From NCBI RefSeq assembly GCF_003334255.1, contig NZ_QOWU01000061.1: DNA of 27,896 nucleotides, one strand, 5' to 3'. A program made the translations under genes and the position numbers. The stretch comes from Escherichia coli. Its GTDB lineage: Bacteria; Pseudomonadota; Gammaproteobacteria; Enterobacterales; Enterobacteriaceae. How positions within the stretch are numbered: the first letter of the stretch is position 1; every line of letters starts with the position of its first letter. This document shows, piece after piece, positions 1 to 27,896 of the stretch. The notes below the pieces were generated by a model. The model saw nothing but the letters and a program-made list of their open reading frames with translations, was not told where the DNA came from and ran no database searches.

Positions 1-263
1 ACGCGAGGCATCGTCTTAACGAGGCACCGAGGCGTCGCATTCTTCAGATGGTTCAACCCTTAAGTTAGCGCTTATGGGTAAACCCCCGGGCGCGTTCCTT
101 TATCAAGATGACGTTCGAATATTCCGGCAGGTGCAGTTTGTTTATTCCAGAAAGGCGTTGAGCGCGTATGAATATAATTCTGTGGGATTTGAAGCATCCT
201 TTTCCCTCCTTCGGTGAATGCGCTGAAAACGGTTTATTCCAGCCGTTTCAGGGTACGCCTGAT

Positions 264-283
264 AATTTGCATTTTAAATACCA
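264..283. promoter_or_regulatory. Near-palindromic AATTTGCATTTTAAATACCA resembling an NsrR operator (probable yeaR-yoaG promoter region downstream of leuE)
   Basis: Imperfect 11-1-11 inverted repeat similar to the NsrR consensus as I recall it; the position fits the region between leuE and the next minus-strand gene (yeaR in K-12). Motif match by eye only. Confidence 0.3.
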
Positions 284-369
284 TTTATTGGTTACTTTTT
301 AGCACCATATCAGCGAAGAATCAGGGAGGATTATAGATGGGAAGCCCGCGACAACGCGGGCTGAAAGCA

Positions 370-1109
<740 letters not shown>

Positions 1110-1134
1110 ATCAACCCGATAATTGAATCATTAA

Positions 1135-2058
1135 TCAGGCATGCTCCAGTGAAAAATTCGGGTAGTGCTCGGCAAAATACTGGCGTAAAAATTCTACCGT
1201 TATCCGCACTTTCGCTGACGTCGCCAGCCTTGAAACATAAACGGCCCAGACGTTCGCTGGCTGGTAATATTCCGGTAGCACTTGCACTAAATGACCACTG
1301 GCAATGTTTTCGCTAACATCCCACCAGGAACGCAGAGCAATCCCCTGCCCATCGAGACACCACTGATGGACAATTTCTCCATGATTAGACGACAGTGGGC
1401 CGGTGACTTTAATCGCATGGGGGCCTTCTTTATTGCGTAATTGCCAGACACCAAAAGGATGATCGCGCTCTTTAATGACCAGGCACGGCAATGCAGAAAG
1501 ATCGGTTAAATGTTTCGGCGCGCCATGTTGCGCAATAAATTCCGGCGACGCGCAGAGAATACGGTAATTGGTCGCCAGTTTGCGGGCGATTAAATTAGGG
1601 GCGATGTCATCGCCAATGCGAATATCGAGATCGACACCTTCATTGACCAAATCGACCAGTCGGTCTTCCACATCAAAACGTAATTCCAGTTGCGGATACG
1701 CCTTCGCCAGCGCTGATAACGCCGGAGCCACCACCTGTCGTCCAAAACCAAAGCTGCTGATAATACGCAGCATCCCCTGCGGCACCTGACGCACGTCAGA
1801 AAGTTCGTCCATCATCTGACCGACATCCTGCAAAATCCGCTGCGCCCATTCATAAATCCGCTCTCCTTCTTCGGTAATGGTGACGCGGCGGGTGGTGCGG
1901 TGTAACAACACCACGTTTAGCGTTTGCTCCAGCAAGGCGATGCGCTTGCTGACGAACGCCGGTGAAACGCCCAGTTCTTCCGCCACGGCGGCAAAACCAG
2001 CCCGGCGAGCCACCAGCATAAAGACGCGCAAATCATTCAGCAGCGGTAAATTATTCAT
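1135..2058 (-). CDS. dmlR: LysR-type transcriptional regulator of D-malate utilisation (307 aa)
   Basis: ORF track 1135..2079 (314 aa from GTG); in-frame ATG at 2058 gives 307 aa MNNLPLLNDLRVFMLVARR... with an N-terminal LysR-type HTH region; divergent from dmlA. Alternative start GTG at 2079. Confidence 0.85.
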   Translation of the reverse strand: MNNLPLLNDLRVFMLVARRAGFAAVAEELGVSPAFVSKRIALLEQTLNVVLLHRTTRRVTITEEGERIYEWAQRILQDVGQMMDELSDVRQVPQGMLRIISSFGFGRQVVAPALSALAKAYPQLELRFDVEDRLVDLVNEGVDLDIRIGDDIAPNLIARKLATNYRILCASPEFIAQHGAPKHLTDLSALPCLVIKERDHPFGVWQLRNKEGPHAIKVTGPLSSNHGEIVHQWCLDGQGIALRSWWDVSENIASGHLVQVLPEYYQPANVWAVYVSRLATSAKVRITVEFLRQYFAEHYPNFSLEHA

Positions 2059-2160
2059 GATTCGTGTTTTATGTTTCACCAGTTACGGGGATTAATTCCT
2101 TTTCAGTCAATTATAGGATGGTGATGTTGTCAATTTTGATGGTCAGGAAGTGAGAACCCA

Positions 2161-3246
2161 ATGATGAAAACGATGCGTATTGCTGCGATCCCGGGAGACG
2201 GGATTGGCAAAGAAGTCCTTCCTGAAGGGATTCGCGTGTTACAGGCTGCCGCTGAGCGCTGGGGCTTCGCCTTGAGTTTTGAGCAAATGGAGTGGGCGAG
2301 CTGCGAGTATTACAGCCATCACGGTAAAATGATGCCGGACGACTGGCATGAGCAACTTAGCCGTTTCGACGCCATCTATTTTGGTGCCGTCGGCTGGCCG
2401 GATACCGTTCCGGACCATATTTCGTTGTGGGGTTCGCTGCTGAAATTTCGTCGTGAATTCGACCAGTACGTCAACCTGCGCCCGGTTCGTCTCTTTCCTG
2501 GCGTTCCCTGCCCGCTGGCGGGAAAACAGCCTGGCGACATCGATTTTTACGTGGTCAGGGAAAACACCGAAGGCGAATATTCCTCGCTCGGCGGTAGAGT
2601 GAATGAAGGTACAGAGCATGAAGTCGTCATTCAGGAATCGGTATTTACCCGCCGTGGTGTCGATCGCATTTTGCGTTATGCCTTCGAACTTGCGCAAAGC
2701 CGTCCACGTAAGACACTAACTTCTGCCACTAAATCGAACGGTTTAGCCATCAGCATGCCGTACTGGGATGAGCGAGTGGAAGCAATGGCCGAGAATTACC
2801 CGGAGATCCGCTGGGACAAGCAGCATATTGATATTCTCTGCGCGCGTTTTGTGATGCAGCCGGAACGATTCGATGTGGTGGTGGCGTCCAATTTGTTTGG
2901 CGATATCCTTTCCGATCTTGGCCCGGCCTGCACCGGCACCATTGGCATTGCCCCATCCGCCAACCTGAATCCGGAACGCACTTTCCCGTCGCTCTTCGAG
3001 CCTGTCCACGGTTCCGCGCCGGATATCTACGGGAAAAATATTGCTAACCCTATCGCCACGATTTGGGCCGGGGCAATGATGCTCGATTTTCTCGGCAATG
3101 GCGATGAGCGTTTCCAGCAAGCGCATAACGGTATTCTGGCAGCAATTGAAGAAGTGATTGCTCACGGGCCGAAAACACCTGATATGAAAGGCAATGCCAC
3201 CACGCCACAGGTTGCCGACGCGATTTGCAAAATTATTTTGCGTTAA
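2161..3246 (+). CDS. dmlA: D-malate dehydrogenase (decarboxylating), isocitrate/isopropylmalate dehydrogenase family (361 aa)
   Basis: ORF 361 aa MMKTMRIAAIPGDGIGKEV... with the typical IDH/IPMDH N-terminal GDGIG motif; matches DmlA (YeaU). Confidence 0.9.
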   Translation: MMKTMRIAAIPGDGIGKEVLPEGIRVLQAAAERWGFALSFEQMEWASCEYYSHHGKMMPDDWHEQLSRFDAIYFGAVGWPDTVPDHISLWGSLLKFRREFDQYVNLRPVRLFPGVPCPLAGKQPGDIDFYVVRENTEGEYSSLGGRVNEGTEHEVVIQESVFTRRGVDRILRYAFELAQSRPRKTLTSATKSNGLAISMPYWDERVEAMAENYPEIRWDKQHIDILCARFVMQPERFDVVVASNLFGDILSDLGPACTGTIGIAPSANLNPERTFPSLFEPVHGSAPDIYGKNIANPIATIWAGAMMLDFLGNGDERFQQAHNGILAAIEEVIAHGPKTPDMKGNATTPQVADAICKIILR

Positions 3247-3267
3247 GGTCAAACCAGTTTATTTGAA

Positions 3268-3292
3268 CCGCGTCACTGACGCGGTTTTTTTA
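3268..3292 (+). terminator. Rho-independent terminator after dmlA
   Basis: CCGCGTCACTGACGCGG hairpin followed by a run of seven T at 3285-3291, about 20 nt after the dmlA stop. Confidence 0.8.
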
Positions 3293-3436
3293 TTCGTTCT
3301 TTGCAGTAAATAACCTGCGTCATTTCACCTTTTATTGTTTCCGTTTCGTGTTTTATGGCTTTCCGTATTCTTAATTGTTTAATTTATGTAACATGCAAAT
3401 TTTGTTACGCGTACGTTAGGTTCCGCCGTACAGGTA

Positions 3437-4882
3437 TTGGTTTTGCTGGCAATGGGACTGGTGATTTATTTAGCCACCAGTAAATACGGCAATATTCGTC
3501 TTGGCGAAGGAAAACCGGAATACAGCACGCTCTCCTGGCTGTTTATGTTTATTTGTGCCGGTTTAGGTTCTTCTACGCTTTATTGGGGGGTTGCTGAATG
3601 GGCCTATTATTATCAAACACCTGGATTAAATATCGCACCGCGTTCACAACAGGCACTCGAATTTAGCGTTCCCTACTCTTTCTTCCACTGGGGCATCAGC
3701 GCCTGGGCAACTTATACGCTGGCCTCATTAATCATGGCTTATCACTTTCATGTGCGGAAAAACAAAGGTCTGAGCCTTTCCGGCATTATTGCTGCTATTA
3801 CCGGCGTTCGCCCGCAAGGCCCATGGGGAAAACTGGTCGATTTGATGTTCCTGATCGCCACTGTCGGCGCACTGACCATTTCCCTTGTTGTTACCGCAGC
3901 AACCTTTACCCGTGGGCTTTCCGCGCTGACCGGTTTACCCGATAACTTCACCGTGCAGGCATTTGTGATCCTGCTTTCCGGCGGCATTTTTTGCCTAAGC
4001 TCGTGGATTGGTATCAACAACGGTTTGCAACGTCTGAGCAAAATGGTTGGCTGGGGCGCGTTCCTGCTGCCATTACTGGTGCTGATTGTCGGCCCAACCG
4101 AATTTATTACCAACAGCATCATCAATGCCATCGGCCTGACCACGCAAAACTTCCTGCAAATGAGCTTATTCACCGATCCGCTTGGCGATGGTTCATTTAC
4201 CCGCAACTGGACCGTTTTCTACTGGCTGTGGTGGATCTCATACACCCCTGGCGTAGCAATGTTTGTCACCCGCGTTTCCCGCGGTCGTAAGATTAAAGAA
4301 GTTATCTGGGGACTGATCCTCGGCAGCACCGTCGGTTGCTGGTTCTTCTTTGGCGTAATGGAAAGCTATGCCATTCATCAGTTTATCAATGGCGTAATCA
4401 ACGTCCCACAGGTGCTGGAAACACTGGGCGGCGAAACAGCTGTACAGCAAGTTCTGATGTCGTTGCCAGCCGGTAAATTGTTCCTCGCCGCATACCTGGG
4501 CGTGATGATTATTTTCCTTGCCTCGCATATGGATGCAGTGGCCTACACCATGGCGGCGACCAGTACGCGTAATCTCCAGGAAGGTGACGATCCTGACCGT
4601 GGGCTGCGTCTTTTCTGGTGCGTGGTGATCACTCTGATCCCGCTTTCCATCTTGTTTACCGGTGCTTCGCTGGAAACGATGAAAACCACCGTCGTGCTCA
4701 CAGCCCTTCCCTTCCTCGTCATTTTACTGGTGAAAGTCGGCGGGTTTATTCGCTGGCTGAAACAGGATTACGCCGACATTCCGGCTCATCAAGTTGAACA
4801 TTATCTCCCGCAGACACCGGTTGAAGCCCTGGAAAAAACGCCAGTGCTCCCTGCGGGAACCGTATTCAAAGGCGACAACTGA
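3437..4882 (+). CDS. yeaV: BCCT-family (betaine/carnitine/choline) transporter, probable carnitine-related uptake (481 aa)
   Basis: ORF 481 aa; aligns by eye with CaiT/BetT from the end of TM2 onward ([23 protein letters not shown]; [24 protein letters not shown]). Longest ORF starts with TTG at 3437; first ATG at 3452. In-frame stops lie upstream. Confidence 0.85.
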
Positions 4883-4913
4883 GCGCCATCATCCTAACGA
4901 TAAAGGTATCCCT

Positions 4914-6038
4914 ATGAGCAATCTGAGCCCTGACTTTGTACTACCCGAAAATTTTTGCGCTAACCCGCAAGAGGCGTGGACCATTCCTGCCCGTTTTTAT
5001 ACCGATCAGAACGCGTTTGAACACGAAAAAGAGAACGTCTTCGCCAAAAGCTGGATTTGCGTCGCTCACAGCAGCGAACTGGCGAATGCCAATGATTATG
5101 TGACGCGTGAGATCATTGGCGAAAGCATCGTGCTGGTACGCGGTCGTGATAAGGTTTTGCGCGCGTTCTATAACGTGTGTCCGCACCGTGGTCATCAGTT
5201 GTTGAGCGGTGAAGGAAAAGCAAAAAATGTGATTACCTGCCCGTATCACGCATGGGCATTCAAACTCGATGGCAACCTGGCCCATGCACGTAACTGCGAA
5301 AACGTCGCCAATTTCGATAGCGACAAAGCGCAACTGGTTCCGGTGCGTCTGGAAGAATATGCCGGATTCGTCTTCATCAACATGGACCCCAACGCCACCA
5401 GCGTAGAAGATCAATTACCCGGCCTGGGCGCGAAAGTGCTGGAAGCCTGCCCGGAAGTCCACGATCTGAAACTGGCGGCCCGCTTTACCACCCGCACGCC
5501 TGCCAACTGGAAGAACATTGTCGATAACTATCTCGAGTGCTATCACTGTGGTCCGGCGCATCCAGGTTTCTCCGACTCCGTACAGGTTGATCGTTACTGG
5601 CACACCATGCACGGTAACTGGACGCTGCAATACGGTTTCGCCAAACCGTCCGAACAGTCGTTTAAATTTGAAGAGGGTACGGATGCGGCATTCCACGGTT
5701 TCTGGCTGTGGCCGTGCACGATGCTGAACGTCACCCCGATCAAAGGGATGATGACGGTCATTTATGAATTCCCGGTGGATTCTGAAACTACCCTGCAAAA
5801 CTACGATATTTACTTCACCAATGAAGAGTTAACCGATGAGCAAAAATCGCTGATTGAGTGGTATCGCGATGTGTTCCGTCCGGAAGATTTACGTCTGGTT
5901 GAAAGCGTACAGAAAGGGCTGAAATCGCGTGGCTATCGTGGTCAGGGGCGCATCATGGCCGACAGTAGCGGTAGTGGCATTTCCGAACATGGTATCGCCC
6001 ATTTCCATAATCTGCTGGCGCAGGTGTTTAAGGACTAA
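4914..6038 (+). CDS. yeaW: Carnitine monooxygenase oxygenase subunit, Rieske [2Fe-2S] non-haem iron oxygenase (374 aa)
   Basis: In-frame ATG at 4914 preceded by AAAGG gives 374 aa MSNLSPDFVLPEN...; Rieske motif CPHRGH...CPYHAW present; the track ORF from 4794 is an upstream extension overlapping the yeaV 3' end. Confidence 0.9.
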   Translation: MSNLSPDFVLPENFCANPQEAWTIPARFYTDQNAFEHEKENVFAKSWICVAHSSELANANDYVTREIIGESIVLVRGRDKVLRAFYNVCPHRGHQLLSGEGKAKNVITCPYHAWAFKLDGNLAHARNCENVANFDSDKAQLVPVRLEEYAGFVFINMDPNATSVEDQLPGLGAKVLEACPEVHDLKLAARFTTRTPANWKNIVDNYLECYHCGPAHPGFSDSVQVDRYWHTMHGNWTLQYGFAKPSEQSFKFEEGTDAAFHGFWLWPCTMLNVTPIKGMMTVIYEFPVDSETTLQNYDIYFTNEELTDEQKSLIEWYRDVFRPEDLRLVESVQKGLKSRGYRGQGRIMADSSGSGISEHGIAHFHNLLAQVFKD

Positions 6039-6093
6039 TGACATCGGCGGCGGTATTTTCCGCCGCTGGGCTGATTTTTGATGGAGTACAGCA

Positions 6094-7059
6094 ATGTCAG
6101 ACTATCAAATGTTTGAAGTACAGGTGAGCCAGGTTGAACCCCTTACCGAACAGGTGAAACGCTTCACGCTGGTGGCAACCGATGGCAAACCATTACCTGC
6201 GTTTACCGGAGGAAGTCACGTCATTGTGCAGATGAGCGATGGTGATAACCAGTACAGCAATGCGTATTCACTACTGAGTTCGCCGCATGACACCTCTTGT
6301 TATCAGATTGCCGTTCGGCTGGAGGAAAACTCGCGCGGCGGTTCCCGCTTTTTGCATCAGCAGGTAAAAGTGGGCGATCGGTTAACGATTTCAACGCCTA
6401 ATAACCTGTTTGCGCTAATTCCCTCAGCCAGAAAGCATCTGTTTATCGCGGGCGGTATTGGTATCACCCCTTTCCTGTCGCACATGGCAGAGCTGCAACA
6501 CAGCGACGTCGACTGGCAGCTACATTACTGCTCGCGAAATCCAGAAAGTTGCGCATTTCGTGATGAGCTAGTCCAGCATCCGCAGGCTGAGAAAGTCCAT
6601 TTGCATCATTCATCAACCGGAACACGACTGGAATTAGCGCGATTATTGGCGGATATCGAACCTGGCACACACGTTTATACCTGTGGCCCCGAGGCGCTAA
6701 TTGAAGCGGTAAGAAGTGAAGCTGCGCGTCTGGACATCGCCGCCGATACGCTGCACTTTGAGCAATTTGCTATCGAAGACAAAACCGGCGATGCATTTAC
6801 CCTGGTGCTTGCCCGTTCCGGAAAAGAGTTTGTGGTGCCGGAAGAGATGACTATTTTGCAGGTTATTGAAAATAATAAAGCCGCGAAAGTGGAATGTTTA
6901 TGTCGTGAAGGGGTATGCGGAACCTGCGAAACAGCAATACTGGAAGGTGAAGCTGACCATCGGGATCAATATTTTAGCGATGAAGAGCGTGCCAGCCAGC
7001 AAAGTATGTTGATCTGTTGTTCGCGTGCGAAGGGTAAACGCCTGGTGTTGGATTTGTAG
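6094..7059 (+). CDS. yeaX: Carnitine monooxygenase reductase subunit, FNR-like flavin/NAD domain plus C-terminal plant-type 2Fe-2S ferredoxin (321 aa)
   Basis: ORF 321 aa; C-terminal CREGVCGTCE ferredoxin cysteine motif; located directly after yeaW. Confidence 0.9.
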   Translation: MSDYQMFEVQVSQVEPLTEQVKRFTLVATDGKPLPAFTGGSHVIVQMSDGDNQYSNAYSLLSSPHDTSCYQIAVRLEENSRGGSRFLHQQVKVGDRLTISTPNNLFALIPSARKHLFIAGGIGITPFLSHMAELQHSDVDWQLHYCSRNPESCAFRDELVQHPQAEKVHLHHSSTGTRLELARLLADIEPGTHVYTCGPEALIEAVRSEAARLDIAADTLHFEQFAIEDKTGDAFTLVLARSGKEFVVPEEMTILQVIENNKAAKVECLCREGVCGTCETAILEGEADHRDQYFSDEERASQQSMLICCSRAKGKRLVLDL

Positions 7060-7063
7060 TTTG

Positions 7064-7114
7064 CCGAAGCCGGATGTGGCGCTGAGCGCGCCCAGTCCGG
7101 CTTCGGAAGATTTT
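7064..7114 (+). terminator. Long GC-rich palindrome (REP-like) acting as terminator in the yeaX/rnd convergent gap
   Basis: Perfect 11-bp arms CCGAAGCCGGA (7064-7074) and TCCGGCTTCGG (7096-7106) with an inner GGCGC/GCGCC stem, followed by GATTTTAC on the plus strand; the GCCGGATG core resembles REP units. Confidence 0.55.
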
Positions 7115-8240
7115 ACTGCGGATATTCCTGCAATAAATTGTGTAATGCTTCCGCCATCAGCTCACCACGCCAGCCGGAAATCAGCTCCGGCAAATTGTTC
7201 TGCGGTTTCAGTTTCCAGTGCCAGTTCAGCAGTTGGTTGATTTGCCGACGCGATGCCAGCAATTCGGCGCTGATCTTATGCGTTTCGCTCACGTCAGTAA
7301 TCAGCGACTTAATCGCTTTAAACGCTTTACGATAACCCGGCATGTCCATCAGGTTAAGCATCGGCTGCGGTAAGGCATCTTCCGGCAATGTCTGCGCTTT
7401 TTCCACCAGCGCTAGCAGCGTTTTACCGTGAAAGCGGATTTCGCTACCGGATAAACCCAGGCTGTCCAGTTCGCCTAAACTTCCCGGCATATAACGCGCT
7501 ACCGACCACAAATGCTCTTCACGCACGACAAAGTTCACCGCCAGATCGCGCTCTCGCGCCTTGCGCAGTCGCCAGTCGGCTAACAGTTGCAGACAGGCCA
7601 GTTGGCGTGTGCGTAATTGCCAGGCATTGGTGATATCACGCCAGGCATCTTCCGGCGCAACGACTTCCTGACGACGCATTTGCATCAGGCGGCATTCATC
7701 CAGCGCCGCAGGTAGCCAGCCGGAGGCCTCCGTTTCTACCATAAGCTTGGCGGTGATCGGTAACAGATACCAGACATCCGCCGCTGCGTATTCACACTGA
7801 CGTTCGGTCAGCGGTCTGGCCAGCCAGTCGGTGCGCGATTCACTCTTGTCCAGCGTAACGCCGGAATACTCTTCCACCATGGAAGCGAAACCCCATGACA
7901 TCGGGCGTCCGCAGAAGGCAGCAAGGATTTGCGTGTCAATCAAGGGTTGTGGTAATTCGCCAAAGACATTGAGGAACACTTCCAGATCTTCACTGCCTGC
8001 ATGGAGAAATTTTGTGATGGACGGATCGCGCAGGATCGCTTTCAGCGGTGACCAGTCGGTGATCCCGAGTGGATCGATTAGCGCCAGATGCTCGCCATCG
8101 AAAAGTTGAATCAACCCCAGCTGCGGGTAATAAGTGCGCGTACGAACAAATTCAGTATCCAGGGCTATCGCCGGAAAGGCACGGACGGCTTCACACAAAG
8201 AAGCCAGCGCATCGTCCGTGGTAATCATTTGGTAATTCAA
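7113..8240 (-). CDS. rnd: Ribonuclease D, 3'-5' exoribonuclease for tRNA processing (375 aa)
   Basis: ORF 375 aa MNYQMITTDDALASLCEAV..., DEDD exonuclease family; start codon is TTG (complement of CAA at 8238-8240), consistent with the known UUG start of rnd. Confidence 0.9.
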   Translation of the reverse strand: MNYQMITTDDALASLCEAVRAFPAIALDTEFVRTRTYYPQLGLIQLFDGEHLALIDPLGITDWSPLKAILRDPSITKFLHAGSEDLEVFLNVFGELPQPLIDTQILAAFCGRPMSWGFASMVEEYSGVTLDKSESRTDWLARPLTERQCEYAAADVWYLLPITAKLMVETEASGWLPAALDECRLMQMRRQEVVAPEDAWRDITNAWQLRTRQLACLQLLADWRLRKARERDLAVNFVVREEHLWSVARYMPGSLGELDSLGLSGSEIRFHGKTLLALVEKAQTLPEDALPQPMLNLMDMPGYRKAFKAIKSLITDVSETHKISAELLASRRQINQLLNWHWKLKPQNNLPELISGWRGELMAEALHNLLQEYPQ

Positions 8241-8263
8241 ATTGTTTTCTCTTTAGTGGGCGT

Positions 8264-8290
8264 CAAAAAAAACGCCGGATTAACCGGCGT
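8264..8290 (-). terminator. Hairpin plus U8 tract: fadD terminator and rnd 5'-leader translation-enhancing stem-loop
   Basis: On the minus strand ACGCCGGUUAAUCCGGCGU is followed by eight U; it lies between the fadD stop (8310) and the rnd start (8240). Confidence 0.75.
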
Positions 8291-8309
8291 CTGACGACTG
8301 ACTTAACGC

Positions 8310-9995
8310 TCAGGCTTTATTGTCCACTTTGCCGCGCGCTTCGTCACGTAATTCTCGTCGCAAAATTTTTCCGACGTTAGATTTCGGTAACTCATCACGA
8401 AACTCCACCAGCTTCGGTACTTTGTATCCCGTGAGCTGACGGCGGCAAAAAGTCACCAGTGACTCTTCGGTAAGCGATGGATCTTTTTTCACTACGAAGA
8501 TTTTCACCGCTTCACCACTGGAGCCGGAAGGTACGCCAACAGCCGCGACTTCCTGTACGCCAGGATGCTGCATGACGACATCTTCAATCTCGTTGGGATA
8601 GACGTTAAAACCGGAAACCAGAATCATGTCTTTTTTACGATCGACAATGCGCAGGAATCCTTCTTCATCCATTACCGCGATGTCGCCGGTGTGTAACCAG
8701 CCATTTTTGATGATTTCATCGGTAGCATCGGGACGCTGCCAGTAACCCAGCATCACCTGCGGTCCTTTGACACAAAGCTCACCCGGTTGACCTGGTGGTA
8801 CTTCATTATCATCATCATCCACCAGTTTGGCTTCCGTCGACGGCACCGGCAAACCGATGCTACCACTATGATAATCAATATCATATGGGTTAACGCTGAC
8901 CAGCGGCGCACACTCGGTAAGGCCATAGCCTTCCAGCAGATACTGTCCGGTCAGTTTCACCCAACGCTCTGCCACCACTTGCTGCACTGGCATCCCACCG
9001 CCTGCGGAAAGATGCAGACTGGAGAAATCCAGCTGCTGGAACTCTTTATTGTTCAGCAACGCATTGAACAAGGTGTTAACGCCCGTGATAGCGGTAAACG
9101 GATATTTCGCTAACTCTTTTACCAACCCTGGAATATCGCGCGGGTTAGTGATAAGCAGGTTCTGCCCACCCAGTTCGATAAACAGCAGGCAGTTAATGGT
9201 CAGGGCAAAAATGTGATACAGCGGCAGCGCCGTCACCACCAGCTCTTTGCCCGGATGCAACAGCGGACCATAGGTCGCGTTAACCTGTTCCAGGTTCGCC
9301 AGCATATTGCGGTGAGTCAGCATCGCGCCTTTCGCCACACCAGTGGTGCCGCCGGTGTATTGCAGAAAAGCTAAATCTTCCGGCACCAGTTCGGGTTTGA
9401 CGTACTGCATCCGGTAGCCGTTATGCAGTGCGCTACGAAATGAAATGGCATCTGGCAGATGGTATTTCGGCACCAAACGCTTGATGTATTTAACAACGAA
9501 ATTGACTACCGTGCCTTTTGCCGTAGATAGCTGATCGCCCATACGGGTCAGAATTACGTGCTGAACGGCGGTTTTATCAACCACTTTTTCCAGTGTGTGA
9601 GCAAAGTTAGACACGATAACAATCGCCGATGCGCCGCTATCGTTAAGCTGATGCTCAAGCTCACGCGGGGTATACAACGGGTTAACGTTTACGACGATCA
9701 TCCCGGCACGCAAAATGCCAAACAGCGCCACCGGATATTGCAATAAATTAGGCATCATCAACGCAACGCGATCGCCTTTCTTCAGCCCCAACCCTTGTTG
9801 CAAATAAGCGGCAAACGCGCGACTGCGTTCTTCCAGCTTGCGGAAGGTCATTACCTCCCCCATATTCACAAACGCAGGTTGATCGGCGTAGCGCGCGACC
9901 GACTGCTCAAACATATCTACCAGAGATTGATAACGGTCAGGGTTGATCTCCGTCGGAACGTCCGCGGGATAACGGTTAAGCCAAACCTTCTTCAA
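8310..9995 (-). CDS. fadD: Long-chain-fatty-acid--CoA ligase (acyl-CoA synthetase), 561 aa
   Basis: Adenylate-forming enzyme motifs ([17 protein letters not shown]-loop-like; GYGLTE); in-frame TTG at 9995 preceded by a GAGGTGA Shine-Dalgarno gives the 561-aa product [10 protein letters not shown]...; the track ORF 8310..10061 is an upstream over-extension. Confidence 0.85.
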
Positions 9996-10066
9996 TTCTT
10001 CACCTCTAAAATGCGTGTTCGTCGTCATCGCAACCCCAAATGATATACATGCCGTTAACATAATAT

Positions 10067-10083
10067 TAACTCATCATACCAGC
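10067..10083 (-). promoter_or_regulatory. FadR operator O1 of the fadD promoter
   Basis: Minus-strand sequence AGCTGGTATGATGAGTT matches the FadR consensus ANCTGGTCNGAYNTGTT in 15 of 17 positions; 72-88 nt upstream of the fadD start. Confidence 0.6.

Positions 10084-27896: not shown

What the first reader, a model, noticed from the sequence alone, without database searches (positions are those of the whole stretch)
200..300. NsrR-like operator in the leuE-distal spacer, probable yeaR-yoaG promoter
AATTTGCATTTTAAATACCA (264-283) resembles the NsrR 11-1-11 inverted repeat. If correct, the nitrosative-stress regulated promoter of the next gene leftwards lies within the first 300 bp of the window. 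The only minus-strand frames open to the left edge begin at or before position 59, which would imply a long 5' UTR.
Basis: inference. Interest (0 to 1): 0.2.

Follow-up and report, generated by a model that had tools for sequence, protein, structure and literature searches.

The report
Known NsrR operator of yeaR promoter
The flagged sequence is the already described binding site for the nitric-oxide-sensing repressor NsrR inside the nitrate-activated yeaR-yoaG promoter of E. coli, so it is real but ordinary; the only twist is that here the yeaR gene it controls has been cut by an IS186 insertion element.

Summary
The 20-mer is at 264-283 exactly as quoted. It is part of a 23-bp 11-1-11 inverted repeat (264-286). 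Its reverse complement, AAATGGTATTTAAAATGCAAATT, is letter for letter the yeaR NsrR site listed for E. coli CFT073.

- **Chance:** a matrix built only from other, ChIP-positive NsrR sites scores it 21.8 bits. That is the best hit in the 27.9-kb window (next 9.4), with about 0.005 expected by chance.
- **Position:** it overlaps the published NarL 7-2-7 site (279-294, centred at -43.5). This puts the operator centre at -32, over the -35 hexamer.
- **Conservation:** the NarL, NsrR and -10 block is conserved in 26 yeaR loci from Escherichia, Citrobacter, Salmonella and Silvania, while the flanks diverge.

The secondary inference is wrong. yeaR starts at ATG 197, giving a 5' UTR of about 46 nt, not a long one. 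No frame reaches the left edge because yeaR is cut after codon 41 by IS186/IS421, whose end fills 1-76. This is a known recurrent insertion, present in 255 of 5426 complete E. coli genomes.

Novelty: already known. Interest: low.

The parts
264..286 (-). NsrR operator, an 11-1-11 inverted repeat. On the yeaR sense strand it reads AAATGGTATTT-A-AAATGCAAATT and spans about -43 to -21, centred at -32.
   Evidence: The sequence is. It is identical to the yeaR site in Table 4 of PMC5320621. It scores 21.8 bits, the best hit in the window, with 0.005 expected by chance. The best matrix hit falls at the equivalent position in all 26 orthologous loci.
279..294 (-). NarL 7-2-7 activator site TAACCAATAAATGGTA, centred at -43.5. 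It shares 8 bp (279-286) with the NsrR operator.
   Evidence: PMC10853779 gives the identical sequence and its position. It is an exact match in 20 of 26 orthologous loci.
273..278 (-). Inferred weak -35 hexamer TTTAAA, lying inside the NsrR operator.
   Evidence: I placed it 17 bp upstream of the -10 hexamer, counting from the published NarL centre at -43.5. PMC10853779 calls the -35 element 'intrinsically weak'. The consensus promoter scan finds nothing here, as expected for an activator-dependent promoter.
250..255 (-). Inferred -10 hexamer TACCCT (TAACCT in Citrobacter and Salmonella).
   Evidence: The position follows from the -43.5 reference. Mean majority-base identity across 27 sequences is 0.90.
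243..243 (-). Inferred transcription start (G), within 1-2 nt.
   Evidence: Calculated from the NarL site centre at 286.5 being -43.5. It was not measured here.
198..242 (-). 5' UTR of about 46 nt. It contains a 5'-terminal hairpin (243-237 pairs with 228-222) and the Shine-Dalgarno sequence AGGAGG (210-205).
   Evidence: The RNA fold gives -12 kcal/mol, z = -2.0.
72..197 (-). N-terminal stump of yeaR: 41 native codons, then TAA at the IS junction.
   Evidence: The ORF is listed. DNA identity to MG1655 yeaR runs down to window 75. RefSeq marks it as an incomplete DUF1971 pseudogene.
1..76 (.). Right end of IS186/IS421, ending in the terminal repeat ...AACCCTTAAGTTAGCGCTTATG. It is followed by one copy of the target duplication at 77-85.
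   Evidence: Alignment to strains Dam/Dcm and 300709, where an IS421-family transposase sits between the two yeaR halves. The other junction shows the duplication GGGTAAACCC.
343..362 (-). GC-rich hairpin AGCCCGCG-TTGT-CGCGGGCT, 8 nt after the leuE stop. It is probably the leuE terminator or insulator at the upstream edge of the yeaR control region.
   Evidence: The sequence is. The stem is kept with compensatory changes in Citrobacter and Salmonella. It has no T-tract and the terminator scan did not flag it.
370..1008 (-). leuE, the leucine exporter; the upstream neighbour on the same strand.
   Evidence: The ORF is and the RefSeq annotation.

Best explanation
Window 264-286 is the NsrR operator of the sigma-70 yeaR-yoaG promoter, which reads leftwards on the minus strand.

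How it works: the promoter is intrinsically weak (-35 TTTAAA, -10 TACCCT) and is switched on by phospho-NarL bound to the 7-2-7 site at 279-294, centred at -43.5. The NsrR dimer, an Rrf2-family [4Fe-4S] repressor, binds the 23-bp inverted repeat centred at -32. That repeat covers the -35 hexamer and shares 8 bp with the promoter-proximal NarL heptamer. Bound NsrR should therefore exclude RNA polymerase sigma region 4 and compete with NarL. Nitric oxide nitrosylates the cluster, NsrR leaves the DNA, and the promoter becomes available to NarL and RNA polymerase. The operon thus integrates nitrate/nitrite (through NarX/Q-NarL) with NO (through NsrR).

What is shown here: the sequence identity, the statistical strength of the motif, its position relative to the published NarL site, and cross-genus conservation.

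What comes from the literature: NarL binding and activation, and NsrR dependence of yeaR expression.

What is inferred: steric occlusion and competition as the mode of repression, and the exact start site.

In this genome the promoter is intact, but its gene is cut after codon 41 by IS186. It now drives a 41-codon stump and transcription into the IS.
For: - The sequence is at the stated place.
- Its reverse complement is identical to the yeaR entry of the CFT073 NsrR site table, PatSer ln(P) -17.05.
- An independent matrix scores it 21.8 bits, best in the window, with 0.005 expected by chance.
- Window 75-420 is 100% identical to MG1655 from the leuE 3' end through the spacer into yeaR.
- The NarL site TAACCAATAAATGGTA at -43.5 is described, and seen bound by NarL in a 3.2 A cryo-EM complex, in PMC10853779. 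This places the operator centre at -32.
- In an alignment of 26 yeaR loci from four genera, mean majority-base identity is 0.88 over the operator and 0.90 over the -10 hexamer. It is 0.45 in the 36 bp upstream and 0.72 in the UTR.
- Every ortholog has its best NsrR matrix hit (12.5-23.8 bits) 73-84 bp before the ATG, and the second-best hit never exceeds 7.0 bits.
- The promoter-proximal half-site lies in the -35/-10 spacer, where core promoter function does not demand sequence. It varies only as AAATGCAAATT, AAATGCCAGTT, AAATGCATATT, AAATGTATATT, AAATATATATT and similar, which stays within the NsrR motif.
- In three Citrobacter loci and in Silvania the NarL site has diverged, yet the NsrR score stays at or above 20.7 bits.
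- Within E. coli, the 57-bp core is identical in 4553 of 5416 genomes, against 1625 of 5418 for the whole spacer.
- PMC5320621 states that yeaR is known to be regulated by NsrR, and reports yeaR and yoaG induced about 160-fold in nitrate-grown CFT073.
- From my own memory, not readable here: the abstract of Lin, Bledsoe and Stewart 2007 (PMID 17720788) documents the NsrR operator centred at -32.
Against: - No NsrR ChIP-seq peak was found at yeaR in CFT073. The authors regard this as a false negative.
- The promoter-distal half-site (AAATGGTATTT) is a poorer match to the motif and overlaps the NarL heptamer, so its conservation cannot be credited to NsrR alone.
- The primary papers with the mutational and footprint evidence (Lin 2007, Squire 2009) could not be read.
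- The start site and the -35 and -10 hexamers are placed by arithmetic from the -43.5 figure. PMC4549865 quotes -38 to -47 for the NarL site, a discrepancy of about 1 bp.
- The compared genera are close relatives, so their sequences are not independent observations.
Confidence: 0.92

Rival explanations
1. The inverted repeat is not a working NsrR site. The AT-rich block is conserved because it carries the NarL proximal heptamer, a Fis site and the -35 hexamer, and any NsrR effect on yeaR is indirect.
For: There is no ChIP-seq peak at yeaR in CFT073. Eight of the 23 bp belong to the NarL site, and the -35 hexamer lies inside the repeat. From memory, Squire et al. 2009 report a Fis footprint overlapping the NarL site; I could not read that paper.
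Against: The promoter-proximal half-site lies in the -35/-10 spacer, outside the NarL site, and is still kept within the NsrR motif in all 26 orthologs. The 21.8-bit score comes from a matrix trained on other sites and is expected 0.005 times per window. PMC5320621 cites yeaR as an NsrR-regulated gene and treats the missing peak as a false negative.
Confidence: 0.05
2. In this IS186-bearing allele the operator and promoter are a relic that no longer controls anything useful. The site is an intact sequence with no surviving function in this strain.
For: yeaR is cut after codon 41. About 1.3 kb of IS186 separates the promoter from the rest of yeaR and from yoaG.
Against: The promoter and operator are base-for-base identical to those of MG1655, so binding and regulated initiation should be unchanged. 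Whether transcripts read through IS186 into yoaG was not tested. This is a statement about output in one strain, not about what the site is.
Confidence: 0.03

Closest known systems
NsrR operator of the E. coli K-12 and CFT073 yeaR-yoaG promoter (Lin, Bledsoe and Stewart 2007; Filenko et al. 2007; Table 4 of PMC5320621)
   Same: It is the same locus. The 23-mer, the NarL site, the spacer and the first 41 codons are identical to MG1655, and the 23-mer is identical to the CFT073 table entry.
   Different: Nothing differs in the control region. Downstream, yeaR is interrupted by IS186/IS421 in this genome.
Canonical NsrR 11-1-11 operators of ytfE, hcp and hmp
   Same: All have two 11-bp half-sites inverted around one central base, and the AT-rich AAnATGCATTT-type motif.
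   Different: The yeaR site is more degenerate in its distal half (AAATGGTATTT), which doubles as the NarL proximal heptamer. It scores 21.8 bits, against 30.7 for the best training site. It had no ChIP-seq peak in CFT073, whereas ytfE, hcp and hmp did.
ogt promoter, the other NarL-dependent, FNR-independent promoter
   Same: NarL alone activates from a 7-2-7 site abutting the -35 element.
   Different: ogt needs two NarL sites (-44.5 and -77.5), while yeaR needs one. The papers I read describe no overlapping NsrR operator at ogt.
IS186 hot-spot insertions, such as the lon promoter in E. coli B and yeaR in evolved MG1655
   Same: The insertion is in a GGG(N)CCC-type GC-rich target with a 10-bp duplication, GGGTAAACCC. 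IS186 insertion into yeaR was seen repeatedly in laboratory evolution (PMC6307192).
   Different: The window has one G fewer at the IS-target junction than the two genomes aligned with it, and all 25 listed best matches over 1-1100 are at 99.9% rather than 100%.

Membership tests
NsrR (Rrf2-family) 11-1-11 operator | A 23-bp unit of two 11-bp half-sites in inverted orientation, separated by 1 bp, matching the NsrR weight matrix | tested here: met
   It scores 21.8 bits with a matrix from 16 ChIP-positive sites that excludes yeaR. It is the best hit in the window, with 0.005 expected.
NsrR (Rrf2-family) 11-1-11 operator | Position overlapping core promoter elements of the regulated gene, so that binding represses | tested here: met
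   The site spans about -43 to -21 relative to the start site derived from the published NarL centre at -43.5, and it covers the inferred -35 hexamer. The position is calculated, not measured.
NsrR (Rrf2-family) 11-1-11 operator | Site retained at the same place in orthologous promoters | tested here: met
   All 26 yeaR loci have their best matrix hit (12.5-23.8 bits) 73-84 bp upstream of the ATG, within a conservation island flanked by divergent sequence.
NsrR (Rrf2-family) 11-1-11 operator | Physical binding by NsrR (EMSA, footprint or ChIP) | not testable with these tools
   The published CFT073 ChIP-seq found no peak at yeaR, which the authors regard as a false negative. The primary paper with the operator analysis is not held.
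NsrR (Rrf2-family) 11-1-11 operator | NsrR-dependent, NO-responsive expression of the downstream gene | not testable with these tools
   From the literature only. PMC5320621 states that yeaR is known to be NsrR-regulated, and reports about 160-fold induction of yeaR and yoaG in nitrate-grown cultures.
NarL 7-2-7 activator site of the yeaR promoter | The sequence TAACCAATAAATGGTA just upstream of the -35 element | tested here: met
   It is an exact match at window 294-279 on the minus strand.
IS186/IS421 (IS4 family) insertion | Terminal inverted repeat, a short GC-rich target duplication and an IS4-family transposase between the gene halves | tested here: met
   The terminal repeat is at window 55-76. 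The duplication GGGTAAACCC flanks the element in strains with the same junction. An IS421-family transposase is annotated between the yeaR halves. The transposase itself lies outside the window.

The most novel reading that the evidence does not exclude
In the IS186-disrupted allele, the intact NarL- and NsrR-controlled promoter fires leftwards into IS186, antisense to its transposase gene. Nitrate or NO could then modulate IS186 transposase expression. If transcription reads through, it could also keep yoaG inducible without YeaR. The recurrence of this insertion (255 of 5426 genomes, plus laboratory and mouse-gut evolution) could reflect selection for loss of YeaR rather than a mere target hot spot.
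Probability: 0.1. Interest if true: 0.35.

Novelty: already known. Interest (0 to 1): 0.08.

Why it matters
It matters little as a discovery. The yeaR-yoaG promoter is a textbook case of overlapping nitrate (NarL) and nitric oxide (NsrR) control. It has served as the scaffold for a NarL-RNA polymerase cryo-EM structure and as a trigger in gut biosensor screens. The useful correction concerns annotation of this window: the regulated gene is a pseudogene here, split by IS186 at a recurrent hot spot, so in this strain the promoter's normal output (YeaR, and probably YoaG) is lost or altered.

Tried and rejected
- **Primary papers not held.** I tried to read Lin et al. 2007 by PMC id and by PubMed id, and Squire et al. 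2009 by DOI. Neither is held. The '-32' operator centre and the Fis footprint therefore rest on my memory plus my own arithmetic.
- **No scaffold sequence.** The supplement of PMC10853779 is not held as text, so I could not read the authors' -35, -10 and start-site assignments directly.
- **Promoter and terminator scan.** The consensus sigma-70 scan of 1-1200 found no promoter. That fits an activator-dependent weak promoter but gives no independent support for my hexamers. The terminator scan did not flag the leuE-proximal hairpin.
- **5' UTR structure.** RNAalifold on 21 UTRs predicted no consensus structure. Single-sequence folds show a 5'-proximal hairpin in most lineages, but the z-scores are only -0.8 to -2.7, and Silvania has none. 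I do not claim a conserved RNA element.
- **Rfam.** It found nothing in 1-1200 at E <= 1.
- **Plus-strand ORFs.** I considered and dropped the ORFs at 168-302 and 214-336 as genes. They are short mechanical ORFs across a known promoter, and nothing is annotated there in RefSeq.
- **Second-best NsrR hit.** The next matrix hit in the window (3379-3401, 9.4 bits) is below the mean best score of random surrogates (12.1) and was not pursued.

Full report
**Observation.** Three further bases complete a 23-bp 11-1-11 inverted repeat, AATTTGCATTT-T-AAATACCATTT (264-286). To test whether the resemblance to NsrR sites exceeds chance, I took the 16 distinct 23-mers that had an NsrR ChIP-seq peak in E. 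coli CFT073 (Table 4 of PMC5320621), left yeaR out, and built a palindromic weight matrix. I scanned the whole window with it. The site scores 21.8 bits, within the range of the training sites (13.2-30.7). The next best position in 27.9 kb scores 9.4. In 200 first-order Markov surrogates the mean best score was 12.1, and the expected number of hits at or above 21.8 bits was 0.005 per window.

**Genes around it.** The ORF at 370-1008 on the minus strand is leuE. A 41-codon minus-strand ORF at 72-197 begins MLQIPQNYIHTRSTPFWNK.... Window 75-420 is 100% identical to E. coli K-12 MG1655 from the 3' end of leuE, through the 172-bp spacer, into the first 41 codons of yeaR, and homology stops abruptly at 75 (MG1655 annotation). 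Megablast of 1-1100 finds the whole stretch in many complete E. coli genomes. In strains Dam/Dcm and 300709, RefSeq annotates yoaG, a yeaR C-terminal pseudogene fragment, an IS4-like IS421-family transposase, a DUF1971 N-terminal pseudogene fragment, then leuE. Window 1-76 is therefore the right end of IS186/IS421, ending ...AACCCTTAAGTTAGCGCTTATG. The two junctions in those strains show a 10-bp target duplication, GGGTAAACCC. The window has one G fewer at the junction than the two genomes I aligned, which puts a TAA stop directly after codon 41.

No minus-strand frame reaches the left edge from above position 59 because the gene is broken, not because the 5' UTR is long. The yeaR ATG is at 197-195, preceded by AGGAGG at 210-205.

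**Anatomy of the control region.** PMC10853779 describes the yeaR promoter and solved a cryo-EM structure on it. A single NarL 7-2-7 site, TAACCAATAAATGGTA, is centred at -43.5, just upstream of an intrinsically weak -35 element. That 16-mer is at window 294-279 on the minus strand. Counting from its centre (286.5 = -43.5) gives:
- the start site at the G of window 243;
- a -10 hexamer TACCCT at 255-250;
- a -35 hexamer TTTAAA at 278-273, with a 17-bp spacer;
- a 5' UTR of about 46 nt.

These positions are my arithmetic, not measurements. PMC4549865 quotes -38 to -47 for the NarL site, which is about 1 bp different. On this numbering the NsrR repeat spans -43 to -21 and is centred at -32. This agrees with my recollection of the abstract of Lin, Bledsoe and Stewart 2007 ('NsrR operator centered at position -32'), a paper I could not open. 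The operator contains the whole -35 hexamer and shares 8 bp (279-286) with the promoter-proximal NarL heptamer. A simple sigma-70 consensus scan finds no promoter in 1-1200, as expected for an activator-dependent promoter.

**Identity with the known site.** The reverse complement of 264-286, AAATGGTATTTAAAATGCAAATT, is the exact sequence listed for yeaR among the 27 predicted 11-1-11 NsrR sites of CFT073 (PatSer ln P -17.05). The same paper says yeaR is known to be regulated by NsrR, citing Lin et al. 2007. It reports yeaR and yoaG among the most induced genes in nitrate-grown cultures, at about 160-fold. It also notes that no ChIP-seq peak was seen at yeaR, which the authors regard as a false negative.

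**Comparative evidence.** A scan of one genome per species with the MG1655 YeaR protein returned 26 usable loci. They came from Escherichia (coli, albertii, whittamii and others), many Citrobacter, Salmonella enterica subsp. arizonae and diarizonae, and Silvania. I aligned 200 bp upstream of the ATG. The result shows one conservation island, TAACCAATAAATGGTATTTnAAATGnnnnTTnTnAGGCGTAnCCT, flanked by sequence that has diverged almost to randomness. Mean majority-base identity by region:
- NsrR operator: 0.88
- NarL-only part: 0.91
- -10 hexamer: 0.90
- 36 bp upstream of the NarL site: 0.45
- 5' UTR: 0.72

In every ortholog the best NsrR matrix hit (12.5-23.8 bits) lies at the homologous position, 73-84 bp before the ATG, and the second-best hit is never above 7.0 bits. 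The promoter-proximal half-site lies between the -35 and -10 hexamers, where promoter function itself puts little constraint on sequence. It changes only within the NsrR motif (AAATGCAAATT, AAATGCCAGTT, AAATGCATATT, AAATGTATATT, AAATATATATT, AAATGCTGTTT). In three Citrobacter loci the NarL site has become TGCCCCTTTTGGTGTA, and in Silvania it is largely gone, yet the NsrR score stays at or above 20.7 bits. This argues that the repeat is kept for its own sake and not only as part of the NarL site. Within E. coli, the 57-bp core (244-300) is identical in 4553 of 5416 genomes, while the whole 172-bp spacer is at least 99% identical in only 1625 of 5418. One caveat applies: these genera are close relatives, so the sequences are not independent.

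**Mechanism.**
- *Shown here:* an intact, statistically strong, conserved NsrR-type inverted repeat overlapping the -35 region and the NarL site of the yeaR promoter.
- *From the literature:* NarL-P bound at -43.5 recruits RNA polymerase through the alpha C-terminal domain and is sufficient for activation without FNR. NsrR is an NO-sensitive [Fe-S] repressor that recognises 11-1-11 repeats. yeaR responds to NsrR, nitrate and NO.
- *Inferred:* NsrR on -43 to -21 blocks sigma region 4 at the -35 hexamer and competes with NarL for the shared 8 bp. NO releases NsrR, so full expression needs both NO (derepression) and nitrate or nitrite (activation). From memory, Squire et al. 2009 (not readable) add Fis displacing NarL in rich medium.

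**State in this genome.** The promoter is untouched, but it now precedes a 41-codon stump followed by IS186. In the strains with the same junction, the IS186 transposase gene is on the opposite strand to yeaR. Transcription from the promoter would therefore enter the IS antisense to the transposase. Whether it reaches the yeaR 3' fragment and yoaG is unknown. The same IS-yeaR junction is present in 255 of 5426 complete E. coli genomes, including K-12 derivatives (Dam/Dcm, ET12567), although MG1655 lacks it. IS186 insertion into yeaR arose repeatedly in MG1655 lines evolved under antibiotics (PMC6307192). yeaR was also a parallel mutational target in the mouse gut (PMC4674774). It is a known hot spot.

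**Other checks.** Rfam finds nothing in 1-1200. The predicted mRNA begins with a hairpin (243-237 pairs with 228-222; whole-UTR fold -12 kcal/mol, z = -2.0). Other genera have a hairpin of different sequence at the same place, but RNAalifold finds no consensus and the z-scores are modest, so I only note it. A GC-rich hairpin at 343-362, 8 nt after the leuE stop, is kept with compensatory changes across genera. It probably ends the leuE transcript, although it lacks a T-tract.

**Verdict.** The main interpretation, an NsrR operator in the yeaR-yoaG promoter, is correct and is already in the literature. Novelty: already known. Interest: low.

Noticed in passing
window 1-85: This is the right end of IS186/IS421, inserted in yeaR after codon 41, with the target duplication GGGTAAACCC. 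The same junction occurs in 255 of 5426 complete E. coli genomes. The window has one G fewer at the junction than the two genomes I aligned with it, which creates a TAA stop directly after codon 41. This could be a real variant or a homopolymer sequencing error.
   Followed up: partly
window 343-362 (minus strand): A GC-rich hairpin, AGCCCGCG-TTGT-CGCGGGCT, lies 8 nt after the leuE stop. The stem is kept with compensatory changes in Citrobacter and Salmonella (GGCCCGT/ACGGGCC, GACCCGC/GCGGGTC). There is no T-tract after it, and the terminator scan did not flag it. It is probably the leuE terminator insulating the yeaR promoter.
   Followed up: partly
window 222-243 (minus strand): The predicted yeaR mRNA starts with a 7-bp hairpin (GCUGGAA...UUUCAGC). 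Citrobacter and Salmonella orthologs carry a hairpin of different sequence at the same position. RNAalifold found no consensus structure, and single-sequence z-scores are modest (-0.8 to -2.7). It may be an mRNA-stabilising 5' stem-loop.
   Followed up: partly
L009, L017, L026 (Citrobacter sedlakii and two C. amalonaticus-like genomes), about 85-100 bp upstream of yeaR: These three loci lack the leuE coding end and hairpin that sit upstream in the other loci. Their NarL site has diverged to TGCCCCTTTTGGTGTA, which still looks like a 7-2-7 site, while the NsrR repeat is retained at about 21 bits.
   Followed up: no
window 3379-3401: This is the second-best NsrR matrix hit in the window, TTAATTTATGTAACATGCAAATT at 9.4 bits, just after the end of dmlA. 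It is below the mean best score of random surrogates (12.1), so it is most likely chance.
   Followed up: no

Follow-up and report, generated by a model that had tools for sequence, protein, structure and literature searches.

The genes dmlR-dmlA-yeaV-yeaW-yeaX of Escherichia coli are, judging from comparison of their sequences and order with those of other bacteria, the E. coli version of one ancestral carnitine-breakdown cluster. Our best explanation of the locus studied here, which we hold to be reasonably probable, is that a terminator splits this cluster into two units, each preceded by a conserved box and under the control of DmlR, and that the yeaVWX unit is impaired by a 225-bp deletion. 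The locus is well known in E. coli, and the carnitine system was also known already. The original prediction, made for the window (the whole stretch of 27,896 nucleotides analysed here), had presented dmlR/dmlA and yeaVWX as adjacent catabolic modules, a framing that proved misleading given the synteny of 56 of 80 loci and the published pathway (PMC11353897).

A sequence search places the window in the E. coli chromosome, with 100% identity to E. coli chromosomes and gene names that agree. The LysR-type regulator gene dmlR (1135..2058, minus strand) is identified by its open reading frame (ORF), the RefSeq annotation, a profile match and comparison with orthologues, and dmlA (2161..3246, plus strand), encoding a decarboxylating D-malate/tartrate dehydrogenase, by annotation, orthologue comparison and the profile TIGR02089, whose cut-off its product exceeds at 565 bits. 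Three genes follow on the plus strand: a remnant of the BCCT transporter gene yeaV without codons 1-43 (3401..4882; ORF, PGAP, profile and allele alignment); yeaW (= cntA; 4914..6038; ORF, annotation and structure alignment), for the oxygenase subunit of carnitine monooxygenase; and yeaX (= cntB; 6094..7059; ORF, annotation, profile and orthologues), for the reductase subunit. The ORF list and the RefSeq annotation bear out the ORFs first described as dmlR, dmlA, yeaW and yeaX, as well as the statement that no regulator ORF lies between dmlA and yeaV.

CntA/CntB enzymes are group V Rieske oxygenases whose substrates are quaternary amines, and they convert L-carnitine to trimethylamine (TMA) and malic semialdehyde. 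The translation of yeaW contains the Rieske motif that had been reported (CPHRGH-X..-CPYHAW), with the [2Fe-2S] ligands C-X-H-X17-C-X2-H present as CPHRGHQLLSGEGKAKNVITCPYH, and the C-terminus of YeaX contains the reported ferredoxin motif CREGVCGTCE, a plant-type [2Fe-2S] motif of the form C-X4-C-X2-C. Structures of A. baumannii CntA, including 6Y8J, can be aligned to the whole of YeaW (E 9e-197), and in this alignment YeaW Y206, E208, H211, H216 and the Asp of RPEDL correspond to CntA Y203, E205, H208, H213 and D323. All catalytic residues are conserved and the oxygenase chemistry of the two proteins is alike; in CntA, H208, H213 and D323 form the mononuclear iron triad, E205 is the bridging glutamate and Y203 the substrate tyrosine (PMC7948474). 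YeaX matches oxidoreductase families in a profile search, as expected of a reductase carrying flavin and NADH domains, and is 51-52% identical to Acinetobacter CntB. The activity is known from the literature, in which purified E. coli YeaW/YeaX acted on L-carnitine in vitro at 1288 nmol/min/mg, or ~1.3 umol/min/mg (PMC9508527). The CntA/CntB-type assignment is thus correct, and was established before.

The order dmlR(-)/dmlA(+)-yeaV-yeaW-yeaX, sometimes with msadh before cntB and with dmlR divergent from dmlA, is kept in 56 of 80 cntA loci, which span Escherichia, Citrobacter, Yersinia, Xenorhabdus, Serratia, Acinetobacter, Pseudomonas, Vitreoscilla and Neisseriaceae; Paraburkholderia has another gene order, yet a dmlA homologue lies within ~6 kb. 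The cluster of Acinetobacter baumannii, carR / mdh-bcct(Aci01347)-hyd-cntA-msadh-cntB (Zhu 2014; Breisch 2022; Piskol 2024, PMC11353897), has in common with the E. coli locus a divergent LysR regulator, a D-malate dehydrogenase, a BCCT carrier, an oxygenase and a reductase in the same order, with identities of 45-49% for dmlR/CarR, ~72% for dmlA/mdh, 54% for yeaV/bcct, 73% for yeaW/cntA and 51% for yeaX/cntB. The E. coli locus differs in having neither hyd nor msadh, in its carrier gene, which is 5'-truncated in this window, and in the spacer between dmlA and yeaV, which contains a terminator and a promoter-like block of its own and measures ~250 bp (155 bp in the window), against 50-78 bp in Acinetobacter. 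The absence of the hydrolase gene leaves a yeaV-yeaW spacer of 31 nt, the matching gap in Acinetobacter loci being ~1.1 kb. In contrast to the role of the A. baumannii cluster, laboratory E. coli does not grow on carnitine.

The route from L-carnitine through malic semialdehyde and D-malate to pyruvate has been demonstrated and the five E. coli orthologues named (Piskol 2024, PMC11353897), and dmlR/dmlA are tied to yeaVWX because L-carnitine yields D-malate, the substrate of DmlA, a link published in 2024. In a complete pathway, the BCCT carrier YeaV would import carnitine, YeaW/YeaX would cleave it to trimethylamine and malic semialdehyde, the aldehyde dehydrogenase encoded by msadh would turn the latter into D-malate, and DmlA would oxidatively decarboxylate D-malate to pyruvate, with the divergent LysR regulator DmlR (= CarR) activating the cluster genes. 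The D-malate system of DmlR and DmlA is encoded by these very genes, that of the LysR activator pointing away from that of the decarboxylating D-malate dehydrogenase; Lukas et al., writing on E. coli DmlR/DmlA (YeaT/YeaU) in J Bacteriol in 2010, reportedly treated D-malate as an external substrate. The comparative data, unlike that view, make dmlR/dmlA the final step of the carnitine pathway and point to a second site of the DmlR type before yeaV.

A gene of ~1.5 kb, msadh, lies between cntA and cntB in 60 of 78 loci and is absent from every Escherichia examined, a gap in the pathway that the original prediction had passed over; the yeaW-yeaX spacer here is 55 nt. Within it, a terminator scan, folding and comparison identify a GC-rich hairpin (6044-6069) with a T-run (together 6044..6079, plus strand), which is orthologous to the hairpin after msadh in Citrobacter and marks the site of the missing gene. 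This terminator-like hairpin between yeaW and yeaX had been overlooked in the original prediction. Since the loss of msadh, malic semialdehyde in Escherichia would be handled by an unlinked enzyme, for which GabD is suggested.

Two terminators had been proposed to bound the block. The one after dmlA (3265..3294, plus strand; 10-bp stem, 3-nt loop, T7) is real, being found by terminator scan and folding and conserved in Escherichia and Citrobacter, but it is internal to the cluster, between dmlA and yeaV; its hairpin at 3265-3287, followed by T7, is that of a canonical intrinsic terminator (-15.6 kcal/mol, z -4.5). The other, between the convergent genes yeaX and rnd (7064..7106, no strand assigned), is a very stable REP-like hairpin, with folding energies of -38.8 and -34.4 kcal/mol for its two strands; its T-run is weak, and the terminator scan did not pick it up. 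In Enterobacterales, the terminator after dmlA would split the cluster into a dmlA unit and a yeaV-yeaW-(msadh)-yeaX unit.

The control regions of these two units have a sequence in common. The 13-mer TTCGTGTTTTATG has two matches in the window, against 0.06 expected, and there is one in each control region. The first copy (2061..2073, plus strand) lies in the 102-bp dmlR/dmlA control region and directly adjoins the start codon of dmlR, and that codon together with the first codons of the gene may account for some of the conservation of this copy; the second (3345..3357, plus strand), a candidate DmlR operator, lies within a conserved block at ~3324-3360 upstream of yeaV. The core GTGTTTTAT occurs at the same dmlR/dmlA position in Citrobacter, Yersinia and Serratia, the Xenorhabdus region having the variant GTAAATTAT, and upstream of yeaV it is invariant in Escherichia, Citrobacter, Yersinia, Serratia and Xenorhabdus. 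It is also the longest word common to both intergenic regions in Escherichia, most Citrobacter loci, RIT691, Yersinia and Serratia.

Phylogenetic footprinting suggests a yeaV promoter (3375..3403, plus strand) with a -35 element TTGTTT (3375-3380), a 17-nt spacer and a hybrid -10 element AATTTT (3398-3403), which reads AATAAT in the intact allele. Both elements and the distance between them are kept in Escherichia, Citrobacter, Yersinia and most Xenorhabdus loci, and box, -35 and -10 stand in register from Escherichia to Xenorhabdus, with Serratia departing at the -35 (TTGTGG). Since a sigma-70 consensus scan called no yeaV or dmlA promoter in the window, the assignment is made from this conservation. 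The inferred transcription starts lie ~57-60 bp downstream of the shared box. LysR-type operators are expected near -65 and to have dyad symmetry of the T-N11-A type; a search by eye gave no convincing T-N11-A dyad in the conserved block. A CRP-type site (TGTGA-N6-TCACA), also looked for there by eye, was unconvincing, and when the intact locus was compared with Rfam under a permissive cut-off, only two sub-threshold chance matches came up and no known RNA element in the yeaV leader.

The question of how yeaVWX is controlled, and whether DmlR takes part, had been judged not answerable from the sequence. That is true of a single sequence but not once genomes are compared, for the orthology to CarR and the shared conserved box answer it in outline: DmlR is the orthologue of a known activator and has a candidate site before yeaV. 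CarR activates the carnitine cluster, and its binding between carR and mdh depends on carnitine, as PMC11353897 relates it (Breisch 2022). Because the box core is conserved across genera, DmlR probably controls yeaVWX; each unit would be preceded by a box ~60 bp upstream of its likely transcription start, and we infer that DmlR binds both. Other regulators may dominate at yeaV, given that genomic SELEX lists it among CRP targets, and in O157 Sakai yeaV and yeaW go up as cells enter stationary phase, with no carnitine added.

These last two observations would suit two independent modules, dmlR/dmlA serving D-malate/tartrate use and as a LeuB back-up, and yeaVWX being a separate quaternary-amine unit that answers to CRP or stationary-phase control, so that their proximity would be a matter of history. 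The strong terminator between dmlA and yeaV, the lack of msadh, which leaves E. coli with no local gene joining the halves biochemically, and the description of DmlA as a generalist on several substrates (PMC11353897) point the same way. We nevertheless regard this separation as improbable in view of a gene order that 56 of 80 loci from three proteobacterial orders share, the stereochemistry that ties L-carnitine to D-malate (PMC11353897), the joint loss of all five genes as one block in B2 strains and the box common to both control regions.

The single cluster is not intact in this strain. Alignment to intact E. coli alleles reveals a clean 225-bp deletion with its junction at 3399..3400 (no strand assigned) and 1-bp microhomology, and the same 3399|3400 junction is present in K-12 MG1655 and BL21(DE3). 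The missing 225 bp held most of the conserved -10 element, the leader and ribosome-binding site of yeaV, its ATG and the sequence for its first transmembrane helix (TM1), so that the -35 and the first two -10 bases would be fused to yeaV codon 44. The original description of yeaV as a BCCT transporter gene therefore stands as to family but not as to integrity: RefSeq/PGAP flags a pseudogene ('missing N-terminus'), and the match to the NCBIfam YeaV model NF007412, which has 536 positions, begins only at position 45. The annotated 481-aa ORF (3437-4882) starts at TTG inside TM2, and a 12-helix BCCT protein with its own start codon is encoded by the intact allele and not by this one. Between about residues 16 and 498, intact YeaV (536 aa) can be aligned to BCCT carriers of known structure (CaiT 2WSX and 3HFX; DddT 21FH), whereas yeaV in the window is without residues 1-43 (TM1) and the native start codon. 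The stretch at 3293-3436, proposed earlier for promoter mapping, is itself scarred by the deletion.

The consequences of the deletion may be partial. The hybrid -10 keeps the critical A2 and T6, and transcription may persist; overexpression of the 481-aa ORF of K-12 was reported to deplete carnitine from serum (PMC10971958), and the truncated YeaV may still transport, while other carriers can also bring carnitine in. A literature search for yeaV with dmlR or dmlA, or for yeaV truncation or pseudogene, found nothing relevant.

Three allelic states, intact, promoter/5'-deleted and absent, are carried by the species. By BLAST counts, the dmlR-yeaX block is present in 4,367 of 5,426 complete E. 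coli genomes and the 225-bp segment in 2,931, which gives ~1,440 deletion carriers as the difference of the two counts rather than as a direct tally, roughly a quarter of sequenced E. coli; the whole block is gone in ~1,060 of the 5,426, which are B2-like. The deletion is the derived state because outgroups are intact. A low-complexity stretch in the 5' coding part of yeaV in strain HS-02, considered as a separate allele, was judged a probable assembly error and left uncounted.

In the strain studied, dmlR/dmlA most likely still work as a D-malate system and the intact yeaW and yeaX most likely remain catalytically competent, while the yeaVWX unit is most likely poorly expressed and without a normally made transporter. 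A bleaker reading makes yeaVWX a dead remnant on its way to loss, with the deletion, the loss of msadh and the B2 deletion as stages of decay and yeaW and yeaX without a role. The 225-bp deletion itself, the ~1,060 genomes that have lost the whole block, and the absence of cntA transcription from public expression data and of activity from BL21 extract all speak for it. It is doubtful, though, since the yeaW and yeaX ORFs are intact and the YeaW protein (WP_000067822.1) is identical in this strain, BL21, SE11 and RM10466; since purifying selection across Escherichia has been strong after the loss of msadh (dN/dS of E. coli against E. albertii is 0.012-0.076 for all five genes); and since the box and the -35 are still there, as are the two critical -10 positions, and yeaW has a ribosome-binding region of its own.

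The reported phenotypes are in keeping with the model: carnitine does not support growth of BL21, B or K-12, and BL21 extract showed no activity (PMC11353897); we checked that K-12 and BL21(DE3) carry the deletion. Strain SE11, listed among those converting carnitine to TMA, be it natively or through its cloned genes, has an intact yeaV allele. K-12 appears in the same role in a review table, but the study cited there (Rath 2017) used K-12 DNA only as a qPCR standard, and the entry is no evidence of activity. More tentatively than for the cluster itself, we propose that the deletion may be why the E. coli cntA operon looks silent in the laboratory, and that intact strains (SE11, O157, most B1/E/D-type) might express it in a DmlR-dependent manner, with carnitine or D-malate as inducer, and form trimethylamine under aerobic conditions. 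The missing msadh could by itself explain the failure to grow on carnitine. The possible role of the deletion in laboratory-strain silence is a modest, testable addition to a known system.

E. coli cntA/yeaW is the dominant carnitine-monooxygenase gene in human gut surveys and is used as a marker of TMA-forming capacity; TMA is tied to cardiovascular risk, and both cntA expression and its correlation with TMAO are poor. The three allelic states offer a concrete and cheaply testable explanation for this poor expression and correlation, and the deleted state of at least K-12 and BL21(DE3), two of the laboratory strains reported as non-growing, offers a further testable one. If the explanation holds, cntA counts from gut metagenomes would have to be broken down by the three E. 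coli states (intact, promoter-deleted or absent).

The stretch belongs to the E. coli chromosome, and positions 1135-7114 are at least partly matched in every complete E. coli genome (5,426 of 5,426), with 100% identity in strain B-1109. RefSeq annotates dmlR (1135-2058, minus strand), dmlA (2161-3246), yeaV (3401-4882, marked a pseudogene 'missing N-terminus'), yeaW (4914-6038), yeaX (6094-7059) and a convergent rnd. At the window's edge only a 5' fragment of yeaR (DUF1971; 75-197, minus strand) is present, and in B-1109 and BL21(DE3), the best-matching genomes, yeaR is split by the IS4-like element IS421 just beyond the window start. The original prediction of a carnitine monooxygenase was correct in its enzymatic part, which is already established, since the Rieske motif (CPHRGH...CPYHAW) is found in YeaW and the ferredoxin motif (CREGVCGTCE) in YeaX, YeaW aligns over its full length with the structurally solved CntA of Acinetobacter baumannii (E 9e-197) and keeps counterparts of CntA residues Y203, E205, H208, H213 and D323, whose roles are described in PMC7948474, and purified E. 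coli YeaW/YeaX turns over L-carnitine at ~1.3 umol/min/mg (PMC9508527). The dmlR-dmlA-yeaVWX system is itself already known: the biochemistry of Piskol et al. 2024 (PMC11353897) leads from L-carnitine through malic semialdehyde and D-malate to pyruvate, so that the link between what had been described as two adjacent catabolic modules is real and published, and that description is superseded.

Gene order agrees with a single cluster. A YeaW scan of 100,044 species genomes yielded 80 loci, 56 of which keep the order dmlR (divergent), dmlA, yeaV, yeaW, yeaX; they are spread over Escherichia, Citrobacter, Yersinia, Xenorhabdus, Serratia, Acinetobacter, Pseudomonas, Vitreoscilla and Neisseriaceae, and in Paraburkholderia the order differs with a dmlA homologue still close by. 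Between cntA (yeaW) and cntB (yeaX), 60 of 78 loci carry a ~1.5 kb aldehyde dehydrogenase gene, msadh (malic semialdehyde dehydrogenase), which is missing from Escherichia and some Citrobacter. The spacer of the msadh-less Citrobacter loci (L014-L017 and L082) retains the last msadh codons, GGGCTGTAA, and the downstream hairpin, a deletion scar indicating that msadh was lost and not gained. When E. coli is compared with E. albertii, purifying selection is strong on all five genes (dN/dS 0.012-0.076), so the cluster is still in use in Escherichia without msadh.

The bounding terminators are not as first described. The canonical one, a hairpin at 3265-3287 followed by T7 (placed at 3268-3292 in the original prediction), lies between dmlA and yeaV and is therefore internal to the block, and the supposed terminator at 7064-7114 is a REP-like hairpin (7064-7106) with a poor T-run and no call in the terminator scan. 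This palindrome, in the convergent yeaX/rnd gap, is extremely stable, folding at -38.8 and -34.4 kcal/mol on the two strands, but lacks a proper U tract. A third hairpin with a T-run, at 6044-6069 in the yeaW-yeaX gap, had been overlooked and is the orthologue of the Citrobacter hairpin 3' of msadh; with its T-run the GC-rich element spans 6044-6079 (-19.7 kcal/mol). Among genera the stem sequence of this hairpin varies while its structure is retained, and it may thus act ahead of yeaX as an attenuator or as a stabiliser of transcripts.

The question of whether DmlR is involved in yeaVWX control appears to have a comparative answer. Across the 27.9 kb of the window the 13-mer TTCGTGTTTTATG is found at exactly two sites (0.06 expected), 2061-2073 in the dmlR/dmlA control region and 3345-3357 in that of yeaV. 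The two intergenic regions have its core, GTGTTTTAT, as their longest common word in Escherichia, Yersinia and Serratia, as well as in most Citrobacter loci and one Enterobacteriaceae isolate. Aligned in register on GTGTTTTAT, the sequences 5' of yeaV in Escherichia through to Xenorhabdus share a flanking block, ATTATTT.CG-N4-core, followed at a fixed distance by a -35-like TTGTTT (TTGTGG in Serratia), a 17-nt spacer and a -10-like AATAAT, TATATT or GATACT. Dyad symmetry is not clear in the shared box. The Acinetobacter mdh-bcct spacer is 50-78 nt, whereas the Enterobacterales dmlA-yeaV spacer is 250-600 nt with a terminator at its start. For CarR, the A. baumannii orthologue of DmlR, PMC11353897 cites carnitine-dependent binding between carR and mdh, and we infer that the candidate yeaV box is likewise a site of DmlR action. 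In O157 Sakai, which carries an intact yeaV allele, yeaV and yeaW rise by about two units, on a scale not visible in the source, at entry to stationary phase, and yeaV is a predicted CRP target; neither identifies the specific regulator.

The family match of yeaV to BCCT transporters stands, but the gene is 5'-truncated, in keeping with its RefSeq flag. Alignment with strain RM10466, whose yeaV encodes 536 aa, reveals a single clean 225-bp deletion at 3399/3400 with 1-bp microhomology, removing 97 bp upstream of yeaV and the first 128 nt of coding sequence. The 43 codons lost include the first transmembrane helix, which is why the NCBIfam YeaV model matches only from position 45 of 536; intact YeaV aligns with solved BCCT carriers from about residue 16. 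The 481-aa reading frame that is left begins at a TTG at 3437, inside TM2, and no convincing ribosome-binding site was found for it. The breakpoint also falls within the inferred yeaV -10, converting AATAAT to AATTTT (3398-3403), and residual transcription would be possible because A2 and T6 survive in the hybrid hexamer. The intact leader of locus L002 (3819-3857), which has no counterpart in the window, carries two small hairpins, CTGGC-AAAA-GCCAG and GGGC-N6-GCCC, directly 5' of the yeaV Shine-Dalgarno in a position conserved in Citrobacter and with no Rfam match.

At least 80% of the block is present in 4,367 of the 5,426 genomes and the 225-bp segment in 2,931, so that ~1,440 genomes carry the deletion, with the same junction among the carriers listed, including K-12 MG1655 and BL21(DE3). 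The deletion is absent from E. albertii, Escherichia sp. E1V33 and Citrobacter, and is therefore the derived state. The intact allele is also found in SE11, the strain behind the E. coli CntA work. In ~1,060 genomes the block is largely gone, as in the B2 strain IHE3034 (L003, 2501-2918), where three deletions leave three remnants, one from dmlR (168 bp) and two from dmlA (173 and 37 bp), fused straight to the end of yeaX; this loss seems to be old, since the dmlA remnants are 89-92% identical to the window and the flanks 98%. In Escherichia whittamii YeaV homology is confined to roughly the C-terminal 60% and the spacer between dmlA and yeaV appears to be shorter, which may reflect an independent lesion in yeaV. 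In E. coli HS-02 (L086, ~700-770) the yeaV 5' coding sequence is partly replaced by an odd homopolymer-rich stretch, which was set aside as a probable assembly error. Two places counted for the block are labelled plasmid, and the yeaV-region copy in NZ_CP074995.1 (strain 8479, 166,865 bp) may be either a chromosomal contig that was mis-binned or a truly mobilised copy.

Growth on carnitine is absent in BL21, B and K-12, and activity in BL21 extract is undetectable (PMC11353897); the authors of that result do not mention the deletion, nor does the literature searched, and both K-12 and BL21(DE3) carry it here. Missing msadh alone could explain the lack of growth, and truncated YeaV may retain function, because overexpression of the K-12 481-aa reading frame is reported to deplete carnitine from serum. 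What had gone unappreciated is that this strain shares with standard laboratory strains a yeaV that is truncated and promoter-scarred.

Follow-up and report, generated by a model that had tools for sequence, protein, structure and literature searches.

The yeaV gene of K-12/B-type Escherichia coli is very probably a 5′-truncated pseudogene left by one 225-bp deletion

Is the short yeaV gene of K-12/B-type Escherichia coli a naturally shortened transporter gene, or the decayed remainder of a longer one? Dietary carnitine is converted to trimethylamine by CntA/CntB, and trimethylamine is linked to cardiovascular risk; YeaV, a BCCT-family protein, is presumed to be the importer dedicated to the E. 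coli version of this pathway, in which YeaW and YeaX are the CntA and CntB components. The window that we analysed, a 27,896-nt stretch of E. coli DNA, contains the E. coli dmlR-dmlA-yeaV-yeaW-yeaX locus and differs from MG1655 at only two bases between positions 75 and 8249, with yeaV identical. On the plus strand, the ORF list and annotation place dmlA (D-malate dehydrogenase), the upstream neighbour of yeaV, at 2161–3246 and yeaX (the cntB-type reductase subunit) at 6094–7059; annotation and a coordinate offset place yeaW (the oxygenase subunit of a cntA-type carnitine monooxygenase) at 4914–6038, downstream of yeaV and in the same direction. An initial annotation of the sequence had described yeaV as an open reading frame of 481 codons starting at a TTG codon, had suggested that the first transmembrane helix was missing, and had left the choice between the two readings open. 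The longest reading frame does run from 3437 to 4882 in the ORF list, with the same start as b1801 in the MG1655 RefSeq record, and the first in-frame ATG lies at 3452–3454, as described.

We aligned the window with the corresponding region of strain ECCNB12-2 (L001), in which yeaV is a 1611-bp CDS encoding 536 residues (WP_000987528.1). The two sequences differed by a single gap-free segment of 225 bp (L001 2751–2975) that is absent from the window, with identical flanks on both sides and a strandless junction between positions 3399 and 3400, as located by the pairwise alignment and the junction 40-mer. The missing segment comprises the 97 bp that immediately precede the ATG, including an AGGAG Shine–Dalgarno (SD) site, the ATG itself, and codons 1–42 plus two bases of codon 43, and position 3401 of the window is the first base of codon 44. 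The yeaV remnant thus spans 3401–4882 on the plus strand and consists of ancestral codons 44–536 and the stop codon, as judged from translation, from the match to NCBIfam model NF007412, and from the bounds of the partial pseudogene called by PGAP, which in short-form genomes are exactly the bases of 3401–4882. Within this remnant, the annotated TTG start (3437–3439) is the codon for internal Leu56, which lies inside transmembrane helix 2 (TM2) according to the ORF list, allele alignment and an AlphaFold model, and the first in-frame ATG (3452–3454) is the codon for internal Met61 of the intact gene, as established by translation and orthologue alignment. Intact E. coli YeaV (536 aa; WP_000987525.1 or WP_000987528.1) occupies the same site between dmlA and yeaW, and its residues 44–536 are identical to those of the remnant or differ at one position in five of seven sampled intact alleles.

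The DNA upstream of the junction has a simple origin. The interval between the dmlA stop codon (3246) and 3437, which had been noted as an AT-rich region of 190 bp, is 38% GC compared to 51% for the whole window. Two in-frame stop codons reported in this interval, at 3380–3382 and 3389–3391, are both present as TAA, but they belong to native dmlA–yeaV intergenic DNA rather than to decayed coding sequence, and they adjoin codon 44 because the deletion brought the intergenic region there. Nor does any N-terminal coding sequence survive upstream of 3400, where the DNA is identical to the native intergenic region of intact strains. A terminator scan identified the intrinsic terminator of dmlA at 3265–3294 on the plus strand (a GC-rich stem of 10 bp ahead of a T run), and the same terminator is found unchanged in L001. 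The sequence from there to the junction (3295–3399, plus strand) is identical to L001 2644–2750 and represents the retained distal half of the native yeaV upstream, or regulatory, region; it is AT-rich (31% GC) and contains blocks that are kept in Klebsiella and partly in Serratia, with a conserved AATTGTTTAAT block at 3373–3383.

The breakpoint can be shifted by one base, a shared T, and has no longer end repeat. A direct-repeat search ruled out a repeat-mediated deletion, since this single T is all that the breakpoints share; TTTGTTA heptamers nearby are 219 bp apart and would yield another junction, and a TGCAAATAAT repeat with 44-bp spacing does not flank the deletion. Because no repeat flanks it, we attribute the deletion to illegitimate recombination. 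Other lesions occur at this locus, including an IS1 insertion in yeaV and an IS421-associated deletion that extends from yeaR to the middle of yeaV. An apparent second, independent N-terminal lesion in strain HS-02 was not counted, because the region consists of garbled low-complexity sequence and may be an assembly error.

To determine the distribution of the two forms, we searched 5426 complete E. coli genomes by megablast with positions 3150–3650 of the window. The locus was present in 4375 of these genomes, with many matches spanning 726 bp rather than 501, and the 225-bp segment was found in 2930, so that yeaV is intact in roughly two thirds of the genomes that bear the locus. A 40-mer across the junction occurred in 1438 complete genomes, a count inflated by laboratory derivatives, as a single chromosomal copy each time, and 1426 of the copies were identical. 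The yeaVWX genes were wholly absent from ~1050 genomes; in one of these, HH97, dmlR and dmlA are pseudogenes that adjoin rnd. Carriers of the deletion include MG1655, BL21(DE3), ATCC 8739, J53 and UMNF18, and carriers of the intact gene include SE11 and strains of serotypes O157:H7, O104:H4, O111, O121:H19 and O15:H12; we take K-12, B and ATCC 8739 to belong to phylogroup A. Over the remnant, short alleles form a tight group with 99.5–100% identity to the window, whereas long alleles are 95.9–99.9% identical and occur on diverse haplotypes, and a single synonymous change in 1482 nt separates the K-12 remnant from its nearest intact allele. The tightness of the short alleles and the proximity of this intact allele fit a single, fairly recent deletion event.

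If the 481-residue form were natural, orthologues would be expected to start at the same position. They do not. Searching with the 536-aa protein yielded orthologues of 532–548 aa from at least 12 genera, each covering 95–100% of the query, with sources that included Klebsiella, Citrobacter/Salmonella, [Enterobacter] lignolyticus, Leclercia, Shimwellia, Serratia, Yersinia and Xenorhabdus as well as Pseudomonas, Aeromonas, Cupriavidus, Achromobacter and Helicobacter, and all of the orthologues that we aligned possess the ~55 N-terminal residues missing from the window reading frame. In the four genera in which gene order was checked (Klebsiella, Serratia, Citrobacter/Salmonella and E. lignolyticus), the order is LysR, Iso_dh (dmlA-like), BCCT, Rieske oxygenase, in some cases Aldedh, and reductase. 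The Iso_dh gene thus takes the position of dmlA in Klebsiella, Serratia, Citrobacter and E. lignolyticus, and dmlA is part of an ancestral carnitine-to-pyruvate gene cluster. In the cnt cluster of Acinetobacter baumannii, as in E. coli, the BCCT gene (Aci01347) lies beside genes for a LysR regulator, D-malate dehydrogenase and cntA/cntB. Aci01347 is 56% identical to the E. coli protein (Piskol et al., PMC11353897), imports carnitine and is required for growth on carnitine (PMC6562126); it has 551 residues and 12 predicted helices, whereas the window gene is truncated, and the E. coli cluster lacks the hydrolase and malic semialdehyde dehydrogenase genes of the A. baumannii cluster (PMC11353897). 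On this comparative evidence, the long form of yeaV is the ancestral one, and the suggestion that the locus is a decayed version of a longer gene was borne out, with one 225-bp deletion separating it from the intact 536-codon yeaV found in 2930 genomes. The competing suggestion of a naturally shortened transporter found no support, as the SD site and promoter-proximal DNA were lost along with the N-terminal codons and PGAP calls the gene a pseudogene.

Structural relatives and family models define what the remnant lacks. CaiT, a carnitine/gamma-butyrobetaine antiporter (PDB 2WSX, 3HFX), and DddT (PDB 21fh and related entries) share the BCCT/LeuT fold and match the remnant over its whole length (E = 7e-67 and 4e-97, respectively), but each has ~55–60 additional N-terminal residues, comprising TM1 and most of TM2, with no counterpart in the window reading frame. 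An eye alignment to CaiT/BetT had suggested a start within TM2 and the absence of ~50 residues including TM1, and phmmer searches against PDB chains agreed, with the remnant pairing only from residue ~60 of its relatives (YeaV residue 8 with DddT residue 61, and YeaV residues 6–10 with CaiT residues 63–67). The remnant scores as a member of both the BCCT family (PF02028, E = 4.7e-115; TIGR00842, 548 bits for the short and long forms alike against a cutoff of 407) and the YeaV equivalog family (NF007412/PRK09950, 968.8 bits against a cutoff of 647). It is nevertheless incomplete by both standards: the short form matches positions 46–485 of the 485-position Pfam model, leaving 1–45 empty, compared to 3–485 for the long form; the 481-codon frame matches positions 56–536 of the 536 in NF007412, compared to 1–536 for the long allele; and no full 12-helix domain is present. 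In an AlphaFold model of the full-length allele (mean pLDDT 75, pTM 0.78), TM1 spans residues 10–29, TM2 is a long helix spanning residues 31–69, and TM3 spans residues 86–115. By this model the deletion removes TM1 and the first third of TM2, and the annotated reading frame would retain only the last 14 residues of TM2. The proposal that TM1 had been lost was therefore right in that the N-terminus is truly missing but too modest in extent, because with TM2 at 31–69 a product started at Leu56 or Met61 also lacks about two thirds of TM2. The LeuT-fold core of ten helices, TM3–TM12, is still present in the remnant. In BetT, TM3–7 and TM8–12 form inverted repeats, and TM2 participates in trimer contacts on the periplasmic side (PMC11323884).

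We then compared expression signals of the intact and truncated genes. The native ATG is preceded by AGGAG, with a calculated anti-SD pairing energy of −7.4 kcal/mol and a spacing of 6–9 nt. Candidate starts in the remnant, at 3437, 3443, 3452 and 3461, had energies of −3.3 to −3.9 kcal/mol and poor spacing, compared to a background of −2.2 ± 2.3 kcal/mol at random positions; TTG 3437 scored −3.8 kcal/mol with zero spacing to the codon, and ATG 3452 scored −3.3 kcal/mol with 15-nt spacing. By these calculations, no recognisable ribosome-binding site is left for the remnant. A scan of positions 3100–3700 returned no sigma-70-like promoter at the threshold of the tool, and a scan of the intact upstream region likewise returned none. 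The deleted 97 bp contain blocks conserved between E. coli and Klebsiella, and partly in Serratia, namely a AATTTGTTAAT block, a TGCAAATAAT/ATAA element, two small hairpin-like segments and the SD site, and are likely to hold a −10 region and 5′ leader. We place the native core promoter and leader, probably, in the deleted segment because of this conservation with Klebsiella and Serratia, which is the sole basis for the placement as the promoter scans were null. No credible Rfam match to an RNA element was found in the intergenic region or leader; the sole match, anti-hemB, reached 19.6 bits where the gathering score is 49.5, overlies the dmlA terminator and was rejected.

Patterns of substitution differ between the two forms. 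Relative to a reference long allele (L019), six intact alleles had 17–51 synonymous and 0–7 nonsynonymous codon differences, with three of the six showing 17, 20 and 31 synonymous differences and no nonsynonymous ones, and four sampled strains together with SE11 encode one identical protein, WP_000987525.1. These ratios indicate strong purifying selection on the intact alleles. In the six short alleles sampled, none identical to the window, every synonymous difference was also found in long alleles, and the only three private changes were all nonsynonymous (G183A, S204F and T301A) and altered residues that are invariant in 20 orthologues. Compared to 191 synonymous and 11 nonsynonymous differences among intact alleles, this excess gave p = 0.002 by Fisher's test, a value to be read in light of n = 3 and of the non-independence of comparisons to L019; it does no more than hint at relaxed constraint on the remnant. 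The remnant reading frame was unbroken in all seven short alleles examined. This says little against a pseudogene, because the deletion looks recent (one synonymous change in 1482 nt).

At the database level, the allele is already known as a pseudogene, and the event is of an ordinary kind. All eight short-form RefSeq genomes that we inspected bear the PGAP label 'incomplete; partial in the middle of a contig; missing N-terminus', the same label that PGAP gives to strain-specific 5′-truncated pseudogenes of K-12. The curated MG1655 RefSeq record retains the 481-aa CDS as 'putative transporter YeaV', TCDB lists YeaV as a transporter (2.A.15.2.3), and we found no mention of the truncation of yeaV in the literature searched. 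Published results with laboratory strains are largely negative: control cells of the K-12 derivative MKH13 did not take up carnitine (Breisch et al., 2018; PMC6562126); carnitine did not support growth of strains K12, B or BL21, carnitine monooxygenase activity was not detectable in BL21 extract, and a GEO search revealed no condition with substantial cntA transcription (Piskol et al., 2024; PMC11353897). A table that lists K12, DH10b and BL21 as carnitine-positive (PMC6200775) was not taken as native activity; its K12 entry was set aside because K12 DNA served in the source, Rath 2017, solely as a qPCR standard. Residual function is supported mainly by an untargeted metabolomics study of the Keio yeaV knockout and ASKA clone, which reported shifts in pantothenate and kynurenate and depletion of carnitine on overexpression (PMC10971958), based on three technical replicates and tentative compound identifications without a direct transport assay. 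In the ASKA plasmid, the promoter, ribosome-binding site and start codon all come from the vector. Genomic SELEX placed yeaV among predicted CRP targets in K-12 (PMC3105977), which we counted against the pseudogene reading.

Taken together, these results make it very probable that the window allele is the K-12/B-type yeaV, a 5′-truncated pseudogene produced by one 225-bp deletion: a full-length allele exists in the species and in outgroups, and the native start codon and ribosome-binding site are gone. An alternative that we consider improbable is that the 481-residue (or 476-residue) product works, its expression driven by a cryptic promoter or by transcription reading through from dmlA, with the remaining half of TM2 serving as an N-out anchor and TM3–TM12 moving quaternary amines or other metabolites. 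The intact core repeats, a TIGR00842 score no lower than that of the long form, the position of TM1 and TM2 outside the inverted repeats (PMC11323884), the unbroken frame in every sampled short allele, and the substrate shifts in the Keio/ASKA screen, carnitine on overexpression among them, all speak for such a product. Weighing more heavily, no SD site or promoter-like site is left and a strong dmlA terminator lies upstream, every orthologue retains TM1 as well as the TM2 that supplies trimer contacts in BetT, and the private substitutions of short alleles (n = 3) fall at invariant residues. MKH13 moreover does not take up carnitine, reports on laboratory strains show no cntA expression or activity, and the metabolomic candidates pantothenate and kynurenate have not been validated and are not substrates of the BCCT type.

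Two other accounts deserve much less credence. Because the short and long forms differ by one clean indel, the direction of change cannot be read from that alignment alone, and with recombination evident in the region (L001 has window-like flanks and a diverged downstream coding sequence), the short form could in principle be ancestral in E. coli, with the 225 bp gained later from another species. This history is very unlikely, as the N-termini of orthologues in more than 12 genera are homologous to what the 225 bp encode, the segment also carries a conserved SD site and leader, family models expect the missing residues, and it is the long form that is spread over diverse haplotypes (95.9–99.9%) and the short alleles that are tightly grouped (99.5–100%). 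A sequencing or assembly artefact, or a mis-annotation of a gene that is truly full length in this strain, would have as its sole basis the unusual TTG start and odd length, and is scarcely credible given the same junction in 1438 independently assembled complete genomes, MG1655 and BL21(DE3) included.

A truncated pseudogene thus remains our preferred reading, and the following sequence of events would account for the locus. The ancestral gene encoded a 536-aa, 12-helix BCCT transporter and stood first in a yeaV-yeaW-yeaX unit (transporter, CntA and CntB) for conversion of carnitine to trimethylamine. The deletion stripped this gene of its upstream 97 bp, SD site, start codon and codons 1–43 and joined codons 44–536 to what was once the distal half of the intergenic region, so that '481-aa YeaV' is just the longest reading frame left, opening at the internal TTG codon of Leu56. 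We infer that transcription and translation of the remnant are weak or absent, and that any product would be mis-assembled, because it would have neither TM1 nor the periplasmic half of TM2, a half that is involved in trimer contacts in BetT. The yeaW and yeaX genes would probably have lost their normal promoter along with yeaV. The doubt raised in the initial annotation over a working dedicated carnitine importer in the strain of the window appears justified.

We propose, tentatively and with the odds somewhat against it, that aerobic carnitine-to-trimethylamine conversion in E. coli is naturally switched on or off by the 225-bp indel. If so, yeaVWX would be expressed and carnitine imported in intact strains, O157:H7 and the gut commensal SE11 among them, whereas K-12, B and related strains would stay silent, having lost the N-terminus of the importer and the promoter-proximal region of the operon to the deletion. 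Such a switch would explain the negative results with laboratory strains and would provide a simple strain-level genetic marker for the trimethylamine-forming potential of gut E. coli. A variant in which the truncated core still transports without TM1 and TM2 is less likely.

E. coli work on this locus leans on K-12 and B resources such as MG1655, BW25113/Keio, ASKA, DH10B, BL21 and MKH13. We assume that other K-12 and B derivatives share the beheaded allele, which matters in practice because common laboratory strains carry it. An intact length of 536 residues decides which clone is suited to transport assays, changes the reading of negative growth and expression results in laboratory strains, and bears on how cntA counts in metagenomes translate into real trimethylamine-forming capacity. 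Biologically, the truncation of yeaV is an ordinary lineage-specific gene inactivation; in practice, it is a warning that the importer gene of laboratory reference strains is beheaded and that their yeaWX genes are probably promoterless, whereas most natural E. coli that bear the locus have an intact yeaV of 536 codons.

The region upstream of intact, long-form yeaV, as represented by E. coli strain ECCNB12-2 (L001), contains two pairs of short direct repeats (L001 2724-2766 and 2745-2797). The first pair consists of AATTGTTTAAT and AATTTGTTAAT at a spacing of ~32 bp, and the second is an exact 10-mer, TGCAAATAAT, whose copies lie 44 bp apart. Two small hairpin-like segments are located immediately 5' of the Shine-Dalgarno site. 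Klebsiella retains several of these blocks, and a role as operators or as parts of a promoter is possible. The 225-bp deletion that generates short-form yeaV breaks between repeat copies, and the part of this region kept in the window spans 3373-3399.

We also compared yeaV of the window with that of ECCNB12-2. The two sequences are identical for 250 bp on each side of the deletion site. Over codons 44-536, differences farther downstream in the gene amount to 29 synonymous codons and 1 nonsynonymous codon. This pattern indicates recombination breakpoints inside yeaV. The window is not strictly MG1655: within region 1-74, bases 3-74 fail to align at the same offset, and two single bases differ from MG1655, one within dmlR (1715) and the other within yeaW (5837).

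Losses and lesions at the dml-yea locus are found in other strains. The yeaVWX genes are wholly missing in ~1050 of 5426 complete E. coli genomes. Strain HH97 (L008, locus 4217-6194) has a dmlR that is both split and frameshifted and a dmlA that also carries a frameshift, and what is left of the locus lies directly against rnd. The whole dml-yea locus has thus undergone independent decay in another lineage. Two further independent lesions affect yeaV itself, an IS1X2 insertion within the short-form gene of H96 (NZ_CP180600.1) and an IS421-associated deletion in strain 14EC047 (L026 1837-3574) that took leuE, dmlR, dmlA, and the 5' 60% of yeaV. An IS4-like IS421 element, of the same family as that bordering the 14EC047 deletion, splits yeaR near yeaV in BL21(DE3) (L012 43967-45675). 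The yeaV start region of strain HS-02 (L025 3050-3170) is garbled, with ATG changed to ATA and ~100 bp replaced by low-complexity A/T-rich sequence, which could reflect either independent decay of the gene or misassembly.

Elsewhere in the window, two minus-strand RNA elements scored above the Rfam gathering threshold: the sroD sRNA (8266-8351; 115 bits), which adjoins rnd, and, at the right end, the cspA thermoregulator, whose model was matched over its full length (27400-27850; 130 bits).

In Klebsiella (L004 7788-9236), Serratia (L006 7809-9257), Citrobacter/Salmonella (L009 7787-9238), and E. lignolyticus (L011 7805-9253), a gene encoding an aldehyde dehydrogenase of 482-483 residues, probably a malic semialdehyde dehydrogenase, lies between the genes for the Rieske oxygenase and the reductase. 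In E. coli, yeaW and yeaX are separated by 55 bp (window 6039-6093) and the aldehyde dehydrogenase gene is absent. Thus, the E. coli cluster is already incomplete at the species level, as also remarked by Piskol et al. 2024 (PMC11353897).

Follow-up and report, generated by a model that had tools for sequence, protein, structure and literature searches.

The window analysed here, a stretch of 27,896 nt of Escherichia coli DNA, is a K-12-type sequence whose position x corresponds to position x+1879751 of NC_000913.3. On its + strand, the genes for the oxygenase (yeaW) and reductase (yeaX) subunits of carnitine monooxygenase are separated by a spacer of 55 nt, most of which is taken up by a stem-loop at 6044-6069. 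Read up to the start codon, the spacer is UGACA-UCGGCGGCGG-UAUUUU-CCGCCGCUGG-GCUGA-UUUUU-GAU-GGAG-UACAGCA-AUG, and the features of the junction are as follows.

4914-6038, + strand: yeaW (MG1655 b1802), carnitine monooxygenase oxygenase subunit, with stop codon TAA at 6036-6038
6039-6043, + strand: UGACA linker from the yeaW stop codon to the stem
6044-6053, + strand: 5' arm of the hairpin, UCGGCGGCGG, placed by fold and covariation
6054-6059, + strand: hairpin loop UAUUUU, which varies across Escherichia species (UCUAUU, UUAUUC)
6060-6069, + strand: 3' arm of the hairpin, CCGCCGCUGG, with U6067 in a G.U pair
6070-6074, + strand: GCUGA spacer from the stem to the U-run, the source of the non-canonical terminator geometry
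6075-6079, + strand: U5 run, four of whose U are invariant in 16 of 16 Escherichia and Citrobacter sequences
6083-6086, + strand: yeaX Shine-Dalgarno sequence GGAG, 7 nt ahead of the ATG
6094-7059, + strand: yeaX, reductase subunit, with ATG at 6094

Structure of the yeaW-yeaX spacer

A preliminary description of this DNA had reported a hairpin composed of CGGCGGCGG (6045-6053), UAUUUU (6054-6059) and CCGCCGCUG (6060-6068), lying between the oxygenase and reductase genes and ahead of the ribosome-binding site of yeaX, and its sequence, coordinates and position all proved correct (GGAG at 6083-6086, ATG at 6094). The trailing U-run that was reported with it is indeed present (GAUUUUUG, 6073-6080), but it does not abut the stem, from which it is separated by the 5 nt GCUGA. 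The core stem contains one wobble, G6046.U6067, and is extended by U6044.G6069 to 10 pairs (6044-6053 with 6060-6069). With 10 bp, eight of them G-C, and a loop of 6 nt, the hairpin is GC-rich and falls within the range of terminator-type structures (stem of about 5-14 bp, loop of 3-8 nt).

The stem-loop at 6044-6069 is a real structure. Its folding energy, the calculation of which had been proposed as a check in the preliminary description, is -19.4 to -19.7 kcal/mol and far beyond chance, given that dinucleotide shuffles reach -7.3 +/- 2.3 kcal/mol (z -5.2) and that none of 200 shuffles is as good. The whole spacer folds at -26.2 kcal/mol (z -4.6), and the hairpin still forms when it is folded with 151 nt of context. 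Among the simple hairpins of the 27.9-kb window it ranks third when either strand is considered and first on the + strand; the fold of the minus strand is weaker (-14.9 kcal/mol) and is followed by no U-run.

When the Rfam 15 covariance models were run over 6039-6093, no match was found at the gathering thresholds, nor at E <= 1. The hairpin was unannotated until now, while the class to which it belongs, that of operon-internal mRNA hairpins, is well known. Elsewhere in the window, Rfam matches above threshold fall at 8266-8351 (- strand), which is the small RNA sroD downstream of fadD, and at 27400-27850 (- strand), which is a cspA-type thermoregulator leader. A match to the manganese (yybP-ykoY) riboswitch RF00080 at 25710-25806 (+ strand), presumably the mntP leader, reaches 41.6 bits (E 3.5e-8), slightly short of the gathering score, which is 45. 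Two strong tandem hairpins without a U-tail (-21.9 and -22.7 kcal/mol) are found at 20208-20265 (- strand), just downstream of a minus-strand ORF of 518 aa (20278-21834), where they lie within the last codons of a convergent ORF on the + strand, whose end is at 20274. A long REP-like stem-loop, CCGAAGCCGGATGTGGCGC...GCGCCCAGTCCGGCTTCGG, occupies 7064-7107 (+ strand), where yeaX and rnd converge. It comes after the yeaX stop codon and has AAGAUUUUAC behind it, so that the operon ends in a protective hairpin and not in a canonical terminator.

Covariation and variation of the stem

The stem, designated helix 1, was examined in an alignment (A2) of 16 Escherichia and Citrobacter spacers, which are related sequences, so that the counts given here are not counts of independent events. 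Helix 1 is in register in 16 of 16 sequences; 91.3% of its cells are paired, none of its pairs is invariant, and six of the 10 pairs are altered on both sides with pairing kept (e.g., G-C, C-G and U-A at one position). At least five distinct versions of the stem occur. When the two tested helices are taken together, the paired share of cells is 88.6%, and sliding the 3' partner by 1-3 columns lowers it to 35.5-55.6%. The covariation score of 0.245 compares with 0.131 or less in the slid versions; the observed pairing or covariation is reached by 0 of 500 shuffles. RNAalifold recovers helix 1 together with one outer covarying pair (U-A, C-G) that is lost in Escherichia. Over the eight core pairs, 112 cells are Watson-Crick, 13 are G.U and 2 are A.C. 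Since a G.U pair on the + strand would read as a C.A mismatch if the helix were formed by the opposite strand or by a palindrome in the DNA, this 13:2 excess argues that the constraint acts on the sense RNA. The alignment thus indicates that the stem-loop is kept by selection as a sense-strand RNA structure, and a helix so selected makes a role inside the polycistronic mRNA credible.

Within E. coli, a 42-nt query was found in 4373 of 5426 complete genomes, at a median of 1 and a maximum of 2 places per genome, and the element is thus single-copy. A REP/BIME or other dispersed repeat is ruled out by this copy number and by the lack of a match to the GCCGGATG... consensus. Over 6039-6080, 3794 of the 4373 genomes are identical to the window and the other 579 differ at one position. 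The variants inspected (O157, O145 and strain 4FM) have C at 6067, by which the G.U pair becomes G-C, and the same C is present in other Escherichia species and in about 13% of E. coli genomes. The stem is kept in other Escherichia species, with a G.U pair elsewhere in the stem in E1V33 and E. whittamii, while three of the six loop bases are changed and the 25 nt from the stem to the ATG are identical in all. The yeaW-yeaX junction is missing from 1052 of the 5426 complete genomes, so that the locus is accessory within the species. A truncated match in a DH5alpha assembly (CP045741; L001, NZ_CP045741.1, 3090-3140), in which the spacer and the yeaX start are garbled and both yeaV and yeaX are annotated as frameshifted pseudogenes, is probably an assembly error and no true rearrangement of the hairpin.

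Gene order and hairpins in related operons

When one genome per species was scanned, 80 cntA/yeaW loci were found, in 78 of which both the oxygenase and the reductase gene could be placed. Direct adjacency of the two genes, as seen for yeaW and yeaX, is confined to Escherichia, some of the Citrobacter and a few further loci; 61 of the 78 loci carry a 1.5-kb gene between them. The product of this intervening gene falls in the succinate-semialdehyde dehydrogenase subfamily (TIGR01780, 702 bits), and the gene corresponds to the malic semialdehyde dehydrogenase gene (msadh) of the carnitine operon of A. baumannii (PMC11353897). In the Citrobacter species with the full operon (cntA-msadh-cntB), cntA is followed by a spacer of about 18 nt that holds a hairpin in 0 of 8 cases, and the msadh-cntB spacer contains, in 8 of 8 cases, a hairpin followed by CUGAUUUUU, 2-3 nt and GGAG; the latter spacer is plainly homologous to the yeaW-yeaX spacer of E. 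coli. The preliminary description had treated the hairpin as an element of the oxygenase-reductase junction. Because the same module lies between msadh and cntB in the full-operon relatives, it is better described as belonging upstream of the reductase gene, and a post-oxygenase hairpin as a conserved unit is ruled out for enterobacteria by the same counts (0/8 after cntA, 8/8 before cntB).

In the Citrobacter species with adjacent genes, the last msadh codons (CCAGRGGCTGTAA) remain between the cntA stop codon and the hairpin (L015:3623-3699, L016, L018 and L083, compared with L012 and L014; the corresponding window positions are 6036-6044), and these codons are a clear deletion scar. In E. 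coli, the TGACA that follows the yeaW stop codon resembles the TAACGATGACA that follows the msadh stop codon in three Citrobacter loci, a short match on which homology can be proposed only tentatively. Comparison of these loci indicates that the hairpin is an ancestral element of the upstream region of the reductase gene, and that it adjoins yeaW only through the loss of msadh. Across Escherichia and Citrobacter, the module ahead of cntB/yeaX consists of a GC-rich hairpin, 1-5 nt, U5-6, 2-3 nt, GGAG, 6-7 nt and the ATG.

The E. coli cluster dmlA-yeaV-yeaW-yeaX looks like a complete carnitine-to-pyruvate cluster minus msadh, which fits the reported inability of E. coli K-12, B and BL21 to use carnitine for growth (PMC11353897). 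Given that failure, the physiological role of the operon itself in E. coli is unclear.

Hairpins at the same operon were also sought in other lineages, where a hairpin was counted if it reached -10 kcal/mol or better and was confined to the intergenic spacer just upstream of the reductase gene; z-scores and such intergenic-confined hairpins replaced a fixed 60-nt post-stop window, which was confounded by GC content and coding sequence. Of the 78 species-level loci, 56 have such a hairpin directly ahead of the reductase gene, with stems that are unrelated in sequence between groups. It is found in all loci of Escherichia (4/4), Citrobacter (13/13) and Paraburkholderia (14/14), in 9 of 12 loci of Pseudomonas, in 13 of 22 of Acinetobacter and in 0 of 6 of Xenorhabdus. 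No hairpin stands ahead of cntB in Xenorhabdus, Serratia and some Acinetobacter, and since several taxa are without it, the element is not essential to the system. Judged from these loci, intercistronic hairpins recur in this operon but not universally. Upstream of cntA, by contrast, the junction lacks structure in all groups but Pseudomonas, where 6 of 10 loci have z <= -2. Between cntA and msadh, a hairpin within the first 60 nt after cntA is found in 22 of 22 Acinetobacter loci (L031-L068) and in all 10 Pseudomonas loci with msadh; the stems differ by lineage and the tails are mostly not U-rich. In Paraburkholderia (L047-L077), the msadh-cntB spacer often holds canonical-looking hairpin+U7 terminators (GCGGATGCGG...CCGCATCCGC followed by U5-7), after which 100-150 nt more precede cntB, which suggests that cntB of this group may be transcribed from a promoter of its own or rely on regulated read-through.

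Possible roles in termination, processing and the supply of reductase

The preliminary description had suggested that the hairpin could act as a partial terminator or stabilise the mRNA, and so set the ratio of YeaW to YeaX. In intrinsic terminators the U residues nearest the stem count most, and a U-rich tract of about 7-9 nt beginning 0-2 nt from the stem base is expected. The tail was evaluated with a TransTermHP-style score. Although the GC-rich stem-loop of such a terminator is found here (-19.4 kcal/mol), the U-rich tract is not. The tail GCUGAUUUUUGAUGG scores -2.13 against a window background of -2.08 +/- 0.59, 37% of window positions are as good, and the five canonical terminators of the same window have tail scores of -4.85 to -5.88. 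A non-U spacer of 4-5 nt follows the stem in 14 of the 16 related sequences, and in 16 of 16 the U-run keeps a constant distance to GGAG (2-3 nt), as does GGAG to the ATG (6-7 nt). In the two sequences whose stem-to-U-run spacing is altered, the U-run holds its position relative to the ribosome-binding site; in these same two relatives it almost touches the stem and the tails are terminator-like (tail scores of -3.35 for L019 and -4.48 for L021). The suggestion of a partial terminator is weakened by a U-run that lies 5 nt past the stem, has a tail score at background and tracks the Shine-Dalgarno sequence rather than the stem. By its register, the U-run more likely belongs to the ribosome-binding region of yeaX than to a terminator, and it would probably serve in the yeaX translation initiation region and/or as a linker accessible to endonucleases.

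A leaky intrinsic (Rho-independent) terminator or attenuator, at which some polymerases would stop in the U-run to give a yeaVW-only transcript and less yeaX mRNA, is accordingly an unlikely reading, but one that deserves to be weighed. It would be consistent with the GC-rich stem of 10 bp and the 6-nt loop, with a U5 run that lies 7-9 nt downstream of the stem base, where termination is expected to take place, and with a simple scan that flags the site as terminator-like; the two relatives in which the U-run adjoins the stem (-3.35 and -4.48) could point to ancestral or residual attenuation, and canonical hairpin+U7 terminators do precede cntB in Paraburkholderia. The five nucleotides next to the stem are nevertheless GCUGA and not U, the tail score is far from those of the true terminators of the window, and 14 of 16 relatives retain the non-U spacer. 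The 24 nt left before the start codon hold no yeaX promoter, so that termination must be weak if the enzyme is to be produced: any termination has to be leaky because yeaX has no room for a promoter of its own. From the layout of the spacer, intrinsic termination at the site, if there is any, is expected to be weak. The Adams 2021 and TERMITe tables contain no + strand 3' end for yeaV, yeaW or yeaX, which counts little against termination, since they list detected ends only, leave expression of the operon unstated, may be truncated and are to that extent uninformative. The only end that the Adams 2021 table gives for this locus is an antisense 3' end inside yeaX, at about 6921 of the window (- strand; MG1655 1886672), which means that transcripts from rnd extend some 190 nt into the 3' part of yeaX.

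We propose, with a probability of roughly 0.45, that the hairpin forms an intercistronic boundary for decay or processing in the sense yeaVWX mRNA and terminates transcription weakly, if at all. The effects that we infer concern RNA ends, decay and stoichiometry alike. The hairpin would stop 3'-to-5' exonucleases, and the yeaV-yeaW segment that lies upstream of it would thereby be shielded, either after endonucleolytic cleavage in the single-stranded GA/UUUUU linker or when decay comes in from downstream, and the reductase message, hence YeaX, would stay at or under the level of the upstream genes. RNase E prefers single-stranded A/U-rich segments, and the GA/UUUUU linker is a plausible entry point for it. 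In E. coli, the 3' ends of mRNAs are marked by stable stem-loops that lack U-tracts and that shield them from PNPase and RNase II (PMC6061677). The oxygenase YeaW is trimeric and is contacted transiently by YeaX, a monomer (PMC9508527), an arrangement that would fit a smaller amount of reductase message, and unequal demand for the two subunits is plausible. One feature of the class of mRNA-stabilising hairpins, a stable, selection-maintained stem-loop inside a polycistronic transcript, was found here, helix 1 being paired in the proportion given above (91.3%); the other would be an upstream segment that, owing to the hairpin, outlives or outnumbers the downstream one. The stem-loop keeps its register with the yeaX start region, whereas anything from 5 to 21 nt separates it from the upstream stop codon in the different relatives, a variation that argues against coupling to the terminating ribosome as a conserved feature. 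Register with the yeaX start would equally fit a role in yeaX translation or in protection of a 5' end.

The latter fit is the basis of another reading, on the whole unlikely, in which the element serves yeaX by insulating its translation initiation region from the coding sequence upstream, by offering a single-stranded U-rich ribosome standby or S1 site, and/or as a 5' hairpin on a processed yeaX mRNA. The distances among hairpin, U-run, GGAG and ATG are fixed, regardless of a stop-codon distance of 5-21 nt and of whether the upstream gene is yeaW or msadh, and two different msadh deletions, one in Escherichia and one in the adjacent-type Citrobacter, both spared the module. No processing site is evident upstream of the hairpin, however, the geometry is largely forced by the short spacers, and the model gives the comparative data nothing to test. 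It is a good deal less likely that the hairpin has no present function and is a leftover, for instance an old 3' hairpin of msadh persisting by inertia, or a DNA-level palindrome. The carnitine cluster of E. coli is degenerate, having lost msadh, supporting no growth on carnitine and being absent from 1052 of 5426 genomes, and several taxa are without any such hairpin; yet the compensatory double changes, the variable loop beside a kept stem and the 13:2 ratio of G.U over A.C cells suggest that an RNA helix of the sense strand is still under selection, and the element is not a dispersed repeat. Hardly to be expected is a repressive function of a second, weak hairpin at 6070-6092 (-7.0 kcal/mol), in which the U-run would pair with the Shine-Dalgarno sequence and repress yeaX translation. 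Although this hairpin appears when the spacer is folded to its minimum free energy (z -3.6 for the 24-mer), its outer pairs do not hold in 7-8 of the 16 sequences, only one cell is compensatory, its inner U.G and U-A pairs never vary and are uninformative either way, and its helix is not predicted by RNAalifold.

The proposed decay or processing boundary may be compared with known structures. Segmental mRNA stability is set by stem-loops such as the REP hairpins in malEFG and the pufBA-LMX hairpins of Rhodobacter, and a related case is papBA processing. The yeaX hairpin resembles these in being a stable hairpin in a polycistronic mRNA with no efficient terminator tail, in having its structure kept while its sequence drifts, and in standing where the upstream product would be needed in a larger amount than the downstream one. 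It differs from them in being single-copy and not a REP element, and in being tied to the start of the downstream gene and not to the end of the upstream one. The protective stem-loops found at the steady-state 3' ends of Rho-terminated E. coli transcripts and described by Dar and Sorek 2018 (PMC6061677) are likewise terminator-grade stem-loops with no directly adjoining U-rich tract, but they are situated at operon ends, whereas the yeaX hairpin is internal and stands 24 nt ahead of the start codon of a gene that is still to be transcribed. With canonical intrinsic and leaky internal terminators the hairpin shares a GC-rich stem, a short loop, a nearby U-run, an intercistronic position and a plausible unequal demand for subunits; from canonical intrinsic terminators it differs by the U-run shifted by 5 nt, the background tail score and the lack of an upstream A-tract. 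Leaky internal terminators reportedly tune operon stoichiometry, a finding attributed to Lalanne et al. 2018.

There is a very small chance that the hairpin-U5-GGAG module is a regulated attenuator, whose read-through or processing would answer a signal such as a protein, a small RNA, translation status or redox state. If that were true, the reductase would be tuned against the oxygenase, which would curb uncoupled NADH oxidation by free flavin/Fe-S reductase, and the hairpins ahead of cntB in Paraburkholderia, Pseudomonas and Acinetobacter would have arisen convergently in answer to the same problem. The comparison of operons shows the E. coli yeaW-yeaX junction to be a remnant of a complete carnitine catabolic operon, which will come as no surprise to a specialist. 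Should the hairpin, as a decay or processing boundary, lower the reductase relative to the upstream genes, it would be another operon-internal RNA structure that sets subunit ratios, here those of an enzyme that makes trimethylamine from carnitine in the gut.

Follow-up and report, generated by a model that had tools for sequence, protein, structure and literature searches.

A hairpin and U8 tract between fadD and rnd of Escherichia coli as fadD terminator and rnd leader element

The fadD-rnd locus and sequences compared

The window, that is the whole stretch of 27,896 nucleotides analysed here (contig NZ_QOWU01000061.1 of E. coli assembly GCF_003334255.1), carries fadD and rnd one behind the other on the minus strand, separated by a spacer of 69 nt. 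Around this site the sequence is that of E. coli K-12, with 0 differences from MG1655 in 4501 nt, and window coordinates are converted to those of NC_000913.3 by adding 1879751. The upstream open reading frame (ORF) was identified as FadD by its family model (1171 bits) and ends with a TGA stop codon at 8310..8312 (-), as given by both the ORF list and the MG1655 annotation. The downstream ORF encodes a product of 375 aa that matches the NCBIfam RNase D equivalog with 751 bits; the alignment runs from residue 1, which places the UUG start codon of rnd at 8238..8240 (-), in agreement with the MG1655 annotation. A weak Shine-Dalgarno sequence, AAGAG, is located at 8249..8253 (-) as part of an AAGAGA block that is near-invariant in 68 distinct leaders, and was predicted by RNA folding to be mostly unpaired. 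Read on the minus strand, the spacer is GCGUUAAGUCAGUCGUCAG-ACGCCGG-UUAAU-CCGGCGU-UUUUUUU-GACGCCCACUAAAGAGAAAACAAU.

The comparison covered 80 rnd loci of Enterobacteriaceae, representing about 25 genera. In all loci with enough upstream sequence, fadD was found upstream of rnd.

According to the MG1655 annotation, fadD is also TTG-initiated, at window position 9995 (-). The mechanical ORF list stretches the gene to an ATG at 10061, but residue 23 of this longer ORF is the first to align with the FadD model. UUG is therefore the start codon of both neighbours. Further upstream, the spacer between yeaY and fadD contains an 11-bp hairpin, AGAAACAGCGG-CTGGT-CCGCTGTTTCT (10153-10179), which scores as a terminator on the plus strand. 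Within it, CTGGTCCG resembles a FadR operator half-site, and a second such motif, AGCTGGTATGATGAGTT, lies at approximately 10083-10067.

Three more elements were recorded at the other end of the window. An Mn2+ (yybP-ykoY) riboswitch upstream of mntP, at 25710-25806 (+), scored 41.6 bits and is omitted from a default scan because this is just under the Rfam gathering score of 45. A match of 129.8 bits to the cspA thermoregulator family of Rfam was obtained at 27400-27850 (-), where it spans the yobF-cspC transcript and not cspA itself. Finally, a long palindromic element at 25505-25585, just after yobD, gave weak matches to microRNA-precursor hairpin families on both strands and is probably a repetitive palindromic element or a terminator.

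Anatomy and stability of the hairpin

The spacer contains a G+C-rich hairpin at 8270..8292 (-), made up of a core stem, a loop and two weaker, optional closing pairs. In the core, ACGCCGG (8290-8284) pairs with CCGGCGU (8278-8272) in seven perfect pairs, six of which are G-C, around a 5-nt loop, UUAAU (8283-8279); following the terminator scan, G8291-U8271 and A8292-U8270 can lengthen the stem to nine pairs. The U8 tract at 8265..8272 (-), terminator tail and U-rich translational enhancer of rnd, corresponds to the eight T after CCGGCG, the first of which closes the stem. An earlier note, made from the letters of the stretch alone, had described this stem and eight U with a four-nucleotide loop, UUAA. 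Stem and U tract were found as described there, and the loop was corrected to UUAAU.

The hairpin starts 17-19 nt past the fadD stop codon, in keeping with the approximately 20 nt first estimated. Counted upstream from the rnd UUG, the U-run occupies 25-32 nt and the hairpin 32-50 nt, which reproduces the interval of about 25-50 nt initially given for the element. Between the U-run and AAGAG there are 11 nt, and 24 nt separate the U-run from the UUG.

The calculated energy of the hairpin was -12.4 kcal/mol alone and -14.4 kcal/mol with the extension. In nascent RNA its predicted probability was at least 0.97, whether transcription was taken to start at the rnd start site or within fadD. A loose terminator scan was uninformative by itself (1 site vs 0.8 expected in 800 nt). 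Using a strict definition (seven perfect pairs, at least five G-C pairs, a loop of 3-8 nt and at least 7 T in 8), 4 distinct sites were obtained in the 27.9-kb window, against 0 for 100 dinucleotide shuffles, by which a chance hairpin was ruled out. A G+C-rich stem of at least five pairs, a short loop and a U tract directly after it, as present here, are the marks of an intrinsic (Rho-independent) terminator. A bidirectional terminator was rejected, as no converging transcription unit exists at the site, fadD and rnd both being on the minus strand.

The fadD transcript end and SroD

Term-seq located 3' ends on the minus strand at MG1655 positions 1888017, 1888018 and 1888020 (Adams et al. 2021, PMC7815308). 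These correspond to window positions 8266, 8267 and 8269, all within the U-run and one for each of three growth conditions, and are RNA ends as they occur in vivo, from termination or trimming alike. They were classified as the primary 3' end of fadD/sroD, a second table of the same study lists the same ends 27-29 nt upstream of the rnd ORF, and the main text is silent on the fadD/rnd site (Adams et al. 2021, PMC7815308).

The small RNA SroD, a 3'-terminal fragment of the fadD mRNA (Rfam RF00370), was mapped to 8266..8351 (-). The match scored 115.2 bits against a gathering score of 50, extends over the full length of the model (1-86 of 86) and covers the last 14 fadD codons and part of the spacer, with the hairpin and U tail as the 3' module of the model. 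That the hairpin is the terminator of fadD, as had been proposed, is thus supported twice, by Term-seq 3' ends in the U-run and by the RF00370 3' end at the same place, and the published ends at 8266-8269 bear on the Term-seq check suggested at the time. SroD as a product of this element is absent from the earlier note.

Among the dRNA-seq entries retrieved for the region, no start site was present at the SroD 5' end (8351), and this end is therefore probably made by processing. The fadD codons CGA GAA at 8352-8357 (-), directly before the SroD 5' end, are synonymously frozen in 78 sequences. Lying outside the -35 and -10 elements described below, they might determine a processing site (GAA|UUA) or contribute to the promoter as an upstream element. 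One other Term-seq 3' end was observed inside the rnd ORF, at window position 8132 (-), approximately 108 nt past the start and in one condition; the flanking sequence printed in the table shows no terminator-like structure there.

The element might be conserved mainly for SroD, as the stability and Hfq-binding module of a trans-acting sRNA derived from a 3' UTR, in which case its presence in the rnd leader would be incidental. Such a role would fit the finding of the sroD family, at gathering score, beside fadD in 11 of the 12 other genera or species tested, the conserved 5' domain in the Rfam consensus and the stable fold of the RNA (-30.8 kcal/mol, z = -2.8). Literature searches, however, gave no SroD target or phenotype, and in one study sroD was irrelevant to the phenotype examined. 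Moreover, much of SroD is fadD coding sequence and rnd promoter, and its conservation can be ascribed to this overlap. Together with the behaviour of the U-run at split loci and its conserved spacing to the rnd start, both given below, these points make an element kept mainly for SroD unlikely.

The rnd promoter inside fadD

Zhang and Deutscher reportedly described in 1989 a single rnd promoter, a UUG start and a hairpin between the promoter and the Shine-Dalgarno sequence. To convert published start sites, the shift from U00096.2 to U00096.3 at the rnd start was assumed to be +1976. The value was checked on the neighbouring start site 1888008, which is thereby placed at window position 10233, 6 nt past a perfect extended -10 element, TGgTATAAT (10247-10239). 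This neighbouring site (1888008 in U00096.2; minus strand) lies inside the 3' end of yeaY, approximately 238 nt upstream of the fadD start; a transcript begun there would cross the yeaY-fadD spacer as a long leader.

For rnd, dRNA-seq gave the transcription start site (TSS) 'RVS_(II)-1886089' on the minus strand (1886088-1886089 in U00096.2), which overlaps a RegulonDB promoter (Romero et al. 2014, Table S2). After shifting, the TSS is positioned at 8313..8314 (-). C8314 and C8313 are the last two bases of the final sense codon of fadD, approximately 22 nt upstream of the hairpin and 5-6 nt downstream of a -10-like hexamer, GACAAT, at 8319..8324 (-). This hexamer encodes Asp-Asn in fadD and agrees with TATAAT at 4/6 positions, including A2 and T6. 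At a spacing of 17 nt, it is preceded by a -35-like hexamer, GTGACG, at 8342..8347 (-), within the fadD codons Arg-Asp-Glu and with 4/6 matches to TTGACA. The built-in promoter scan of 7900-8700 reported no promoter, because its threshold is 9/12 and the rnd promoter matches 8/12. The text part of the Cappable-seq supplement (PMC4782308) contains no entry near the site.

The rnd promoter was consequently placed from the TSS and from conservation at synonymous sites, for which the last 80 codons of fadD were compared in 78 Enterobacteriaceae sequences. Synonymously invariant were only CGA GAA (codons -15 and -14), CGT GAC GAA (-12 to -10), AAA (-6), GAC (-4) and AAT (-3), the last of these in 78/78 sequences. 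The CGT GAC GAA block coincides with the -35 element and the AAA. GAC AAT block with the -10 element. The rnd promoter is thus built into the last 13 codons of fadD, as shown by dRNA-seq and backed by the frozen synonymous sites.

A TSS at 8313/8314 puts the promoter within the last part of fadD and gives rnd a leader of approximately 74 nt, so that rnd transcripts must pass the hairpin. The two corresponding predictions, a promoter within or at the end of fadD and read-through of a terminator-like structure by rnd transcripts, are in agreement with this start; the comparison of TSS and hairpin positions that had been put forward as a check could be made on the published dRNA-seq start, which leaves the hairpin inside the rnd mRNA.

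The genes could also form an operon in which rnd, as second gene, owes most of its expression to fadD-promoter transcripts that read through, with a minor part for the internal promoter. Their common strand, the short spacer of 69 nt and their adjacency in every locus with enough upstream sequence are compatible with such an arrangement. Nevertheless, the start at 8313/8314 is a primary TSS in LB-grown cells, no fadD promoter start was present among the dRNA-seq entries retrieved for the region, synonymous sites in the -35 and -10 elements are frozen and a single rnd promoter was reportedly mapped by Zhang and Deutscher in 1989. Expression of rnd mainly from the fadD promoter is accordingly regarded as highly improbable.

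Read-through into rnd

Read-through of the hairpin must occur from the internal promoter, because the stretch from the U-run to the UUG, 24 nt, is too short for another promoter. The leader hairpin might then be a regulated attenuator, at which read-through into rnd is tuned by an sRNA, by Hfq or some other protein, or by the ribosome as it completes fadD 18 nt upstream, making RNase D conditional. In favour of this reading, the terminator is located in a 5' UTR, and Adams et al. include it in a class of 3' ends upstream of ORFs that they connect with premature termination. On the other hand, no antiterminator fold was predicted, and the hairpin forms with the high probability given above from either start. 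Only 22 nt of leader precede it, and these form just a small separate hairpin; RNAalifold returned no other conserved upstream helix; and induction of fadD offers a simpler account of the transient appearance of SroD. An attenuator is for these reasons considered very unlikely. Its variant with an alternative fold, i.e. a riboswitch or classical attenuator, was rejected, as neither a mutually exclusive antiterminator nor a match to an Rfam cis-regulatory family was found. From the stability of the hairpin and the lack of a competing structure we infer that the site would act as a constitutive, leaky terminator rather than a switch.

The U-run and rnd translation

Zhang and Deutscher are said to have assigned the translational effect in the rnd leader, in 1992, to the U-run rather than the stem. 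They are also reported to have found the tract necessary for 30S binding and for translation of rnd, its removal lowering RNase D synthesis while the mRNA was not reduced. The U8 tract lies upstream of the rnd Shine-Dalgarno sequence and, with the TSS further upstream, within the mRNA, which is the placement of a translational enhancer. In later papers that cite this work, U-rich regions bind 30S subunits in vitro and enhance translation of rnd mRNA in vivo (Zhang and Deutscher 1992, cited in PMC5934652, PMC7769764). Both the title of the 1992 paper and the passages citing it attribute the effect to the U-rich run and not to the stem. The expectation that both a stem-loop and a U-rich run are needed for efficient rnd translation is therefore upheld by these passages for the U-run and not for the stem.

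Conservation of the element

All 80 loci have retained the hairpin together with a U-rich run, AAGAG and a start codon other than ATG, and the distances from the U-run to AAGAG and on to the start are conserved. Of 73 distinct upstream sequences, 69 start rnd with TTG, 4 with GTG and none with ATG. RNAalifold on the 68 distinct leaders returned exactly the core stem, in which compensatory substitutions were seen, C-G to U-A in two Cedecea sequences and G-C to A-U in six Kluyvera sequences. In the covariance-model alignment, 99.3% of stem cells were paired, compared to 31-53% with the partners slid.

Escherichia, Citrobacter and Kluyvera have a U-run of T8, most other genera one of T6AT. According to one citing paper, shorter U stretches give no enhancement, and the enhancer role may therefore be weaker or different outside these three genera.

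Two Citrobacter amalonaticus-like genomes (L010 and L021) carry an insertion of approximately 160 nt between fadD and rnd, with the hairpin sequence duplicated. In both, the copy proximal to fadD has lost its U-run and the U8 copy adjoins rnd at the normal distance from the start codon. That the U8 copy stayed with rnd fits selection on a function at the rnd side. This copy also remains the first canonical terminator after fadD. For an element kept mainly for SroD, the U-run would be expected to stay with fadD; where the insertion splits the locus it stays with rnd, and its spacing to AAGAG and the start codon is conserved.

Insertions between fadD and the rnd hairpin were seen in some Citrobacter and Klebsiella, at 1289-1469 in L010 and also in L021, L009 and L057. 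In L010, the insert has a copy of the 20-nt hairpin at either end and contains a GAGGTGATC...GATCACCTC inverted repeat and a palindrome, AAAATCAATnnATTGATTTT, that is found again in L057. It has the look of a miniature mobile element with the terminator as its target.

A lower helix in read-through RNA

In the centroid fold of read-through RNA, a second, lower helix is formed by a 5' strand CGUC at 8293..8296 (-) and a 3' strand GACG at 8261..8264 (-), directly after the U-run. The 3' strand is present only in read-through (rnd) transcripts, where CGUC and GACG are paired with a probability of 0.45-0.6. The Rfam consensus for SroD gives CGUC another partner, GCG (8337-8335), further upstream in the fadD ORF.

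An equivalent helix of 4-5 bp was found in approximately 50 of the 68 distinct leaders, as CGCC/GGCG, CGCCC/GGGCG, UGCC/GGCA and others. Cognate flanks outpaired permuted flanks (0 of 5000 permutations) and shuffled flanks (0 of 1000 shuffles), a comparison that rests on closely related sequences. In the covariance-model alignment, all three pairs of the main segment were changed on both sides; 27 sequences are left gapped at one lower-helix pair, so that the counts are conservative. The variable middle pair is C-G in most genera, U-G in E. albertii and some Citrobacter and U-A in E. coli. Several compensations thus seem to be independent of each other: the change from C-G by way of U-G to U-A in the Escherichia line, CGUUC/GGACG in strain RIT714, and an A-U pair of the lower helix restored in L017 and L038.

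The lower helix is missing from the RNAalifold result on the MAFFT alignment, a consequence of linkers that vary in length from genus to genus. Members of the Citrobacter freundii group have it in weak form or lack it, and in E. coli there is a competing helix, GCGUUAAG/UUUUGACGC. Taken together, the covariation gives modest support to the lower helix, which is the only new detail of this analysis. A tentative reading, for which we hold out limited expectation, is that of a two-tier fold that would show the U-run as a 5-7-nt internal loop between the helices and would have been selected as a landing pad for the ribosome or S1, or as a stabiliser of the rnd mRNA 5' end, with the shared sequence folding differently in SroD.

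Proposed mechanism

A single intrinsic terminator very probably serves a pair of transcription units with a head-to-tail overlap. The suggestion that one structure acts both as fadD terminator and as rnd leader element draws support from Term-seq, RF00370, dRNA-seq and the papers citing the work on the U-run. In the mechanism proposed here, fadD transcripts end in the U-run, as Term-seq shows, and their last 86 nt accumulate as SroD, presumably following processing. The promoter within fadD fires at C8314/C8313, 22 nt before the hairpin. Polymerases coming from this rnd promoter would meet the same fully formed hairpin, for which no competing antiterminator fold was predicted. A fraction of rnd transcription would stop after approximately 46-49 nt, yielding a predicted aborted leader RNA, and the remainder would read through to give rnd mRNA with its leader of approximately 74 nt.

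In the read-through mRNA, by the account published for rnd itself, the U-run offers the 30S subunit single-stranded, U-rich sequence to land on, 11 nt before AAGAG, with landing probably mediated by protein S1. It thereby offsets the poor initiation signals, i.e. the weak AAGAG and the UUG. As a net result, RNase D would be kept low and mostly constitutive by a leaky terminator combined with a weak, enhancer-assisted start.

Every part of this arrangement is already documented: the leader hairpin and U8 (1988-1992), SroD (2003, Rfam), the TSS (RegulonDB, dRNA-seq) and the 3' ends (Term-seq). Their synthesis into a dual-use element is implicit in existing resources, as the site has entries in the Term-seq tables both as fadD/sroD 3' end and as an end upstream of rnd, and no paper treating the fadD terminator and the rnd leader together was found in literature searches. 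As the element is already present in literature and databases, it opens no new question. It does illustrate the economy of a compact genome, in which a promoter is placed in the last codons of a gene and one hairpin with its U-run ends a transcript, caps an sRNA and aids the next gene. For annotation, it is a caution that a terminator between genes on the same strand need not end a regulatory unit; for design, that the U tract of a terminator near a ribosome-binding site can raise translation.

Comparison with known systems

The element is the rnd leader hairpin and U8 already reported (Zhang and Deutscher 1989, PMID 2681190; 1992, PMID 1372983): same sequence, same organism and no difference. 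By definition, SroD (RF00370; Vogel et al. 2003) derives from the 3' end of fadD, and the family description omits the role in the rnd leader. For terminators located in the 5' UTR of a next gene (Adams et al. 2021, PMC7815308), the fadD/rnd site is itself a listed case, entered for fadD/sroD and for rnd.

Dual use of one U tract, as in rnd, is also known from a synthetic transcriptional riboswitch (Wachsmuth et al. 2013, PMC3575828). There, a terminator U8 placed directly before the ribosome-binding site raised reporter activity from 31 to 100 units, and this approximately three-fold effect fell at greater distance (PMC3575828). That construct is engineered and its hairpin is controlled by a ligand, whereas no ligand or alternative fold is evident for the rnd leader.

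Similarly, in A/U-rich, S1-dependent enhancers and standby sites, such as the enhancer derived from rrnB boxA and the fepB leader, a single-stranded tract lies upstream of a weak Shine-Dalgarno sequence or a non-AUG start, as it does in rnd. Unlike those enhancers, the rnd tract is the tail of a working terminator and may be an internal loop between two helices.
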